Below are positions 1 through 64,000 of a stretch of 64,000 nucleotides of DNA, one piece after another (the stretch's first letter is position 1; each line of letters starts with the position of its first letter). Source of the DNA: an uncultured Bacilli bacterium. Lineage in GTDB: Bacteria > Bacillota_I > Bacilli_A > RF39 > UBA660. The DNA lies in assembly GCA_947632115.1 (NCBI GenBank), contig CANROB010000007.1, positions 67 to 64,066 on the forward strand. The letters are read 5' to 3'. The position numbers and the translations under genes are program-made. The notes below the pieces were generated by a model that had not been told where the DNA came from, made no database searches, and saw only the letters and a list, made by a program, of their open reading frames with translations.

Positions 1-1046
1 ATCATATTAGTCAATAATAAATTGCTTTCTTGCTCAAAGAAACGGTGTATTTTTTGAATATCTTTTTCACGATATAATCTTCCTAGCTCTACTTGGGCAT
101 CAATATCAGAAAGGCCACTACCAAAGGCGTTAAAGACCTCCGGTAAAGAAAGAATCATTTCTTCCATATTTTTCTTTTGTTCTAGTAGTTTTACTACTTT
201 CTCATAAAGAGTATAGTGGAAAGTAGACATATTTTCTTTCGAATTAAAATTAGCAATAAAGTCTTCATAATATTGCTTTCGCTTTTTTTCAAGATCACTT
301 GTATCATTATTTTGTTTTAAGGCCTCGATTAAAAAACGGTATTCTTTTACGTTTGACATCGTAGATATTTTCTTTTGAAGACTAGTCTCCTCTAAAAGAC
401 TGCTTGGAATTTTTACTCCCTTTTTAGCCATAGAATAGATTGTTGAAAAAGGAACTTGGGATAAAGAGATTCGTAAATCTTGCTTAAGAATTGCCTCTAT
501 CGCTTCTTTAGATCCTACCTGGAGCATATCTTCCGCCATAGAAAAAGGAATTTCTATTTGTTCTATTAAAGCTCCCATCGTCTTACCAGATAAAGATTGA
601 ATGATTTTTTTGATATCCGAATCTTTTAATTCCTTTTTTCTAGCATACTCTATAAGTGATTTTGCTCCTTCTAAAGAAAGGGAAGAAAAATAATGCGCCA
701 ATTCCTCCCTATTGGCTAAAACGATTTCACAAAAACTAGGCTTTTTTAATAAGTCATTCACATATTCTTTTCCGCAAGTTAAGATTGCATTTAGTTTATC
801 TATTAAATCAGAAGAACTATTTAAAATAGCAATTCCTTCTTCATCCAAAAGAAGAAGAAGCGTCCTATCTTCCTCCTCTTGCGTAAACCAAATAAAATCA
901 TACTTAGAAGGACTATCAATTAGTTTCTGTTTTATCCTAGTATCTTTTAAGAGTTTTTCATAACCAGTATCCTGATTCTGTTTTAAGAAGCGAATACTTC
1001 TTTTTAAATCCCCATAATCTAAGTTTAAGTAACCCTCTACATTCAT
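1..1046 (-). CDS. hypothetical protein, N-terminal part (ORF continues past the left edge)
   Basis: Minus-strand frame is open from ATG at 1046 (GGTGG 4 nt upstream) to position 1. It is absent from the ORF track because there is no stop in the window. Starts MNVEGYLNLDYGDLKRSIRF; no motif recognised. Confidence 0.55.
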   Translation of the reverse strand, partial: MNVEGYLNLDYGDLKRSIRFLKQNQDTGYEKLLKDTRIKQKLIDSPSKYDFIWFTQEEEDRTLLLLLDEEGIAILNSSSDLIDKLNAILTCGKEYVNDLLKKPSFCEIVLANREELAHYFSSLSLEGAKSLIEYARKKELKDSDIKKIIQSLSGKTMGALIEQIEIPFSMAEDMLQVGSKEAIEAILKQDLRISLSQVPFSTIYSMAKKGVKIPSSLLEETSLQKKISTMSNVKEYRFLIEALKQNNDTSDLEKKRKQYYEDFIANFNSKENMSTFHYTLYEKVVKLLEQKKNMEEMILSLPEVFNAFGSGLSDIDAQVELGRLYREKDIQKIHRFFEQESNLLLTNM

Positions 1047-1074
1047 CGTACCACCTAATGCTATTTTTACTATT

Positions 1075-1683
1075 TTAAGGTCTTTCTTTCAAATTTTGTC
1101 GCATTAAGGATTCCACTTCTTGATAAAGTTTTTGATTGGCTTCTTCTAAGGACATATCTCCTACTTTAAAAGGAACCCCATAGCGAATGGTCAAATTTTT
1201 ACTACGAAAGCGATAATCTCCAGTAATTCCAAAAGGAACTAGTAACGCGTCTGTTTTTGAAGCCATTGATACTGCTCCAAACTTAAATGGTAAAAGAAAA
1301 GCATCGGTTTTGTTTCTTGTTCCTTCTGGAAAAAGACCAACCGCCCCTTTATCTTTTAAAACCTCAAGCGCTAAATGGGTAGCCTCTTCATCTTTCCTAG
1401 AACGGTCAACAGAAATACATCCTGTTCCTTTAAAAAACCAAGCTACTTTCTTATTATCAAAATATTCTTTCTTTGCCATGTAGTGTATTCCTCTTTTGGT
1501 TGCCACAATCGTAATACACTGATCATAAAGATGTTTATGATTTCCAACAATTAAAATAGGCCCCTCTTTAGGAATATTTTCCTTACCAATAATTTTAGGA
1601 CAGTAGTAAAAACGGAAAATAGGGCCTAATAGGAATCTCCCTACTTTATAAAGGGCAGGAACTTTTCTATTCATCGTCATCAT
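1075..1683 (-). CDS. 1-acyl-sn-glycerol-3-phosphate (lysophospholipid) acyltransferase, PlsC family
   Basis: HX4D acyltransferase motif (GNHKHLYD) and FPEGTRN motif. The start overlaps the stop of the upstream AMP-ligase gene. The exact ATG (1674-1683) is uncertain. Confidence 0.85.
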   Translation of the reverse strand: MMTMNRKVPALYKVGRFLLGPIFRFYYCPKIIGKENIPKEGPILIVGNHKHLYDQCITIVATKRGIHYMAKKEYFDNKKVAWFFKGTGCISVDRSRKDEEATHLALEVLKDKGAVGLFPEGTRNKTDAFLLPFKFGAVSMASKTDALLVPFGITGDYRFRSKNLTIRYGVPFKVGDMSLEEANQKLYQEVESLMRQNLKERP

Positions 1684-3400
1684 CTTCTCCAATATCACTT
1701 TTTAATTTTTCAAAGTCGACTTTTCCTAACTTCGTCTTTGGCAATTGTTTACGAAAAACAAATTGGTAAGGAATCATGTATTTTGCTAGATGCTTTTTAC
1801 AGTAGTTACGGATATCTGCTTTTACAAAAAGGCCATGGTATCCCTCTTTTAAAACGATAAAAGCTTTTCCTACTTCCTGTTTATAAGGATGAGGAATACC
1901 AATTACAGTACACTGTAAAACAGCGGGATGAGACTCAATTACTTCTTCTACATGGTTCGGATAAACATTATAACCACTGGTAATAATCATTCTCTTTTGT
2001 CTTCCCTTATAGAAAATAAAGCCATCTTCATCCATGTATCCTAAATCTCCAGTATGAAGCCAAACATGACCATCTTTATGAATCTGTAGGGCAGAATTGG
2101 TTTCGTTTTCGTTATTGAGATATCCCATCATAAGGGCTTTAGAATTAATAACAATTTCTCCTACCTCACCATAAGGCATTGTTTTTTGAGTAGCAGGATC
2201 AATGATTTTAATATAGTTTCCGGCAAGGGGAATACCAACAGAACCACTTTTATTAATATCATCACAAGCAAGAGTAACAGCCGCTAAAGCCTCGGATAGT
2301 CCATATCCTTGCGTAACGACAGCAGTACAATTATGTTCTACAAAATATTTATTAATTTCATCCTCTAAAGATTTTGGTAAAATATCTCCCCCACTAACTA
2401 CATATTTTAAGAAAGATAAATCTAAATTTTTCTCATTATGACAATGGATTAAAGCTTCATATAATGTTGGTACTCCAAGCACACAAGTAGGTCTTGTCTT
2501 TTTAAATAAGGTATCAAATTTTCTAGCATCAAATTGTGGAACTAAAATGGTATAACATCCTAAAGATAATGGGGTATGCATTAAAACACTAAGTCCAAAG
2601 CCATGAAAATTTGGCATAATTGCGAGGCAACAATCCCCGGCATGAAGTCGTTTCATCTGAATTTGTTCTTGTCTAGCTTCTAGAATAAAAGACCGGTTTT
2701 GAATCACCACGTTCTTAGGAGTTCCTGAGGTTCCACCACTATGTAAAATAACAGCAGGAGTATTTTTTCCAAATTTCTTTTCGGGAACTTCTACCTTCTT
2801 TCCTAATCGATAGAATTTTTTCATACTGATAAAATTCTTTGTATGGGGATATTTCTTATATTTTCCGTGTTCTTTTATCTTATAGCCAATTCTTAAGAAG
2901 ATATTTAAAGAATTAGCAGGAGATACAAAAATGACTTTCTTTACAGGCGTTTCCCCAATCGTATTTTCAATCTTATCGTAAAACATATCTACCATTACTA
3001 AATATTTACTATTCGTAGAAATAAGACTTTCTTTAATCTCTTCTTCTGCTGATAGAGGGTGAAGCATGTTTGCAATAGCTCCTAATTTATTTAGCGCATA
3101 AAAACAAATTAAAGCCTCTGGCATATTCGGCATACAAATCGTCACAATATCGCCCTTTTTTACTTTAAGAGCATAAAAGGAAGCCGCTGCCTTATCAATT
3201 AGTTTTACTAACTTTCGATAAGTAATTACTTTTCCCATATAGACAATAGCTTTATAATTTGGATATTTTTGATAACTTTGAAGAACCTGATCATAAAGAC
3301 TAACATTGGGTATTTTAATGTTTCTTTCTTCTTCTTTATAATATTTCTCCCAAGGAGCAGGAATCGGTTTTTTCTTTCTAAAAACAGTAAAAATAGACAT
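1667..3400 (-). CDS. AMP-dependent acyl-CoA/acyl-ACP synthetase (long-chain fatty acid ligase family)
   Basis: Adenylate-forming signature HSGGTSGTPKNV, plus GYGLSE and TGDLGYMDEDGFIFYKGRQKR motifs. Its RBS GGAGGG lies in the last codons of the upstream gene. Confidence 0.9.
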   Translation of the reverse strand: MSIFTVFRKKKPIPAPWEKYYKEEERNIKIPNVSLYDQVLQSYQKYPNYKAIVYMGKVITYRKLVKLIDKAAASFYALKVKKGDIVTICMPNMPEALICFYALNKLGAIANMLHPLSAEEEIKESLISTNSKYLVMVDMFYDKIENTIGETPVKKVIFVSPANSLNIFLRIGYKIKEHGKYKKYPHTKNFISMKKFYRLGKKVEVPEKKFGKNTPAVILHSGGTSGTPKNVVIQNRSFILEARQEQIQMKRLHAGDCCLAIMPNFHGFGLSVLMHTPLSLGCYTILVPQFDARKFDTLFKKTRPTCVLGVPTLYEALIHCHNEKNLDLSFLKYVVSGGDILPKSLEDEINKYFVEHNCTAVVTQGYGLSEALAAVTLACDDINKSGSVGIPLAGNYIKIIDPATQKTMPYGEVGEIVINSKALMMGYLNNENETNSALQIHKDGHVWLHTGDLGYMDEDGFIFYKGRQKRMIITSGYNVYPNHVEEVIESHPAVLQCTVIGIPHPYKQEVGKAFIVLKEGYHGLFVKADIRNYCKKHLAKYMIPYQFVFRKQLPKTKLGKVDFEKLKSDIGEDDDDE

Positions 3401-3402
3401 GA

Positions 3403-3972
3403 TTATCCCTCCAATTTTTTACTAACGATTTCGCGTAATCGATTATTTTCTACTTCTAAGTCTTCCCCTATTTCTAGAGGGGTTAAAAATTCAATAGAAA
3501 GCCCTCTTTTAAATGGACGATATTCTCCTTTAATAATAAAAGGAACAATAGGACTTTTCGTATCCGAACTCATCTTCACAGCCCCAAACTTAAAAGGCAT
3601 GGTTATCTCATCCGTCCGATTGATGGTTCCCTCTGGAAAAATACCAATCACTTTTTCTTTTTCTAAATAAGCAATCGCTGATTGAAGAGCTCTTGGATCT
3701 TTTTTAGACCGATCAACAGGAATAATTCCCATAGCTTGAAAGATTCCTTTTTTCCATCCCTTCATAAGAGAATTTTTTGCAAGAAAATGAATGGGTCTTT
3801 TGGTAGCAGAAATAAGAAGAAGACAATCAAAATTGTTGGTGTGATTTCCTGCCAACACCACTCTTCCTTTAGATGGAATATTTTCTTTTCCAACCATGAC
3901 TGGTCGATAAACAATTCTTACAAAAAGAGAAATTAGAGGTCTTACTAAGCGATAAAAAAGAGGCTCTTTCAT
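3403..3972 (-). CDS. lysophospholipid acyltransferase, PlsC family (second copy)
   Basis: AGNHTNNFD (HX4D) and FPEGTINR motifs. Confidence 0.85.
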   Translation of the reverse strand: MKEPLFYRLVRPLISLFVRIVYRPVMVGKENIPSKGRVVLAGNHTNNFDCLLLISATKRPIHFLAKNSLMKGWKKGIFQAMGIIPVDRSKKDPRALQSAIAYLEKEKVIGIFPEGTINRTDEITMPFKFGAVKMSSDTKSPIVPFIIKGEYRPFKRGLSIEFLTPLEIGEDLEVENNRLREIVSKKLEG

Positions 3973-4037
3973 ATTCTCACTTCCAATACCATTTTATCAT
4001 GTTTCCGTACATAAAATCAAAAAAAGAAGAAGTTTTT

Positions 4038-4841
4038 TTAGGAATCCTTCTTCTTTATTTGATATTGTTTTTCTTTTTGAGGCATTTCTTCTAACGGTTT
4101 TTCTAGGTTTATCTCGTTGGTTAAGATATTTCTCATCTCTCGCAAAGTTTCTATTTTTTTCTCTCTTGGACTTAAAAGATGAATCATTTCTGGTTCTTCC
4201 CTTTTTTCCTTTTCTTCAGAAGAGATTAATTCGGAAATACCCTCTAAACGTTTTTTATGTGCGAAAGCCTTTTTATATTTTTCATCATAAGAATAAGCGG
4301 TAATGCCTTGTAAAGTAGCCGTTACTCCTAACATGGTATAAAAAAGAGACTCTAACGCTAAACCTTTCGATACCAAACTAAGTCCTAATAAGGGGAAAAG
4401 GAAAAAAGTTTTAATTTTTCCTATATAAAGAGATCTAGGATCTAGCCCCTTTAGTTTGGCTTTGACGTTAATTCCAGTAATCGCTAATTCTAATCCTAAA
4501 TTAATAAGCAAAAGAGGATTCATAAAACTAGCTCCTAAAAGTAAAGTACCTGCAAAAATTTTATCACAAAAAGCATCTAAATCTCGACCTAGGTCACTTG
4601 TGAAATGAAAAGTTCTAGCAATCGCCCCATCTAAAAAGTCAGTCACGGAAAATACTCCTACAAACGTAAGCACGAGAGGAACATTACCAGTAAAAGCAGC
4701 AGGTAAGATAAAACAAGGTGCGAGAAGTCGGAAAGAAGTTAGAATGTTAGGAATTTGTCTTTTCCTTCTTCCTTTTGTTTTTAAATCTTGTAAAGCTTCT
4801 TGAAACTCTTCATGATAACGGCTGAGTTGTTCTCGAATCAT
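4038..4841 (-). CDS. CDP-alcohol phosphatidyltransferase (PgsA-like) with an E/K-rich C-terminal tail
   Basis: DFLDGAIAR-x8-G-x3-D-x3-D motif and multiple TM segments. Start moved to MIREQ, which has GGAGG 8 nt upstream. Confidence 0.8.
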   Translation of the reverse strand: MIREQLSRYHEEFQEALQDLKTKGRRKRQIPNILTSFRLLAPCFILPAAFTGNVPLVLTFVGVFSVTDFLDGAIARTFHFTSDLGRDLDAFCDKIFAGTLLLGASFMNPLLLINLGLELAITGINVKAKLKGLDPRSLYIGKIKTFFLFPLLGLSLVSKGLALESLFYTMLGVTATLQGITAYSYDEKYKKAFAHKKRLEGISELISSEEKEKREEPEMIHLLSPREKKIETLREMRNILTNEINLEKPLEEMPQKEKQYQIKKKDS

Positions 4842-4898
4842 AGTGAATGCCTCCAAACAGTTTCCCTATTCTATCTCATAAGATGAGAATTGTCAATT

Positions 4899-5804
4899 CT
4901 ATAAGATATCAGAGAAATAGTTATGTGTTCCATCTCCACTATAATAGAAAACATTTCCTTCCACATTTCGAACACCTGCTAAGGCGTCATTCACAGCCTC
5001 TGTTACTTGCGCTAATTTCTCTTGTCCCTCATTGGTTTGATAAAACTTACCACCCTCAACGTAACCAAGATAACTTCTGCCCCAAGGAAAATAACCTTTT
5101 TCTAAAACGCCACGAACAGAAGTGCCATAACTACCACCTTGTTCTAGACGATTTAAAATGGTACTAGCAACCGCTAACATGTCATCTTTGTCATTGGCTG
5201 ATTCGCCTGCTACTTGAGCAATCATAAGGCGATAGTCACTTTCTGAAATGGTTCCTGGTTGCATGGCATATTGATTATCAGGAACAATTTGATAAGTTTG
5301 ATTATTCGTCGTAAGTAAACCGGCCGTATTTTTCATAGAACCACTAGCTTGTGATTTGGTGTGAAGTACTCCTTTATATCCATGTACTGTTTTTGTTGGC
5401 TCTATCATCTCGGCATTATAAAATGTTTCTGTATTTTCTTGCAAAACAGGTTCTGATGAAACAGGTTCTACTTCTTGCTCCAAAGCCTCCTCTTCAACGT
5501 TATTTTGTGGGATAACTAATTCCTGACCTGGAAAAATTTTGTTTTGATCTAAACCAATTGTCTCTTTATTCGCATTATAAAGATCATCTACTTTAACCCC
5601 ATATTTTTGAGCAATGGAAGATAAACTTTCCCCATTTTGAATCACATGTCTTACTTCTTTTACTTCTACCTCATAATCTTCAAATGTCTCAATATCCTCT
5701 TGCACGCCCATAGGACCGCTATGGTCTATCGTATATTTCCCTTGAGATATTTGATTTCCTAAACTGGTAGATGAATAATTATCAACTTGACTTGGTAATT
5801 GCAT
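4899..5804 (-). CDS. LysM-domain cell wall hydrolase (SleB/CwlJ-type hydrolase_2 domain)
   Basis: LysM repeat (HVIQNGESLSSIAQKYGVKVDDLYNANK...GQELVIP). The C-terminal segment AQVAGESANDKDDMLAVASTILNR is typical of SleB-like hydrolases. Confidence 0.75.
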   Translation of the reverse strand: MQLPSQVDNYSSTSLGNQISQGKYTIDHSGPMGVQEDIETFEDYEVEVKEVRHVIQNGESLSSIAQKYGVKVDDLYNANKETIGLDQNKIFPGQELVIPQNNVEEEALEQEVEPVSSEPVLQENTETFYNAEMIEPTKTVHGYKGVLHTKSQASGSMKNTAGLLTTNNQTYQIVPDNQYAMQPGTISESDYRLMIAQVAGESANDKDDMLAVASTILNRLEQGGSYGTSVRGVLEKGYFPWGRSYLGYVEGGKFYQTNEGQEKLAQVTEAVNDALAGVRNVEGNVFYYSGDGTHNYFSDIL

Positions 5805-5808
5805 AGAA

Positions 5809-7989
5809 TCACTCTTCCTTCTTCTGTTCTATTTCATACTTATTCTCTAGTTCTAGTGTTACATCCATTCCTTCCTGGATAACAGTACCTGCTTTAATAC
5901 TTTGTTTTGTAACATAACCATATCCGGTCATGGAATATGGCAAATTCAAAAGTTTTAGATATAATACGGCATCATTTTTTGCCCAACCCTTCATGTTTTC
6001 TAACTGGTATGTGGATCCATTGGTAATTAAAAAGACTTTATCTCCTGTTACGACCGTACTTCCTTTGATAGGATAGTGATCTACTACCGTATCGCCATCT
6101 CCAATCACGATAACATCTAAACCGGCTTGAGTAAGTTCTTTTTCTACCTTTTCCGTATTGTTATTTTTATAAGAAGGAAGAACCCTTTTTTGAACATTGG
6201 TAGTTGCCTCTACCGTACTATAAATATTTCGATATTTGGCTATGTTTTGAATAACGGATTTGACAGCTGGCGCAAGGGTAGAAGCATACCAAATGGATGG
6301 TTTTTTCATAGCGGCATAAATAATAATTTCAGGATCATCTTTTGGAAACATTCCTGAAAAAGAAATGAGGTAATTTCCATCTCCTTCTAGATAGTGCCCA
6401 TTTTCAAATATTTGTGCAGTACCTGTTTTACCAATGACATCAAAGCCCTCTACCGCATAGGTATGTCCTGGCGCCCAAGAATTGTTGATAGCTCCATACA
6501 TCAATTCTTTCATCTTGGCAACCGCTTCTTTTTTAACAATTTGTCCTGTTTTTTCTACTTTTGTTTCTGTAACCTCACCTGTATTGGTATTCACAATCTT
6601 TTTAATGACATGAGGTTTTACCATCACGCCATCATTGGCAATAATCGTTAGGGCTTGAAGTTGTTGTAATGCTGTTGTAGATAGCCCCTGACCAAAACTA
6701 ACAGTTAGCCAATCGATTTCTACTTTCCCATTAAAATTAATAGCTCCTGGTAACTCACCAGATAATTCAATTCCTGTTTTAGAACCAAAACCATAACTTC
6801 TTAAACATTCTCGTAATTCATTTGGACTTAAATATTCCTTTGCCATATGCATGGTTCCAACATTACTAGAAAGTTGATAGCCTTTATCATAAGTAATTCT
6901 TCCCCATCCTCTTGGATTCCAGTCGTGAACCGTATCCGGACCAATCGTATATTTCCCTGATTGATAGGTTTGATTTCCATCATATTTTCCCGAATCAATC
7001 GCACAAAGATACGCATAAGTCTTCATAACGGAACCCGGTTCATAACCATAAGAGATTAACGGATTTTTATAGTTTAAATCACTAGGAACACTATTTGGAT
7101 CAAAATTTGGACTTGTCGCACTTCCTAAAAGTTCCCCTGTTTTGGCATCCAAAGCAGCAATAATCATCCATTCTGGTTTATATTTAGCGGTTGTCTCAGA
7201 AACAGCTGTCTCTAAAAATCTTTGAATATTAGCATCAATTGTAAGATAAATATCATTTCCATTAATGGCTTCCACTTTCGTCTCAGGGGTATCAGGAATT
7301 TGATAACCAGATAAATCTCTTTGATAGGTAATACTACCATTGGTTCCTTTTAGAATATCATTATAACCACTTTCAACTCCTAAGATTCCTTCAATTTCTT
7401 CTTTCTTTTGTCCATCTTCCTCTATTTCTTTCGTATTAGCAAATCCAACGATATAAGAAGCAAAAGTTCCATTTGGATAAAAACGCTTCATCGTTTCTAT
7501 AAAATCAATGCCAGGAAGTTCTAGGGCCTCAATTTCTAGTTTTTTTAATTCTGTTAATTTAGAACCATAGGTTCCAAACTCTACTTGATAAACGCCCTCT
7601 TTTTGAAGACGTGAAAGAATATAATCATAAGGAGCATTTAAAACTTCTGATAAAGCTTCGGCTGTTTTTTCCTTATCTACTACATGCTTTGGATTTTCTA
7701 AATCAGTTGTTCTTGAAGAATCTAGGTAAGCTACCAAAGTATAAGAAGCAACATTAAGGGCTAAAACATCTCCCTCACTATCATAAATCGTTCCTCTTTT
7801 CGCAACCAATTCTTTTTTTACCGTAATACGATTTTTTGCGAATTCTTTTAAATCTCTCCCATATACTTTACTAGATAAGGAAAGATAGGCAAATTGTCCT
7901 AATAAAACACAAAGAAAAAAGAGAAAAACCAAAAGAATATATTTTGGCTCACGCCAACTTTTCACAATGGCATTTGTTTCTCTTTTCAT
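5809..7989 (-). CDS. class B penicillin-binding protein (FtsI/PBP2B/SpoVD type) with two C-terminal PASTA domains
   Basis: N-terminal TM anchor; SxxK (SVMK), SSN and KTGT motifs; sits after ftsL in the dcw gene order. Confidence 0.9.
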   Translation of the reverse strand: MKRETNAIVKSWREPKYILLVFLFFLCVLLGQFAYLSLSSKVYGRDLKEFAKNRITVKKELVAKRGTIYDSEGDVLALNVASYTLVAYLDSSRTTDLENPKHVVDKEKTAEALSEVLNAPYDYILSRLQKEGVYQVEFGTYGSKLTELKKLEIEALELPGIDFIETMKRFYPNGTFASYIVGFANTKEIEEDGQKKEEIEGILGVESGYNDILKGTNGSITYQRDLSGYQIPDTPETKVEAINGNDIYLTIDANIQRFLETAVSETTAKYKPEWMIIAALDAKTGELLGSATSPNFDPNSVPSDLNYKNPLISYGYEPGSVMKTYAYLCAIDSGKYDGNQTYQSGKYTIGPDTVHDWNPRGWGRITYDKGYQLSSNVGTMHMAKEYLSPNELRECLRSYGFGSKTGIELSGELPGAINFNGKVEIDWLTVSFGQGLSTTALQQLQALTIIANDGVMVKPHVIKKIVNTNTGEVTETKVEKTGQIVKKEAVAKMKELMYGAINNSWAPGHTYAVEGFDVIGKTGTAQIFENGHYLEGDGNYLISFSGMFPKDDPEIIIYAAMKKPSIWYASTLAPAVKSVIQNIAKYRNIYSTVEATTNVQKRVLPSYKNNNTEKVEKELTQAGLDVIVIGDGDTVVDHYPIKGSTVVTGDKVFLITNGSTYQLENMKGWAKNDAVLYLKLLNLPYSMTGYGYVTKQSIKAGTVIQEGMDVTLELENKYEIEQKKEE

Positions 7990-8017
7990 ATCATCACCAT
8001 ATTTATTATAACATATT

Positions 8018-8311
8018 TTACTTATTTATCACAACGATGTTTTCATTGTTATAAGCAAGACCTAAATCTTTGATGACCCCACTTACATTTTCGTAGGAAG
8101 TAAGTTCATTTACCTGCATGGTTAACGACTCATTTTTCTTTTCTTGATTTTCAATTTCATAGTTAATCTCTTCAATACGCATCTTAATATTACTGATTTG
8201 TGCGCCATAGAAAATCTTCGTCGCAAAAAGAGCGATAAACGCTAAAACACCCAATGTATAAACAAATTTTTCTTTTTTAGTAAACTTTGGTTTTCTTTGC
8301 TTACGAGTCAT
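8018..8311 (-). CDS. ftsL: cell division protein FtsL
   Basis: 97 aa with a basic N-terminus, one TM segment and a coiled coil. Located between rsmH and the PBP gene. Confidence 0.8.
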   Translation of the reverse strand: MTRKQRKPKFTKKEKFVYTLGVLAFIALFATKIFYGAQISNIKMRIEEINYEIENQEKKNESLTMQVNELTSYENVSGVIKDLGLAYNNENIVVINK

Positions 8312-8315
8312 ATTC

Positions 8316-9224
8316 TCAACCTATTCTTTCTATGATTCTTAATTTGGCACTTCTTGATCGTGGATTTTCTTCTAGTTCTTCCCTAGAAGGCGTAATTGTT
8401 TTAACTAACTTATATTTTGGGAGGTATTCTAGAGGGATAACAGGTAAAGATTTTAATTCTTCTTTCACCTCTGTTACCCCTCTAAAGATGTCTTTGCAAA
8501 TTTTATCCTCTAGAGAATGAAATGTAATCACACAAATTCTTCCTCCAGGGCGTAAGAGTTCTAAGGCTTGTCTTAAACTATCTTCAAACACTTCTAACTC
8601 ATTATTTACTTCGATACGAATGGCCTGAAAAACTTTTCTAGCTGGATGTTTTTCCCGCCGATATTTTTCCGGAACACTTCGTTTAATCGTTTCTACTAAT
8701 TCTAGCGTGGTATGGATGGGTCTTTCTTTAATAATTCCCCTGGCAATACTAGAGGCATACTTTTCTTCTCCATACCGTCTAAAAATATCTACTAACGTAT
8801 CATAATCATAGTGATTGACTACTTCCTCTGCTGTTAGAAATTGGTCTTGATCCATTCGCATATCTAACTTAGCGTCTTGGTGGAAACTAAATCCACGCTC
8901 TTTTTCATCTAACTGAGGACTAGAAACTCCTAAATCATAAAGAATGCCATCTACTTGCGTTATTTCTCTTCTCGCTAATTCTTCTTTTAAATGGCAAAAA
9001 TTGGTAGGAATAATTTCATAGTTAGAGGCAATCTTAGAAAGTCTCTCATCACTACTTAGAATTGCTTCCTTATCCTGATCAAAGGCAAAAAGGAAGCCCC
9101 TTTTTATTCTTTTTAACACTTCGCTACTATGCCCTGCGTAACCTAATGTACAATCAACGATAACGCTATCCTCTTTCAAATTGAGATATTCTATACATTC
9201 CTCTAGTAAAACACTCTTATGCAT
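8316..9224 (-). CDS. rsmH: 16S rRNA (cytosine1402-N4)-methyltransferase RsmH
   Basis: MHKSVLLEE...DCTLGYAGHS...DLGVSSPQLD motifs; located downstream of mraZ. Confidence 0.95.
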   Translation of the reverse strand: MHKSVLLEECIEYLNLKEDSVIVDCTLGYAGHSSEVLKRIKRGFLFAFDQDKEAILSSDERLSKIASNYEIIPTNFCHLKEELARREITQVDGILYDLGVSSPQLDEKERGFSFHQDAKLDMRMDQDQFLTAEEVVNHYDYDTLVDIFRRYGEEKYASSIARGIIKERPIHTTLELVETIKRSVPEKYRREKHPARKVFQAIRIEVNNELEVFEDSLRQALELLRPGGRICVITFHSLEDKICKDIFRGVTEVKEELKSLPVIPLEYLPKYKLVKTITPSREELEENPRSRSAKLRIIERIG

Positions 9225-9232
9225 AAAACCTC

Positions 9233-9667
9233 CTAAATATTGAAATTGGTAGCAAATAGGTTATCCGCAATTTCTGATAAATTGGCTTCATTATTCGAAA
9301 TGAAACTGTCCCAGCGTTCTTTACTCCAAACTTCGAGTCTCTCATCTACCCCGATAATAATGCAATCTTTCTCAAGACTAGCATACTCTACAAGTGGCAT
9401 TGGGATATTGACTCTACCCTGTTTATCTAGCTCACATATAGTAGCACCCGATAAAAATATTCTCATGAAGTAACGGCGGTCTTTCGTGTCAGGCAATTGC
9501 TTATACTTTTGAATAATCAAATCCCACTCAGTCTTTGGGTAGACAAATAGACAACCCTCTAACCCACGGGTAACAATAAACTCATCACCCAAATCTTCTC
9601 TTACTCTAGAAGGGATGATAAGCCGACCTTTACTATCTATGGCATGATGATATTCACCCATAAACAT
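9233..9667 (-). CDS. mraZ: transcriptional regulator MraZ
   Basis: MFMGEYHHAIDSKGRLIIPSRVRE and a second SpoVT/AbrB-like repeat (DKQGRVNIP). Start set at the ATG with GGGGTGA upstream. Confidence 0.95.
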   Translation of the reverse strand: MFMGEYHHAIDSKGRLIIPSRVREDLGDEFIVTRGLEGCLFVYPKTEWDLIIQKYKQLPDTKDRRYFMRIFLSGATICELDKQGRVNIPMPLVEYASLEKDCIIIGVDERLEVWSKERWDSFISNNEANLSEIADNLFATNFNI

Positions 9668-9677
9668 AAAAATCACC

Positions 9678-9742
9678 CCACTTTTAACCACTTTTATCCA
9701 CTGTGTACCACCATTATACCCTAATTCTTTTCCTTTTGTAAA
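9678..9742 (-). promoter_or_regulatory. mraZ promoter with four phased GTGG (MraZ-box) direct repeats
   Basis: Minus strand reads TTTACA-18-TATAAT (9737-9742 and 9713-9718). It is followed by GTGG at exactly 10-bp spacing; the plus-strand CCAC copies start at 9678, 9688, 9698 and 9708. Confidence 0.7.
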
Positions 9743-9808
9743 CCCCTTTTCCTAAATTTTAATGGATTTCGTCAAATAAAAATGTCAAAAAAAAGAGGAT
9801 ACCCTCTT

Positions 9809-9943
9809 TTAAATAAGATATGACCCGATGATGATAGCAAGTAAAATATAGAGAACGATAATAATGACAAACGTATTACCGCTTCCATGACACTCCTTCG
9901 TCTGGGTCACTTCCTTGTTGTTGCATGAATCTCCACAAGCCAT
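9809..9943 (-). CDS. tiny Cys-rich membrane peptide (44 aa), YjcZ-like
   Basis: GGAGG RBS 5 nt upstream. Sequence is MACGDSCNNKEVTQTKECHGSGNTFVIIIVLYILLAIIIGSYLI. Too short for the ORF track. Confidence 0.55.
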   Translation of the reverse strand: MACGDSCNNKEVTQTKECHGSGNTFVIIIVLYILLAIIIGSYLI

Positions 9944-9953
9944 AAAAACCTCC

Positions 9954-10040
9954 TTAAATCCAAGCTCCAAGTATAATAATTAAAAGAATAAATAATACAA
10001 GTACGATTGCTGCAGAAGATACTCCAGAATTACAACACAT
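9954..10040 (-). CDS. YjcZ-family tiny sporulation membrane peptide (28 aa)
   Basis: GGAGGAATG RBS. MCCNSGVSSAAIVLVLFILLIIILGAWI matches the remembered pattern of the YjcZ tiny-TM family (small G/C-rich head followed by ...VLFILLII...). Confidence 0.6.
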   Translation of the reverse strand: MCCNSGVSSAAIVLVLFILLIIILGAWI

Positions 10041-10182
10041 AAAATCATTCCTCCTTTTTGTCTTTTCACAGTTATTTTATGAATATTTCGTGAAGATGTG
10101 AAAGAAATCGTTGAATTTTATTTCTAGATTTGGTATCATAAGTTTGTACGTTGAAAAATGAGTACTAAAGGAAGGAGAAATT

Positions 10183-11166
10183 ATGAAGAGAAGAATTTTG
10201 ATGGTGGCTGGTTGTCTTGCCCTTGTTCTTACAACGGCTTGTGGTAATCCTAAACTAAAAAATGGAGAAGAGGTAGTCGTTTCTGTTGATGGCAAACAAA
10301 TTACAGCCAATGAATTATATAAGCAAATCAAAAAAGATTATGGTTATTCTGCTGCACTCAATTTGATTGATATGTATATTGCTGAAAAAGAGGTTGAAAC
10401 AACTGATGAAATCAAAGAACAAGCCCAAAGTTATCTCGACCAATTAAAAGAAATCGCTGAATCTTATGATATGGAATTAAAAGATGTAGCAGCTTACTAT
10501 ATTGGTCTTAGTAGCAATGATGAAAAGGAAATTAAAGATTATGCTATTTCTAATATCAAACTTTCAACAGCAATTGAAAATTGGGTATCTCAAAATATCA
10601 CAGATAAAGAAATTGAAGATTATTATAATGAGAAATATTCTGAGAAATTATCTGTTCGTCATATCCTTATCAATATTGAAGAAAGCGACAAGGATGGAAA
10701 GAAAGCCCTTGAGACTGCTAAGGATTTAATTAAGCAATTAAAGAAAACAGATAAGGATAAATTAGAAGATAAATTTATCGAACTAGCAAAAGAATATTCT
10801 GATGATGGCACTTATAGTGAAGGTGGATTATATGAAAACTTCATGAAGGGTGATGTTGTTAGTGAGTTCTGGGATGCTTCTAGCAAGTTAAAAGATGGAG
10901 AATATACTGCTGAGCCAGTAAAAACAGAATATGGTTACCATGTTATTTTAAGAAAATCAGCTTCTGCGAAACCATCTTTAGAAGATTCAAAAGAGGCTAT
11001 TAAAGTAGCTATTACCAATGAAAAATTAGATGATTCTTCTAGTAACACACAATACGAAGCCATGATTGCTTTAAGAGAAAAATATAATATTAAATTCTAT
11101 GATAGCGATATTGAAAATAGTTATAAAGATTTTAAAGATTCTCTAAAAACAGATGACCAAAAATAA
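10183..11166 (+). CDS. prsA: foldase lipoprotein PrsA (parvulin-type peptidyl-prolyl isomerase)
   Basis: Lipobox LVLTTAC; PpiC-type segment (VRHILI...EYSDD...GYHVI); AGGAGA RBS. Confidence 0.9.
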   Translation: MKRRILMVAGCLALVLTTACGNPKLKNGEEVVVSVDGKQITANELYKQIKKDYGYSAALNLIDMYIAEKEVETTDEIKEQAQSYLDQLKEIAESYDMELKDVAAYYIGLSSNDEKEIKDYAISNIKLSTAIENWVSQNITDKEIEDYYNEKYSEKLSVRHILINIEESDKDGKKALETAKDLIKQLKKTDKDKLEDKFIELAKEYSDDGTYSEGGLYENFMKGDVVSEFWDASSKLKDGEYTAEPVKTEYGYHVILRKSASAKPSLEDSKEAIKVAITNEKLDDSSSNTQYEAMIALREKYNIKFYDSDIENSYKDFKDSLKTDDQK

Positions 11167-11168
11167 AA

Positions 11169-11194
11169 ATCAGAAATTTTCTGATTTTTTTTTG
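11169..11194. terminator. hairpin plus T-run between the convergent prsA and recX genes
   Basis: ATCAGAA-att-TTCTGAT followed by a T10 run; overlaps the recX stop codon. Confidence 0.7.
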
Positions 11195-11949
11195 TCTAAA
11201 TAAGCTTCGATATCATGAATATCAAATCCCTTAGCATAAAGTTTTTCCTTTATCTTATAGAATAGTTCAGGAATTTCATATTTCTTCGATAACTTCTGAT
11301 AACATCTTTCATATTCTTGTTCTAGTTTCTCATCATCTTTTAAGGTTACTTGTGATAAATAGGCTAAGATGTCTTCACGATGATATCCAAGATTCACCAT
11401 ATCCATGACAATTTTTTGTTGCAATTGATAATTTGAATGCTTATGATCTTTTTGAATTCTCTTTTGAATTAACTTCTCCATTTTTTCTTGCACATAAGCC
11501 GTATCCACTTTAGCCATTTCTTCTAAAATAATACTCTCATCAATCTCTTCTGCATATAAATGATTTTGAATCTTATCCGGTCCATCATTCGTAAGATATA
11601 AACTATCAGAAATATAAGCCTTAGCGTAAGCCACATCCGATAATAATCCTATCCCCTTAAGACGATTTATCATTTTTTCTCTTTCTGAATCAGGAAGAGA
11701 AAAGTTTTCTAAATATTCCAATACCTCTTTGGTACTGCGAACTTTTCTTAAAAGATAATTCAAGGTTTTATGATAAATATCGGCATAAGCATTATCGATA
11801 CCAATTTGTTTCCAAGTCTCTTCTGTAATCTCCTTTTGAAATAGTAAATGATTTTTTAAAATGACATCATCATAGGTAGTAATCACTTCATCCCCTATTT
11901 TGACTTTATATTTTCCAGACTTTAGTTTTTTTATTTCTTCTACCTTCAT
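11170..11949 (-). CDS. recX: recombination regulator RecX
   Basis: Helical-repeat protein starting MKVEEIKKLKSGKYKVKIGDEVITTYDDVI, typical of Firmicutes RecX. Start set at the ATG preceded by GGTGA. Confidence 0.75.
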   Translation of the reverse strand: MKVEEIKKLKSGKYKVKIGDEVITTYDDVILKNHLLFQKEITEETWKQIGIDNAYADIYHKTLNYLLRKVRSTKEVLEYLENFSLPDSEREKMINRLKGIGLLSDVAYAKAYISDSLYLTNDGPDKIQNHLYAEEIDESIILEEMAKVDTAYVQEKMEKLIQKRIQKDHKHSNYQLQQKIVMDMVNLGYHREDILAYLSQVTLKDDEKLEQEYERCYQKLSKKYEIPELFYKIKEKLYAKGFDIHDIEAYLDKKKSENF

Positions 11950-12001
11950 AAGAATCACCATATTTATTATAGCAAACAAAGGTTTGGTTTTCAAGAGGTT
12001 T

Positions 12002-12208
12002 CTACTTTTTATCTAAAAGTCTTTCTTCGTATTCTTCATCTAACATTTTTTCAATTTTTAAACATTTTTCAAAATAGGCTTGTTCATATTTTTGAAGAAG
12101 TTCGCGATATTCTTCTCTTCCTTCTATATAAACTAATCTTCTTAACTCATTTCTAGGTACTTCAATCCACTCGTGTACCTTAGAAGAGTAGTCAGCTATA
12201 AAGTCCAT
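12002..12208 (-). CDS. hypothetical small protein
   Basis: 68-aa ORF with coding-like composition; no motif recognised. Confidence 0.4.
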   Translation of the reverse strand: MDFIADYSSKVHEWIEVPRNELRRLVYIEGREEYRELLQKYEQAYFEKCLKIEKMLDEEYEERLLDKK

Positions 12209-12305
12209 AGATTCCCTTCTTTCTACTTTCTATCTCATTATAATGGTTATATAACCAATAGTCAAGCAAACCGTAAAATTGTTATGATAATTTTAGAGGG
12301 ATGTT

Positions 12306-12545
12306 ATGGTCAAAATTGATGTGGAAAATGGATATTATCTTTTCAAATTAGATGACTTACTCAATCAAAATGCCATTAGCAAAAATCAGTTAATGCGAGA
12401 TACCAATACCGATTTTAAAGTATTACAACGGATTTGCAAAGGGGAAAATACGAGAGTAGATGTTACTGTATTTGCCAGATTATGTGACTATTTTGACTGT
12501 AATTTAACAGATATTATTGAATATATACCTAATGATTCTCATTAG
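12306..12545 (+). CDS. XRE/Cro-type helix-turn-helix transcriptional regulator
   Basis: ISKNQLMRDTNTDFKVLQRICKGE...LCDYFDCNLTDIIEY pattern of short HTH regulators. Confidence 0.75.
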   Translation: MVKIDVENGYYLFKLDDLLNQNAISKNQLMRDTNTDFKVLQRICKGENTRVDVTVFARLCDYFDCNLTDIIEYIPNDSH

Positions 12546-12579
12546 GTTTTTTCTTTCTATAAAAAAGGTAGTAAATTTA

Positions 12580-14616
12580 CTACCTTTCTTCATCCATCAT
12601 CATTTCTTTATTGGTTTTCATATCAAGAGTTGCTTCGTTTACCGCATCATCAATTGTCTTAATCGCATCATTGATCATACTCCAACCCGTTGCTGCTCCA
12701 AAACCGTGACTTAATTCTTTTAATTCTTTATTTAACTTACGAATATAAGCAGAAACTTGTTTTTCTTCATATTCTACCATATAAATTAAGAATTCATTTC
12801 CGTCCGTACGGATAATTTCCGAACGTGGCATTTGCGTTTGAATCAAAATATTAGCAGCCTCTGTAATAACTTTATCCCCTTCTTCATGGCCAAAGTTATC
12901 ATTAATATAAGCAATATTATTCAAATCTACGATAATGATAATTTGTGGATAAACCTCGGAATTATCCCATTTTTCAATATTATCATTCAAATAAGCACGA
13001 TTCTTTAACGAGGTAAGAGAATCGATATAACGAATCTTTTCATCCTTAGAAAGCGTCCTTTTTCTTCTTTTCTTCAAGAAGACGAAAACATTTTTAGCAT
13101 TATACAAAAATTGAATGAGAACTAGAAACGCTAATACAATGATACTAATCAAATAGTAAGTTTCTTTGCTCTCTACTTTAAAGATACTACCATAACTATT
13201 ATTTACCATAATTTGAATAGGCATATACTCTAAATAGAAGTCAAAAAGATCTGCAAATATCTTGTTTTCTTTTTGCGTTACAAAATTGTAATCTGTATTT
13301 AAAGAGAATAGATAGTTTATCTTATAATTTGCTAAAGAACTGTTTTTATAATACTCATAGTTTTCAAAATCAAGAACAATGATTTTTTCATGTCCAGCAA
13401 ATAATTCTTTTAAATTATCATATTCTTTTACTTGAAGTTTTTGATCTATCAAGTATTGATGTAATTTTGTACCCTTTACAACTGCTACCGTTTCTCCTTC
13501 TAAAGAATTTAAAGAAGTAACGGCTTTAGAAGAATCTACTAAAGAAAGAACAGCGATCTTGGCAGGAAGCGCAGAAACTGTCTCATAAGCATTTTCTGCC
13601 TCTACTGTATAAGAATTAAAGAAGAAATCAATATTTCCATTTTCAAAAGCACCAACAAGTTCATCCTTGCTTTCATATCCTTTTTGATACTCCATATCAA
13701 TGTTTGCAAATTCTGCAAACGTTTTAATTAAAGAATAATTAATTCCCTTTAACTCTCCACTTACAATCTTATCATAGGCCCCATTTTCTACAAATCCATA
13801 CACATAGGACTTATCTCGAAGCGTCGTTGCTTCCTTTTCTGTAATAGATTTAAAAGAAAAATAGGTATCTAGTAAATTTGTATAATAAGAATTTTGGAAA
13901 GTTTTTTGGTACCATTCTTCAAAGGTTTTAGAGACAATACTATTTAAAATATCTTCTCCATTTAAATTTAACACATATATTTTTTTCAAATCAGTTACTT
14001 GATAAGAAATAAAATAATTGTTCGTTAGAATATCATCAAGATACAAAGTCTTTAGACCAATTATACCACTAAGTTTGGTATCTTCCGCTTGAAAGGCACT
14101 CATAAGTTCTAATTCCGTATCATAAGGAACATAAGTAATTGTTGATCCAGATAAGTGTTTTTGAATAGCTTCTAAGTCACTATTCAAAACGCCTATCGTT
14201 TGATTTTGAATTTCTTCTAAAGAAGAATATACAACTTTTTCTTTTGTAATCAATACATAATTATCTTCTAAAATGGGAAGTTGATTCTCTGATGGGTCCT
14301 CTACTAGTTCAATAGCATAGGTTTTATCCTCTACTGACCCAAAAGCTTCATAAGCAACTTCATTAAAAGGGATTTCTGTCTTTTTTTCTAATTGTTCTAC
14401 AAAATCAAAGAAAACCCCTTTACCCATATAAGTAAGACTAGCAATATCTCTAGGAATGTAAATATCCACAACATTACTCTTATTCGATTGTAACCATCTT
14501 TCTTCTTCGGCATTAAAAGCATGATTTTCATTTCGATTCCATAAGAAGTAACCGCCAACTGCTAGTGCGCCTATCAGCACAAGGGCAAGGATAATCCAAC
14601 TTATTTTCTTTTTCAT
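12580..14616 (-). CDS. membrane sensor with two extracytoplasmic solute-binding-like domains and a degenerate GGDEF domain
   Basis: N-terminal TM, about 480 aa of extracytoplasmic region, a second TM, then DSLTSLKNRAYL...FGHEEGD...RTDGNEFLI. DGNEF stands in place of GG(D/E)EF. Confidence 0.8.
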   Translation of the reverse strand: MKKKISWIILALVLIGALAVGGYFLWNRNENHAFNAEEERWLQSNKSNVVDIYIPRDIASLTYMGKGVFFDFVEQLEKKTEIPFNEVAYEAFGSVEDKTYAIELVEDPSENQLPILEDNYVLITKEKVVYSSLEEIQNQTIGVLNSDLEAIQKHLSGSTITYVPYDTELELMSAFQAEDTKLSGIIGLKTLYLDDILTNNYFISYQVTDLKKIYVLNLNGEDILNSIVSKTFEEWYQKTFQNSYYTNLLDTYFSFKSITEKEATTLRDKSYVYGFVENGAYDKIVSGELKGINYSLIKTFAEFANIDMEYQKGYESKDELVGAFENGNIDFFFNSYTVEAENAYETVSALPAKIAVLSLVDSSKAVTSLNSLEGETVAVVKGTKLHQYLIDQKLQVKEYDNLKELFAGHEKIIVLDFENYEYYKNSSLANYKINYLFSLNTDYNFVTQKENKIFADLFDFYLEYMPIQIMVNNSYGSIFKVESKETYYLISIIVLAFLVLIQFLYNAKNVFVFLKKRRKRTLSKDEKIRYIDSLTSLKNRAYLNDNIEKWDNSEVYPQIIIIVDLNNIAYINDNFGHEEGDKVITEAANILIQTQMPRSEIIRTDGNEFLIYMVEYEEKQVSAYIRKLNKELKELSHGFGAATGWSMINDAIKTIDDAVNEATLDMKTNKEMMMDEER

Positions 14617-14633
14617 ATTTTATATACTCCTAA

Positions 14634-15119
14634 CTATTCCCAGACAAAGTGGTCAATAACAGTTCCATCAATCATCTTTCTCTTCTTACCAATTACTGGG
14701 TAAGTTTCACTTTCTTCTACATCACTATCTACCATTAATTCTAACTCATAGAACTTAAGTTCTTCTTCTTTAAACGCAGCAATAATATCATTTGCCATCT
14801 TACGCACATCGGTAAGAGTTGTCTCATCACTAACAGTTACTACAATATCAATCAGATTACATTTGATGTCAAAATCCTCCATCTTCATTGTTGGATAAGC
14901 TTCAATGGCATCCTTAACACCATTTTTTCTCTCATCTGTAATCATAATACTTTCGGTAATATCACAACGATCGCCATAATAACTCTCTTTCGTATCTGGC
15001 GTTAAATACTTATAAATACGCATAACCGCATAAAAACAAATAAATAAAAGGATAAGTACAATAACAAGAATAATTAGTTTTTTTCTATGTTTTTTTAAAA
15101 AGGATTGTACGTTTTTCAT
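14634..15119 (-). CDS. hypothetical membrane-anchored protein
   Basis: Single N-terminal TM segment; GAGGTGG RBS before MKNVQSF. Confidence 0.5.
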   Translation of the reverse strand: MKNVQSFLKKHRKKLIILVIVLILLFICFYAVMRIYKYLTPDTKESYYGDRCDITESIMITDERKNGVKDAIEAYPTMKMEDFDIKCNLIDIVVTVSDETTLTDVRKMANDIIAAFKEEELKFYELELMVDSDVEESETYPVIGKKRKMIDGTVIDHFVWE

Positions 15120-15191
15120 AATCCACCTCTTTACCATTATACTATAAAAACTCTTTTTAGTAAATAAGAGAGTAACAACGAAAAAAGAGGA

Positions 15192-15620
15192 TTACTCCTC
15201 TTCTGGTGCTTCTTTTTCATCAGATTTTAGTTTTTCTAATACTTCACTAGTTACAGCACTAGTTTTTTCACGAATGGCTGTTGCCGTTTTCTCCATTACT
15301 GGAGTTCCCTTTTCTACCACATAATCTACTAATTCTTGGCACATATCTTGAAGTTTTTTTGCTTTAGATTTAGCAATCGCTAATACTTTCTCTTTATCTA
15401 AATCTTCAATTCCTTCTTTAATTTCGGCAATCTTTACTTCAATGGTTTCTTTTACATCATCCATTTTTAATTCTTTTGCCTTTTTGTAAAGTTCTTCCAT
15501 TTTTGCTTTTAATTCTGCTCTTGTCTCACTACCTGATTTAGGAGCAAATAAAACTCCCAAGCCAGCTCCAATAGCTAAACCAGCAATAAACTTTCCTAAT
15601 CCACTGTTCTTTTTACTCAT
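15192..15620 (-). CDS. YtxH-domain general stress protein
   Basis: GKFIAGLAIGAGLGVLFAPKSGSETRAELK N-terminus followed by a long helical region. Confidence 0.8.
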   Translation of the reverse strand: MSKKNSGLGKFIAGLAIGAGLGVLFAPKSGSETRAELKAKMEELYKKAKELKMDDVKETIEVKIAEIKEGIEDLDKEKVLAIAKSKAKKLQDMCQELVDYVVEKGTPVMEKTATAIREKTSAVTSEVLEKLKSDEKEAPEEE

Positions 15621-15903
15621 TTTTTCCTCTTCCTTTCTTTTTCTTTCCCATTACAAAATGAATAGCATTCGTAACACTACTTACGATTTTATCGCTCACA
15701 CTAGCTGCATAATCGGTTACTTTATCAATGATATCAAATAAACCGTCTACTTTAACCATTTTGCTGTTAACATCATCTAAAACACGATCGACTTTATTTA
15801 ATGTTTTAATTAATCTAACAGCTAAAACGATTAAGACAACAACAAGAATAATCAAAGCCAGATAAAGAGTAATTGGTAATACTTCCGTTAAATCGATAGT
15901 CAT
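15613..15903 (-). CDS. DUF948 (YtxG-like) membrane protein
   Basis: N-terminal TM followed by LIKTLNKVDRVLDDVNSKM. Located upstream of the ytxH-like gene, as in the Bacillus ytxGH operon. Confidence 0.65.
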   Translation of the reverse strand: MTIDLTEVLPITLYLALIILVVVLIVLAVRLIKTLNKVDRVLDDVNSKMVKVDGLFDIIDKVTDYAASVSDKIVSSVTNAIHFVMGKKKKGRGKNE

Positions 15904-16778
15904 TATTCGTCTCCTTCCTCATACATTGAATCAATTAAATTGAATAGATCACTTTCTGAAATAGAAGCATCTTTCTTCTTTGGTTTTGCTTTAGAAGCAG
16001 ATGTTGAGGAAGTCATTTTTTTATCTTTTTCTTTTTTTAAAAGAAGATTATCTAACTCCTTAGTAAGATCAACGGTTGCTTCCTCTAATTCACGAACATT
16101 TGCTTTTTGAGGAACAACTTTAGGTTCTACCTTATCTTTACCTTCCAATTCATCGAAGAGATCTACTTCTTCTTTTGGTTCCTCAAAAGTAACTGGTTTA
16201 GCAGTCATAGACTCCTGTAAATCATCCTCAAGAGTTCCAAAAGCCTTATTGCGAATACTATCTACACTTAAACCATCAGCAGAGTTCTTTGCTCTTGTAA
16301 CAGACTCTTTATGATCAATAATATCTTCCTTATGATAATTCTTATCAAGAATTCCATAAACCGGAGAAATGATTGGCGTTGGTTTAAAATTTTGTTTTTC
16401 CGTATGAAGAATCGAAGTACTACTGTAAGCTCCTCCATAAGGTTTAGGGGTTTCCTCTTTTTTCTCCTCTACTATTTTCTCTGGTTGTTTTACTACTTCT
16501 CGTTCTCTACTTCTTCTTGGCGTTACTAAATCTTCAAAGTCACGGTCAGTAAAGAAAACAGCACTATTTTTCTTTTCTTCGTTTGTTTTCTTTTCCTCTT
16601 CTTCGAGTAAGAATTCTTCCTCTTTTTTCGTTTCCTCTCTCGTTGGTGTTTTTTCTACACTAGGAGATTCAATGGGAACGCTTCTTACGTCTTTTTTAAT
16701 TTGTTCTACTTTAATCTCTTCTTCGTCATCTTCTACTTCTTCTGTAAAAATATTTTTGATTCTATCTACTAATCCCAT
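15903..16778 (-). CDS. E/K-rich low-complexity protein with a SepF-like N-terminal amphipathic peptide
   Basis: Starts MGLVDRIKNIFTEEVEDDEEE; the rest is charged low-complexity sequence with no SepF C-terminal domain recognisable. Confidence 0.45.
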   Translation of the reverse strand: MGLVDRIKNIFTEEVEDDEEEIKVEQIKKDVRSVPIESPSVEKTPTREETKKEEEFLLEEEEKKTNEEKKNSAVFFTDRDFEDLVTPRRSREREVVKQPEKIVEEKKEETPKPYGGAYSSTSILHTEKQNFKPTPIISPVYGILDKNYHKEDIIDHKESVTRAKNSADGLSVDSIRNKAFGTLEDDLQESMTAKPVTFEEPKEEVDLFDELEGKDKVEPKVVPQKANVRELEEATVDLTKELDNLLLKKEKDKKMTSSTSASKAKPKKKDASISESDLFNLIDSMYEEGDE

Positions 16779-16795
16779 AATCCACCTTTTCCTTT

Positions 16796-17407
16796 TTAGC
16801 CTTCGTCGTATACTTCTAGTTCGAAGACATCTTCTTTTGAATCATTTTGTGTGAATACTTCATATTTTTCTTCTCGGTTTGTAAAGTATCCCTCATCTAG
16901 CATTAAGTCAATTACTTCTGAATTAAACTGAATGGTTGATAAAATATAGGCAGAGTTTAAAATTGCATCATTTAAATCTGATTCCGCAACAACAGTTTCA
17001 ATCTTTGCATGATTATAGACAAACTCTACATAATATAAATCCTCTTCTTCATCAATTTCCAAATAGCCTGACCATTCAAAGCCATCTTCTTTCGATAACT
17101 TCCTAGAATAGAAGACATCATTTTTCTCTTCATATTCTTCTTCTTTATCATTATAATATCCAATGGCATCTACATACAAGTAATAATAATTTCCATTCGA
17201 ATAAAGTTTATCATTCAATTCATCGGTATCGATGTAAGTTACCCCTCTTGGAACATAGTACTTATATCCTTGTCCAACCCGATTATAAAGTGTATTTTTC
17301 TTAGAAAGAACAACATTTACAATCGTATCAATGTTACTAGTATCAATCCGGACAACGGTACAACCACAAACCAAAAAGAGGAGCAGAAAGGTTATGATTT
17401 TTTTCAT
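16796..17407 (-). CDS. hypothetical lipoprotein
   Basis: Signal peptide with lipobox (LLFLVCGC). Confidence 0.6.
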   Translation of the reverse strand: MKKIITFLLLFLVCGCTVVRIDTSNIDTIVNVVLSKKNTLYNRVGQGYKYYVPRGVTYIDTDELNDKLYSNGNYYYLYVDAIGYYNDKEEEYEEKNDVFYSRKLSKEDGFEWSGYLEIDEEEDLYYVEFVYNHAKIETVVAESDLNDAILNSAYILSTIQFNSEVIDLMLDEGYFTNREEKYEVFTQNDSKEDVFELEVYDEG

Positions 17408-17451
17408 ACCCCACCTCTATATTTCATTATATCAAAAACAATTCATAATTT

Positions 17452-18105
17452 CTAGCATTTTCTATTATTTCTTCCGTTATCGACAGCTTCCAAGAAATAA
17501 ATGGGAAATCCTTTCGCATGAAACTTTCTTTCATACTCCGTAGGAATATTTTCTTCTAAGCCCTCTTCATAGATATCTAAAGACACTTCTTTTAAATGAT
17601 ATCCATAATTCGTAACCTCTTTTAGGGCAAATTCAAAAAGAGCTCGATTATCTGTTTTTATCAAAATTCTTTTTTCATCTCGAAATAAAGAATCATATTT
17701 TTCTAAAAAATGGCTACTCATAAGCCTACGATGTGCATGGCGCACTTTAGGCCAAGGATCAGAGAAATTTAAATAGATGGTATCAATTTCTTTTGAAAAA
17801 GCATCCTCAATAGCCTCAGCATCCATACGAATCAAACGTAGATTTGGTAAATCTATATCTTCTAGTTTTTCTAATGCTCTTACTATTACACTATCAAATT
17901 TTTCAATACCGATAAAATTAATTTCTGGATATCTTTTTGCTTTTTCAATTAAAAAATCACCTTTTCCCATACCAATTTCTAGATGAATGGGATGCGTATT
18001 TTGAAAAAGTTCTTGATAATGTCCTTTCCACTTTTTATAATCTAAAAGCATGTAGTTAGAGTTTTCAATTTTTTCTGCAGCTCCTCTTACATTTCTAAGT
18101 CGCAT
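17452..18105 (-). CDS. trmB: tRNA (guanine46-N7)-methyltransferase TrmB
   Basis: EIGMGKGDF SAM motif and FSDPWPK motif. Confidence 0.9.
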   Translation of the reverse strand: MRLRNVRGAAEKIENSNYMLLDYKKWKGHYQELFQNTHPIHLEIGMGKGDFLIEKAKRYPEINFIGIEKFDSVIVRALEKLEDIDLPNLRLIRMDAEAIEDAFSKEIDTIYLNFSDPWPKVRHAHRRLMSSHFLEKYDSLFRDEKRILIKTDNRALFEFALKEVTNYGYHLKEVSLDIYEEGLEENIPTEYERKFHAKGFPIYFLEAVDNGRNNRKC

Positions 18106-18175
18106 TCTATCACCAAACTCATTATATCACATTTTCCTACTACTATCATATAATGAATTAGACTAGGAGGGAATT

Positions 18176-18451
18176 ATGAAAAAAGAAAGAAATTGTTCCG
18201 GCAATATGCAAATGCCGATGTATGGAGTAGGAATGCCAGTTCCAATGCCACCCGCACCACCGGTTATGATGCCTTATGCAACACAAACAACTAGTACGAG
18301 TTATGGATCTACTTATAATAATATGGAACAACAAATGAACAATATGCAACAACAAATTAATATGTTGGAAAATAGAGTCAGTAAGTTAGAGGGAAAAACC
18401 AGTACAAACTATACTAATAACTATAATGACTCCAACTATTACATGTTATAA
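18176..18451 (+). CDS. M/P/Q/N-rich small protein (possible spore-associated protein)
   Basis: GGAGGG RBS; composition-biased sequence (MPVPMPPAPPVMMP, QQMNNMQQQINM); located next to sspI. Confidence 0.45.
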   Translation: MKKERNCSGNMQMPMYGVGMPVPMPPAPPVMMPYATQTTSTSYGSTYNNMEQQMNNMQQQINMLENRVSKLEGKTSTNYTNNYNDSNYYML

Positions 18452-18494
18452 TTCATCTTTTTTTATTCATACTATCCTTAGAAAGGATGATAGT

Positions 18495-18701
18495 ATGAAT
18501 ATCGATATTAGAAAAAGCATCACGGCTAACTTTCAAGACTCTCCTTTAGAAGAATTTCGGGAAGCAATTGAAAGTTCTATTCAAGCAAAGGAGGAAATGG
18601 CTTTACCAGGATTAGGGGTTTTCTTTGAAGTGTTGTGGAAATCCAGTACGGAAGAAGATAAAGAAAAAATGTTAAATCAGCTAAAAAAGAATCTAGTCTA
18701 G
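18495..18701 (+). CDS. sspI: small acid-soluble spore protein SspI
   Basis: MNIDIRKSITANF...MALPGLGVFFEVLWKSS..EDKEKML parallels remembered B. subtilis SspI (MDLNLRHAVIANV...MLPGLGVLFEVIW). Start trimmed to the ATG with an AAAGGA RBS. Confidence 0.75.
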   Translation: MNIDIRKSITANFQDSPLEEFREAIESSIQAKEEMALPGLGVFFEVLWKSSTEEDKEKMLNQLKKNLV

Positions 18702-19796
18702 ATTCTTTTTTTCATAAATAATAAGCGGAATTAGTACTTCATCCTCTGTAATTCCGGCGTGAACAGAGCGAAAAATAGGACTTTTCTCATCATACCGGAA
18801 ATATTTATTAGAAACGGCAATTGCTAAAAAATCGCCCAAACATTCCTGAAAATGAGGGTGTTCACGGCCTAAACCAAAGAAGTTATTATCAATTACTTCT
18901 TTTTTCGTATAAAGATTAAAGTACGGTTCAAAATACTTTTGAAATAATTTTTCAAACTCTAGTTCTTTTCCTTCTTCCACATAAAAGGAACAAGTTCTAG
19001 ATTCAATCGAAGTCTCTTGCCTTAGAAGCCTGAAAAGATCGGGGTAATCCCTTAACGTAATAGCTTCCCCATCCACATGTCCATGATCTGCTAAAACAAT
19101 CACTAGAGCATCTTTTATTTCATTACAAAGTTCTTCTGTCATTTTTTCTTGCTCTTCCATTTTTTCAATGACAGCGGGATCCATCGTCCCTACTTCATGC
19201 ATAGTATAATCCGGTTCGGTATCATAACAATAAATGAGTTTTTTCCCAGGGAGTTTTGTACATTCTAAGATTTTTTCATTTCGCTCTTTTAAATTGTGAT
19301 AATCCCCTTTAAAAGAATAAAATTCAAACGTATTATGCTTTTTTTGAATACTTTCAAAAATGCTTTGATAAGCATAATATTTTGTTGCAAGTGGCTCACC
19401 CGGAACTACTTCCTCACTATCTTTTAACGTATTAAAAAACATAGTAACCGTTTTATCTTCTTCTTTAAAATATAAATCCCAGCCAAGCCATCCATGTTCT
19501 TTCGGATACTTTCCACTATAAAGACTAGTCGTAGAAGAAACGGTAGTTGGTGGGAAAGCAGCATGAATGGTATCTACTTCATGGGTTCTAAAGAATCCAT
19601 CCTCTTTTAAGTTTTTACGTAAGAGATTAGAACCCATTCCATCATAAAGAAGAAGAACGATATTTTGATACCCCTTTTCTAGATAAGAATCTAAAACGGG
19701 TAAGGTTTCATGATAGGTCTCACAGCCAAAATATTTTAAAAGCGAATTTGCTACATTCACAATGGAATGATGGGGATTTGGAAATAAAACTTTCAT
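18693..19796 (-). CDS. alkaline-phosphatase-superfamily (nucleotide pyrophosphatase/phosphodiesterase-like) protein
   Basis: LLLYDGMGSN, FPPTTVSSTTSLYSGKYPKEHGW and LADHGH metal-site-like motifs. Confidence 0.65.
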   Translation of the reverse strand: MKVLFPNPHHSIVNVANSLLKYFGCETYHETLPVLDSYLEKGYQNIVLLLYDGMGSNLLRKNLKEDGFFRTHEVDTIHAAFPPTTVSSTTSLYSGKYPKEHGWLGWDLYFKEEDKTVTMFFNTLKDSEEVVPGEPLATKYYAYQSIFESIQKKHNTFEFYSFKGDYHNLKERNEKILECTKLPGKKLIYCYDTEPDYTMHEVGTMDPAVIEKMEEQEKMTEELCNEIKDALVIVLADHGHVDGEAITLRDYPDLFRLLRQETSIESRTCSFYVEEGKELEFEKLFQKYFEPYFNLYTKKEVIDNNFFGLGREHPHFQECLGDFLAIAVSNKYFRYDEKSPIFRSVHAGITEDEVLIPLIIYEKKNLD

Positions 19797-19844
19797 AGTA
19801 TCACCATATCCATTATAACAAAAAAGATAGTGTTTGACTATCTT

Positions 19845-21215
19845 TTAAAAAGTAATTTTAGAAGCAATATATTCCTCTAACTCACTTAAAGGAACTACTT
19901 CTTGTATCATCGTATCCCTACTTCTTACCGTTACTGTTTGATGATTTATGGTCTCATCATCTACCGTTACACAAAAAGGAGTTCCGGCAACATCTTGTCT
20001 TCGATATCTTTTTCCAATAGAAGCCGTCTCATCATAAGTAGTTGGAAAGCGTTTCGCTAATGTGGTATAAATCTCATTTGCTTTTTCTCCATGATACTTC
20101 TTATTAAGTGGAAATACTGCTACCTTATAAGGGGCAAGCGCTGGATGAATTTTCATAACCTCTCTTGTCTCTCCATTTTCAAGAGTCTCTTCCTCATAAG
20201 CATTATCCAAAATAGCCAAAACTAATCGGTCACAACCTACTGTTGATTCAATGATATAAGGAATATATTTCTCATTTGTCTCAGCATCTAAATATTCCTG
20301 TGATACTTTTGAATATTCTTGATGTCTTGATAAATCGTAATTGGTCCGGTTATGGGTACCATTAATTTCTCCCCAACCAAAGCAGAAGTCATATTCAATA
20401 TCACAAGCAGCCTTGGCATAGTGAGCAAGTTTTTCATGATCATGATATCTTAGTTTTTCTTCTGGAATTCCTAAATCCATAAAGAATTTTTTCGCGTATT
20501 CTTTAAAGTAATCATAAAGTTCTCCGTCTGTACCCTCTTTACAGAATGTTTGATATTCCATTTGTTCAAATTCAATCGTTCTAAAGGTAAAATTTCCTGG
20601 TGTGATTTCATTTCTAAAAGCCTTTCCTACTTGACCAATACTAAAAGGTAGTTTTGCTCTCATAGAACGTTGAACATTTAAAAAGTTAACATACTCGCCT
20701 TGGGCATTTTCAGGGCGAAGATATACTTTATTCTTGCTATCCTCTGTGACTCCCCGATGGGTTTCAAACATCAAATTGAATTGACGAATATCGGTAAAAT
20801 CACTTTTTCCACAGTTTGGACAAGGAACTTTATGTTCCTTAATATAAGCAATCATCTCTTCTTGCGTCATCCCGTCAGCATGAGCACTCTCATCAAAATC
20901 ATCGATTAAATTATCTGCTCTATGTCTTACTTTACAGTGTTTACAATCGATTAATGGGTCAGAGAAAGAAGCCACATGTCCAGATGCTTCCCATACTCTA
21001 GGATGCATTAAAATAGCAGCATCTACTTCATAGGCATTTGCTCGCTCTTGAATAAACCGTTTTCTCCAAGCATCTTTAATATTGTTTTTTAATCTACTTC
21101 CTAAAGGACCGTAATCCCAAGTATTAGCAAGTCCCCCATAAATTTCACTTCCTTGAAAAATAAATCCATAAGTTTTACATACATTGACTAATTTTTCCAT
21201 TGTTAATTTTTCCAT
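19845..21215 (-). CDS. glyQS: glycine--tRNA ligase (alpha2 type)
   Basis: MEKLTMEKLVNVCKTYGFIFQGSEIYGGLANTWDYGPLG and class II aaRS motifs. Start trimmed to the ATG with GGAGG 6 nt upstream. Confidence 0.95.
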   Translation of the reverse strand: MEKLTMEKLVNVCKTYGFIFQGSEIYGGLANTWDYGPLGSRLKNNIKDAWRKRFIQERANAYEVDAAILMHPRVWEASGHVASFSDPLIDCKHCKVRHRADNLIDDFDESAHADGMTQEEMIAYIKEHKVPCPNCGKSDFTDIRQFNLMFETHRGVTEDSKNKVYLRPENAQGEYVNFLNVQRSMRAKLPFSIGQVGKAFRNEITPGNFTFRTIEFEQMEYQTFCKEGTDGELYDYFKEYAKKFFMDLGIPEEKLRYHDHEKLAHYAKAACDIEYDFCFGWGEINGTHNRTNYDLSRHQEYSKVSQEYLDAETNEKYIPYIIESTVGCDRLVLAILDNAYEEETLENGETREVMKIHPALAPYKVAVFPLNKKYHGEKANEIYTTLAKRFPTTYDETASIGKRYRRQDVAGTPFCVTVDDETINHQTVTVRSRDTMIQEVVPLSELEEYIASKITF

Positions 21216-21237
21216 ACATTTCCTCCCTTTTCTATTT

Positions 21238-22053
21238 TTATTCCTCACTACTTGATAGTGTGAACTTTTCATTATCGCGTTTGACATAACGATAAACTTT
21301 TTCTTTTAGCTCTGGTGCTTTATCAATGCCTGTTACTAAAATACTTCCCCAATTATAGGCAACACATTCTTTTTCATTCCATTTCATCATAGAAAAGCCA
21401 CCATTCTTTCTAGCAAATAAAGTAATCATTTCCTCCATATTGGAAATCTCTTCTGAATCAATGGTACCATCTTCCCTTCGATCAGTGCGATAGTAGATTG
21501 TATGCATTGGGCATATCCTAGAATAATCATTTCCTTTTTCATAGTAAAAAGATCTTCCTCTTAAAAAAGGAGTCCCATCAGAAACACTCAAAGACATATT
21601 GATGACATCTTCCTTTTCTAGGCAATCACTCACTAGCTGAAAACCATCCGATAGACTTCTTCTTTCTAGTTTCGCAATCATCGTCTGAAATTTTTCAATC
21701 GCTAAATCCGTAAAATAAATCGTGAGGCCTTTTGTACTTACTTTTACACACTCTTGATAAAAGCGACGAAAGCGTGTTGGCAAAAGAGAATTAGTACCCC
21801 GATAAAATTCCGTAATCTCTCTTCCTTCTAATTCTTGATTCAGAAATTCCTGTGGGAATTCTTTTCTATTTTCTTCACTTATTTTTATTAGTTCCTGTTG
21901 CTTTTCTAAAGAAATATGAGAAGGTAAATCTACAAACTGAGCTTTCAAGCGGATATTAATACCAAGTACCCCTTTTCTAATCTCTTCTTTAGCAGAAACC
22001 AACAACTCCTTTTTTTCCCGTTTGATAAAATTTTCTACTTGAACGTTTTTCAT
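21238..22053 (-). CDS. hypothetical protein located between the T-box-like leader and glyQS
   Basis: 271-aa ORF with a GGAGGG RBS and coding-like composition. Ends 22 nt before the glyQS start. No motif recognised. Confidence 0.6.
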   Translation of the reverse strand: MKNVQVENFIKREKKELLVSAKEEIRKGVLGINIRLKAQFVDLPSHISLEKQQELIKISEENRKEFPQEFLNQELEGREITEFYRGTNSLLPTRFRRFYQECVKVSTKGLTIYFTDLAIEKFQTMIAKLERRSLSDGFQLVSDCLEKEDVINMSLSVSDGTPFLRGRSFYYEKGNDYSRICPMHTIYYRTDRREDGTIDSEEISNMEEMITLFARKNGGFSMMKWNEKECVAYNWGSILVTGIDKAPELKEKVYRYVKRDNEKFTLSSSEE

Positions 22054-22065
22054 AACCCTCCTAAA

Positions 22066-22218
22066 ACAAAAAAACTCCTAGAACGATAGGGACGAATAAT
22101 CTCCGCGGTTCCACCCTACTTATTCTAGAAGAATCTCTCTTAATTATATTGCTCGAGGTTGCCAAGCCCGTCATCGCATTGATACCTAGATTTTAATACA
22201 AACCCTATCATTTGTCAA
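22066..22218 (-). promoter_or_regulatory. promoter plus very short T-box-like leader (putative Gly specifier GGC)
   Basis: Minus strand has TTGACA-17-TAAAAT (22213-22218 and 22190-22195). It is followed by GCGAUGA...GGCA...CUCGAGCA (22150-22178). The T-box core AGGGUGGAACCGCG lies around 22104-22117, and a U7 run is at 22068-22074. Confidence 0.65.
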
Positions 22219-22228
22219 GGAGGTAACT

Positions 22229-22966
22229 CTAAGAAAGTTTTGCTAACTCTTTGACAAAATTTTTACTTTTTAAATAAAGACCGGTATAGCGATCATAATA
22301 ATTATCTAAAAATTCATTAATTTCTCTTTTTACTTCTTGACTAACTTCTAATTTTTCAATCTTACTAATTTGAACATAGTAATACATCCGGATTAATTGA
22401 ATAGCTTTCTTAGAAATAATAGGCTCATTCGTTCTACAGTGAGAACAAAGATACCCCCCTTTATCACTAGAAAGCGTAATGATATCAGTCTTTCTTCCAC
22501 AAATCGAACAAGCATCTAAAACCGGTAACACCCCTAGATAATCTAAATACTTTAACTCAATCATATTCATGATGACTAAAGGGTCAAACCCTTCATTAAT
22601 TTTTAATAAACTTTCGATTAATAAGGCATAGATTGTCGATACTAACGAGGTCTGCTTTACTACTTGCTCGGATAAATCGACTAAAAAAGAAGCATAACTT
22701 AACTTTTCAATATCTTTTTTAATCTCTTTTAAAGGATTTAGAATATTTACCTCAGAAAGAATAGAGAGTTTATCTTTTTTATAATAAATGGTAAATTTTC
22801 CATAACTTAATTTATCTGTCACACTACGAAGAGGACTTTTTAAAGTCCTACAGCCATGCACCATCATCCCAATTACCCCATATTCTTTGGTAAATACGTT
22901 AATGATTTTGCTTGTCTCTCCGTAGGCCTTTTCACTAATGACAATTCCTTCTACTATCTCAATCAT
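22229..22966 (-). CDS. recO: DNA repair protein RecO
   Basis: MIEIVEGIVISEKAYGETSKIINVFT N-terminus and a CxxC...CxxC zinc motif (CSICG...CSHC). Gene order is era-x-recO-glyQS. Confidence 0.9.
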   Translation of the reverse strand: MIEIVEGIVISEKAYGETSKIINVFTKEYGVIGMMVHGCRTLKSPLRSVTDKLSYGKFTIYYKKDKLSILSEVNILNPLKEIKKDIEKLSYASFLVDLSEQVVKQTSLVSTIYALLIESLLKINEGFDPLVIMNMIELKYLDYLGVLPVLDACSICGRKTDIITLSSDKGGYLCSHCRTNEPIISKKAIQLIRMYYYVQISKIEKLEVSQEVKREINEFLDNYYDRYTGLYLKSKNFVKELAKLS

Positions 22967-22967
22967 A

Positions 22968-23231
22968 TTACCGAAACGTAATCGCATCATCTACTAATTC
23001 AAAGTGATATTGTTGTACACAATCTGGATACTTCTTCTTATCTACTTTTTGATTAAATAAGTCATAAGACCTCACCCAAATGGTACGATCACTTCCTAAG
23101 GATTCATAGACAACTACTTGTTTTGCTTCCTCGCCAATACACACCTCAGAATCTTTTGCAAGACAAATCACACGGTAATAATTCCCACTCATATGTCTAT
23201 AAATCTTTCCGACAATGATATCCCTTTCCAT
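22968..23231 (-). CDS. DUF1653-like small protein
   Basis: YRHMSGNYYRV...VVVYESL....WVRSYDLF pattern. Confidence 0.6.
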   Translation of the reverse strand: MERDIIVGKIYRHMSGNYYRVICLAKDSEVCIGEEAKQVVVYESLGSDRTIWVRSYDLFNQKVDKKKYPDCVQQYHFELVDDAITFR

Positions 23232-23364
23232 CTAATTCTCTCCTAACTTCTTCTTTATACCGAAGATAATATTCTATTTTCCCCGTCGTTACAAAAAGGC
23301 TCCATAGTAAATCTTTCATCGTATCACCATTTTCATAATGAGAAGAATTTTCTTTTTTTATACA

Positions 23365-24252
23365 TTACTGTTCAAAATCATGAAATCCATATTCTTCTAG
23401 ATACTTTTCTTTATCTCGCCAATCTTTTACGGTTTTGACGTGTAAATCTAGATAGACATTACGATTTAATAATTTTTCTAAATCTTTTCTAGCGCGAATA
23501 CCGATTTCTTTAATCATCGCTCCATGTGCGCCAATCACGATTTTCTTAAGGGAATCGCGGTCCACAATAATATCAATCGTAATCGTGTAACTAGTTCTTC
23601 CGACCTCAACGGTATTGGTAACACAAGTAATAGAGTGAGGAACTTCTTCCTCGGTTAAGTCCATTACTTTTTCTCTTACAATTTCACTCATCATAAATTC
23701 TAAGGAACGATTCGTGATATCGGATTCCCCGTAATAACGGATTTCATCCGGTAAATACGTTTTTAATACCTGTATCAATTCCTTTAAATTGTCTTTTTTT
23801 AAGGCAGAAACCGGAACAATTTCCTTAAAAGGATAGAGATCTTTATACTCTAAAATCTTTTGCATAATCTCTTCTTTGGATAGTTTATCAATTTTATTAA
23901 GAACAAGAAGAACTGGTTTATCTACTTGTTTTAATTTTTCAATAATAAACTCATCCCCTTTTCCGAATGGTTCTTTCGCATCGACTAAAAAAAGAAGGAG
24001 GTCTGCATCTTCCATACTATAATAAGCTTGTTTATTTAAAAGTTCTCCTAGTTTATGATTCGGTTTATGAATGCCTGGCGTATCTAAAAAAACAATTTGT
24101 GTATCCTCTTCATTATAAATTCCTTGAATGACATTTCTTGTCGTCTGGGGTTTAGAAGTAGTAATGGCAACTTTTTTCCCAACGATACTATTTACAAGCG
24201 TACTTTTCCCAACATTTGGTCTACCAATTAAGCCAACAAACCCACTACGCAT
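23365..24252 (-). CDS. era: GTPase Era
   Basis: GRPNVGKST P-loop, DTPG, NKID, and a KH domain at the C-terminus. Confidence 0.95.
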   Translation of the reverse strand: MRSGFVGLIGRPNVGKSTLVNSIVGKKVAITTSKPQTTRNVIQGIYNEEDTQIVFLDTPGIHKPNHKLGELLNKQAYYSMEDADLLLFLVDAKEPFGKGDEFIIEKLKQVDKPVLLVLNKIDKLSKEEIMQKILEYKDLYPFKEIVPVSALKKDNLKELIQVLKTYLPDEIRYYGESDITNRSLEFMMSEIVREKVMDLTEEEVPHSITCVTNTVEVGRTSYTITIDIIVDRDSLKKIVIGAHGAMIKEIGIRARKDLEKLLNRNVYLDLHVKTVKDWRDKEKYLEEYGFHDFEQ

Positions 24253-24643
24253 GCTCTAAATCCTCACTTGAAAAAGGGTATGGGCATAATTCGGAAACGG
24301 TATGAACCTCTTCTTCTCCCATAGGATTCATACAAACGACCTTACAATCTTTCTCCATAAATTCACTAATAACCGCACGACAAACAAAACAAGGCATACC
24401 AATTTTCTCATTATCACACATCACATAAAGCGTATCAAAATCTAGACGTTTATAGCCATGAGAAACCGCTCCTAAAATCGCACTTCTCTCCGCACAAATT
24501 GTAGCTCCATAAGTAGCATTTTCGACATTCACGCCTTCAAAACTTTGTCCATCCTTCATCACTACAATGGCTGCTACCCGAAAATGCGAATACGGACTAT
24601 AACTATTTTCCAATAAACGATTTAATCTTTCTTTCATATTCAC
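24245..24643 (-). CDS. cdd: cytidine deaminase
   Basis: CAERSA and PCFVCR zinc-binding motifs. Confidence 0.9.
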   Translation of the reverse strand: MNMKERLNRLLENSYSPYSHFRVAAIVVMKDGQSFEGVNVENATYGATICAERSAILGAVSHGYKRLDFDTLYVMCDNEKIGMPCFVCRAVISEFMEKDCKVVCMNPMGEEEVHTVSELCPYPFSSEDLEHA

Positions 24644-25057
24644 CTACCAAAAAGTTTCTACCAATTCTATGATTTTAGGAATATACATCACGAGTCCTAC
24701 GGCAATTCCAACCGTAGATAGGACAAATGTTGCCGCACTTCCACAATCCTTAGCAATTTTAACATAAGGATTATATTCGGGACTCACTAGGTTGCACACA
24801 GCCTCAATAGCCGTATTTAAAAGTTCCGCGGAAAGAATCATTACCAAAAGAAGAATGATGACTAGCCATTCCATAGGACTCATATGAAGCATCCAAGCAC
24901 CCATCAGTCCCAATATTGAAGCCACTAGATAGACAATGGCGCTTCTTTCATATTGAAAAAAATATTGAAGTCCCTGAAGAGAATACTGAATAATACGAAA
25001 TAAATTCTTTGGGTGAAAATCCTTTTTATCTCTTTTCTTAGTCCCTTGTGATTCCAT
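24644..25057 (-). CDS. dgkA: diacylglycerol/undecaprenol kinase
   Basis: Three TM segments and the ELLNTAIE motif; conserved position between ybeY and cdd. Confidence 0.85.
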   Translation of the reverse strand: MESQGTKKRDKKDFHPKNLFRIIQYSLQGLQYFFQYERSAIVYLVASILGLMGAWMLHMSPMEWLVIILLLVMILSAELLNTAIEAVCNLVSPEYNPYVKIAKDCGSAATFVLSTVGIAVGLVMYIPKIIELVETFW

Positions 25058-25487
25058 ATTCCTCTAATATCCTTTCTTGCAAAGAAAACATCTCTTCCTC
25101 GTCTTCTTTCTTCATGTGATCATATCCTAATAAATGTAATAAACCATGAATCGCCAAAAAACAAATTTCTCGCTTTAGGCTATGTCCATATTCTTTCGCT
25201 TGTTCTCTTGCCCGATCAAGAGAAATGTAAATATCTCCTAGAATACGAAAATCGGTCTTGATAAAGGTATCATCATCCTCAAGCGCAAAAGAAATAACAT
25301 CAGTCTCCCGGTCAATCCCACGATATTCTTTATTCAGTCTATGAATCTCTTTATTATCTACTATAATGATATTAAAGATAACCCTCTCTAACTTTAAATA
25401 AGAAAGCGCAAAAGTTAAAAGTCCATCTAGACTTTTTAACTCTTCAATATCCTCTTTTGTATTATTAATAATCTCATAAGAATTCAT
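25038..25487 (-). CDS. ybeY: rRNA maturation endoribonuclease YbeY
   Basis: HGLLHLLGYDH metal-binding motif. Confidence 0.92.
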   Translation of the reverse strand: MNSYEIINNTKEDIEELKSLDGLLTFALSYLKLERVIFNIIIVDNKEIHRLNKEYRGIDRETDVISFALEDDDTFIKTDFRILGDIYISLDRAREQAKEYGHSLKREICFLAIHGLLHLLGYDHMKKEDEEEMFSLQERILEEYGITRD

Positions 25488-25568
25488 GATTCTCACGTCC
25501 TTTTTACTATTTTTATTATATCGAATTTTACCTGCTTTTACAAGAAAAAAAGAAATCTTCCGATTTCC

Positions 25569-26105
25569 TCATCTTTCACTTTCTTCCCCTTTGAAAAGGG
25601 TTTTAAAACGATAAAATAGGTAATAGATAACATATCCGATAAATCCACCCATCAAATTGAGAAGAATATCATCAATATCAAAAACCCGACCAATTTGTAA
25701 TTGAATAAATTCAATCGTAAGAGAAAGAACAAATGTCAAAACTAAAATGATAAGAGGTTTTCTTTCTTTTAAAAAATAAGAAGTAAAAAATCCATAAGGA
25801 ACAAATAAAAGCATATTTCCTAGAACATTTTTCATAAATAAGCGACTTCCAAAAGGATAGCGAAACATTTCCTTAAACGGTTCAAAATTAGAAGTTGCCC
25901 AAGAACCATCAATATCTTGAAAAGTAACGGCATAGAAAAGACAAATAATATAAATAATAAACGTTAAAGAAAGGAATTCCTCAAAAACATGAAACTTTTT
26001 TCGATACTTAAAAAGATAAGTAACTCTTAACGTAATAGCAATCACTGAACAAATAATAACCGTTGGTAATGTCCCCGCAAAAATACTAAGAAGAGCCCTC
26101 TTCAT
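25569..26105 (-). CDS. VanZ-family membrane protein
   Basis: Polytopic protein with NMLLFVPYGF and IDDILLNLMGG motifs. Start set at the ATG preceded by GAGGAGG, inside the yqfD 3' end. Confidence 0.7.
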   Translation of the reverse strand: MKRALLSIFAGTLPTVIICSVIAITLRVTYLFKYRKKFHVFEEFLSLTFIIYIICLFYAVTFQDIDGSWATSNFEPFKEMFRYPFGSRLFMKNVLGNMLLFVPYGFFTSYFLKERKPLIILVLTFVLSLTIEFIQLQIGRVFDIDDILLNLMGGFIGYVIYYLFYRFKTLFKGEESER

Positions 26106-27285
26106 GTTCTTCCTCCTCATAAAGTGGAATTTCAAGATAATCCGTAATATCTTCATAGACACTAAAGAAAACTTGAAGTCTTACTCCATCACTTTCTACT
26201 TCCTCGTGAATGACTCTATTTTTTAAAATCTTCTCATCGCCACTTAAGGTATTCTCTATTTTAGTAGTAGCTAATAAAATGGCTTTTTCCTTTGCTTCTT
26301 CAGGCGTTGTAATGGAAGAAGTCGTATGAACCTCTTCTTGAAAGTCCCGCACAAGTCTAATAGGAATTGGTCTTTTTTCTAATAGAATCTCACTACGATA
26401 TATTTTATCATAAAAGGGATGAAAATTAAAGAGTTCTATCCGGTGCGTGAAAAACTCAAAAACATAAACTGTCTTCTTTTTTCCCGTTTTTACTTGTTCA
26501 AAATAACCAAAAGGATAAAAGACATCGACTTCATACCAAGTCTCTCCATAAACAGTACCGGTTGCACTTACTGTTTTTTTTATCTCTCCATTTAACGATA
26601 CATAACCACTAACAATAATATCCCCTTTTTTGACATAATCATTCTGATTTTTTAATACTTGACCGGTAGAACTTTCCACTTTTTGGATAATCGCGTCCTT
26701 TGATGCCACTAAATGGCGATAAGGAGGAGTCTCTTTTTTAGGAGTTAAAATTCTTGGTTCATAACGCACGCGATAGGTTGTCCCGATAGACTCAATTTCT
26801 AACCATTCTAACTCATTATGATGATTTTTTAAAATAGATTCTTTAATCGTCTCTAATTCTTGATAACTTTTTTGAAAATGAAATTTTTCAATATCATAAT
26901 TTTTTAATTCCAAAAGAAGCAACTCGCGCATATCTTGATCATTGGTGATAATTTCTACTTTAAAAATCATTTTTGATAAAAAAAATAAAAGAAGTAAGGC
27001 TAGTAAAATGGCAAGAAAAATCCACTTATTTTTAAAAAATGACTCTTTTTCCTTTAAAAATCCCCCATACTCTAAAATATGAATTTCATACGTCGTATTT
27101 AATTTTAAGACTTTTTCATAGTCCTTATAATAAATGATAACAAAATATTCTTCTGGTCCCTTATACTCCAGTTTTAATAAATTGATATGATTTTTAGCTA
27201 ATCGTAAAAGAAACCTCCGCGGATTTTTTCCTTGAATGACTAATTTTACCTTACTTTTTACTACTTCGATACCACGATTTTTCAA
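26086..27285 (-). CDS. yqfD: sporulation protein YqfD
   Basis: Size, a single central TM segment, position after yqfC, and an N-terminus (VKLVIQGKNPRRFLLRLAKNHINL) typical of YqfD. Confidence 0.85.
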   Translation of the reverse strand: MKNRGIEVVKSKVKLVIQGKNPRRFLLRLAKNHINLLKLEYKGPEEYFVIIYYKDYEKVLKLNTTYEIHILEYGGFLKEKESFFKNKWIFLAILLALLLLFFLSKMIFKVEIITNDQDMRELLLLELKNYDIEKFHFQKSYQELETIKESILKNHHNELEWLEIESIGTTYRVRYEPRILTPKKETPPYRHLVASKDAIIQKVESSTGQVLKNQNDYVKKGDIIVSGYVSLNGEIKKTVSATGTVYGETWYEVDVFYPFGYFEQVKTGKKKTVYVFEFFTHRIELFNFHPFYDKIYRSEILLEKRPIPIRLVRDFQEEVHTTSSITTPEEAKEKAILLATTKIENTLSGDEKILKNRVIHEEVESDGVRLQVFFSVYEDITDYLEIPLYEEEEHEEGSS

Positions 27286-27289
27286 AAGA

Positions 27290-27517
27290 TCACCTAAATT
27301 CTATTTTCTCAATCTTACCGCAAATAAAAACTTCATCCTCTAGTAGCTTTTGGACGCTCAACTCTTTTCCCTTAATGAGCAGGAGTCCCTCTTGATAGCG
27401 AATACGAATACTTTCTTCCTCGAAAGATTCAATTTCTTGATAATTGATAATGTCTATTTGATTGGGATAATAAATGATTTTAAATTCTTCGTCTAAGAAG
27501 TAAGAGCGAATAGACAT
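27290..27517 (-). CDS. yqfC: sporulation protein YqfC
   Basis: About 75 aa ending in ...ICGKIEKIEFR, immediately upstream of yqfD. The long N-terminal extension in the ORF track was rejected. Confidence 0.75.
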   Translation of the reverse strand: MSIRSYFLDEEFKIIYYPNQIDIINYQEIESFEEESIRIRYQEGLLLIKGKELSVQKLLEDEVFICGKIEKIEFR

Positions 27518-27566
27518 AACATCACCTATATTATTGTATTTTCGTGGACTAAAAAAAAGACTAATT

Positions 27567-27917
27567 TTAGTCTTTTGGATGAAATACCAGGGATAAAAGA
27601 AAGGAGAAAATAATAGCAGATACAATTCCTGATGAGGTAAGGTCAAACATACCGGTAAAAAGTCCCATGACACCAAAATTATTAACGGTATCCATAGCAC
27701 CATGAATAAGAAGATGTCCAAAACTTGTAATTGGTACTAAAGCGCCTCCTCCAGCCCACAAAACAAATTGATCATAAATATCAAAGATATCAAGAAAAGC
27801 TCCAACAACAACAAACATACTGGTAATATGTCCGGGTGTTAATTTGGTATTATCTAAAATCATTTGTCCAATAAGACAAACGGTCCCCGCAAATAAGAAT
27901 GCATTAAGATAAATCAT
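27567..27917 (-). CDS. spoVAE: stage V sporulation protein AE
   Basis: MIYLNAFLFAGTVCLIGQMILDNTKLTPGHI and position after spoVAD. GGAGGTG RBS. Confidence 0.9.
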   Translation of the reverse strand: MIYLNAFLFAGTVCLIGQMILDNTKLTPGHITSMFVVVGAFLDIFDIYDQFVLWAGGGALVPITSFGHLLIHGAMDTVNNFGVMGLFTGMFDLTSSGIVSAIIFSFLLSLVFHPKD

Positions 27918-28902
27918 CAGACACCTCCAAACTAATCGCATGGGAAACACTTGGAATAGAAAGTTTTTGATTCGTCATCGTTGGCGATAATAAAGCTCCG
28001 GTCGCGACTAATAAAACCCGTTTAATCTCTTTTTTCCGCATTTTTTCAAAAAGATAACTATAAGTCACTAAGGGAAGACAACTAGGTCCTGAACCTCCCG
28101 CAAATACTGGTTGATTTTCTAAATCATAAATCATACAAGCTGAATCATCATAATTTTTTAGTTCCATATGATACTCCACACGCATATATTCGGTTAAAAT
28201 CTTTTTTCCGTATACCCCTAAATCCCCTGTTAAAATTAAATCATAATAAGAAATATCCCGGTTGGTTTCTTTTAAATGCGTATAAATCGTACTAGCAGCA
28301 GAAGGAGCCATCGCTGCTCCCATGTGATATGGGTCGGTAATTCCTAAATCAATTACTTTCCCAATTGTCGCACTTTCTACCTTAATTGGGGATTCTTTCC
28401 TACTAAGATACGCACTAGCTGCTCCCGTTACGGTAAAAGTCGCTGTTTTTCTTTTTGGTCCCCCATACTCTACTGGTTGACGGAATTGTTTCTCACTTCC
28501 ATTATTGTGGGATGAAACGCTTACAACACAATTTTTAATTTGATCAGAATCAATCATATTGCTTCCTAAAATAAGTCCTAGTACACTTGTCGAACAAGCA
28601 GAATAAATGCCAATCAAAGGAATTCCTAAAGTAGCAGAAGCATAGTTTGTAGAGACAATTTGATTTAATAAATCTCCAGAGATATGAAGGTCTACTTCTT
28701 CTTTTAGCTTCCCTACTTTTCCTAAAACAAAATCGACACTTTCCACTAACATTTTACTTTCTGCTTGTTCCCATGTCTTTGTCCCACAATAAAAATTGTC
28801 ATAACTCTTATCATACAGTTTATTAAATGGCCCCTTGGCCTCATAAGGCCCGGTAATCGTACTAGCATCATTGATATAAACGTGATTATATTTAAATGTC
28901 AT
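27904..28902 (-). CDS. spoVAD: stage V sporulation protein AD
   Basis: Thiolase-like SpoVAD pattern (YDNFYCGTKTWEQAESKM, VSSHNN); located between spoVAC and spoVAE. Confidence 0.9.
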   Translation of the reverse strand: MTFKYNHVYINDASTITGPYEAKGPFNKLYDKSYDNFYCGTKTWEQAESKMLVESVDFVLGKVGKLKEEVDLHISGDLLNQIVSTNYASATLGIPLIGIYSACSTSVLGLILGSNMIDSDQIKNCVVSVSSHNNGSEKQFRQPVEYGGPKRKTATFTVTGAASAYLSRKESPIKVESATIGKVIDLGITDPYHMGAAMAPSAASTIYTHLKETNRDISYYDLILTGDLGVYGKKILTEYMRVEYHMELKNYDDSACMIYDLENQPVFAGGSGPSCLPLVTYSYLFEKMRKKEIKRVLLVATGALLSPTMTNQKLSIPSVSHAISLEVSDDLS

Positions 28903-28903
28903 A

Positions 28904-29344
28904 TTATCCTCCCATCACAAAGTATCGTAGTAACCCAAAAAGATAGGCACTGACCACGCCAAAAATAATAACGGTTCCAGCTAGTTTAAACATATTAGCC
29001 CCAAGCCCAGTTACTAGGCCCTCTTTTCGATATTCCAAGGCTGCACTCATCATCGAATGCGCAAAACCGGTAATTGGAATAATAAGACCACACCGCGCAA
29101 AAGAAACCATTTTATCAAAAAATCCCAAACAAGTTAAAAAGCATCCTAAAAAGACTAACGTAATAATCATAAAGACACTGGCGTCTTTTGTTGGAATACT
29201 AAAATAATAAGCATAAAACGAAACTAATGTCTGTCCTAATACCCCCATTAGTCCCCCTACTAAAAAAGCAATAAGCCCATTTGTTAAACGATTTTCTTTT
29301 GGGGTATACTTACTCACTAACATCTTGTATTTCTTTTTATCCAT
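28904..29344 (-). CDS. spoVAC: stage V sporulation protein AC
   Basis: TPKENRLTNGLIAFLVGGLMGVLGQ N-terminal pattern and four TM segments. Confidence 0.9.
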   Translation of the reverse strand: MDKKKYKMLVSKYTPKENRLTNGLIAFLVGGLMGVLGQTLVSFYAYYFSIPTKDASVFMIITLVFLGCFLTCLGFFDKMVSFARCGLIIPITGFAHSMMSAALEYRKEGLVTGLGANMFKLAGTVIIFGVVSAYLFGLLRYFVMGG

Positions 29345-29398
29345 AAAAAAACCTCCTATTCCTATTATGGAATAGAAGATTTTATTTTATACTTCTAC

Positions 29399-30811
29399 TT
29401 ACTTTTTTAAACCAGAGTAATATTTCTCACAAGATTTTTTTTGTTCTTCTGTTTTAGCAAGATTAAAACTATACTGTTTCGTTGCTTCATTATAACTCAT
29501 TAAAACATACTCTGAAGTAGCAGAACCACTAGGTAATTTAATATCTTTGGTACTTAAATATCCACCATTATATAAGTCATCGATAGATACGCATACTTCC
29601 GTTACTTTAGCCGCTTCTGTTGCTCTTGTTGCAATTCTTTGTAAAGAATCTCTTAATTCATCAAAATCAGCAACATTTAAGAATGCTTCATCCGTTTGAT
29701 TATATTTATAATCTTTCACACTTTTATGTTCCAAATAATATCTTAAATTTCTGTTAATATCGGACTTAGGTTCCGTTGAAGAAGTTGTTCCTAAAGTATT
29801 AATATCTGTAGATGGCGATAGCATAAAGTTAGCATAAGGAGCTAAAGAGCCAATTCCAATTGTATAGAAGTGAGCTTCCGCGCCATAAACCTCTGAAGCT
29901 TTTTGTTTTGCCAAATAAGCTACCCTCATAACATTATAAACCATTTCACTATTTTTAATACTAGCAGAATCTTTCGTATAATTGACAATGAATCCCTTAC
30001 AAGACTTATCAACCCAAGAACTATAACTTACACAAGCAGATCTACCATTTCCAATATTAACATTACCTAATTTAAAAGGATTAGCTTCATCAAGGGTTCT
30101 TCCAGCGGTAGGTTCTCCATCTGTTATTAAGATATAAACAGGTATTCTTTTTCCTTTTTCAACGGTATTTTTTGTCATCAAAGTAGCTGCCGTTTGTACA
30201 CCCGCCATTGTGTAGGTTGCACCATTATTCGCCGTAACTTCAATCGTTTTTCCTCCTACTGTAAAAGTAAAACAATTAGATAGCCCTGCAGAATTCTTAT
30301 ATAAGTCAGCTTTTCCATCGTGGTTAGTATCTCTAGCCACCAATTTATTTACATTACCAATTGGCGTTAGTTCTGTTTTTACACGAATAGAATCTGTTGT
30401 AATAGCAGTGAAAGAAGCGTTGTAAGCTCCACCAAATACAACAAAAGCAACACGATTATCAGGATTCTCTTTAAAGATATCCAAAGTTTGATTCGTCGCA
30501 GCAATTAATCCATCAATTCGACTACCAATTCCTGTCATAGCTCCATTCATAGAGTTTGAGGCATCTAGAACAAATACAATATCCAATCCAATCTGAATCT
30601 TTGAAGCCTCTGTATCATCAAACAAATCTGAATTGTTAACAGACCATTTCTCAGCAGCATTGACAATTGCTTTTTCTTCTGATTCGGAAATTTCCTTTTT
30701 TGATTCATCAATGTTTTTTACAACTAAACGGGAAACTAATAACAATAATATGGCTAAAATAACTAAAACTGATAACAATTCTACTAACGTAAAACCTTTT
30801 TTCTTTTTCAT
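29399..30811 (-). CDS. prepilin-type N-terminal domain protein fused to a von Willebrand factor A domain (paralog 1)
   Basis: Class III signal MKKKKG/FTLVELLSVLVILAILLLLV with Glu at +5. MIDAS DASNS, with downstream Thr (TYTMAG) and Asp (ITDGEPT). Confidence 0.8.
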   Translation of the reverse strand: MKKKKGFTLVELLSVLVILAILLLLVSRLVVKNIDESKKEISESEEKAIVNAAEKWSVNNSDLFDDTEASKIQIGLDIVFVLDASNSMNGAMTGIGSRIDGLIAATNQTLDIFKENPDNRVAFVVFGGAYNASFTAITTDSIRVKTELTPIGNVNKLVARDTNHDGKADLYKNSAGLSNCFTFTVGGKTIEVTANNGATYTMAGVQTAATLMTKNTVEKGKRIPVYILITDGEPTAGRTLDEANPFKLGNVNIGNGRSACVSYSSWVDKSCKGFIVNYTKDSASIKNSEMVYNVMRVAYLAKQKASEVYGAEAHFYTIGIGSLAPYANFMLSPSTDINTLGTTSSTEPKSDINRNLRYYLEHKSVKDYKYNQTDEAFLNVADFDELRDSLQRIATRATEAAKVTEVCVSIDDLYNGGYLSTKDIKLPSGSATSEYVLMSYNEATKQYSFNLAKTEEQKKSCEKYYSGLKK

Positions 30812-30812
30812 C

Positions 30813-31292
30813 TTACACCTCTATCTCAATCTTTTTTCCATGATGTTCATATTGCTCATATTGAATGCCTGCCATATCTAGCAATCTTTTAGAAGCAATC
30901 ACTCCATCCGTATTCGCATATTTGTCGCTATCATATACCACTCTTTTAATGCCAGATTGGATAATTATTTTTGTACACTCATTACAAGGGAATAAAGTGA
31001 CATAAATCGTCGCCCCGTTCAAGTTTCTTCCCCCACTATTCATGATAGCATTCAATTCTCCGTGACATACATATAAATATTTGGTTTCTAATGGTTTACC
31101 TTCTCTGTCCCATGGGAAATCACTGTCATCGATACCATTAGGAGTACCATTATATCCAATGGAAATAATTCGATGATCTTTATCCACAATACAGGCCCCT
31201 ACCTGAGTAGATGGGTCCTTACTGCGCTCTTTGGATAGATGAGCAATTCCCATAAAATACTCATCCCACGTAATATAATTTTCCCGTTTCAT
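30813..31292 (-). CDS. comEB: dCMP deaminase (ComEB-type)
   Basis: CHGELNAI and PCNECTKIIIQSGIKRVVY zinc motifs. Confidence 0.9.
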   Translation of the reverse strand: MKRENYITWDEYFMGIAHLSKERSKDPSTQVGACIVDKDHRIISIGYNGTPNGIDDSDFPWDREGKPLETKYLYVCHGELNAIMNSGGRNLNGATIYVTLFPCNECTKIIIQSGIKRVVYDSDKYANTDGVIASKRLLDMAGIQYEQYEHHGKKIEIEV

Positions 31293-31452
31293 GTTAACAC
31301 CTCTATTATCATTATAACATAGAAGACTCTTTTTCCAAACAAAATTTTAGTATTTAACATAAAACACTACCAACCCAAAATAGTTTGCCATAAAAATACC
31401 GAGAATAGGATAGAAAAATATTAAGGTAGAAGATTTTATTTTATACTTTTAC

Positions 31453-32901
31453 TTATTTTTTTAATCCTGCATAGTAATTCTCACAAGATTTTTTCTGTTC
31501 ATCCGTTTTAGCGAGATTAAAACTATACTGTTTTGTAGCTTCATTATAACTCATTAAAACATACTGTGAAGTAGCAGAACCACTAGGTAATTTAATATCT
31601 TTGGTACTTAAATATCCACCCTTATATAAATCATCAATAGATACACATACCTCTGTTACTTTAGCCGCTTCTGTTACTCTTGTGGCAACTCTTTGTAAAG
31701 AATCTCTTAAATCGTCAAAATTAGCAACATTTAAGAATGCTTCATCTATTTGATTGTATTTATATTCGTTCACATTTTTGTGCTCCAAATAATATCTTAA
31801 ATTTTGATTGGTATTTCCTTTTGGTTCTGTAGAAACAGATACTCCTAAAGTATTAATATCTGTAGATGGCGATAACATGTAGTTCGCATAAGGCGCTAAA
31901 TTACCAATTCCTATTGTGTAGAAATAGGCGGTACTTCCATACGTTTCTGCCGCCTTTTGTTTTGCTAAATAGGCAACTCGCATAACATTATAAACCATTT
32001 CACTATTTTTAATCGTTGCCTTATCTGCTCCATATTTATCAGCAGAACTAAAGTTATTAATGATGAAATTACTACAATAACCTTTGCTAGATTTTTCTTT
32101 AGTATTCCACTCACTCGTATTCAAACAAAGTGTTCTTCCGTTTCCAATATTAGCATTTTTCATTTGAAACGGATTACTTTCATCTAAAGTAGAACCCGTT
32201 GTTGGTTCTCCATCTGTCACTAAAATATAAACAGGAATTCTCGTTCCTTTTTCTACGGATGTATTTGCAAACATTTGAGCTGCCTGTTGTAATCCAATCA
32301 TTGTATAAGTTCCTGATTCCAAATTAGTAACTTGAATTGCCTTACCATCTACTGAAAAAGCAAAATCTCCATTGGAATTGGTTGTAATTTTTCCTGAACT
32401 TGATGTTTTTTTATCATAAGTTAATGCCTTCATAGGCGTAACAGATGTGATGGATTTTAAATCTTCTTTCAAACGAATAGAAGCTGTTGTAATATGGGTA
32501 TAAGATCCATCAAAAGTTCCACCAAATACAACAAACCCGACACGATTATTTGCATTTTCATGGAATATATTTAAAGCTTCATTGGTAGCTGTTATCAAGC
32601 CATCCATTCGCTTACCAATTCCTGCCATTTCTTCATTCATCGTCTTAGAAGCATCTAGAATAAAAATAATATCCAATCCAATCTGGATTTTTGAAGCCTC
32701 TGTATCATCAAACAAATCAGAATTGTTAACAGACCATTTCTCAGCAGCATTGACAATTGCTTTTTCTTCTGATTCGGAAATTTCCTTTTTAGATTCATCA
32801 ATGTTTTTTACAACTAAACGGGAAACTAACAACAATAATATAGCCAAAATAACTAAAACTGATAATAATTCTACTAACGAGAATCCCTTATTCTTTTTCA
32901 T
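31453..32901 (-). CDS. prepilin-type N-terminal domain protein fused to a von Willebrand factor A domain (paralog 2)
   Basis: MKKNKG/FSLVELLSVLVILAILLLLV. MIDAS variant DASKT. The ends are near-identical to paralog 1, while the centre has diverged. Confidence 0.8.
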   Translation of the reverse strand: MKKNKGFSLVELLSVLVILAILLLLVSRLVVKNIDESKKEISESEEKAIVNAAEKWSVNNSDLFDDTEASKIQIGLDIIFILDASKTMNEEMAGIGKRMDGLITATNEALNIFHENANNRVGFVVFGGTFDGSYTHITTASIRLKEDLKSITSVTPMKALTYDKKTSSSGKITTNSNGDFAFSVDGKAIQVTNLESGTYTMIGLQQAAQMFANTSVEKGTRIPVYILVTDGEPTTGSTLDESNPFQMKNANIGNGRTLCLNTSEWNTKEKSSKGYCSNFIINNFSSADKYGADKATIKNSEMVYNVMRVAYLAKQKAAETYGSTAYFYTIGIGNLAPYANYMLSPSTDINTLGVSVSTEPKGNTNQNLRYYLEHKNVNEYKYNQIDEAFLNVANFDDLRDSLQRVATRVTEAAKVTEVCVSIDDLYKGGYLSTKDIKLPSGSATSQYVLMSYNEATKQYSFNLAKTDEQKKSCENYYAGLKK

Positions 32902-33015
32902 CTTACACCTCTATCATCATTATAACATAGAAGGTTCTTTTTCCAAATAAAAATTTAGTATTTAACGTAAAGTGATAGTAACAAAAAAATATGTTACAAT
33001 AAAAGTGGTGAGAAT

Positions 33016-33588
33016 ATGATAGAAGAAATTTTAAAAAAAATGGAACCTTATAAAACAATTCATCGACAAATAGAAGGTATAAGTGGCGGAGAATTTCTAA
33101 AGATATCTCAAGAAACTTTTACTTTACAAAATGGAGAAACTTTAAAAAGGAATGCCCTTGTAAAACGAAATACGGATGCTGTTGTCATCATTCCTGAAAC
33201 CAAGGATTATCGATTTTTGATGGTCATTCAGCCACGTCCTTTTACGAAAAGAGGCGTAACCATTGAGTTTCCTGCGGGATATGTAGAACAAAAAGAAACG
33301 CTAGAGGAAAGTGCAAGAAGAGAATTAGAAGAAGAAACAGGATATCATGCAGAAAACATGAAAGAAATTGCTAGCTATTACCAAGATGTTTCTTGTTCAC
33401 GGTCAGTTATCCATATTTTTCATGCTAAAGATGCCGAAAAAGTAACAGAGCAACATTTAGATGATAGTGAAATGATTACCTTCATGGAAGTTACCCAAGA
33501 AGAACTTTTCGAACTTTACCAACAAGGACTTATTGTTGATGCCAATACCGCCTTTGCCATCCAATATTTACTCACACTTTTAAAATAA
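33016..33588 (+). CDS. NUDIX hydrolase (ADP-ribose pyrophosphatase-like)
   Basis: Nudix box GYVEQKETLEESARRELEEETGY. Confidence 0.85.
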   Translation: MIEEILKKMEPYKTIHRQIEGISGGEFLKISQETFTLQNGETLKRNALVKRNTDAVVIIPETKDYRFLMVIQPRPFTKRGVTIEFPAGYVEQKETLEESARRELEEETGYHAENMKEIASYYQDVSCSRSVIHIFHAKDAEKVTEQHLDDSEMITFMEVTQEELFELYQQGLIVDANTAFAIQYLLTLLK

Positions 33589-33608
33589 TATTTTTACCAC
33601 AAAAGTAT

Positions 33609-33637
33609 TTGAAATATAAAAAAAATGTGTTATAATT
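33609..33637 (+). promoter_or_regulatory. sigma-A type promoter of tRNA-Lys
   Basis: TTGAAA-17-TATAAT with a TG extended -10, located 20 nt upstream of the tRNA 5' end. Confidence 0.65.
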
Positions 33638-33657
33638 AATTCTGTCAGCGAGAATAT

Positions 33658-33733
33658 GTCTCCTTAGCTCAGTTGGTAGAGCAACAGACTCTTAATCTGT
33701 GGGTCTAGGGTTCGAGCCCCTAAGGGGACACCA
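33658..33733 (+). tRNA. tRNA-Lys (anticodon CUU), CCA encoded
   Basis: Hand-folded cloverleaf. Acceptor stem GTCTCCT/AGGGGAC, D-arm GCTC/GAGC, anticodon stem ACAGA/TCTGT with loop CTCTTAA, T-arm TAGGG-TTCGAGC-CCCTA. Confidence 0.9.
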
Positions 33734-33747
33734 GTTTTGATAAGAAA

Positions 33748-33769
33748 GCCTTGTAATACAAGGTTTTTT
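33748..33769 (+). terminator. intrinsic terminator after tRNA-Lys
   Basis: CCTTG-TAATA-CAAGG hairpin followed by TTTTT. Confidence 0.7.
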
Positions 33770-33793
33770 ATTTTCAAAAAAAGATAGAAAATT

Positions 33794-34441
33794 CTATCTT
33801 TTTTTTGGAAATCCATTTAATCCTTTATCTTTCATAATCTTTGGATAATCTTTATACGAATAATCTCTATCACAGTCTACTCCAGCAATAGTTCTTGCTT
33901 TTCCACCAGAAAATTGCCACATCCCGTAAGTTAGACCTGTTGGACGAAATCGTTCCCAATAAGCTACCCATTTATCATAGGCTCTTAGTCTTCTTAATTC
34001 CATATAATGAAAGAACCAATTTAAAGAAGCATAAATGATAACATAATAGCCTTTTTCTTCAAGGTATTCTGCAAATCCTAAAATAGCATCAGTTACTCTT
34101 CTTCTTCCTGCTTTTCTTTGATAAATATTATCTTCTACATCCATCGCAATTGGGTATTCAAAGGTTTTATCTTTAAGACAGTGTTCATATAAGAATTCTG
34201 CTTCCTCTCTTCCTTCTTCATAAGTAGTAGCTCTAGAGTACCAATAAGCTCCGACATTGATTTTAGCTTCTTTCGCATGGCGATAATTTTCTTCAAACCG
34301 AGGATCTACTGTTTTAGAAATTCCATTTCTACGATCCGTAAAACCTGCTCGAATCATGGCAAAAGTAACGTCATCTTTTTTCGCTTTTTTAAAAGAAAAA
34401 TCTCCTTGGAAAGAAGAAATGTCTATACCAAATTTTTTCAT
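33794..34441 (-). CDS. glycoside hydrolase family 25 muramidase (lysozyme)
   Basis: MKKFGIDISSFQGDFSF...AMIRAGF...IAMDVED motifs. Start trimmed to the ATG with an AAAGGAGG RBS. Confidence 0.85.
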   Translation of the reverse strand: MKKFGIDISSFQGDFSFKKAKKDDVTFAMIRAGFTDRRNGISKTVDPRFEENYRHAKEAKINVGAYWYSRATTYEEGREEAEFLYEHCLKDKTFEYPIAMDVEDNIYQRKAGRRRVTDAILGFAEYLEEKGYYVIIYASLNWFFHYMELRRLRAYDKWVAYWERFRPTGLTYGMWQFSGGKARTIAGVDCDRDYSYKDYPKIMKDKGLNGFPKKR

Positions 34442-34500
34442 GTTACCTCCTTTCTCTATATGGTATTCCATCAAAAAAGAAAGGAAAGTTTTATCACACA

Positions 34501-34563
34501 AAAGGCAAAATAAAAACCCTTTAAAATAAAGGGCTTATCACTAACTTAGTGACCCGTATGGGA
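34501..34563 (-). repeat. 63-bp triple-hairpin terminator module, copy 1
   Basis: 61/63 identical to 35415-35477. On the minus strand it reads CCCATACGGG, TCACTAAGTTAGTGA, then AAGCCCTTTATTTTAAAGGGTTTTTATTTT. Confidence 0.8.
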
Positions 34564-34620
34564 TAAGAAATATTATTAAAATTGTTTACTTGGTGAATCA
34601 TTAGTAATCAGGCTGAGTTC

Positions 34621-35004
34621 TCAGTTGATAACGTATTTATTGTATGCAGCTTTTGTCTTTTTATTTTCATATTTTTTATCTGGTATTGGAAACACAGTTT
34701 TTATCTTTAATTCATTTGAGTTTTCTACTTTAACACGAACAGTAATATTATTATGAATCTTTTTATAATACTCTAATGAATTATTCTTTTCGTTATATAA
34801 GACAAAATCACACTCATTTATAATATAATCTAGGTTTTTCATGATAAAAGCAAACTCTTTAGGATTGCTAAAATCACCATAATGCCTATTATAACAGTGC
34901 TTTCTGTCATTTTCATATATAACAATCTCTTTGCCAGTTAACTCTGGTCTTTTGCACTCATTAGCCATATCAGATGTCACTTTAGCAATTCGCTCTTTAT
35001 TCAT
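34621..35004 (-). CDS. small PBECR-like (barnase/EndoU/colicin-E5/RelE-fold) putative nuclease, 127 aa
   Basis: AGGTGA RBS. The pattern KEIVIYENDRKHCYNRHYGDF...LDYIINECDFVLYN...SLEYYKK...VRVKV resembles standalone phage PBECR-domain proteins as remembered; not verified by search. Confidence 0.5.
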   Translation of the reverse strand: MNKERIAKVTSDMANECKRPELTGKEIVIYENDRKHCYNRHYGDFSNPKEFAFIMKNLDYIINECDFVLYNEKNNSLEYYKKIHNNITVRVKVENSNELKIKTVFPIPDKKYENKKTKAAYNKYVIN

Positions 35005-35026
35005 TCAATTCACCTAGTTTCCTACA

Positions 35027-35301
35027 AAAAAAATCCATACTCCGAAGAGTATGGAAGTTGAGACATTAGGCTAATGCACCACTCTAGCATCTCATCAGAC
35101 TTTACATCCTACACTTAAGAAATTGGCTATAGCCAATATCCGCGATAGTTAGTGACTTTCTACCTCTAATATCTCTTCATTAAAATAACAAGAAAACGAG
35201 AAGATATATGTCGAATCTCTATTCTTGTAATTACAATTTATCACATAATCGGAGCTTTTGCAAATTTAAACTTATTTAACCAATACCCCTGTGACAAATT
35301 T
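35027..35301 (-). ncRNA. ~275-nt non-coding structured leader/RNA L1, ending in an intrinsic terminator
   Basis: Lies downstream of a consensus promoter and has no ORF longer than 22 codons. It contains multiple helices, including the 16-nt palindrome ATTGGCTATAGCCAAT at 35122-35137. The terminator CCATACTC-TTCG-GAGTATGG plus U8 is at 35027-35054. Confidence 0.55.
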
Positions 35302-35307
35302 CCGTAT

Positions 35308-35336
35308 AGTATAGCAGTAAAAAATGTTTATGTCAA
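35308..35336 (-). promoter_or_regulatory. consensus sigma-A promoter P1
   Basis: Minus strand TTGACA-17-TATACT. Confidence 0.7.
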
Positions 35337-35414
35337 GTCAAAAAAAGTATAGTCATAAGCATTATAAAAATAGAAATAATTAGAAATTAAGAGGTAAATA
35401 GTCGGTAAAATGAA

Positions 35415-35477
35415 AAAGGCAAAATAAAAACCCTTTAAAATAAAGGGCTTATCACTAACTTGGTGACCCGTACGGGA
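35415..35477 (-). repeat. 63-bp triple-hairpin terminator module, copy 2
   Basis: 61/63 identical to 34501-34563. Confidence 0.8.
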
Positions 35478-35609
35478 ATGATTTGACAGAATTATTGCAA
35501 CACATTTATTCATTAATACCAATAAAAACAAGGAAAATTATATTATAAAAATTATTAAAAATTTATTGTTTTTAGTTTTTTAGTACCTAAATAGTACCTA
35601 AAATTTAAT

Positions 35610-35939
35610 ATGAAATCAAAAAGAAGTAAAGCTACAAATATTTCAAAATCTGTAAAAGATAAAGTATGGGAAAGAGACAATCATAGATGTGTTGTCTGTG
35701 GAAATAGTTATAATGTTATGCCCAATGCACACATCTTATCTCGTGCAAAAGGCGGACTAGGAATTGAAACTAATATTGTAACAATGTGTACCAATCTAAC
35801 CCCAAACAAATGCCATGAAAAATATGATAATGGAACGAAGGAACAACACGATGCCATTTTTAAAATTATAGCGAAGTATATGAAATCCGTCTATGGCAAT
35901 GACTGGAATATTGATGATCAGAGATATCGTAAATTATAA
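35610..35939 (+). CDS. HNH endonuclease (109 aa)
   Basis: WERDNHRCVVCG...NAHILSRAKGG...N..TMC...CHEKYD, an HNH/zinc-finger pattern. No Shine-Dalgarno is visible, and a tandem TAGTACCTAAA x2 lies just upstream. Confidence 0.7.
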   Translation: MKSKRSKATNISKSVKDKVWERDNHRCVVCGNSYNVMPNAHILSRAKGGLGIETNIVTMCTNLTPNKCHEKYDNGTKEQHDAIFKIIAKYMKSVYGNDWNIDDQRYRKL

Positions 35940-35947
35940 AAGACAAG

Positions 35948-36376
35948 TTAATCAACTTGTCTTTTTTTATAACCATATTTTTTTAATGACTGTTTTTTTA
36001 TTGTTTCTTCCTCATTTAGTTTTCTATTTCTTATTTTTACCTCGCTTACCGGATATATACTAGCTACATATAATTCCCTTTTTCCAGTGTTTTGAACTAC
36101 CACACAAACATTTTCTAGTAATTTTTTGTAATACTCAATTCCATGCTTTTCTACATTATAATATACATAATCTGGTGCATTGATAACATCAACAACATGA
36201 TCAATTGTATAATTAAAACTATCAACAGATAAAAACTGTTTAGCATGAGGTGCTATATGGATGTATAAATCTAAAGATTGAACAATCTCCTTTCCTCGGC
36301 ACTCATCTAAAAACCATTTTTTGATGATATCATCATTAACATAACCAATTTTTTTACAAACTCTATTTTTGGGCAT
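35948..36376 (-). CDS. small PBECR-like putative nuclease, 143 aa (paralog-like of 34621-35004)
   Basis: AGGTGA RBS. The pattern IGYVNDDIIKK...KEIVQSLDLYIHIAPHAKQF...VINAPDYVYYN...GIEYYKK...VVVQ has the same layout as the 127-aa protein. Confidence 0.5.
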   Translation of the reverse strand: MPKNRVCKKIGYVNDDIIKKWFLDECRGKEIVQSLDLYIHIAPHAKQFLSVDSFNYTIDHVVDVINAPDYVYYNVEKHGIEYYKKLLENVCVVVQNTGKRELYVASIYPVSEVKIRNRKLNEEETIKKQSLKKYGYKKRQVD

Positions 36377-36394
36377 ATGCATCACCTACAATAT

Positions 36395-36670
36395 AACAAA
36401 ACAGCCCATGCCAAACGGCACAGGCTGGAGTAATCAAGGCAGGGCTCCCAAATTCCTACATACCTACTTTCGACAAATGTCTACTCAAACTCTTTCGAGC
36501 GTACTGGGCGAAGACTTTCCAGTTTCTTAATTACTCATTACAATAATAGCAATGTATATACACGAATGTTGTCGTACATTGGCACCAATGCTATTGTAAT
36601 TACAATTTATCACATAATTGGAGTTTTTGCAAATCTAAACTTATTTAACCAATCCCCCTGTGACAAATTT
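36395..36670 (-). ncRNA. ~275-nt non-coding structured leader/RNA L2, ending in an intrinsic terminator
   Basis: No ORF longer than 13 codons. The 5' ~76 nt are about 93% identical to L1. An 11-bp helix pairs 36589-36599 with 36538-36551. The terminator hairpin CAGCCTGTGCC-GTTT-GGCATGGGCTG plus UUUUGUU is at 36395-36427. Confidence 0.55.
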
Positions 36671-36676
36671 CTGTAT

Positions 36677-36705
36677 AGTATAGCAGTATTATATTTATTT
36701 GTCAA
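36677..36705 (-). promoter_or_regulatory. consensus sigma-A promoter P2
   Basis: Minus strand TTGACA-17-TATACT, directly after the endolysin terminator hairpin (GGCATAGC/GCTATGCC plus a T-run). Confidence 0.7.
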
Positions 36706-36732
36706 CACAAAAAAAGAGGCATAGCAATTAAG

Positions 36733-37542
36733 CTATGCCTTTTTTAATTTTCCTTGCTTCAATAAATTTAACATTTGAGTGTTTTGAGATGCAGACCCTT
36801 TATAACCAGTAATTCCATTCTTGTTAGCTATTTTTAATCGATTAGTAAATGAACTGTCTACTTTTATACTCTTCAATCCATCTACAATGGAGTTCCCTTT
36901 GTAACTACACTTTGGATAATAACTCGTTGTTTCGACAGGTGTAGAGGTTGTTGGTTTAGGTTCTTCTTTTACTTCTTCCGTTGGTAAGTCTTTGAATTTT
37001 AATCCTTTACTTTGCTTAATTTTAGTAATAGATTTATCGATAAAAAACACTTCTTCTGGTGCGATTTGATTATTGCTAATAACCCATGCGCCTTTCGAAT
37101 TTTTCTTCCATCCGTTATTACCTAATTTGCTAAATTCGCACGCTGCACATTCGATATGAAAATGGTATCCTTTAGGAGCTCCATCGTTCCCCTCTTTGAA
37201 CATGACAGTTCCCTGCTTTACAGCTTGTCCAACTTTGTACTTTTTTAAATCGGCATCAACTACATGAAGCACCATCACTGTCACAAAAGATTCTTTTCCG
37301 TTGGCAAGTTTTACCTTGTCTTTAGATTGTAACCATACTGAATTAGTGCCTGCTGTATAAAATCTCTTAATTATACAATCAAAGGGTGCTAAGAACTCAC
37401 TTTTTGACGATAAAGACTCACAGATGTCGTCGATTGGATAAGATTTAGGACTACCATTATAATAATCTGCATGAGAGCCGCTCTTTACAGCGTAACCCTG
37501 CGTCAAATTCATAAATTTACTTGGATATTTTGCAGATTGCAT
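36733..37542 (-). CDS. phage endolysin, M23/LytM-like peptidase domain plus C-terminal cell-wall-binding-like domain
   Basis: Located next to the holin. The layout parallels lysostaphin-type M23 domains (..VMVLHV..KVGQAVKQGTVMFKEGNDGAPKGYHFHIE). The C-terminal ~60 aa module (DGLKSIKVDSSF...NTQMLNLLKQGKLKKA) is common at the ends of phage lysins. Confidence 0.6.
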   Translation of the reverse strand: MQSAKYPSKFMNLTQGYAVKSGSHADYYNGSPKSYPIDDICESLSSKSEFLAPFDCIIKRFYTAGTNSVWLQSKDKVKLANGKESFVTVMVLHVVDADLKKYKVGQAVKQGTVMFKEGNDGAPKGYHFHIECAACEFSKLGNNGWKKNSKGAWVISNNQIAPEEVFFIDKSITKIKQSKGLKFKDLPTEEVKEEPKPTTSTPVETTSYYPKCSYKGNSIVDGLKSIKVDSSFTNRLKIANKNGITGYKGSASQNTQMLNLLKQGKLKKA

Positions 37543-37559
37543 ATTTTTTACCTCACTTT

Positions 37560-37814
37560 CTATTTATTTTTAGTTTGGATGGCATCGTATCCGCCACCTA
37601 CACCGAGAGAAACGGCTAGGCAAATGAAAATTGCCGTAGGAATGTTGTTAAATAATCCAAAATAAATCGCAATAAATGCAGACACAATTCCAATCACAAT
37701 ATTTTGGATTGGAACAAATCTAGCAGGAATTACATTATCTTTCATAAATGCTCCAAGAATTCCCGTTAAAACTGCCTGTACAAGCATAAAAATTAAATCT
37801 AGTGTTATTTCCAT
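37560..37814 (-). CDS. phage holin
   Basis: 84 aa with three predicted TM segments and a charged C-terminal end (YDAIQTKNK); immediately upstream of the endolysin. Confidence 0.75.
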   Translation of the reverse strand: MEITLDLIFMLVQAVLTGILGAFMKDNVIPARFVPIQNIVIGIVSAFIAIYFGLFNNIPTAIFICLAVSLGVGGGYDAIQTKNK

Positions 37815-37830
37815 TATTTATCCCTCCTTT

Positions 37831-38208
37831 CTAAAATTTATCTTTCATGAGCTTGTCCCATTTTGCATGGATATAGCTGTTTCTGTGAAGATCATTTGTA
37901 TAATGGGCATAAATTTCGTACGCCCTTTGAATTTCTACAGAATCTAGTTCATGCCCCATCTCAACATCTTTTAAAAACCTAACAAGATAATTTTTACAAA
38001 CCGACTCATCAATGTTGTCAAGCTTGTCCTTTGTTTCTTTCTTAAAGCTAGCTAGTTCCTTCTTTAAAGGGTCTAACGCCTTATCTAAAATAGCGTCTGC
38101 TGGCTTTTTTATTCTCTGATAAAATCTTTCTATCAAGTCCCAGACGTTTAGCAATAGCAATAATCCTACTGCAATTTGCCCAATAGTAATATTTTCCAAA
38201 CATTCCAC
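37831..38208 (-). CDS. phage membrane protein (N-terminal TM plus coiled coil), lysis-module associated
   Basis: Lies between the tail fibre and holin genes; one TM segment. Confidence 0.45.
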   Translation of the reverse strand: MECLENITIGQIAVGLLLLLNVWDLIERFYQRIKKPADAILDKALDPLKKELASFKKETKDKLDNIDESVCKNYLVRFLKDVEMGHELDSVEIQRAYEIYAHYTNDLHRNSYIHAKWDKLMKDKF

Positions 38209-38226
38209 CTCTTTCTTCCTTTAACT

Positions 38227-40257
38227 TTAAGCGGTTCGCTTCCACATATAACAAGTAATATACGGTTGTAAATTATTATGAGCTCCGTCATTACCAACTG
38301 AGCTATGTTCGTGTGTGGCATTTATTGTTACAACATCTGTGTTTGGATTTGTTCTATTACCTCCTGAGGCAATATACCCATGTGAACCGGACCAAGCACC
38401 AACTGTCTTTGATACAATGCCAGTTTGTCCTTTTCTACCACCAACAATTACATCAGCGTTATTACCATAACCACGAGCTTCAAATGTACCACTTAAAGAT
38501 TTACTACCATGCGTATGACTAGGTATTTGCTCTACAGTTAGTGTAACCTCTTTATCACCGCCTGTTTTTTCAATCGAATTAAATTCTGTTTGACTTGAGT
38601 CATACCCAACAGGAACTCTTCCAGAACCCCATGAAACCCATGTACCCCCTAAAAAAGATTGGGGACTAGTATTTTTTACACTCATATAGATGGATCCGAT
38701 TGGATAAATAAAATCTAGTAATTTCTTCTTTGTAATTACTGGACTATAATTATTTTCCAATTCTCCATTAATATTAAAATAATCATCGCCTATATCAAAA
38801 ATCGATGTGGACTTGGTCTCACTACCTTTTAAAGAATACGCCTTACATAAATCTGTAGCGGTAAATTCAACTTCAACACCAGAATCTGTCGCAATATCAG
38901 CTGCAATCTGTCCGCTATAGCTAAACTTACTACCACTTACAGTAGCCTTGACCGAACTAATTGTGTTCCAAGAAGATGAACCGCTTACTTTATACCTAGC
39001 AGTCAATGTAATAGAATTTGTTTTAGATCCAAATGATTGATTCCAAAAAGTTCCCTCACAAGCAATATTTACCTTTTTAGATAAAGATTCTGTCCTTTGA
39101 ACAGTTACTTTCGAAATGATTGGTGCTGAATAATTTAGTAATGTATAATCTGTTCCTATTTTTTTAGATTTGTTTTCTGTTTTAAATCCTCGACTGTCCG
39201 TTATTGCGAACAAGAATTCTGTATTTCCATTTACAATAGATGAAAACACTTTCGAGGTGGTCGTTAAATCATAACTTTCATTCCCGTTACTGTAGTGATA
39301 AGTCTTTGCCGTTGCTCCATTTTTGCTCTTAGCAGTTCCAAAAGAAGCTAATACAGTAGAAACACTTTTTATAAATTTATTTGACACACCAGTTAATGTT
39401 TTAGTTAAGCTATCATTTGCTTGAAGTGTCGGATTAAAATCAAATTTTGCACCAATGACTTCAAAGTTAAAAGTTATTTCCGATGTTCCTAAAGAAGTAT
39501 CTCCGTTGAATGTTTCCAAAGTAAATTTAATAGGCAATGTCTTATCGTTAGGTATCAACGAAGCCATTTCTTGCACAGTTTTTGGGAATAAGGTCGCATT
39601 AAATGATGGGTCTTGATTATAAGAATTAAAAGTAGCTTCATCTAAAATAACAGCAATGACATCATTTGAATCTGTTGATCTAACTAACTTTTTTTTAGAA
39701 AACAAAGTTCCTGTAACAGTGTTGTAAGAATAAGTAAGTGTATGAGTAAATGAATCACTACCTATTCTTGGCTCTATTGAAATTCCTATTGGTGCCTGAT
39801 ACTCTTCTTGATTCCATCCAAAATCATCAATAATAGTTGTTTTTCTAGCGATGCTTGTCAATTTTGTATTTGCGGTCTGTACAGTTGATTTATCTGGAAT
39901 TCCATAACCATTATCACGGTAAATAATTTTTGAATAACCACTCAAAGTACCATCGTCGTTGTGAGTAACAGTGATTGAACCGCTAACTGAAATAGATTGA
40001 TTGACTGATACCGATTTAAATTCTTTTGTTTTAACAAGTTTATCAGCATTGGTCTTATTATCATGCCAATAAACATTAATACTTGCATTTTTATTTGTTG
40101 AGCTAAAACTTCCACCATTTGATTTTAAAGATCCACTAACTGAAATGGTAGAAGTATTATTAAGTGTATTTGTACTGGTTTCGTTAAAATTTGTGGATAG
40201 TGTAAAACTTCCACCGTATTTTCCTGTAAAATTTCCTGATTTACTATTACTTGCCAT
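38227..40257 (-). CDS. tail fibre / receptor-binding protein with C-terminal tail-collar-like domain
   Basis: The S/T/N-rich N-terminal region resembles siphovirus DUF859-type proteins. The C-terminus (PIGSIYMS...LGGTWVSWGSGRVPVG...GGDKEVTLTVEQIPSHTH) fits the tail-collar/MdpB-like pattern. Confidence 0.7.
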   Translation of the reverse strand: MASNSKSGNFTGKYGGSFTLSTNFNETSTNTLNNTSTISVSGSLKSNGGSFSSTNKNASINVYWHDNKTNADKLVKTKEFKSVSVNQSISVSGSITVTHNDDGTLSGYSKIIYRDNGYGIPDKSTVQTANTKLTSIARKTTIIDDFGWNQEEYQAPIGISIEPRIGSDSFTHTLTYSYNTVTGTLFSKKKLVRSTDSNDVIAVILDEATFNSYNQDPSFNATLFPKTVQEMASLIPNDKTLPIKFTLETFNGDTSLGTSEITFNFEVIGAKFDFNPTLQANDSLTKTLTGVSNKFIKSVSTVLASFGTAKSKNGATAKTYHYSNGNESYDLTTTSKVFSSIVNGNTEFLFAITDSRGFKTENKSKKIGTDYTLLNYSAPIISKVTVQRTESLSKKVNIACEGTFWNQSFGSKTNSITLTARYKVSGSSSWNTISSVKATVSGSKFSYSGQIAADIATDSGVEVEFTATDLCKAYSLKGSETKSTSIFDIGDDYFNINGELENNYSPVITKKKLLDFIYPIGSIYMSVKNTSPQSFLGGTWVSWGSGRVPVGYDSSQTEFNSIEKTGGDKEVTLTVEQIPSHTHGSKSLSGTFEARGYGNNADVIVGGRKGQTGIVSKTVGAWSGSHGYIASGGNRTNPNTDVVTINATHEHSSVGNDGAHNNLQPYITCYMWKRTA

Positions 40258-40258
40258 A

Positions 40259-43102
40259 CTAATCCTCCAAATCCTCTAATGTTTCGATTAATTCATCAAC
40301 CCAGAAGCCTGAAACTACTTTTCGTCCACTTTTGGTTGGGGTATCGATTGTTCTTGCGAGCAACTTTAAATTTTGAAACTGAATACTTTCTGTTACAATC
40401 AATTTTTCAAATCCTGAACCATTCTTGTTAAAAATCGAAATTAAAGTTGATACATTATAGATTCTCAAGCCTTGATTATCTAATTTTGAATTGACATCAA
40501 CTCCGTCAGAGCCAATATGCAAGCCATCCGTTCTAAAATTAAAATTCATCATTTCTATGGTTCCTTGCATCGTTTCTAAATTAGTTTTTAACTTTGAATT
40601 ACTGTCTTCTAGATTTTTTAATCTATTGTTAGTTCCATTTAGATTGTCTAATTTTTGTTGATTCTCGGAAACTTTGATATCTAATCCACTAGCGGTTTGC
40701 TCAACAGCAGTTAAACGATTCTCAATATCGTTAGTCGTCTCTATTGATTCACTAACGGTTGTTGTGACATGATCTAATCCGATTTCTAAATCTGCCACAT
40801 TTGTTTTGACCTCTTCTATTACTTCATTGACCACGATAGCTGTATCTACCCAGTTGTAATCGTCAAAATTTTCCGAATCAGTTGGATTCGTATCCACATA
40901 AGTTCCTTGATAACGAGCAGGCTGTTTTCCAATCTCACTTTGTTTATAGAAAATAACTTGATCTGCATCCTCTTGTGAAATTCCAGAGTAGAATAAAATG
41001 TAAACCTTTACATCCCTTCCGCGACTATTTTTGTATGAGACTTCTTTTCCATTTAACGAAACCGTTGTAATCCATCTATCATCCGTTTCAAAAAGTCTTA
41101 ATCTAAAATCCTTGCTAGATGGAAGTTCAATGTTAATTGTGTCTCCATTTTTCAAAATAAAAGGTTCGAAATATTTTGAATTTGGATAAGTTGAACTTTT
41201 TTCTTCAAACGCACCTGCCGTAGTAATAAATCCACTTACCAATTTTTTGTTGTTCAAATTTGGTTTAGAGAAAGTTTTTCCATCTTCTGACCATCTAATG
41301 TGAAGATAACTGCTTGTCCCATCCTTACCATTAGTTCCGTTTGTACCAGGAGTACCGTCTATTCCTCTTTCCCCGTCATCACCCTTAATTTTTGACCAAT
41401 TATAAGCTGATGGACTTGTTGGTGCTGTTGCGGAGGTTGTGATAGCAATTCCGATGTAAATGGCATCTGTTGCTTCTGTAGTCATGCCATCTCCATTAGC
41501 GTTTTGACTGTAGCGAATGTGAGTGTAACTGCTTGTTCCATTCTTCCCGTTTTCTCCATCTTTTCCTGGAGTTCCGTCGTCTCCTTTGTCTCCTTTTGCT
41601 CCGTCTTTTCCCGGTGTCCCGGCAAGCGCTAAAGACACAGTTAATTTCTTGTTAGATGTGTATTTTGTGTTTCCATCCATGTACAAAATTTCAACGGAAT
41701 AATCGTTATTTGTGTTAGCGATTACGGTACTTGAATCTACATCAATTACTATCTTTCCAGTTTCGACTTTAGCCGTAATTCCTTCGTTGTTTCCATCAAT
41801 AGTGATAGATGGACTTACTAATTCTCCTTTAAAGTAAGATTCAACTACTATCTCGTAATTTTTAGTTTCTAATGGTTTTTTGGTTGCATCCGTGGAAATA
41901 ATCAAGTTCTCTTGAGATAGGTATGCGTTAAAAAGGTTTACTGATTTTTCAAGTTCGTTTACTGATTTTGTATTTTTTTCTATACTCTCAGCGTGTGCCT
42001 GAATTTGTTTATTAATGTGATCAACGCTTAATTTGATATCGTTATAGTTTGATTTGTTACTACCCGCCAAAGTATAGTCTGTTTTATTTTCTGTTTGCGT
42101 TGCTGCAGAAACTTTAGATTTTATCCTGCTTGTTGACTCATAACTTAAAAGAATCGTCTTGAATGTATTTCCATTTTTATCAACAATCGTAATTTCGTCA
42201 TTTAAGTCAAATAAAAATCCATCTACGAAATCTTCTAGTTCGAATGGGATGATGGACTTTCCAATAAAATTGTTTGAAAGTTCTTCAATCATTTCTTGCC
42301 GATATAGATCTACAAATGGATTATCAAAAATTTTCCACTCTTTTCTTTCAGAACTGATAGTTTCTGGATAAACGATATCGTCATCCATCCCCTCTTTTCC
42401 TAAAACAAGAGTATTAATTATAAATTCTTTTTCTTTGGTTAAATTGGTATATCTTTTTCGAGGAATAATTTGATTAGTAGAAACAGAAGTCCTAATCGCT
42501 AACCTGCCTTCCCTATTTAAAAAGGCAATACTACCAGCGATTTCAGCGAATGAACTTACGACTTGTCGATTAGTAATGGATTCATTAAAATTTGGTTGCT
42601 TAAAACTATAATCCGCTAAATTAAATGCTGTACTTTCCAATTCAACTCCTAATTTATCACACATTTCTTGTATAATTTCTAATCCAGTATGCTCAACGCT
42701 CCAATCCAAAGAAGACTCATATTTAGAATCAAAAAGTTGTGTCTTATCCTGGATATCTTTGAAAGAAACTGTCTTTTTGCTTATGTTGGTTGTTATTTTA
42801 TCTTCTGTAGCAATAAAAATTCCTTGTGGAACCCATTCTATTTCTTCATCAATAACAAGTCCTCTATAAACTGCAATCTCTTTGTTAACAAAATCGAGTT
42901 CATTATTCAAATCATAAATTTCGAAGCTACATGTCTTAGTTGGGAATCCGCCAAACATTGAATCATTTTGATGATTAAATTTTGGGGTTTCTTTAATAAA
43001 TTTGCCATCATAAGTAACTCCATCAACTATAATTTTTGATTTTGGAGAAAGACCCAAAGAATTCTCTAAAAAATCCTTATATTTTTCACTTACCTTATAC
43101 AT
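40259..43102 (-). CDS. tail tip / baseplate hub protein (prophage-tail, Tal-like) with two collagen-like G-X-Y modules
   Basis: 947 aa after the Dit-position gene. Contains GTPGKDGAKGDKGDDGTPGKDGENGKNG and GDDGERGIDGTPGTNGTNGKDG repeats, and a C-terminal coiled coil. Confidence 0.7.
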   Translation of the reverse strand: MYKVSEKYKDFLENSLGLSPKSKIIVDGVTYDGKFIKETPKFNHQNDSMFGGFPTKTCSFEIYDLNNELDFVNKEIAVYRGLVIDEEIEWVPQGIFIATEDKITTNISKKTVSFKDIQDKTQLFDSKYESSLDWSVEHTGLEIIQEMCDKLGVELESTAFNLADYSFKQPNFNESITNRQVVSSFAEIAGSIAFLNREGRLAIRTSVSTNQIIPRKRYTNLTKEKEFIINTLVLGKEGMDDDIVYPETISSERKEWKIFDNPFVDLYRQEMIEELSNNFIGKSIIPFELEDFVDGFLFDLNDEITIVDKNGNTFKTILLSYESTSRIKSKVSAATQTENKTDYTLAGSNKSNYNDIKLSVDHINKQIQAHAESIEKNTKSVNELEKSVNLFNAYLSQENLIISTDATKKPLETKNYEIVVESYFKGELVSPSITIDGNNEGITAKVETGKIVIDVDSSTVIANTNNDYSVEILYMDGNTKYTSNKKLTVSLALAGTPGKDGAKGDKGDDGTPGKDGENGKNGTSSYTHIRYSQNANGDGMTTEATDAIYIGIAITTSATAPTSPSAYNWSKIKGDDGERGIDGTPGTNGTNGKDGTSSYLHIRWSEDGKTFSKPNLNNKKLVSGFITTAGAFEEKSSTYPNSKYFEPFILKNGDTINIELPSSKDFRLRLFETDDRWITTVSLNGKEVSYKNSRGRDVKVYILFYSGISQEDADQVIFYKQSEIGKQPARYQGTYVDTNPTDSENFDDYNWVDTAIVVNEVIEEVKTNVADLEIGLDHVTTTVSESIETTNDIENRLTAVEQTASGLDIKVSENQQKLDNLNGTNNRLKNLEDSNSKLKTNLETMQGTIEMMNFNFRTDGLHIGSDGVDVNSKLDNQGLRIYNVSTLISIFNKNGSGFEKLIVTESIQFQNLKLLARTIDTPTKSGRKVVSGFWVDELIETLEDLED

Positions 43103-43107
43103 TTAAA

Positions 43108-43503
43108 TCACCCAAGATCATCTGTATCCATTTGAATGAACCTAATTTGGAAAGGCTCGCAAGTTCTTTGGTCTCCTATTTTTTTTAATTTCACAGCATC
43201 TCCAACTATATACATATTTTTTTTGATAAAATTCATTTCTTTTAAATCATAATATTTTAAAGTGCAACTTGTCTTTTCAAGCAATTTTAAAATATTAGAA
43301 ATTTCTTTTTCTCCTCTAAAATCAATAAAATCGTAAGAAACTTTATTAGTAAGTCCAATAACATCTCTATACATTGTTCCGTCTTCGCTTCTTCCAGAAT
43401 TGTCTCCATCAAGTTGAGCATATTCCCAACTAATTCCATCCGCTGAGAATATGATTCCGTCAACTTCAAAATCACTATCCTTCATATTTTTCACTCCTTT
43501 CAT
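43108..43503 (-). CDS. phage tail component (distal tail protein position, unusually short)
   Basis: Position between the tape measure gene and the tail tip gene. Confidence 0.4.
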   Translation of the reverse strand: MKGVKNMKDSDFEVDGIIFSADGISWEYAQLDGDNSGRSEDGTMYRDVIGLTNKVSYDFIDFRGEKEISNILKLLEKTSCTLKYYDLKEMNFIKKNMYIVGDAVKLKKIGDQRTCEPFQIRFIQMDTDDLG

Positions 43504-43521
43504 AGAAAAAAAGAAATATTG

Positions 43522-46086
43522 CTAAACTAATAGCAATATTTCTCCTGCTTCTATCTCGGCTTGATTAATCTTTTTAATAATCTTTCTACCATCTTCGTAT
43601 TTAACATTAATTGTAAATTCAAATTCTTGCTTTCCTGTGCCACCGTTATCTTTAATTGCCTTATCAACCTGATTATAAATTTTGCTTTCAGGAGTAACGA
43701 TTTCTCCTTCACGTGTGTTATCTCCAATTATTGCTAATCTTGGATTGTTGCGTTCAACATATCCACCTCTGTATAATTCAGGTATTTCAGGAATATCAAA
43801 TTTTTTTATCCAACTGAATGGTTTGATTCCAACAATTTCTATTGATTTAATTTTTGACAAAACACCATTAATTGCGTTAAAAGGAACCGCAATTACCTTG
43901 TTAATTCCGCCAATAATCTTGTTAACAATTCCTGTAAAGACTTTGGCAATTCCATCTTTAATTCCATCAAAAATTTTTCCTCCAACAGAAAAGACTTTTT
44001 TTACACCTTCCCATGCATTTGAGAAAATATTTTTAAAGAAGCTTGCAACGCTACCGAAAACGTTCTTGATTCCTTCCCATGCATTCGAAGCACCATTTTT
44101 AAGCCCATCCCACATGCCTGAAAAGAAATTTTTTACTGGCTGAATAATGTTTTCGTCAAACCAAGTAGCTACTTTATCCCATACTCCTTTTATCCAGTCC
44201 CAACATTTTGATGCTGCCTCTTTAACATCATCCCAATGTTTTACCAATAATGTGATAACTGCTATTAATGCCACTATTGCTGCAACAACCAATGTAATTG
44301 GACTAGTTAATACAGCCATAATTCCACTAAAAATACCAGTTACAGTATTGCATACTGCCATTGCGACATTATAAACACCTATCGCTGTTGCAATTATACC
44401 TATAGCTATTCCAATATTTTCTAGGATAGCTACACAATCTTCATTTTCTCCAATCCAACTTAATGCATCTCCTATTGCTTGTAAAGTTGTATCAATAACA
44501 CTACCTGTAAACTCTGCTATAGGCGATATAAAATTATTCCATAACCAATCTCCAAATGCTTGAAATCCAGAAATAATTGGAGTTAAGATGGACAAAGCGC
44601 CTCCTAGTATATTAAGAAAATCAGGCAAAGCAGTTCCTATCGTCCATGATGCTAGTGGTGCAAGTATATTTTTATAAAAATCTAGCAGTCCTTTACCTAT
44701 TGTCTCCGCAAATGGTTCTAGCGCTTTCCATAAATCATCAAATGATTTATTTATCGTTTTAAAATCTATATTGCCAATTTCTTCGGCTGTAATATTTAAA
44801 AAATCAGGCAAAGCAGTTCCTATCGTCCATGATGCTAGTGGTACTAATAAATCAAAATAGAAGTCACTCAATCCTTGTCCTATCGCTTGTCCAAACGGTT
44901 GTAATGAATCCCATAAATTGCTAAATGCGTTTATCAAATTATCAAAATTAATATTTTGCAATGGTTCAATAAACTTTTTAATTTTATCAACCGTCGCTTG
45001 CACAACACTACTAACCGCACTATCTTCTGGAGTTTTAGGAACAATTGATACTGAGGCGTTTCCTCCGGATTCATTATTAGTGTTGCTATCACTATTTTTC
45101 GAAGTATTTAAAGTATTAATTTCATCCATTGGGGCAAATGCTTTAGTTATTTTTTTTGCTGCTTTAGTCGCTTCCTTTGCTGCATTTTTGGAATTATCTC
45201 CAATATCAGCAATATTAGAACTTGCTTTTGATACAACTTTTGGCATTTCTAGTCCAAATAATTTTAAAATATCTTGCATTTGTGTGAAAAAGTTTGTAAG
45301 TGCAGAAATTGCACTATTAATTACAGGTATGAATAATTGTGCAATTGGCGTAACTACACTTCCAACTGCTACCATCAATTGATTAAAATTAAATTTTAAT
45401 TGCTGAATTTGACCATCAAATGTTTTTGTGTAAGCTGTTGCATCACCAACTTGAAACTTAGTTTCTTGCATAATTCCGTTATACTCGGCTTCAATTTTTT
45501 GTGCTTGCGTCATTGCGGAAGTTGTGGTATTATGTGCTTTCGCATAATCTTCCCACATTTTCGCAACATTTTTTGTAACACCAGCATTATCAACTAAAAT
45601 TGAGTTCTCATTCTTCAAACCTTCAGTAGCAGATACTACAGCTTCTCCTAAATCATAAGATGCTTGTCTTCCGAAAGCAGCACTATCTTTTAAAGCAACT
45701 AATGTATTCTCAATTTGTGAAGTATCATATCCTCTAGACAATAAATTTTTATAAGCCGTTGCTGTTTCTTCAATAGAGACTAATCCATCCTTTGTATATT
45801 CTTGAATAAATTTTTCAGCTTGAGAAAATGAATTCCCTGTACCTTGTATGATACTATTTAATCCTGTAAAAGCACTCTGCACACGACTAGCACTTGAAAT
45901 ACAAGTTGAAGAAAAATCTATTACTTTTTTTACTGCAAAGGCACTTGCTACTATTTTAGTAATCTTGCTAAATGTTCCTGAAAAAGCATTTCCTGATGAC
46001 TTTAATTTAGAGCTTAATTGCTTATCATAATTTTTAGAATTTAACTCTAAAACTATATTTACCTTACCAGCTGTCTCCCCACTCAT
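43522..46086 (-). CDS. tail tape measure protein
   Basis: 854 aa, helical with hydrophobic segments and an internal duplication (LASWTIGTALPDFLNI x2). Follows the G/GT chaperone genes. Confidence 0.85.
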   Translation of the reverse strand: MSGETAGKVNIVLELNSKNYDKQLSSKLKSSGNAFSGTFSKITKIVASAFAVKKVIDFSSTCISSASRVQSAFTGLNSIIQGTGNSFSQAEKFIQEYTKDGLVSIEETATAYKNLLSRGYDTSQIENTLVALKDSAAFGRQASYDLGEAVVSATEGLKNENSILVDNAGVTKNVAKMWEDYAKAHNTTTSAMTQAQKIEAEYNGIMQETKFQVGDATAYTKTFDGQIQQLKFNFNQLMVAVGSVVTPIAQLFIPVINSAISALTNFFTQMQDILKLFGLEMPKVVSKASSNIADIGDNSKNAAKEATKAAKKITKAFAPMDEINTLNTSKNSDSNTNNESGGNASVSIVPKTPEDSAVSSVVQATVDKIKKFIEPLQNINFDNLINAFSNLWDSLQPFGQAIGQGLSDFYFDLLVPLASWTIGTALPDFLNITAEEIGNIDFKTINKSFDDLWKALEPFAETIGKGLLDFYKNILAPLASWTIGTALPDFLNILGGALSILTPIISGFQAFGDWLWNNFISPIAEFTGSVIDTTLQAIGDALSWIGENEDCVAILENIGIAIGIIATAIGVYNVAMAVCNTVTGIFSGIMAVLTSPITLVVAAIVALIAVITLLVKHWDDVKEAASKCWDWIKGVWDKVATWFDENIIQPVKNFFSGMWDGLKNGASNAWEGIKNVFGSVASFFKNIFSNAWEGVKKVFSVGGKIFDGIKDGIAKVFTGIVNKIIGGINKVIAVPFNAINGVLSKIKSIEIVGIKPFSWIKKFDIPEIPELYRGGYVERNNPRLAIIGDNTREGEIVTPESKIYNQVDKAIKDNGGTGKQEFEFTINVKYEDGRKIIKKINQAEIEAGEILLLV

Positions 46087-46097
46087 TTTCTCACCTC

Positions 46098-46517
46098 CTA
46101 GTTAAACATTTTTGACAATGTTTTTGAAATTTCATCATTCTTCAAATAAATTCTTTGGGAATCATCTTTCTTTTGATGCAATTTAAATTCTCGCCATTCC
46201 TGTCTAATCCTTTTATCATTTGCAGTCATTTCTTTTAACATTGTTGGATTTTTTTCAGACCTAATTTTTACTGTATATCCAAGTGGCGTATCTCCGTTTA
46301 TTCCAGAAAGTAATTGCCTAAATTCTTGACAAGAAATATTATCATATTCATCATGTAATCTGATTCCGTATTGTTGAGCAAAACTTGCTACAATTAAATC
46401 CCAGTCAAACTCTAAATCATAGTAGGTTTCTGGGTCTATACGTTTTTTCTTACTTGTTCTTTTGCCATTTTTTGTAGTTCCTCTGGATTCTCCCCCGTAA
46501 TTGCTCCCATGACACAA
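46098..46517 (-). CDS. tail assembly chaperone T segment (expressed as a G-T fusion by -1 frameshift)
   Basis: Its frame is -1 relative to, and overlaps, the 3' end of 46436-46771, with no credible start of its own. Confidence 0.7.
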   Translation of the reverse strand: MCHGSNYGGESRGTTKNGKRTSKKKRIDPETYYDLEFDWDLIVASFAQQYGIRLHDEYDNISCQEFRQLLSGINGDTPLGYTVKIRSEKNPTMLKEMTANDKRIRQEWREFKLHQKKDDSQRIYLKNDEISKTLSKMFN

Positions 46518-46771
46518 AACGTTAAGTATGTCGCTTTTTCAACAGGTAAATCCATAGCCATAATTTCTTCTGCCGCATCTCTTCCCAAAGCAAGATCATA
46601 AATTTTTTTAGTCTTGTCTTTTTCCTCGAGTTCTTCTTTTTGAACAGCCTGAATCTTATCCCATGTTGATTGCCTATCGTCTACGGTATACAATCTGTCT
46701 CCAATTTTTAATTGTGGATGATTATCGCCACTTAAAATTTCTTTCGTAATTCCTGTATCAATAATTCGCAT
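46436..46771 (-). CDS. tail assembly chaperone G
   Basis: 111 aa between the major tail and tape measure genes. Confidence 0.75.
   Translation of the reverse strand: MRIIDTGITKEILSGDNHPQLKIGDRLYTVDDRQSTWDKIQAVQKEELEEKDKTKKIYDLALGRDAAEEIMAMDLPVEKATYLTFCVMGAITGENPEELQKMAKEQVRKNV
46442..46448 (-). promoter_or_regulatory. -1 programmed frameshift slippery heptamer A_AAA_AAC
   Basis: In the G frame ...AGA AAA AAC GTA TAG. A slip gives ...AAG AAA AAA CGT ATA GAC, continuing into the T frame. Confidence 0.7.
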
Positions 46772-46824
46772 TTTTTTCTCTTTCCTTTCTTATAAAAAAA
46801 ATAAAGGGTAAAGATTTAATATCT

Positions 46825-47259
46825 TTACCCTTCTTTTGGTGTAAATTTAGGTTTTCCTTTACCCGTTAGGTCTCCGGTCAAAGGTGATACATCAGTTGCT
46901 GCTCCTAAAAGATCCGTTAAACCTACAACTGCAGTGAATTCTAAGGTTGACTCATCAGGGAATGTAATTTTAAAATCAGCTTCTGCATCTCTTCCAATTT
47001 GATAGCGAAGTCCATCAATATAATCATTTCCTGGGTCTCCAACAGTTCTTTTTCCACTAAATGAACCACTAAATGCCTTCGCTGTTAATAAAGCATTCTG
47101 CCATCCACCATCATTAATGGAATACCAAGTCTCGGTGTTGTTTTCAATCGCAATACTAATTTCTTCCAAGTCCGCGATTGGTACATAAGTCTCAGCTTCT
47201 TTTTTTACCTCGACTTTACATTGACTAACTGCGTATTGTCCAGCTGTAAATGTTGCCAT
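46825..47259 (-). CDS. major tail (tube) protein
   Basis: 144 aa upstream of the chaperone pair, with a strong RBS and beta-rich composition. Confidence 0.7.
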   Translation of the reverse strand: MATFTAGQYAVSQCKVEVKKEAETYVPIADLEEISIAIENNTETWYSINDGGWQNALLTAKAFSGSFSGKRTVGDPGNDYIDGLRYQIGRDAEADFKITFPDESTLEFTAVVGLTDLLGAATDVSPLTGDLTGKGKPKFTPKEG

Positions 47260-47267
47260 ATTATTAC

Positions 47268-47657
47268 CTACCTTTCTTCATAAAAATCCAGTTCAATAGA
47301 ATATTCATATACATTTTTGTCATCAGTCCCTAAATTAATAGGTGCATTGTACGACATCATTGTAAAAATTCTTTTCGAACCAATAAAAAAAGTCCTATCT
47401 TCATAGAACTCATATATTTTTTGTGCCTCTTGTTCGGCGACATCTTGATTTTTTGTATATCTCAATAGAATCGTTATTGGCTTTATATTGGTGGTTCTAT
47501 TGTTCTTTCCACCCATTGTTCCAACATATGGATTTCCACGCTGTGAATTGTAAAAACAAACTGCCTTTTCTTTATTATTGTCAATTTTTCCTATACTAAT
47601 GGAGTCTTTCCATCCAAAATTGCTTTTAAAATCATCTTTGTATTGATTTAGAGTCAT
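47268..47657 (-). CDS. tail terminator / minor capsid-type neck protein
   Basis: Position in the head-tail joining block. Confidence 0.5.
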   Translation of the reverse strand: MTLNQYKDDFKSNFGWKDSISIGKIDNNKEKAVCFYNSQRGNPYVGTMGGKNNRTTNIKPITILLRYTKNQDVAEQEAQKIYEFYEDRTFFIGSKRIFTMMSYNAPINLGTDDKNVYEYSIELDFYEER

Positions 47658-48022
47658 TTTAACTTTCCTTTCAACAATTTAGCAAATGTCATTTTAGCAA
47701 AGTTTTTCTTTTTTCCATCTATATATGGCTGAAACCACATACCACCAGCATTAGAATTTTTGTCTCGTTTAAACTTGTATTCTGGATGAAAATAGAGCCT
47801 TCTTGCGTAAGGTGTATCTGATACGATACTTACCTTACCACGATTTTTTTTACTATCGTCTACAGATGTACTTCTATCTTGTAAATTACCAGTGTCAAAT
47901 GGCATCGTTTGACTTTGCTTTAAATCGCTACTTAGTGCATCAGCAGTCTCAACTAATGCTTTTGCACATAAATTCTGAATATAAGGAAGATGTTTTGGAT
48001 TCCTCGTAGAAGTAATCTTCAT
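47654..48022 (-). CDS. HK97 gp10-like head-tail joining protein
   Basis: TGNLQDRS and TPYARRLYF motifs, and position. Confidence 0.55.
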   Translation of the reverse strand: MKITSTRNPKHLPYIQNLCAKALVETADALSSDLKQSQTMPFDTGNLQDRSTSVDDSKKNRGKVSIVSDTPYARRLYFHPEYKFKRDKNSNAGGMWFQPYIDGKKKNFAKMTFAKLLKGKLK

Positions 48023-48369
48023 TACATTACCTCAAATTCAGTATGATGGACAGTTCCGTTCGGATTTCTAGGTCTGTAACCGGCATAGATTTCATATTCT
48101 TTGCCATTTATAGTAATAGCACCATCACTAACGGATTTTAATGACGGTGCTATATCTCCTTTGACAATAACTTTGCCTAATAAAGTTATTTGCTTTCCTT
48201 CGGAATCTATGATTCTTTTAGCTTTTTCACTCCATATACATTTTCCATTATCGATAAATGCTTCAATAGGTGAACCATCTTCTGAAATACCCTCTTCATT
48301 TAAGGTAATAGAATACTCAGTAGTTAAAAGCCAATCGGGAAAAGGTAAAACTTTAATCTTATTAGCCAT
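48022..48369 (-). CDS. head closure / head-tail adaptor protein
   Basis: Position and size; overlapping start/stop codons with its neighbours. Confidence 0.5.
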   Translation of the reverse strand: MANKIKVLPFPDWLLTTEYSITLNEEGISEDGSPIEAFIDNGKCIWSEKAKRIIDSEGKQITLLGKVIVKGDIAPSLKSVSDGAITINGKEYEIYAGYRPRNPNGTVHHTEFEVM

Positions 48370-48760
48370 TATATCTCCAATTTCTAGAGGTTAATCCAGT
48401 TTGAACAATAGAATCATAAGCCAACTCGCTCATGCATTCTAATTCAGCTTTTGTTTTAGATGCACTATCTTTAGCCTGGACGGTTACGGATATATCCAAA
48501 ACACTATATGAAGAAATATCACTATTATCTTCATTATTATAGCCGTTTTCACGAATATAATCTGCTTGATAGCATATTGACTCTCTTACCTTTTCTTTTT
48601 GAAATTCAGTAAGATTATCAAATCCAATTCCCACAATTCTATTAAGAGTTATACGATTAATCTTATTCTGTGCTAATCTAAGGTTTTTCTCAATTTCTTC
48701 ATCAGGCATACTGCCTTTAAAAATTTCTTTATAATATTCTTTGCTTACATAAAGTGCCAT
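48362..48760 (-). CDS. head-tail connector (gp6-like) protein
   Basis: Position and size; N-terminus MALYVSKEYYKEIFKG... typical of head-tail connector proteins. Confidence 0.5.
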   Translation of the reverse strand: MALYVSKEYYKEIFKGSMPDEEIEKNLRLAQNKINRITLNRIVGIGFDNLTEFQKEKVRESICYQADYIRENGYNNEDNSDISSYSVLDISVTVQAKDSASKTKAELECMSELAYDSIVQTGLTSRNWRYNG

Positions 48761-48771
48761 AATACCACCTC

Positions 48772-48960
48772 CTACTGAAGTGGTTTATCTTCTTCCACTT
48801 CATTTTTTTCTTCGACCGGTTTGGATGGTTTATCCTCGGTTGGTTTAGATGGTTTATCTTCAATCTCTTTATAATTAGAATTATTTCTCAATTTTTCCAC
48901 ATAATAAAGAAGATTTTCTTCTACGACCTTACCAGTCTTTTTATGCTTAAATTTAGTCAT
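48772..48960 (-). CDS. hypothetical phage protein with EDKPSKP repeats
   Basis: GGTGA RBS before MTKFKHKK; tandem EDKPSKPTEDKPSKPVEE. Confidence 0.45.
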   Translation of the reverse strand: MTKFKHKKTGKVVEENLLYYVEKLRNNSNYKEIEDKPSKPTEDKPSKPVEEKNEVEEDKPLQ

Positions 48961-49285
48961 TAGAATCACCTAATTTAGCAGTTAATTCCTTAACTTGTGC
49001 ATCAAGTTCTTCATTGGCAGCAGTTAGTTCTTTAACTTGCTTTTCTAGTGCCTTATTAGCTTTAACCAATTCTTTATCATTAGAAGATTTGCTAACCTCT
49101 TCTAATTTAGCAGTCAATTCTTTAACTTGTGCATCGAGTTTAACGTATTCTCCTAAAGACACCTGTTTTTTCGGAGAATACGCTACAACTTTTCCGTCTT
49201 CATAAATGTCATATCCATCATTCAAATATGCATCTTTTGAATACTCGTCAACTGTGTATTCTTTATTATCTTTTCTTGCAATCAT
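48953..49285 (-). CDS. hypothetical coiled-coil phage head-module protein
   Basis: Repeated AQVKELTAKL heptad-like units. Confidence 0.45.
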   Translation of the reverse strand: MIARKDNKEYTVDEYSKDAYLNDGYDIYEDGKVVAYSPKKQVSLGEYVKLDAQVKELTAKLEEVSKSSNDKELVKANKALEKQVKELTAANEELDAQVKELTAKLGDSND

Positions 49286-49304
49286 TTAGAATCTCCTTTC
49301 TTTT

Positions 49305-49703
49305 TTATTCACTAGGACTTAATGTAAGTTCTGTTAAATCTAACACTTTAGATGTTTCACCATTTTTAAGTGTTATTTTTTGCGTATTAGCATGTATTTT
49401 GCATACAAGATAATAATCCTTTGAATTCAAAGTGCCAGTTCCCTTTTTTTCAGAATCTGATAATTCAAAAGATACGGTATCACCATTTTTGGTTTCTTCA
49501 ACTTCAATGGCTAGGAAATTACCTTCTGCACCTTTTTCAAATTTGTCATATCCCTTTACATATTTTAAAGTACCAGATACTTTGTCACCTTTAATTTGAA
49601 TATTATCTTGTAAATCAGTTACATTTTTACCATAAACTTCGCCCTCAGGTAATTTAACTGTTACCGTTTTTGGGGCTGGTTTAGGGAGTTTCAGTTTCTG
49701 CAT
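49305..49703 (-). CDS. hypothetical head-module protein (possible decoration protein)
   Basis: Immediately downstream of, and overlapping, the major capsid gene; beta-rich. Confidence 0.45.
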   Translation of the reverse strand: MQKLKLPKPAPKTVTVKLPEGEVYGKNVTDLQDNIQIKGDKVSGTLKYVKGYDKFEKGAEGNFLAIEVEETKNGDTVSFELSDSEKKGTGTLNSKDYYLVCKIHANTQKITLKNGETSKVLDLTELTLSPSE

Positions 49704-50583
49704 TAATTCTAATAGAAGCTTTTAATGCATCGTCAAGAGCGAACGTACCATTGAATCGTCTATTTTGGTAAATATATTTGTCAGCAGTTCTACTATCATG
49801 ACCTGGTGTAAATACATTGATATAAGAATATTTAACTCTTGAAACTTGAGCTTCAGGATCTACAATCATATAGTTGATTTGTTTACCTGATTCAGCAACA
49901 GCATATCCATCCGTAAAGTTATAAGCAGTCTTAAATCTCTCTTTAGGAACAACTACTACCTCGTCTAAATCTTCAAGATTATAAACTCTTCTATCTAAGT
50001 TATTACCCTTGCTAGCATCTAATACACGAGTAATACCTTCAGCATTTTTAAATAATTTTTTTACTTCAGCAGTACAATACATAACGCATCTTGATAGAGG
50101 AACACCAGCATCTTCTAAAGCTTCCATATCATCATCAAATTTAGATAAAATATTAGCTGTAGTTAATGCATCGTTATCAACATGTGCCTCTACTCTTTTT
50201 GCTTCAGCATATAATTTTGAGAATGTATAGCAGTCGAGTTCTGGAATAGCTTGCTTACTTTCAAATCTTTTTTGAATGTTTCCGATTGAAACAACTTGAT
50301 TTGTTTCGTCGACATCCATAGGATCAATACCGAACTCTATATCTCTATCATGGTCTAATGATTTAGTTTCATAATCATTTTCATAAGAACCGGTATTAAA
50401 AGACATATTCTTTCTATTATGATCCTTGTAACCACCAACTTTTAATTTTGGTAATTTAATGTCCTTTCCATTAATAATTTGAATATCTAGATTTGAACCA
50501 AATAGTTTAACTGATTTAAGTTCAATATCATATAGGTCTAAAATATGTTTACTAAAAACCTCAGCATATTTTAATTCAGCCAT
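49681..50583 (-). CDS. major capsid protein
   Basis: 300 aa after the scaffold gene, with a strong RBS; position within the head module. Confidence 0.75.
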   Translation of the reverse strand: MAELKYAEVFSKHILDLYDIELKSVKLFGSNLDIQIINGKDIKLPKLKVGGYKDHNRKNMSFNTGSYENDYETKSLDHDRDIEFGIDPMDVDETNQVVSIGNIQKRFESKQAIPELDCYTFSKLYAEAKRVEAHVDNDALTTANILSKFDDDMEALEDAGVPLSRCVMYCTAEVKKLFKNAEGITRVLDASKGNNLDRRVYNLEDLDEVVVVPKERFKTAYNFTDGYAVAESGKQINYMIVDPEAQVSRVKYSYINVFTPGHDSRTADKYIYQNRRFNGTFALDDALKASIRINAETETP

Positions 50584-50608
50584 TTTTAATCATCTCTCTT
50601 TCTATAAA

Positions 50609-51241
50609 TCATTTTTTAGTTCCAAACACTCTGGCTAAAGTGTCATCCAAAACTCCGTTATTAGATCCTTGCGAATTATCAGCTCCAATTTGGAATCCTT
50701 TCATCGCTTGGTTTTCGGACTTTTTTAATCCTGGAACATCGGTTAAAACCTTGTTTAAAGACTCTTTTACCTTATCTCCACTAATTGCACCTTTATCATC
50801 AACAACACCGTTGAAATCGGCTAATTTGATTAAATAAGGTATGGTCTTTGTTTCAACTCCTAGATCTAGCGCTTGCAAGAACGCTTCGTGTTCAATATTT
50901 TGTTTTAAAATTAAAGCATCTTTATCTTTGAGTTGATTTTGTAGATTTTCATTATCTACTTTTTCCTTTTGCTTACTTTCTTCTCTTTGAGTTTTGAAGT
51001 CTTCGATAGCCTTTTTTGCTTCTTCTGGACTTAATCCCTCTTTTTGAAAATAAGACTTTAAGATTGTGTCCTCACTACTCTGATTACGACTATCAATCAT
51101 TTGTTGAATCTTGCCATAATCAATAGCTGGTGCGGCTGCTTGTTGCGTTGCTACATTTTGACCAGTTGTAGCTGCTGGTGTTGTACCTCCTTCTTCAGCA
51201 AATAACTGAATATTAAGAGGTAATTTTTGATTATTTTTCAT
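50609..51241 (-). CDS. capsid scaffolding protein
   Basis: N-terminus LPLNIQLFAEEGG typical of SPP1-like scaffold / GP20-type proteins; helical and charged. Confidence 0.75.
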   Translation of the reverse strand: MKNNQKLPLNIQLFAEEGGTTPAATTGQNVATQQAAAPAIDYGKIQQMIDSRNQSSEDTILKSYFQKEGLSPEEAKKAIEDFKTQREESKQKEKVDNENLQNQLKDKDALILKQNIEHEAFLQALDLGVETKTIPYLIKLADFNGVVDDKGAISGDKVKESLNKVLTDVPGLKKSENQAMKGFQIGADNSQGSNNGVLDDTLARVFGTKK

Positions 51242-51250
51242 AATCTCTTC

Positions 51251-51325
51251 CTTTCTTTTTTGAGTCTTGATTGACTATTCTTTTTTAGGTCTTGAATGAC
51301 CATACTTTTTAAAGACTTGAATGTC
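51251..51325. repeat. 3 x 25-bp tandem direct repeat immediately upstream of the scaffold gene RBS
   Basis: Units are 51251-51275, 51276-51300 and 51301-51325. The minus-strand core is G(T/A)CA(T/A)TCAAG(A/T)C followed by an A-rich tail. Confidence 0.8.
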
Positions 51326-51362
51326 ATCAGCATCTTTTAATGTCGTAAGCTTTTTGGACATG

Positions 51363-51386
51363 AAAAAACTCGATATTTCTATCGAG
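51363..51386 (-). terminator. intrinsic terminator (minus strand)
   Basis: CTCGATA-GAAA-TATCGAG hairpin followed by U6. Confidence 0.65.
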
Positions 51387-51559
51387 TAAAATCATTGTTT
51401 ACTGGCACAACGATTAAAGCCTCTATAAGTCCCAAACTATGAGTAAAGGACTAATTAGTGCTATTTTATAAGCAGTGTGTAAGATATGTCGCGAACTGTT
51501 CACACGGAAATCAGTAGATCATAAGTCTCATACCTTACACACTATCTATAAAGTAGTGG

Positions 51560-51772
51560 TTACTTGTTTTTATCTATTTTAGATATATTAGTTAGATATG
51601 AATAATGTAAATCCCATGTTGGTATTTCATCAGGTGTCAATTTCGTATATATTTCTATTTCTCTAATCATAGGTATTTTGTCATATACAATTGCTTCTGC
51701 ATTATCTATCAATTCTTGACCCAATTGTTTAATATTTTCTACATAATAATTTAAAATTTCTTCTTTTTTCAT
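51560..51772 (-). CDS. hypothetical 70-aa protein (candidate immunity partner of the MuF C-terminal domain)
   Basis: GGAGGAAAG RBS; the first ORF downstream of the MuF gene; no motif recognised. Confidence 0.5.
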   Translation of the reverse strand: MKKEEILNYYVENIKQLGQELIDNAEAIVYDKIPMIREIEIYTKLTPDEIPTWDLHYSYLTNISKIDKNK

Positions 51773-51968
51773 CTTTCCTCCATAATAAAAGCACTCTATT
51801 TATTTTTGAGTGCTTTGTTAATAACATTTATTATTTCTCTATTTTCTATTCTTGTTTTTTCTAATTCAGTGGCTATTTTGGATAACACACACATTATAAA
51901 AAACATAATTATTAATAAAATTATTCCTATTGCTATCATATATGTTCCCTTTCTACATATGATAAATA

Positions 51969-52045
51969 TGGTCTCGGTAACAGGATTTGAACCTGCACAA
52001 TCTAGTTCCCAAAACTAGTGCACTACCAAATTATGCTATACCGAG
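51969..52045 (-). tRNA. phage-encoded tRNA-Pro (anticodon UGG), CCA encoded
   Basis: Hand-folded cloverleaf. Acceptor stem CTCGGTA/TACCGAG, anticodon stem CTAGT/ACTAG with loop TTTGGGA (G37), T-arm GCAGG-TTCAAAT-CCTGT, discriminator A plus CCA. Confidence 0.85.
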
Positions 52046-52127
52046 ATTTGACACATTACAGTAATTTCTGCTATAATGTAATTGTGAAAAGAAAGGTCCC
52101 ACTGTTGATCAGAGGGTGCCTTTCTTT

Positions 52128-53735
52128 TTATTTGCGATTAAACACTCCAAATAAATCTTCATTATTTTTAATAATGATTGTCTTAACATAACTTGTCTTT
52201 TTTGATTTAAAGACAAGTTGAACTCTTTCATATATTTCTTTATCAGTAAGTTTAGATTCTGTACAATCGATAAGGAATATATCTGATTGACCTTCTTTAT
52301 CTTCTAGTGCATGAAAAAATACATTTTTTCCTGTTCCATTTGTTTCTTTTTCTTCTAGATAAATCCAATCTTGACTACCTTTTGTGGAATAATATTTATA
52401 ATCAGCACACGATACGCCACCGTCTTCATAAAGTGTTGGTAAATATTCAATTTTTCCACCAAATTTACTTATAAACCATTGACCATTTTCTTTTTCGTTG
52501 TTTTTGTATTCTATTATGTTTGTTTCATTCACTTTATATTCTTTTCCATTTTTGATAACAGATGTAGCCTCTATTGTTTCTTGATAAGATACATCTGCTT
52601 CTTTTAACCAATTTTCAGTAACATCTTCATAAGATTGAGATTGTAATAGTAAATCTTTTTCTGTCTGCCATTGTTTCTTTTTGCTTGCAAATTGTTGAAT
52701 ATTTAATTTTGAAATAGAGCCATGCTCTAATCTATCATATTTCTTTATATTTCTATCACAATAGTTCATTCTCTCATTAATATAATCTAGATCTGCTTGA
52801 TATTCTTCATCGGTTTCATTTTCAATATCTTCTAGTTCAGGATAATATGTTGTTAGTCCGTCCCTACAGTTTGGATGTAAGAATCCCTGTTCCATAGCTT
52901 CACTCAATAGCATGTACTTGCCATCCTCTTTAGTGCCACCACTATAAACATCATCTATGAAGATGTGTTTCTCCCATTTTTGACATATAGGGCAAGCACC
53001 ACCATGAGAAGTTGCTTGGACTAGAACTCTACCTATAGACCTTCTAAAATCGCCTTCTCCCATGAGCTGTGCTCTTAAGTTAGCGGTTCTAATAGCCATC
53101 TGAGCATAACTTGCTATATTAACTCTTCGACCGTTCTTATACTCAATACAGTTTAATCCGCCAGCAAGGAAATTTTTATTGGATTCATCTATTGCCAATT
53201 CAGTTTTCTTTAATTCGGTCAATTCATCAGTTGCCATCCGTACTGCTTGCTGCTCAGTAAAGACACCGTTTCCAACAAAAAAAGCACTTTTATGAATAAC
53301 TTGACGGTATTGGTCATTTATCATTCTCAAAGCACTTGTATTTGCCGTTTTTAGGTCATCATTAACAGCTTTAATTAAAGCAACGACTTTTCTATCATTT
53401 GTCTTGAAAAAACTTTCATTCATTACCTTATCTGGATTTAGATTTTTACCTAAAGCCTTATTATATTGTTTTATCGCTCTGATAGATCCTTGCTTAACTT
53501 CTTCCTGGATATGTTTAGAAATCTCTTTATGAATTCCATTGGTATAATCTCCAATAATTAGTTTATTCTGCTTTCTATATCTAGAGAGCTCTTTTAATTT
53601 TTCAGCTTGCCATTGCGTGTATTGAAATCCTGTTTTTTCTTCCTCTTTAAGATGTCTTTTAAAGTTTCTCTTCATAGAACTAATGAGTTCTTTTTCCATT
53701 TCTTCATATAGTTCTTTTATTTTATAATCGTTCAT
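52128..53735 (-). CDS. MuF / SPP1 gp7-like head morphogenesis protein with a ~200-aa extra C-terminal domain
   Basis: MuF core ending ...CPICQKWEK...HPNCRDGLTTYYP at about aa 300, followed by a linker and a distinct domain (ADYKYY...DWIYLEEKETNG...FLIDC). Confidence 0.75.
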   Translation of the reverse strand: MNDYKIKELYEEMEKELISSMKRNFKRHLKEEEKTGFQYTQWQAEKLKELSRYRKQNKLIIGDYTNGIHKEISKHIQEEVKQGSIRAIKQYNKALGKNLNPDKVMNESFFKTNDRKVVALIKAVNDDLKTANTSALRMINDQYRQVIHKSAFFVGNGVFTEQQAVRMATDELTELKKTELAIDESNKNFLAGGLNCIEYKNGRRVNIASYAQMAIRTANLRAQLMGEGDFRRSIGRVLVQATSHGGACPICQKWEKHIFIDDVYSGGTKEDGKYMLLSEAMEQGFLHPNCRDGLTTYYPELEDIENETDEEYQADLDYINERMNYCDRNIKKYDRLEHGSISKLNIQQFASKKKQWQTEKDLLLQSQSYEDVTENWLKEADVSYQETIEATSVIKNGKEYKVNETNIIEYKNNEKENGQWFISKFGGKIEYLPTLYEDGGVSCADYKYYSTKGSQDWIYLEEKETNGTGKNVFFHALEDKEGQSDIFLIDCTESKLTDKEIYERVQLVFKSKKTSYVKTIIIKNNEDLFGVFNRK

Positions 53736-53803
53736 CTATCCATTTCCTTAAATATAAATGAGGCATTTCGGTATTATAAATAAAACCAATAAAGTCTAAA
53801 AAG

Positions 53804-55345
53804 CTATTTATTATTTTCAAGTACATTTGCAGTATTGCTCTTATCATTTGTTTCATTATCTATCACCTCCAAATCTAAATCTTGATTTATGCTAGGCTCT
53901 TCCATTTCAGTAATACCCTGTTCTTCTTTTAGCCTTAAAATTTCCTCATCAATCCACTCTTCGTCTTTACTATCGCCGTAAAGCTCTTTGATTGATGTTT
54001 CGATACTCATGATGCCTCCATTTTTAGCTTTAGTAATAGTATCTATTTGACTATCGAAACTTGGACTATCATATTCTCCAAAATTAACATTAATCTCGAT
54101 ATCTTCCTCTGGTTGCTGCTTTTCAAGAATCTTTTGAAAATTCAAAACTCCATTAATAACTTTAGGAATGAAATCATTTAAAGATTCAATTATCCCTTGT
54201 CTTGTATATAATGTTGTTTTTTCCATCTGTCTTTCGTATGAACTATTAGGATCTTGAATTTTCTTAGTATCAATTCCTAAAGTACTTGGACTAATAATTC
54301 CCTGTAAACATAACTCTAAGCAATTTACATAAGCTTGATAATACTTATCGCTGTAAATTTCACTTTGAACAACAGTAATCTTATTTTGACTACCTTCTTT
54401 CATATCAGCTTCTGTTTCAATATAACTGTTATCAAATCCATTCGGTTTCATAACCTCGCCAGTATTTGGATTTCGAGGGAGTAAACTTTCAGGAATATAC
54501 CTAACAGGCTTTCCTTGTCTAATTGCCTCCACCCACTGACTAATAATTTCATCTAGTGCATCAAATAAATCATACTTTGAATTGAATTTACTTGCACCAC
54601 GACCTTTATATTTGCTATTTTTATCAACAAAAAAAGGAACTGCACACATAAGTTCCTTATCAAAATTTAATTCTGTCTTTAAATTTTCAGTTTCTTTTAG
54701 GGATTTTAAATCTATCATCTGTTTACCATCATATAGTTCACATTTAATATAACCATACCCATAAATTTCTAACAGTTTATATTTTTTGCTGTTCTTTTCG
54801 TAGTAAGATGTAAAAATGATTTCATACAGTCTACCTCTTTTATAGATAAATTCGCATCTATCTCCAGAAATCCACTCCAAAATCGGATATTTAGAAATAT
54901 TAGGATCATACGAATATCTTATTGCTCCATCGCCTAAATATAATGTTTCTGCAATGATATCCCAGAGCAAGTCATCAAAATGGTTGTCATCTGCGATTTC
55001 ATTCCATCTGTCCAACTTACTAACATCGTTAATTTCAACACCATTATAATTATCAATCACTATATCAGTGATTTTATTAATAATTATTTGAGGTAATCCA
55101 GTATGAATCTTTCTAATTCCCAATCCTACTGCTGGTACACTTGCCCAAAACAATGACTTATTATTGTTTAGCTGTTTATAAAATTGCTCTAGTTCATCAC
55201 TATCGCCATTATACCAAATTCTATTCTTGGCTTGATAAATGTGTAAATCTTCATTTCTATTAATTACTATTGCTCTTGGCGATGTATCATTAATTTCAAG
55301 CCATGATTGAAGTTTATTCTTTACTGCATCCATTATCTTTCCCAT
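53804..55345 (-). CDS. portal protein (SPP1 gp6-like)
   Basis: 513 aa between the terminase large subunit and the MuF gene. The exact start is uncertain. Confidence 0.8.
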   Translation of the reverse strand: MGKIMDAVKNKLQSWLEINDTSPRAIVINRNEDLHIYQAKNRIWYNGDSDELEQFYKQLNNNKSLFWASVPAVGLGIRKIHTGLPQIIINKITDIVIDNYNGVEINDVSKLDRWNEIADDNHFDDLLWDIIAETLYLGDGAIRYSYDPNISKYPILEWISGDRCEFIYKRGRLYEIIFTSYYEKNSKKYKLLEIYGYGYIKCELYDGKQMIDLKSLKETENLKTELNFDKELMCAVPFFVDKNSKYKGRGASKFNSKYDLFDALDEIISQWVEAIRQGKPVRYIPESLLPRNPNTGEVMKPNGFDNSYIETEADMKEGSQNKITVVQSEIYSDKYYQAYVNCLELCLQGIISPSTLGIDTKKIQDPNSSYERQMEKTTLYTRQGIIESLNDFIPKVINGVLNFQKILEKQQPEEDIEINVNFGEYDSPSFDSQIDTITKAKNGGIMSIETSIKELYGDSKDEEWIDEEILRLKEEQGITEMEEPSINQDLDLEVIDNETNDKSNTANVLENNK

Positions 55346-55349
55346 CCTT

Positions 55350-56720
55350 TCACTCCTTTTCTTTAATTTCTACACCTATTTTATCTTTGTATGGAATCCA
55401 TCCATATTGACAAGCGTTTATTGTATGATCGTTCGCGTCTTCTGGTGTATTATCTTTATCTTCTTGCCAACTATAAGTTTCCAATTCAACAATATGATTA
55501 TGACAATTATCAACTACAAAATAACGCATCTTATGAAGCCAATCTAACATTAAATTAATTCTATCAATAATTTTTACCTGTTTATAGGCATCGTTGAATA
55601 CATAAATACAAGTGTTATTACGCTTATACTTTTTTAATTCAGTAATAGTCGCTTGGTCTGCATTATCGATGAATGTATTTCTCGCAAGCCCCCATTCCTT
55701 TTGATTTCTATCCAAAAAAGCGATAAAGTTTTCAACAGTATCGCTTGGGGCTATAGGAATATTTAAATCTCTATTATTGTAAACTCGCTCATCTAAAACA
55801 ACCAACTCTCTTATATCAGTGATTCCTAAAAATATCATAGATATTGTATCAGGACTTTTTTGAGAATAAGCTGTATCTAATCCTGCACTAAAGTAAATAT
55901 ATTTTTTACTTTTAGCTTGTTCCTTTGTAATAACATGTTTACCTCTCTCAAAATTACTAAATACCAATCCTGTTGATTTACCACGAAGACCTAGTATTTT
56001 ATTCTTATATAATTTCGTCCCAGGCGGAACACTTTCTATAATTTGTTGCTTCTTTTCTAATGTCAACGATAAATTATGATCAAAAGTAAAATACCACCAC
56101 GTCCAATCAGCAACCTGAGGTAATTTTAACTCTTTTAATAATTCACTTGGACCATCATTTTTATATTTTTCGATTGGTCTCGATTTATTTACATATTGCG
56201 TATAGCATTCTTTATTAGGATCATCTGGGTTTAATGTGCACAATCTATAATCTGCACGCATAAATGATTCACGAACAAAATCCATATCAGCAATATTAAA
56301 TTCGTCAATGAATAGACCATAGCATTGTCCACCTAATGCTTTTTTCCATCTAGCTTTATCATCGTAACCTAAGACATATATCACTTTTGTTCCATTTTCG
56401 CAATGAAACAAAATATGTGGCATTCGAATCTTACCTTTTCCTGTTGGATTATATTCTATTAATCCTCCATTTTCGTAATCTCCGAATATTTCTAAAATCC
56501 CCATGTCAGAATTAATAATATTTTTTTCTATTGTCCCTAAATCCAATCCTGCTATTATACTTGGCTTACTGCCTTTATAATTGGCTATTTTGAACATGAA
56601 TTTCGGAATAGCAACTGTTGTCTTTCCGGCGAAAGTAGTTCCTTCTAGAAATTCTGTACTACAATTGTAACTCAAAAAATCTAGATATTTTTCGCTTAGT
56701 GGAAATACTTCATCATTCAT
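55350..56720 (-). CDS. terminase large subunit
   Basis: Walker A-like EGTTFAGKTT, Walker B LFIDEF, and a C-terminal nuclease region. Overlaps the terS 3' end. Confidence 0.85.
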   Translation of the reverse strand: MNDEVFPLSEKYLDFLSYNCSTEFLEGTTFAGKTTVAIPKFMFKIANYKGSKPSIIAGLDLGTIEKNIINSDMGILEIFGDYENGGLIEYNPTGKGKIRMPHILFHCENGTKVIYVLGYDDKARWKKALGGQCYGLFIDEFNIADMDFVRESFMRADYRLCTLNPDDPNKECYTQYVNKSRPIEKYKNDGPSELLKELKLPQVADWTWWYFTFDHNLSLTLEKKQQIIESVPPGTKLYKNKILGLRGKSTGLVFSNFERGKHVITKEQAKSKKYIYFSAGLDTAYSQKSPDTISMIFLGITDIRELVVLDERVYNNRDLNIPIAPSDTVENFIAFLDRNQKEWGLARNTFIDNADQATITELKKYKRNNTCIYVFNDAYKQVKIIDRINLMLDWLHKMRYFVVDNCHNHIVELETYSWQEDKDNTPEDANDHTINACQYGWIPYKDKIGVEIKEKE

Positions 56721-57126
56721 TCTTACCACTTTTGTTTAGTTGCTTATTTATAGAGGATAAAACCTTGCTTGCCTGCTGATTTATTCCAAAATCAACTTTT
56801 TCTTTTGGTTTTTCTCCTATGGTATCTCTTAATACTTCAAAGGCTTTTACATTTCCTTTAACAGCTTCATTTGCCATAGCTACTACCATCGCCATTTTAT
56901 AACTTGCATCACCATCCGCAATTCCACACTCTACCATTTTGTTTACCATTTCTTCTTGTGTAACTTGATTATCTAAGAAAGTATTGCACAATTCTTTAAA
57001 TGTTTTCATTTGCCGTCTTTTTTTTACACTTGCTTTTCCAGCCTTAGAACTATCCTTACTATGTTGTTCTCGTGTTCTCCTCGAATTTACTTCCTCTATT
57101 GGCATTAAATTATTCAAATTAGGCAT
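56713..57126 (-). CDS. terminase small subunit
   Basis: 137 aa, basic N-terminus, immediately upstream of and overlapping terL. Confidence 0.7.
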   Translation of the reverse strand: MPNLNNLMPIEEVNSRRTREQHSKDSSKAGKASVKKRRQMKTFKELCNTFLDNQVTQEEMVNKMVECGIADGDASYKMAMVVAMANEAVKGNVKAFEVLRDTIGEKPKEKVDFGINQQASKVLSSINKQLNKSGKNE

Positions 57127-57151
57127 TTGGCTTCACCCGCTTTCAAAATCA

Positions 57152-57268
57152 AAATTAAAGAACCATTTTCATGGCTCTTTAATTATATTAATTTCATTTT
57201 AACAATCATAACATATATATTTTGCATTAACAATGGCACGCTTTTTGCACACTTTTTGCATTTTTTCT
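57152..57268 (-). promoter_or_regulatory. candidate late-operon control region: 3 x 11-bp repeats, a promoter, then a promoter-proximal hairpin
   Basis: Minus strand has AAAAAG(C/T)GTGC-type repeats (57236-57268). They are followed by TTGTTA-17-TATGAT (57228-57233 and 57205-57210). Then comes the hairpin AGAGCCAU-GAAA-AUGGUUCU plus a U-rich tract (57152-57180) before terS. Confidence 0.5.
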
Positions 57269-57275
57269 TGACAAG

Positions 57276-57812
57276 TTAATGCCCTAACTCCTCAATTGAA
57301 TTAGCCGGAAATAATAATCCCTTAATCTTATTGATTAATTTGTTTTTGTTGCGGCTAACAGTACTTACATCACAATCAAAGTATTCAGCAATCTCTTCGT
57401 AGCTCTTCTGCTCGTAATACTTTAATTCAATTAAATCATAGAATTTATTGTTTCTTAAAGATTCAACTATGCCATTAATCCATTTTAACTGCGCACTAAT
57501 AATATAATTTCTCTGCAGCAATTTCGATATTTCTTGCTCAACAATTTCATTATCTTCTTTCCTAACGAAAGAACTATCAATAATTTTTACTGCATTGCTG
57601 CTTTTAGGAATGCCATACCGCTTTAGATCATCAATCCTCTGTTTGTTATGATTAATAGCTTCTTTTAATTGTGGAACTAAATATAATAATTGCTCAGTTC
57701 TTTGAAATGTACTTTTAGATTCTTTTATCTCAAATCCATTTTTCCTTAGTATTTCAAACACATTTTCTGTAGACTTTTTTACAGTTAGATCAATTATTCT
57801 TTCTTCTGTCAT
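57276..57812 (-). CDS. phage late transcription regulator, sigma-70 region-4-like HTH (ArpU/RinA-like)
   Basis: C-terminal YYEQKSYEEIAEYFDCDVSTVSRNKNKLINKI; located just upstream of the terminase genes. Confidence 0.65.
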   Translation of the reverse strand: MTEERIIDLTVKKSTENVFEILRKNGFEIKESKSTFQRTEQLLYLVPQLKEAINHNKQRIDDLKRYGIPKSSNAVKIIDSSFVRKEDNEIVEQEISKLLQRNYIISAQLKWINGIVESLRNNKFYDLIELKYYEQKSYEEIAEYFDCDVSTVSRNKNKLINKIKGLLFPANSIEELGH

Positions 57813-57820
57813 ATAATCCC

Positions 57821-57916
57821 CTATTTCTTTTTAATATTCATGCCAATAACTATAATAGTTACAATTGTAATTACAATTCCTAAAAAAATTCCAATCCAAA
57901 TCTCTGGTATGTACAT
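57821..57916 (-). CDS. 31-aa single-TM peptide
   Basis: AAGGTG RBS 8 nt upstream. Sequence is MYIPEIWIGIFLGIVITIVTIIVIGMNIKKK. Below the ORF-track cutoff. Confidence 0.4.
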   Translation of the reverse strand: MYIPEIWIGIFLGIVITIVTIIVIGMNIKKK

Positions 57917-57939
57917 ACAATCAACACCTTTCTAAGTCT

Positions 57940-58290
57940 TTAAGCTTCTTCTAAGCCATCTTTCTCAAACAAATCTTTAAAGTTTTTACCATATCCTACA
58001 TATTTAATTCTTTCATTTATATCTTTTTGTGTTATTTTTCCGGTTTTAAAACCATCTATAACATCAAAAACATCTTTTATATTTCTGTCACAGCAATCAT
58101 TCCATAACATATATAAATAACAACCATGTAATTCCATATCATCTAAAGTTAAAAATATTGGGATAAATTGTATAGGATTGTTATCTTTTGCTTTCATTAT
58201 TTCAAAACAAGTTGCTATTGCTCCTGAATTCCCTTCAATCATTTTTAAAAATACATCTTGTATATTATCACTTATTTTAATTTTGCTCAT
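57940..58290 (-). CDS. hypothetical phage protein
   Basis: ORF in a tightly packed co-directional early/middle gene array. Confidence 0.5.
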   Translation of the reverse strand: MSKIKISDNIQDVFLKMIEGNSGAIATCFEIMKAKDNNPIQFIPIFLTLDDMELHGCYLYMLWNDCCDRNIKDVFDVIDGFKTGKITQKDINERIKYVGYGKNFKDLFEKDGLEEA

Positions 58291-58597
58291 TTTTACCTCT
58301 TTCTAATATTTCATATAGTTCATCAAAATCTTCTCCACATATACTTTTTGAATTACTATAAGAACCTATTTCCGCTACCATATCCATATATTCTATTGCC
58401 TCATCAATAACCTTTTGTTTTTCTTCTAATTTGTGTTGTAATTGTTCAATGTGATTCAAAATTGCATCAACTTCATACATACATAACCTTAAATCGCCTG
58501 GGTGTTTTCTCTTATAACCATTTATTGCGTATGCTAGTTGAGTATGACATTCGCTTGAATATTCATTTAGTTTTTTTATTACTTCTTCTTTATTCAT
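58277..58597 (-). CDS. hypothetical phage protein
   Basis: ORF in the co-directional array; overlaps the downstream gene. Confidence 0.5.
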   Translation of the reverse strand: MNKEEVIKKLNEYSSECHTQLAYAINGYKRKHPGDLRLCMYEVDAILNHIEQLQHKLEEKQKVIDEAIEYMDMVAEIGSYSNSKSICGEDFDELYEILERGKNEQN

Positions 58598-58605
58598 CTA
58601 ACCAC

Positions 58606-58971
58606 CTAATTATTTATATAAACAATTATTGCTTCGTAGTGTGGAGCTCTATCTACCAACTTTTGAATTTCGATATCGTAATTTTCATCTCTAAAATCAG
58701 CATAATCTTCACTATCTGAATAATACTCATGTAATTCATCATAATAGTCGGATTCACTAACACAAATGCGATCACTTATTTCACTTTCATAAATAATCCC
58801 CTTTTCAACTCTACTATTCTTCAAAAATGTATAACTATAATCTTCGCAAACATCCTCACTGCTTACGAAAAAGACTATTGGTAAAGTTGGATTCTCTTCT
58901 ACTAATTTTAATAATTTTCTGTTTTCTTCTTCATTTGTTAATTTTTCTTTATTTTCCATTTTTTTCTCCAT
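58606..58971 (-). CDS. hypothetical acidic phage protein
   Basis: ORF in the co-directional array. Confidence 0.5.
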   Translation of the reverse strand: MEKKMENKEKLTNEEENRKLLKLVEENPTLPIVFFVSSEDVCEDYSYTFLKNSRVEKGIIYESEISDRICVSESDYYDELHEYYSDSEDYADFRDENYDIEIQKLVDRAPHYEAIIVYINN

Positions 58972-59019
58972 TATCTCTAATATAGATTCTTTTTAAATCG
59001 GATAATAAGTCATAAATAC

Positions 59020-59409
59020 TTATTTGTCTCCTGCCTTCTTGTAACAATTATTTTCAAATTGTTCTTTAGTTAAAACAGTTTCAATTTCAGAATCAAAATA
59101 TATAAATTCTTTTTCAGTCTCGATTCCATCATCTACTTTATTAACACCTGTATCGGCATCATCATCGACATACTCAAGATTACAATTAATTTTTACTACT
59201 CTACTTCCATTGATATAATCTCCGACTTCGATTAGTTTTTTTATGTCATAACTTGCTTTTGTAATATCATTTCTATTAACAAATACCAAATCATTAAAAT
59301 GTGGAATATCAATAGCTACTTCCAAATCAGGTTCTCTAAACTCATTTATATTAGCAATTTTACCTATATGACCTTTTACTCTTACAAATTGTCCTATCTC
59401 TAATTTCAT
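59020..59409 (-). CDS. hypothetical phage protein
   Basis: ORF in the co-directional array. Confidence 0.5.
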   Translation of the reverse strand: MKLEIGQFVRVKGHIGKIANINEFREPDLEVAIDIPHFNDLVFVNRNDITKASYDIKKLIEVGDYINGSRVVKINCNLEYVDDDADTGVNKVDDGIETEKEFIYFDSEIETVLTKEQFENNCYKKAGDK

Positions 59410-59579
59410 TTATAATCACCTATATCAAACCAATTTCCTTGACTATCTTGTAAACATTTTGCACCACAATATTTACAGATTCCATAATTACTGCAACCAT
59501 CATTGCCTAATTTAGTACAACTATGCCATTTTAAATACTTATCAAAAAATTGACCTATTTTAAATAACATTTCTTTCAT
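59406..59579 (-). CDS. 57-aa Cys-rich hypothetical phage protein
   Basis: Has ATGA start/stop overlaps with both neighbours. Sequence is MKEMLFKIGQFFDKYLKWHSCTKLGNDGCSNYGICKYCGAKCLQDSQGNWFDIGDYK. Below the ORF-track cutoff. Confidence 0.5.
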   Translation of the reverse strand: MKEMLFKIGQFFDKYLKWHSCTKLGNDGCSNYGICKYCGAKCLQDSQGNWFDIGDYK

Positions 59580-59968
59580 AATCCAAGTTCCTTAAGTGTG
59601 TATTCTTTATCTAGTTCCATACCTATATAAGAATTTTGCTCATCAAATATTGGTAAAGTATGATTAGAAAATGATCCTTTTGATTTGCCATTAACGCTTA
59701 TTAAGATAAAATAATTATCATGAAAATTTCTTTTTGATATGTTTATAACTTTTTCTCTAAAAGGACTAATTACACCACTTAAATATTTTCTTTCTTCTTC
59801 ACCTATGATTGGTTCTTCTAATACTTCTAATGTTAGTTTTACTTTTCGTTTAATAGCTATTTTTTTTAATGTTTCAATTTCTTTTAATGTAAAAGGTTCA
59901 TTAAAGCAAATATTCATATCACTCAATTCATTTATTTTACCTATATATACTTCTTTTTCTAATTTCAT
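59576..59968 (-). CDS. hypothetical phage protein
   Basis: ORF in the co-directional array. Confidence 0.5.
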   Translation of the reverse strand: MKLEKEVYIGKINELSDMNICFNEPFTLKEIETLKKIAIKRKVKLTLEVLEEPIIGEEERKYLSGVISPFREKVINISKRNFHDNYFILISVNGKSKGSFSNHTLPIFDEQNSYIGMELDKEYTLKELGL

Positions 59969-60201
59969 TTCATATCTCCTTTCACATAATCTAGGACTTC
60001 TTGATAAGATTTTTCTCTACCAGTCCAATAACATAATTCTTCAGAAAAAGTACTTTTTTTATATTGGCATTCTTTTATCTTATCTTCCAAAAAAGAAATA
60101 AGTTGTTGTTTTTCACATTGTAATTTATCTATTTCTTCAACAAATTGCATTCTTCCATATTGTTCTGTTCTTTTATAAATTTGTTCTATATCTTCTGGCA
60201 T
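59965..60201 (-). CDS. hypothetical phage protein
   Basis: GGAGGAAAAA RBS; ORF in the array. Confidence 0.5.
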   Translation of the reverse strand: MPEDIEQIYKRTEQYGRMQFVEEIDKLQCEKQQLISFLEDKIKECQYKKSTFSEELCYWTGREKSYQEVLDYVKGDMK

Positions 60202-60202
60202 T

Positions 60203-60376
60203 TTATTTTTCCTCCAACTTTTCTATCTCAATTCCGAAGAATAATTTATACATTAATTTTTGAAACCAATTTATTTTTTTAGTAATACCTATCGTTATAT
60301 TTGCTAATTTTAAATACGATCTTATTTCATCATTTTTTGGAGGAGTTATTATTAACCACGCTTTATCATTATTCAT
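60203..60376 (-). CDS. 57-aa hypothetical phage protein
   Basis: Fills the gap between 60201 and 60397. Starts MNNDKAWLIITPPKNDEIRSYLKLANITIG. Its 3' end carries the next gene's RBS. Confidence 0.35.
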   Translation of the reverse strand: MNNDKAWLIITPPKNDEIRSYLKLANITIGITKKINWFQKLMYKLFFGIEIEKLEEK

Positions 60377-60396
60377 ATTCTAATCCATCCCACACA

Positions 60397-60792
60397 CTAC
60401 TTCTCATTTTTATCTAACCTTTCTTTTAGATATTTTTGATTTTTAATAATTTTGTTCATTACTATAATTAATTTTTCTTGATTATCACAAACTAAATTAA
60501 ATGCTTTTTTGATACTATATCTGCTTTCAATAACAAACTTTTCTCCCCTGGTGAATTTTATTGTATGGATTTCTTCCCACTCATCATTTTCTTCAATAAT
60601 TTCAACTTTATCATTTAAAATTTTAAAACTATAAGTTTCGAAAAATTGCTTATCATCTTCATCATAATAAGTTTTGCGTTCTTCATCAAAAGTATAAATA
60701 TGGTTCTGATATTTTACTTTTTTAGGAACAACATGATTTTCTGATATTTCGTTTAATAATTTAATTATTTCTATTTCTTTTATTTCTCTCAC
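60397..60792 (-). CDS. hypothetical phage protein
   Basis: ORF in the co-directional array. Confidence 0.5.
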   Translation of the reverse strand: MREIKEIEIIKLLNEISENHVVPKKVKYQNHIYTFDEERKTYYDEDDKQFFETYSFKILNDKVEIIEENDEWEEIHTIKFTRGEKFVIESRYSIKKAFNLVCDNQEKLIIVMNKIIKNQKYLKERLDKNEK

Positions 60793-60795
60793 AAG

Positions 60796-61206
60796 TTATC
60801 TCCTTTTATAATTTATACATTGTTCTATAACATTTTTAACGTCTTCATATATTTCTTCTGTAGTCCACTTTTTACCGTCGGTTCTAAACTCTTCAGGTGT
60901 CACCATTTCAAGTCCAATATAATCGTCGCAATGTGCATAATCCCATCCAATAAACCAACCATTCACCACATCATCGTCGACACATAAGTACTTTTCACTA
61001 TAAGTTAATCCACCGTGTACGTCTATATTAATCTCGTCATAATCCTTCTTATTCAATAAATAATTTTCTCTAACATTAACATAAGCAGTTGGAAATGTTC
61101 CTAAATTCATAATGTAAAATTCATATCCTTTATAAGTCCCGTGATATAAAGTTTCTCTTGTGGAAGTAGATTGATAGATCATTTCTCTCATTTCACTATT
61201 TTTCAT
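60796..61206 (-). CDS. hypothetical phage protein
   Basis: Start trimmed to the ATG after GGAGG (MKNSEMREM). No motif recognised. Confidence 0.5.
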   Translation of the reverse strand: MKNSEMREMIYQSTSTRETLYHGTYKGYEFYIMNLGTFPTAYVNVRENYLLNKKDYDEINIDVHGGLTYSEKYLCVDDDVVNGWFIGWDYAHCDDYIGLEMVTPEEFRTDGKKWTTEEIYEDVKNVIEQCINYKRR

Positions 61207-61402
61207 TTGTCCTCCTATCCGTCTTGTGTTTATATCCACATCTAACGCATTCAACAAAATCTTTATGATTCTCATAAACAGTAAATTTATGGCAATTCGG
61301 ACATTTGCTAACTGGTCTTAACTTATATTTCCTTTCAATTTCTAATTTTTCCATATTCTCTTTTATTTTCTTTGAAACACTAGACATATTAATTACCTCC
61401 AA
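61196..61402 (-). CDS. zinc-ribbon small phage protein
   Basis: CPNCHK...CVRCGYKH four-Cys motif. Confidence 0.5.
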   Translation of the reverse strand: MEVINMSSVSKKIKENMEKLEIERKYKLRPVSKCPNCHKFTVYENHKDFVECVRCGYKHKTDRRTNEK

Positions 61403-61677
61403 TAAAATCTACTTAAAATCCAATAACAAACTCTTCTAAAATAACTCTCATCAGCTGATAAATCGCAATCCTTTGTATGCTTTTTAAATAGTCCTAATTT
61501 ATATAATCTTCTATGAGCTATCCACTCATTTAAGCATGACATTATAGAACGATCAATAAATTCTAAATGTGCACCCGCTAAGAACTTAATAATCTCATTT
61601 TTGCTGTCTATTGCGTAATAATTTATAACTTTTATGTTATTTGTTTGTGCGTTGTATCTGCTCGTTACATAAGTCAT
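61393..61677 (-). CDS. hypothetical phage protein
   Basis: ORF in the co-directional array. Confidence 0.5.
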   Translation of the reverse strand: MTYVTSRYNAQTNNIKVINYYAIDSKNEIIKFLAGAHLEFIDRSIMSCLNEWIAHRRLYKLGLFKKHTKDCDLSADESYFRRVCYWILSRFYWR

Positions 61678-61747
61678 TCTAATTCCCCTTTCCTATTATC
61701 TAGGGGTGTCCATTTCGGTCACCCCTCTTATCACTTACACTTTTTCC

Positions 61748-63178
61748 TTATGCTTTTAAAATACTGGTTTCCCATTCCTTCAAAAATCTTTTTTGCTCTT
61801 CTGTCGTATCACGATTGTTTTTTATCCGTTGTTGAACTACTCTATGATTTTTAACCTCAACTGTAACAAGTGACTTATCTGGACAAGCCACATATCTCAT
61901 AAAGTAAATATCACATTCCCCAGAAGCAATACTTGATGCGTATGTTTTAACGCAGTTATTTTGCTGCTTAGATTCGTCAATCAGTTCCTCAACTTTTTTG
62001 ACTGGAAAAATAATAAATTGATCATCACTAAAAGTTGTATTTTTGATTTGATTGTATCTTTTTCTTATCTTTTTCTGATTTTCCTTATTCTTCACAACCT
62101 CATATAATTTAACTACCCTATCATGAGCTGATATTACATCTTCAGGATAAAGAATATTTTTGTCCTTCATGTTATAAGATAACAATTGACAAGTTCGTAA
62201 ATAATCGGCATATTCTGTAAAATTTCCCTCGATATTTAAAATTCTTTTATCAACTTCTTTTAAATCAAAACATATATCTTCAGGAATCCGCTCTGATATG
62301 TCATAACAATAATTCTTATATTTTTTAATTAATGGTAAGTTTTCTTCGTTGAGAACTTTTAGAATATATATATCTTCACTATCCAAATTGTATTTTTTTA
62401 TAAATTTGAGATGTTTTTGAATAATTTTATAATCTTTATTAGATAAATAGCATCCATGATAAGACATGAAATCTTCCGCCAGCTTATATAAACCAACTTT
62501 AATTAGCATCTCGGTAGAATCAGAACATCTTCTTAAAAAATGTTCTATATTAAAATATCCGAAGTGTTTAGCGTATTTTTTTAATTGGGAATATTGCCAT
62601 CGAGTTCCTTTTAATACAGTATCTAAATTATATGGATAGAGTAAAAATGTATCTCCAAGTGTGCAATAATAACTTCCATTTCTTTTCCAATTTGTATTTA
62701 TGAAAAAATGCTGTTGAATCCATTTACCATTTATCGTAGCAACTACATTGTCGTTATAAATTTCTGTGCAATTCATACAGATATCAAATATTTTTCTACC
62801 AAATTCGCACTCAAATGTTACATATTTTCCGTAATCATACCAAGTTTTTACTTCAAACAATCGCATAATAGTGTAATCCTGAAAAGTTTCCAAAATGGCA
62901 AAATAATCGGCGAACACATAATGTCTAATTCTCGTACTTTTAACCTCTAATTGTTTTTTACAATTAGGACATTTCCCATATAATAATTCATTTTTTGTAC
63001 TTGTTTTTATATTCTTAGATAAGGTGTTACATGCATCACAATGATACCCGTCTTTGCTTTTGATAATTAATTTATGATTATCTTTGATAGATTTGGTAAA
63101 TACATTAAATTTTTTCGGTAAAGTTACTGTACTATCAAAATCACACATCAAATTTCTGATTTTTTTAGATAAGTACAT
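61748..63178 (-). CDS. PcfJ-like protein
   Basis: The C-terminal segment ESKQQNNCVKTYASSIASGECDIYFMR...LVTVEV is typical of PcfJ-like proteins. N-terminal Cys pairs are present (CDAC...CPNC). Confidence 0.65.
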   Translation of the reverse strand: MYLSKKIRNLMCDFDSTVTLPKKFNVFTKSIKDNHKLIIKSKDGYHCDACNTLSKNIKTSTKNELLYGKCPNCKKQLEVKSTRIRHYVFADYFAILETFQDYTIMRLFEVKTWYDYGKYVTFECEFGRKIFDICMNCTEIYNDNVVATINGKWIQQHFFINTNWKRNGSYYCTLGDTFLLYPYNLDTVLKGTRWQYSQLKKYAKHFGYFNIEHFLRRCSDSTEMLIKVGLYKLAEDFMSYHGCYLSNKDYKIIQKHLKFIKKYNLDSEDIYILKVLNEENLPLIKKYKNYCYDISERIPEDICFDLKEVDKRILNIEGNFTEYADYLRTCQLLSYNMKDKNILYPEDVISAHDRVVKLYEVVKNKENQKKIRKRYNQIKNTTFSDDQFIIFPVKKVEELIDESKQQNNCVKTYASSIASGECDIYFMRYVACPDKSLVTVEVKNHRVVQQRIKNNRDTTEEQKRFLKEWETSILKA

Positions 63179-63632
63179 CTTCGAAATCGAACAAGGTTAA
63201 TTGTCCTTCTGACTCCCAGTTTTTCTTTTGGACAGGTTTTACTTCTTCTTTTTTCTCAACTTGTGTGACTTCTTCTACTTTTGATTCTTCAGCAGATTCT
63301 TTGATAGGTTCTTCTTTTTCTTGTGGCTTAACAATTTTCTGCTCTTCAATCTTTTTAGGCTTTTCTGCTGACAATCCTAATTTACTGTTGGGCTCGTCCC
63401 AATAATGAATTGCCCAGTTATAAACTTCATCGTCTTCTATCATAGCTACATGATTAACGGCTTGCTTTCTCGCTTCGCCTTTAATGAATTCAATCATATT
63501 TTTTAGATTTTTAGTTTCTTCTAAATATTTTTCATTCATATCTTCTCTTGAAAGAAGATAATCAATTATCTTTAATAGCGGTTTGTCTTTTATATCGGCG
63601 GATAACGCCTTGATTCTTTCTATTCCTTCCAT
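63165..63632 (-). CDS. PcfK-like protein (family that includes the Cas9 inhibitor AcrIIA9)
   Basis: KNMIEFIKGEARKQAVNHVAMIEDDEVYNWAIHYWDE motif followed by an E/K-rich tail; paired with the PcfJ-like gene. Confidence 0.6.
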   Translation of the reverse strand: MEGIERIKALSADIKDKPLLKIIDYLLSREDMNEKYLEETKNLKNMIEFIKGEARKQAVNHVAMIEDDEVYNWAIHYWDEPNSKLGLSAEKPKKIEEQKIVKPQEKEEPIKESAEESKVEEVTQVEKKEEVKPVQKKNWESEGQLTLFDFEDVLI

Positions 63633-63640
63633 AAGTCCTC

Positions 63641-63853
63641 CTACTCAACATCTAATTTCATCTGTCCAGGACATACCTTAGGTTCTGGAATGTATTTTAA
63701 TAAATATAGTGGAGTTTGCTTTGGGATATCATGTGTTTCCATGTAATCCATAACTTGCATCACTAACTCCCTCTCTTGATCTTTTAATTTAGTCAGTTTT
63801 TTGACTGCTTTCTCAATATAAATAGGTACGTTTACATAATTATCAGTTTCCAT
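63641..63853 (-). CDS. hypothetical phage protein (70 aa)
   Basis: Start trimmed to the ATG with AGGAG 6 nt upstream. Confidence 0.5.
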   Translation of the reverse strand: METDNYVNVPIYIEKAVKKLTKLKDQERELVMQVMDYMETHDIPKQTPLYLLKYIPEPKVCPGQMKLDVE

Positions 63854-63854
63854 A

Positions 63855-64000
63855 TTATTCTCCTTTTTCATTTAGCTTGACAAAAGCCAAGACTAATTTT
63901 AAAAGGTTTAATCTGCTAATTTTTATAATTTCTCTGTTACCTGTTGCTTTTTCTTCAAAATCAGTCTTGATAATCTCTTCTGTCAACCATTCTTTCGAAT
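63855..64000 (-). CDS. hypothetical phage protein, C-terminal fragment (continues past the right edge)
   Basis: Open frame from the window edge to TAA at 63855-63857 (...ISRLNLLKLVLAFVKLNEKGE). Confidence 0.4.
   Translation of the reverse strand, partial: SKEWLTEEIIKTDFEEKATGNREIIKISRLNLLKLVLAFVKLNEKGE

Follow-up and report, generated by a model that had tools for sequence, protein, structure and literature searches.

In the window (the whole stretch of DNA that was analysed, 64,000 nucleotides from an uncultured Bacilli bacterium), there is a prophage that carries two cassettes on the minus strand, each comprising a promoter, a structured RNA of about 275 nt, an intrinsic terminator, a ribosome-binding site (RBS) and a small open reading frame (ORF). 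Judged by sequence comparison, the 3′ part of each RNA (about 105–110 nt) belongs, in divergent and expanded form, to the skipping-rope family (Rfam RF02924), and each ORF encodes a PBECR3 protein, for which a BECR/RelE-like RNase fold is predicted. The order of promoter, RNA, terminator and RNase suggests that the RNA is the partner of the enzyme; by analogy with characterised RNA–toxin loci, it probably holds its RNase in check. The best reading, to which we assign a probability of about 0.4, is a type III-like pair of an RNA antidote or immunity factor and an RNase toxin, with orphan copies of the RNA elsewhere.

Anatomy of the two cassettes

The twin architecture of promoter, RNA, terminator and ORF that the initial annotation had described is present in both units (Table 1). 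That annotation had them lying between the endolysin and the edge of the prophage; the cassettes are actually flanked by two endolysin-type genes. The units have in common a 5′ block of 123 nt (89% identity), which covers the promoter and the first ~95 nt, and they diverge afterwards. Both near-consensus promoters were recovered by a promoter scan. The second promoter-like element of unit A scores below the threshold of that scan; an element of the same type (TTGnnn-16/17-TGA-TAAATT) is seen again just 5′ of the RNA in other loci.

The hairpins with U-runs that had been noticed ahead of the RBS are terminator hairpins with T-runs in both units. The region contains six terminator-like sites (1.0 expected), and the terminator pairs covary across loci (helix 7 of the B-subtype alignment). 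The terminator lies 3–6 nt from P1, the helix that closes the core of the RNA, and the PBECR3 gene starts 10–25 nt after the terminator; in unit A, the space between the terminator and the ATG fits no promoter. Because this gap is too short for a promoter, PBECR3 can be expressed only by read-through of the terminator, and therefore the RNA greatly outnumbers the enzyme and is also present in cis on every PBECR3 mRNA.

The downstream ORFs had been given as 143 and 127 amino acids: the second length stands, whereas the first is 142 counted from the ATG. The leaders had been said to contain no ORF longer than 22 codons; leader B has a GTG ORF of 31 codons (35149-35244), which has no Shine–Dalgarno sequence and is not conserved, with only 9 codons in frame in L007.

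Table 1. Features of the two cassettes and their surroundings (window coordinates).
Feature	Position	Strand	Details	Evidence
tRNA-Lys	33658-33733		beyond GH25 gene	
GH25 endolysin-type gene	33794-34441		one flank of cassette pair	
Unit B ORF	34621..35004	-	127 aa, PBECR3 (B clade)	Pfam PF18812
Unit B RBS	35015-35010	-	AGGTGA	
Unit B intrinsic terminator	35034..35055	-	9-bp stem, T8	terminator scan, fold
Unit B skipping-rope-like core	35062..35173	-	B subtype	Rfam RF02924, covariation, model R1
Unit B hairpin P0	35184..35232	-		predicted fold
Unit B 5′ stem-loop domain	35235..35300	-	within the 123-nt block	predicted fold
Unit B second promoter-like element	35263-35258; 35240-35235	-	TTGCAA, 17-nt spacer, TG-A-TAAATT	
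Unit B distal promoter	35308..35336	-	TTGACA-17-TATACT, TG	promoter scan, 11/12 matches
Unit A ORF	35948..36376	-	142 aa from ATG, PBECR3 (A clade)	Pfam PF18812
Unit A RBS	36387-36381	-	AGGTGAT	
Unit A intrinsic terminator	36402..36427	-	11-bp stem + T-run, directly after P1	terminator scan, fold
Unit A skipping-rope-like core	36431..36533	-	A subtype	Rfam RF02924, covariation
Unit A long hairpin P0	36537..36600	-	between 5′ domain and core	predicted fold
Unit A 5′ stem-loop domain	36604..36669	-	AAAUUUGUCACA... paired with ...UGUGAUAAAUU	MFE and centroid fold
Unit A second, weaker promoter-like element	36632-36627; 36609-36604	-	TTGCAA, 17-nt spacer, TG-A-TAAATT	
Unit A distal promoter	36677..36705	-	sigma-70-type, TTGACA-17-TATACT, extended TG	promoter scan, 11/12 matches
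Endolysin-type gene	36733-37542		other flank of cassette pair	

The leader RNA and the skipping-rope family

The leader is a real, conserved, structured RNA. Both full leaders fold better than 200 of 200 shuffled sequences (z = -3.3 and -3.6), and the sequence of hairpin P0 differs between the units. Searches of either leader for tandem repeats and for internal direct repeats found none, in keeping with its earlier description as non-repetitive. The covariation that had been proposed as a test of the leaders is strong across homologous loci, in both subtypes, for a core of five helices closed by P1: in the A type there are double changes in 14 of 33 pairs, and in the B type in 22 of 49 pairs, with 92.7% paired (0/500 shuffles in each case).

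In unit A, the core runs from P1 through GA..-P2 (loop AAAGUCUUCGC), UACG, P3, an inserted J3/4 (UUUGAGUAG) with P4, GAAAGUAGGUAU, P5 (loop ..UGGGAGC) and CC to the 3′ strand of P1. In unit B, the corresponding order is P1 (GAGAUAUUAG/CUAAUGUCUC), GAGG-P2 (loop AAAGUCACUAA), CGCG, P3, an inserted J3/4 (UUAAGUGUAG) with P4, GAUGAGAUG, P5 (loop GAGUGGUGCAU), CC and the 3′ strand of P1. This is the architecture of RF02924, in which P1 surrounds three hairpins with the junctions GAGG / GAAAG loop / CgCa / GAGAUG / CC, plus one inserted hairpin, P4. The order of helices and junctions is the same (P1; GAGG; P2 with a GAAAG... loop; CRCR; P3; a GAGAUG-like junction; P5; CC; the 3′ strand of P1), as is the context: a phage-associated RNA with a Rho-independent terminator on its 3′ side and a protein gene nearby, on either side. 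A neighbouring protein gene, before or after the RNA, has already been reported for the skipping-rope motif (Weinberg et al. 2017, PMC5737381). The window-type cores differ in that 19–44 nt (J3/4 and P4) are inserted between P3 and the GAGAUG junction, and in the sequences of the P2:P5 loops (CACU:GGUG in B and CUUC:GGAG in A, versus the canonical GGC:GCC), which are likely to be in kissing contact. Furthermore, the two additional 5′ domains bring the window RNA to ~275 nt, and it is a terminated leader upstream of the protein gene, whereas the RNA in the examined PBECR3 loci of Streptococcus phages lies downstream and has its own promoter.

In searches of short sequences, RF02924 is the top Rfam match of both cores, aligned along the whole model (1-80), with 33.1 bits for unit A (E 1.9e-6, 171-nt search) and 27.8 bits for unit B (E 7.9e-5, 186-nt search); both scores are below the gathering score of the family (36.7 bits), and canonical members score 60–72 bits. 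Because the scores are under this threshold, scans of the whole window and of 2.4 kb detected neither core. Thus, the Rfam search that had been suggested misses both cores in the whole window and gives sub-threshold matches in the short searches, and what the initial annotation took for a possibly undescribed RNA is a sub-threshold, expanded variant of skipping-rope. A model built from B-type RNAs (R1) scores the unit B core at 159 bits, picks up A-type RNAs (E 1e-9 to 5e-3) and also finds canonical skipping-rope sites, which are 5 of its best 13 matches in 98 kb.

PBECR3 proteins and their linkage to the RNA

The two ORFs had been guessed to be PBECR-like, and both match Pfam PBECR3 (PF18812) well above its gathering cutoff of 30 bits: unit A with 51.4 bits (E 1.2e-13) and unit B with 60.4 bits (E 1.9e-16). 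All 16 homologues of the unit A protein match PF18812, and Pfam matches are limited to PBECR3/PBECR2. The BECR fold has its catalytic histidine in the region of the N-terminal helix (Iyer et al. 2017). In the AF2 model of the 127-aa unit B protein (pLDDT 92), helix 31-44 bears H36 and H41, which, together with K111, are invariant across three PBECR3 clades of ~20–30% identity. The best Foldseek matches of this model are toxins of the RelE superfamily (BrnT, HigB and RelE), with E only ~1e-2 and TM 0.3–0.6. Neither PADLOC nor PHROGs includes PBECR3, and no PADLOC model matched. No conserved protein antitoxin gene was found at the loci, which agrees with the earlier remark that no cognate protein antitoxin ORF is visible.

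A pairing of RNA and protein had been proposed for the window, and a conserved RNA does stand beside the homologous genes. Among the A and B loci gathered from the protein, 22 of 22 distinct loci have the RNA upstream of PBECR3; since the sampled lineages are related, this complete linkage counts as few independent events. Scans that started from the RNA, with A-type and B-type patterns, recovered only PBECR3-linked copies. In PBECR3 loci of the Streptococcus type (S-type) with downstream flank, all seven have a canonical skipping-rope RNA (60–72 bits) directly downstream, with a promoter (TTGACA-17-TATAAT-like) that overlaps the PBECR3 stop codon. Across three clades, no PBECR3 gene examined lies farther than ~100 nt from the RNA; two gene orders occur, and both arrangements (a leader with a terminator, or a downstream RNA with its own promoter) place RNA in excess of protein. 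The RNA subtype tracks the PBECR3 clade, even for the two cassettes of a single prophage.

Canonical skipping-rope RNAs were also collected from viral contigs in IMG/VR. There are 77, for four of which the upstream sequence is too short for an assessment; PBECR3 is adjacent in 32 of the remaining 73 (about 44%), and the fetched locus contains no PBECR3 for the other 41. The genes that precede the RNAs without PBECR3 are diverse: Peptidase_M78/ImmA, tail-fibre, lysin, membrane, NYN, IscB and TnpB. Moreover, near-identical RNA cassettes occur behind either PBECR3 or M78 peptidase genes. Because many copies are without PBECR3, and near-identical cassettes occur with and without it, the RNA functions, or is able to function, apart from PBECR3 as well.

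Precedents and possible roles of the RNA

The likeness to type III toxin–antitoxin loci that the initial annotation had pointed out holds for the layout: as in ToxIN, CptIN and TenpIN, one promoter lies over an RNA gene and an endoRNase gene with a terminator between them, and the RNA is in excess. In those systems, the RNA antitoxin is pseudoknotted, and they are often carried by mobile elements and take part in conflicts with phages. They differ from the cassettes in that the toxin processes an RNA made of tandem repeats and has the ToxN/AbiQ fold and not the BECR fold. The type II systems RelBE, HigBA and BrnTA also have small metal-independent RNases, and the fold predicted for the 127-aa protein is nearest to their toxins, albeit with the weak similarity given above; however, they have an adjacent protein antitoxin. 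[quoted passage not shown] It shares with the cassettes a prophage slot adjoining the lysis module and the order of sigma-A promoter, structured ncRNA, Rho-independent terminator, RBS and read-through gene. The RNA family there is unrelated (two abiF motifs, ~100–130 nt), the protein is Abi_2/AbiD/F and Cas13-related, as opposed to BECR/RelE-like, and the function has been demonstrated, whereas for the PBECR3 cassettes we infer RNA–protein binding, neutralisation, toxicity and the biological role. That a type III-like RNA antitoxin can go with a toxin other than a ToxN-type RNase is seen in AvcID, whose sRNA antitoxin, AvcI, pairs with a dCMP/dCTP deaminase (PMC10511110); its RNA is unrelated to that of the cassettes.

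In the proposed model, each unit would be a two-gene RNA–protein module, in which one or two sigma-A-type promoters drive the ~275-nt sRNA, and PBECR3 would be a metal-independent BECR/RelE-like endoRNase with a conserved pair of histidines. The RNA would be its trans-acting cognate partner and would most likely bind and neutralise the RNase, serving as antidote or immunity factor much as in type III toxin–antitoxin or abortive-infection/exclusion modules. The two pairs, A and B, may represent two orthogonal specificities carried as prophage morons, and skipping-rope RNAs without PBECR3 in other phages may be orphan immunity copies.

A trans-acting partner is favoured because the Streptococcus RNA lies downstream with its own promoter and the window-type leaders have no antiterminator. 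The latter bears on the main alternative of the initial annotation, a riboswitch or attenuator leader (protein- or tRNA-dependent, including autoregulation by PBECR3 through its own leader) that gates read-through into PBECR3. All A and B loci have the features expected of such a leader: an RNA in the 5′ UTR with an aptamer-like core closed by P1, the terminator 3–6 nt past P1 and then the RBS. Nevertheless, a switchable expression platform is missing: in folds cut at the terminator loop, the 5′ half of the terminator is unpaired in about 19 of 21 sequences and has no conserved partner, and there is no conserved alternative pairing of the core with the terminator. Nor are the homologous RNAs consistently in the 5′ UTR of a regulated gene, being downstream of the gene in the S-type loci or beside unrelated genes elsewhere; subtypes A and B do not conserve the same unpaired nucleotides, as a shared small-molecule aptamer would be expected to; and the family was judged an improbable riboswitch by Weinberg et al. 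(PMC5737381). A cis-regulatory role is thus disfavoured, and we regard it as very unlikely.

Linkage and co-divergence would be the same if the RNA were an obligate partner of PBECR3 and not an inhibitor, and activating, scaffolding or substrate roles fit the linkage as well as inhibition does. As scaffold, activator, specificity subunit, or substrate processed into a mature sRNA, it would be consistent with the suggestion of Iyer et al. that RNA binding is how some PBECR domains work, and with the conserved purine-rich junctions and kissing loops, which suggest a precise three-dimensional shape for specific recognition. Yet over half of the canonical RNAs are without PBECR3, which an antidote or immunity role explains more readily than does a cofactor dependent on its enzyme; the variable parts, P3 and P4, are self-paired hairpins and offer no single-stranded guide; and RNA in excess is a design typical of antidotes. 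We consider such a role unlikely. The copies without PBECR3, behind very diverse genes, would be explained if the RNA were a stand-alone phage moron (for example, a decoy against defence systems, or a regulator with host or phage targets) that shares the lysis–att hot spot with PBECR3 and has no direct interaction with it, the window terminator merely insulating the next gene; the exchange of PBECR3 and M78 genes in front of the same cassette, and the RNAs' own promoters and terminators, are in accord with this. Against such independence are the proximity of the RNA to every PBECR3 gene examined, the co-divergence of RNA and protein within one prophage, and an A/B-locus protein that is expressible only through the RNA gene, and we think it improbable. 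Extending the antidote reading to the whole family is more speculative, and we do so with considerable doubt: skipping-rope-type RNAs would be immunity factors (antitoxins) for PBECR3 BECR-fold RNases and a new class of RNA antitoxin, with a single compact kissing-loop fold instead of tandem repeats; each of the subtypes A, B and S would have its own cognate protein, orthogonal to the others, with two such pairs in this prophage; and the orphans would act on their own, as immunity genes that protect against PBECR nucleases delivered by competing phages.

To our knowledge, skipping-rope, presented in 2017 among the “sophisticated” orphan RNAs of bacteria, still lacks a function, and we know of no regulator or immunity factor for the PBECR nucleases, which are widespread effectors in phage conflicts. 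Here, three divergent PBECR3 clades are tied to three co-diverging skipping-rope subtypes, and the position of the RNA on either side of the gene, always in excess, leads to a concrete hypothesis, in which the RNA is antidote to, or partner of, a BECR RNase. The skipping-rope family is extended to expanded variants beneath the Rfam threshold, and one prophage provides a natural pair of putatively orthogonal RNA–protein modules. If the hypothesis is true, RNA-antitoxin biology would reach the RelE/BECR fold, past toxins of the ToxN and AbiF types.

Twin cassettes in one prophage

The initial annotation described two minus-strand units of the same architecture, A and B, each with a promoter, an RNA leader of about 275 nt, a terminator, a ribosome-binding site (RBS) and a small open reading frame (ORF); promoter and terminator scans agree with this for both units, and six terminator-like sites were found by scanning in this region, against 1.0 expected. 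The dense helices noticed in the leaders are borne out by folding, as both leaders fold better than 200 of 200 dinucleotide shuffles (z = -3.3 and -3.6). Two details need correction. Leader B does contain an ORF of more than 22 codons (31 codons from GTG, 35149-35244), which has no Shine-Dalgarno sequence and was rejected as a micro-ORF because it is not conserved. The cassettes lie not between the endolysin and the prophage edge but between two endolysin-type genes, with a tRNA-Lys gene, probably the attachment site, beyond them. The phage region itself contains a gene for tRNA-Pro(tgg) (51969-52045, minus strand).

A 123-nt block, made up of the promoter plus the initial ~95 nt of the RNA, is 89% identical in the two units, which diverge past it. 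The block is alike in both units although their cores (the 3′ ~105-110 nt of each leader, closed by helix P1) have diverged, which could be due to gene conversion or to shared regulation. A second promoter-like element within the block (TTGCAA-17-TG-A-TAAATT) recurs just 5′ of the RNA in other loci. Unit B is flanked by a 64-nt direct repeat, 97% identical (34500-34563 and 35414-35477), and in both copies the minus strand has a hairpin resembling a terminator (34514-34536 and 35428-35450); the repeat looks like the scar of insertion of cassette B, or of its duplication, by recombination. Convergent HNH/DUF968-like ORFs such as that between the units also lie 3′ of PBECR3 genes in six homologous loci (L021, L023, L025, L035, L040 and L041), often adjoining an integrase. 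As a conserved protein partner this ORF was rejected, as it recurs in several loci but not all, and is absent for unit B.

Coordinates of the two cassettes and of their neighbours in the window
Feature	Position	Strand	Evidence or remark
Units A and B, same anatomy	34441-36732	minus	
Endolysin-type gene (M23/LysM-like)	36733-37542	minus	brackets cassettes on one side
123-nt block, unit A	36594-36716		forms 5′ stem-loop
Promoter TTGACA-17-TATACT, unit A	36705-36677	minus	promoter scan, 11/12 matches, with TG
Core, unit A	36431-36533	minus	RF02924 top match, full model, 33.1 bits, E 1.9e-6 (~180-nt search); below gathering score 36.7
Terminator hairpin and T-run, unit A	36427-36402	minus	scan
PBECR3 ORF, unit A	35948-36376	minus	142 aa counted from ATG
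HNH endonuclease ORF between units	35610-35939	plus	phrog_7370, E 3e-21; convergent with PBECR3 ORF of unit A
123-nt block, unit B	35225-35347		forms 5′ stem-loop
Promoter TTGACA-17-TATACT, unit B	35336-35308	minus	promoter scan, 11/12 matches, with TG
Core, unit B	35062-35173	minus	RF02924 top match, full model, 27.8 bits, E 7.9e-5 (~180-nt search); below gathering score 36.7
Terminator hairpin and T-run, unit B	35055-35034	minus	scan
PBECR3 ORF, unit B	34621-35004	minus	127 aa
Endolysin-type gene (GH25 muramidase)	33794-34441	minus	brackets cassettes on other side
tRNA-Lys(ctt)	33658-33733	plus	just beyond the endolysin-bracketed cassettes

Identity of the proteins and of the RNAs

Both ORFs encode members of PBECR3 (Pfam PF18812, a BECR/RelE-like RNase fold): they score 51.4 bits (unit A) and 60.4 bits (unit B) against a cutoff of 30, and the PBECR likeness seen in the initial annotation was therefore right. 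The two proteins are 28% identical, and their homologue clusters (16 for A, 27 for B) all belong to PF18812 and come mainly from metagenome-assembled genomes of uncultured Bacilli from rabbit and human gut. Searches of the PADLOC and PHROG families gave no match to either protein, and among GenBank phages nothing matched the DNA or the B protein. The AlphaFold2 model of the 127-aa protein (pLDDT 92) has its best matches in the PDB among RelE-superfamily toxins (a Salmonella toxin-antitoxin complex, BrnT, HigB and RelE), all weak (E ≥ 9e-3). Residues H36, H41 and K111 are invariant in three clades whose mutual identity is just ~20-30%, and the two histidines fit the His-based active site proposed for PBECR domains by Iyer et al. 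(PMC5512222).

The lead to the identity of the RNA was a weak tblastn match between protein A and phage phiJH1301-1 of Streptococcus suis. The gene concerned, “spbA”, encodes PBECR3 (E 8e-19) and starts 60 nt past the lysin gene, thus leaving no room for a leader. Directly 3′ of spbA lies a structure closed by P1 that shares the junction motifs of the window RNAs, and a terminator follows it. Rfam identifies this element, and those of three further such loci, as skipping-rope RNA (RF02924; 60-72 bits). Weinberg et al. (PMC5737381) described this motif as highly conserved and as having a terminator at its 3′ end; a literature search found no later functional study of it. These Streptococcus-phage loci, with canonical skipping-rope RNA 3′ of the gene, are termed S type.

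Rfam searches of the whole window at the gathering threshold, and of 2.4 kb at E ≤ 10, gave no match in the leaders; the speed filters hid sub-threshold skipping-rope matches, which were recovered only with query stretches of ~180 nt. Scaled to the whole window, the E-values would be about 7e-4 (unit A) and 0.03 (unit B). In the reverse direction, a covariance model built from B-type RNAs matches the canonical skipping-rope site in one locus (L043, E 7e-4) and, in 98 kb of S-type loci, 5 of 13 best matches fall exactly on the skipping-rope RNA. These mutual matches identify the leaders as divergent members of the skipping-rope family to which two 5′ domains have been added. They count as an expanded variant, since they score below the curated Rfam threshold and carry, besides the 5′ domains, an insertion of 19-44 nt (J3/4 and hairpin P4), which in both cores separates P3 from the GAGAUG junction. 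Thus, the RNA of the RNA-protein pair that had been put forward as possibly undescribed belongs to a known family, although below its gathering score; the window RNAs are evidently related to skipping-rope RNAs and would work like them.

Conserved structure and linkage to PBECR3

DNA around the PBECR3 homologues yielded 13 distinct B and 9 distinct A RNA sequences. The gap from endolysin to PBECR3 is 350-600 nt in every A/B locus, its last ~170 nt are far better conserved than the PBECR3 protein, and each of the two RNA subtypes is invariably found 5′ of its own PBECR3 clade. Both subtypes have closing helix P1, then P2 (its loop starts (G)AAAG), the junction YRCG, P3 as a variable hairpin, J3/4, which is conserved (UUAAGUGUAG in B, YYGAGUAG in A), P4, likewise a variable hairpin, a J4/5 rich in purines, a P5 with conserved loop, CC, and the 3′ strand of P1. 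An intrinsic terminator follows 3-6 nt past P1, with the RBS and ATG another 10-25 nt on. The covariation proposed as a check is present: in the B alignment (92.7% of cells paired), double-sided changes occur in 22 of 49 pairs, equalled in 0 of 500 shuffles and compared with 3-7 in slid controls, and in the A alignment in 14 of 33 pairs (0/500 shuffles). The B model detects A-type RNAs (E 1e-9 to 5e-3). It also gives a weak, probably spurious match (18.7 bits, E 0.029) at 33670-33812 on the plus strand of the window, spanning tRNA-Lys and the next hairpin.

The P2 and P5 loops are complementary in every subtype, with different bases (S, GGC:GCC; B, CACU:GGUG; locus L005, CAUC:GAUG; A, CUUC:GGAG; the group of locus L021, UCUUCU:GGGAGA), and cognate pairings outscore non-cognate ones. 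The two loops may thus meet in a tertiary contact of the kissing-loop type. The alternative, in which the P2 loop forms a pseudoknot with J3/4, is as compatible with the A/B RNAs as the kissing loop is, but L005 and the S type speak for the latter.

Starting from the protein, the RNA lies upstream in 22/22 distinct A/B loci, and canonical RNA lies downstream in all seven S-type loci having downstream flank. Starting from the RNA, A-type and B-type patterns match only PBECR3-linked copies. The canonical pattern matched 77 viral contigs (IMG/VR). In 32 of them, PBECR3 is the immediate upstream neighbour and on the same strand; the fetched loci of the other 45 contain no PBECR3, four of these having too little upstream sequence to judge. 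Such orphan RNAs lie 3′ of Peptidase_M78/ImmA genes in 13 loci, with a gap of 2 nt (named loci: L061, L064, L074, L080, L081, L087, L099, L103, L108 and L113); others follow tail-fibre, lysin, membrane, NYN, IscB (RRXRR+HNH; directly 5′ in L101, L120, L121, L128 and L131) or TnpB genes (OrfB_IS605; L077 and L110), and a serine recombinase is often found 3′ of orphan RNAs. RNA cassettes that are nearly identical to one another are found after PBECR3 genes in some loci and after M78 genes in others. PBECR3 in these clades is always accompanied by the RNA, and the RNA is often without PBECR3; thus, the dependence is asymmetric.

Two contigs bear further features. In L082, an NYN-domain (PIN-like RNase) gene is immediately upstream of the orphan RNA at 5253-5379, which hints that skipping-rope RNAs may pair with other RNase families. 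In L064, there is a sub-threshold match to BsrG (RF01412, a type I toxin RNA; 35 bits, E 7e-5) at 2186-2315 on the plus strand, ~650 nt upstream of the skipping-rope RNA.

Switch or trans-acting partner

From the arrangement of promoters and terminators, the RNase gene in A/B loci should be expressible only via read-through of the RNA terminator. In S loci, the RNA has a consensus promoter (TTGACA-17-TATAAT-like) overlapping the PBECR3 stop codon, and for the PBECR3 gene ahead the sole promoter element is a weak extended -10. Both designs are predicted to give RNA in excess, with each PBECR3 mRNA carrying the RNA. The initial annotation saw no cognate protein antitoxin, and none is conserved among the fetched homologous loci, so the module is not of the type II RelBE-like kind. 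Its suggested likeness to type III toxin-antitoxin loci holds for the layout, which is all that the module has in common with ToxIN; neither leader contains tandem repeats (as had been noted) and the protein does not have the ToxN fold, and the module is therefore not of the ToxIN type. The closest functional precedent, by layout, is RCd22-AbiF of the Clostridioides difficile phi027 prophage (PMC12373285). [quoted passage not shown]

A leader acting in cis, as riboswitch or attenuator, was the main alternative at the outset and is improbable. When leaders were folded only as far as the terminator loop, the 5′ half of the terminator was unpaired in nearly all sequences, and core and terminator are therefore independent modules; furthermore, S-type loci have the opposite gene order, and the conserved unpaired nucleotides differ among subtypes. 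The RNA as a cofactor or substrate of the RNase is somewhat less unlikely than a cis switch, and the same standing is given to an independent small RNA that merely shares a hot spot with PBECR3. The predicted excess of RNA, the lack of a protein antitoxin, the RCd22-AbiF precedent and the improbability of a cis switch favour a type III-like antidote. Preferred tentatively, at a probability of about 0.42, this reading holds that the skipping-rope-type RNA would be an antidote or immunity factor for the BECR RNase, that A and B would be two orthogonal RNA-protein pairs, and that orphan RNAs would be stand-alone immunity copies, with binding, toxicity and neutralisation all presumed.

Three specific motifs were rejected individually. 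Pairing of J3/4 (GUGUAGG) with the 5′ half of the terminator, as an antiterminator, is plausible by eye, but truncated folds form it only in locus L008. A T-box (AGAGA-like motif, UGGU loop) has no RF00230 match, and A-type loops do not conserve the UGG. A hammerhead (suggested by CUGAUGAG and GAAA in B-type RNAs) lacks the required stem II pairing, the motif is absent from the A type, and there is no Rfam match.

When skipping-rope was described by Weinberg in 2017, the protein domain associated with it was reportedly still unnamed. The leader-type arrangement of the RNA and the twin cassettes within one prophage appear to be new, as does the recognition of PBECR3 as the protein linked to skipping-rope, in three co-diverging clades.
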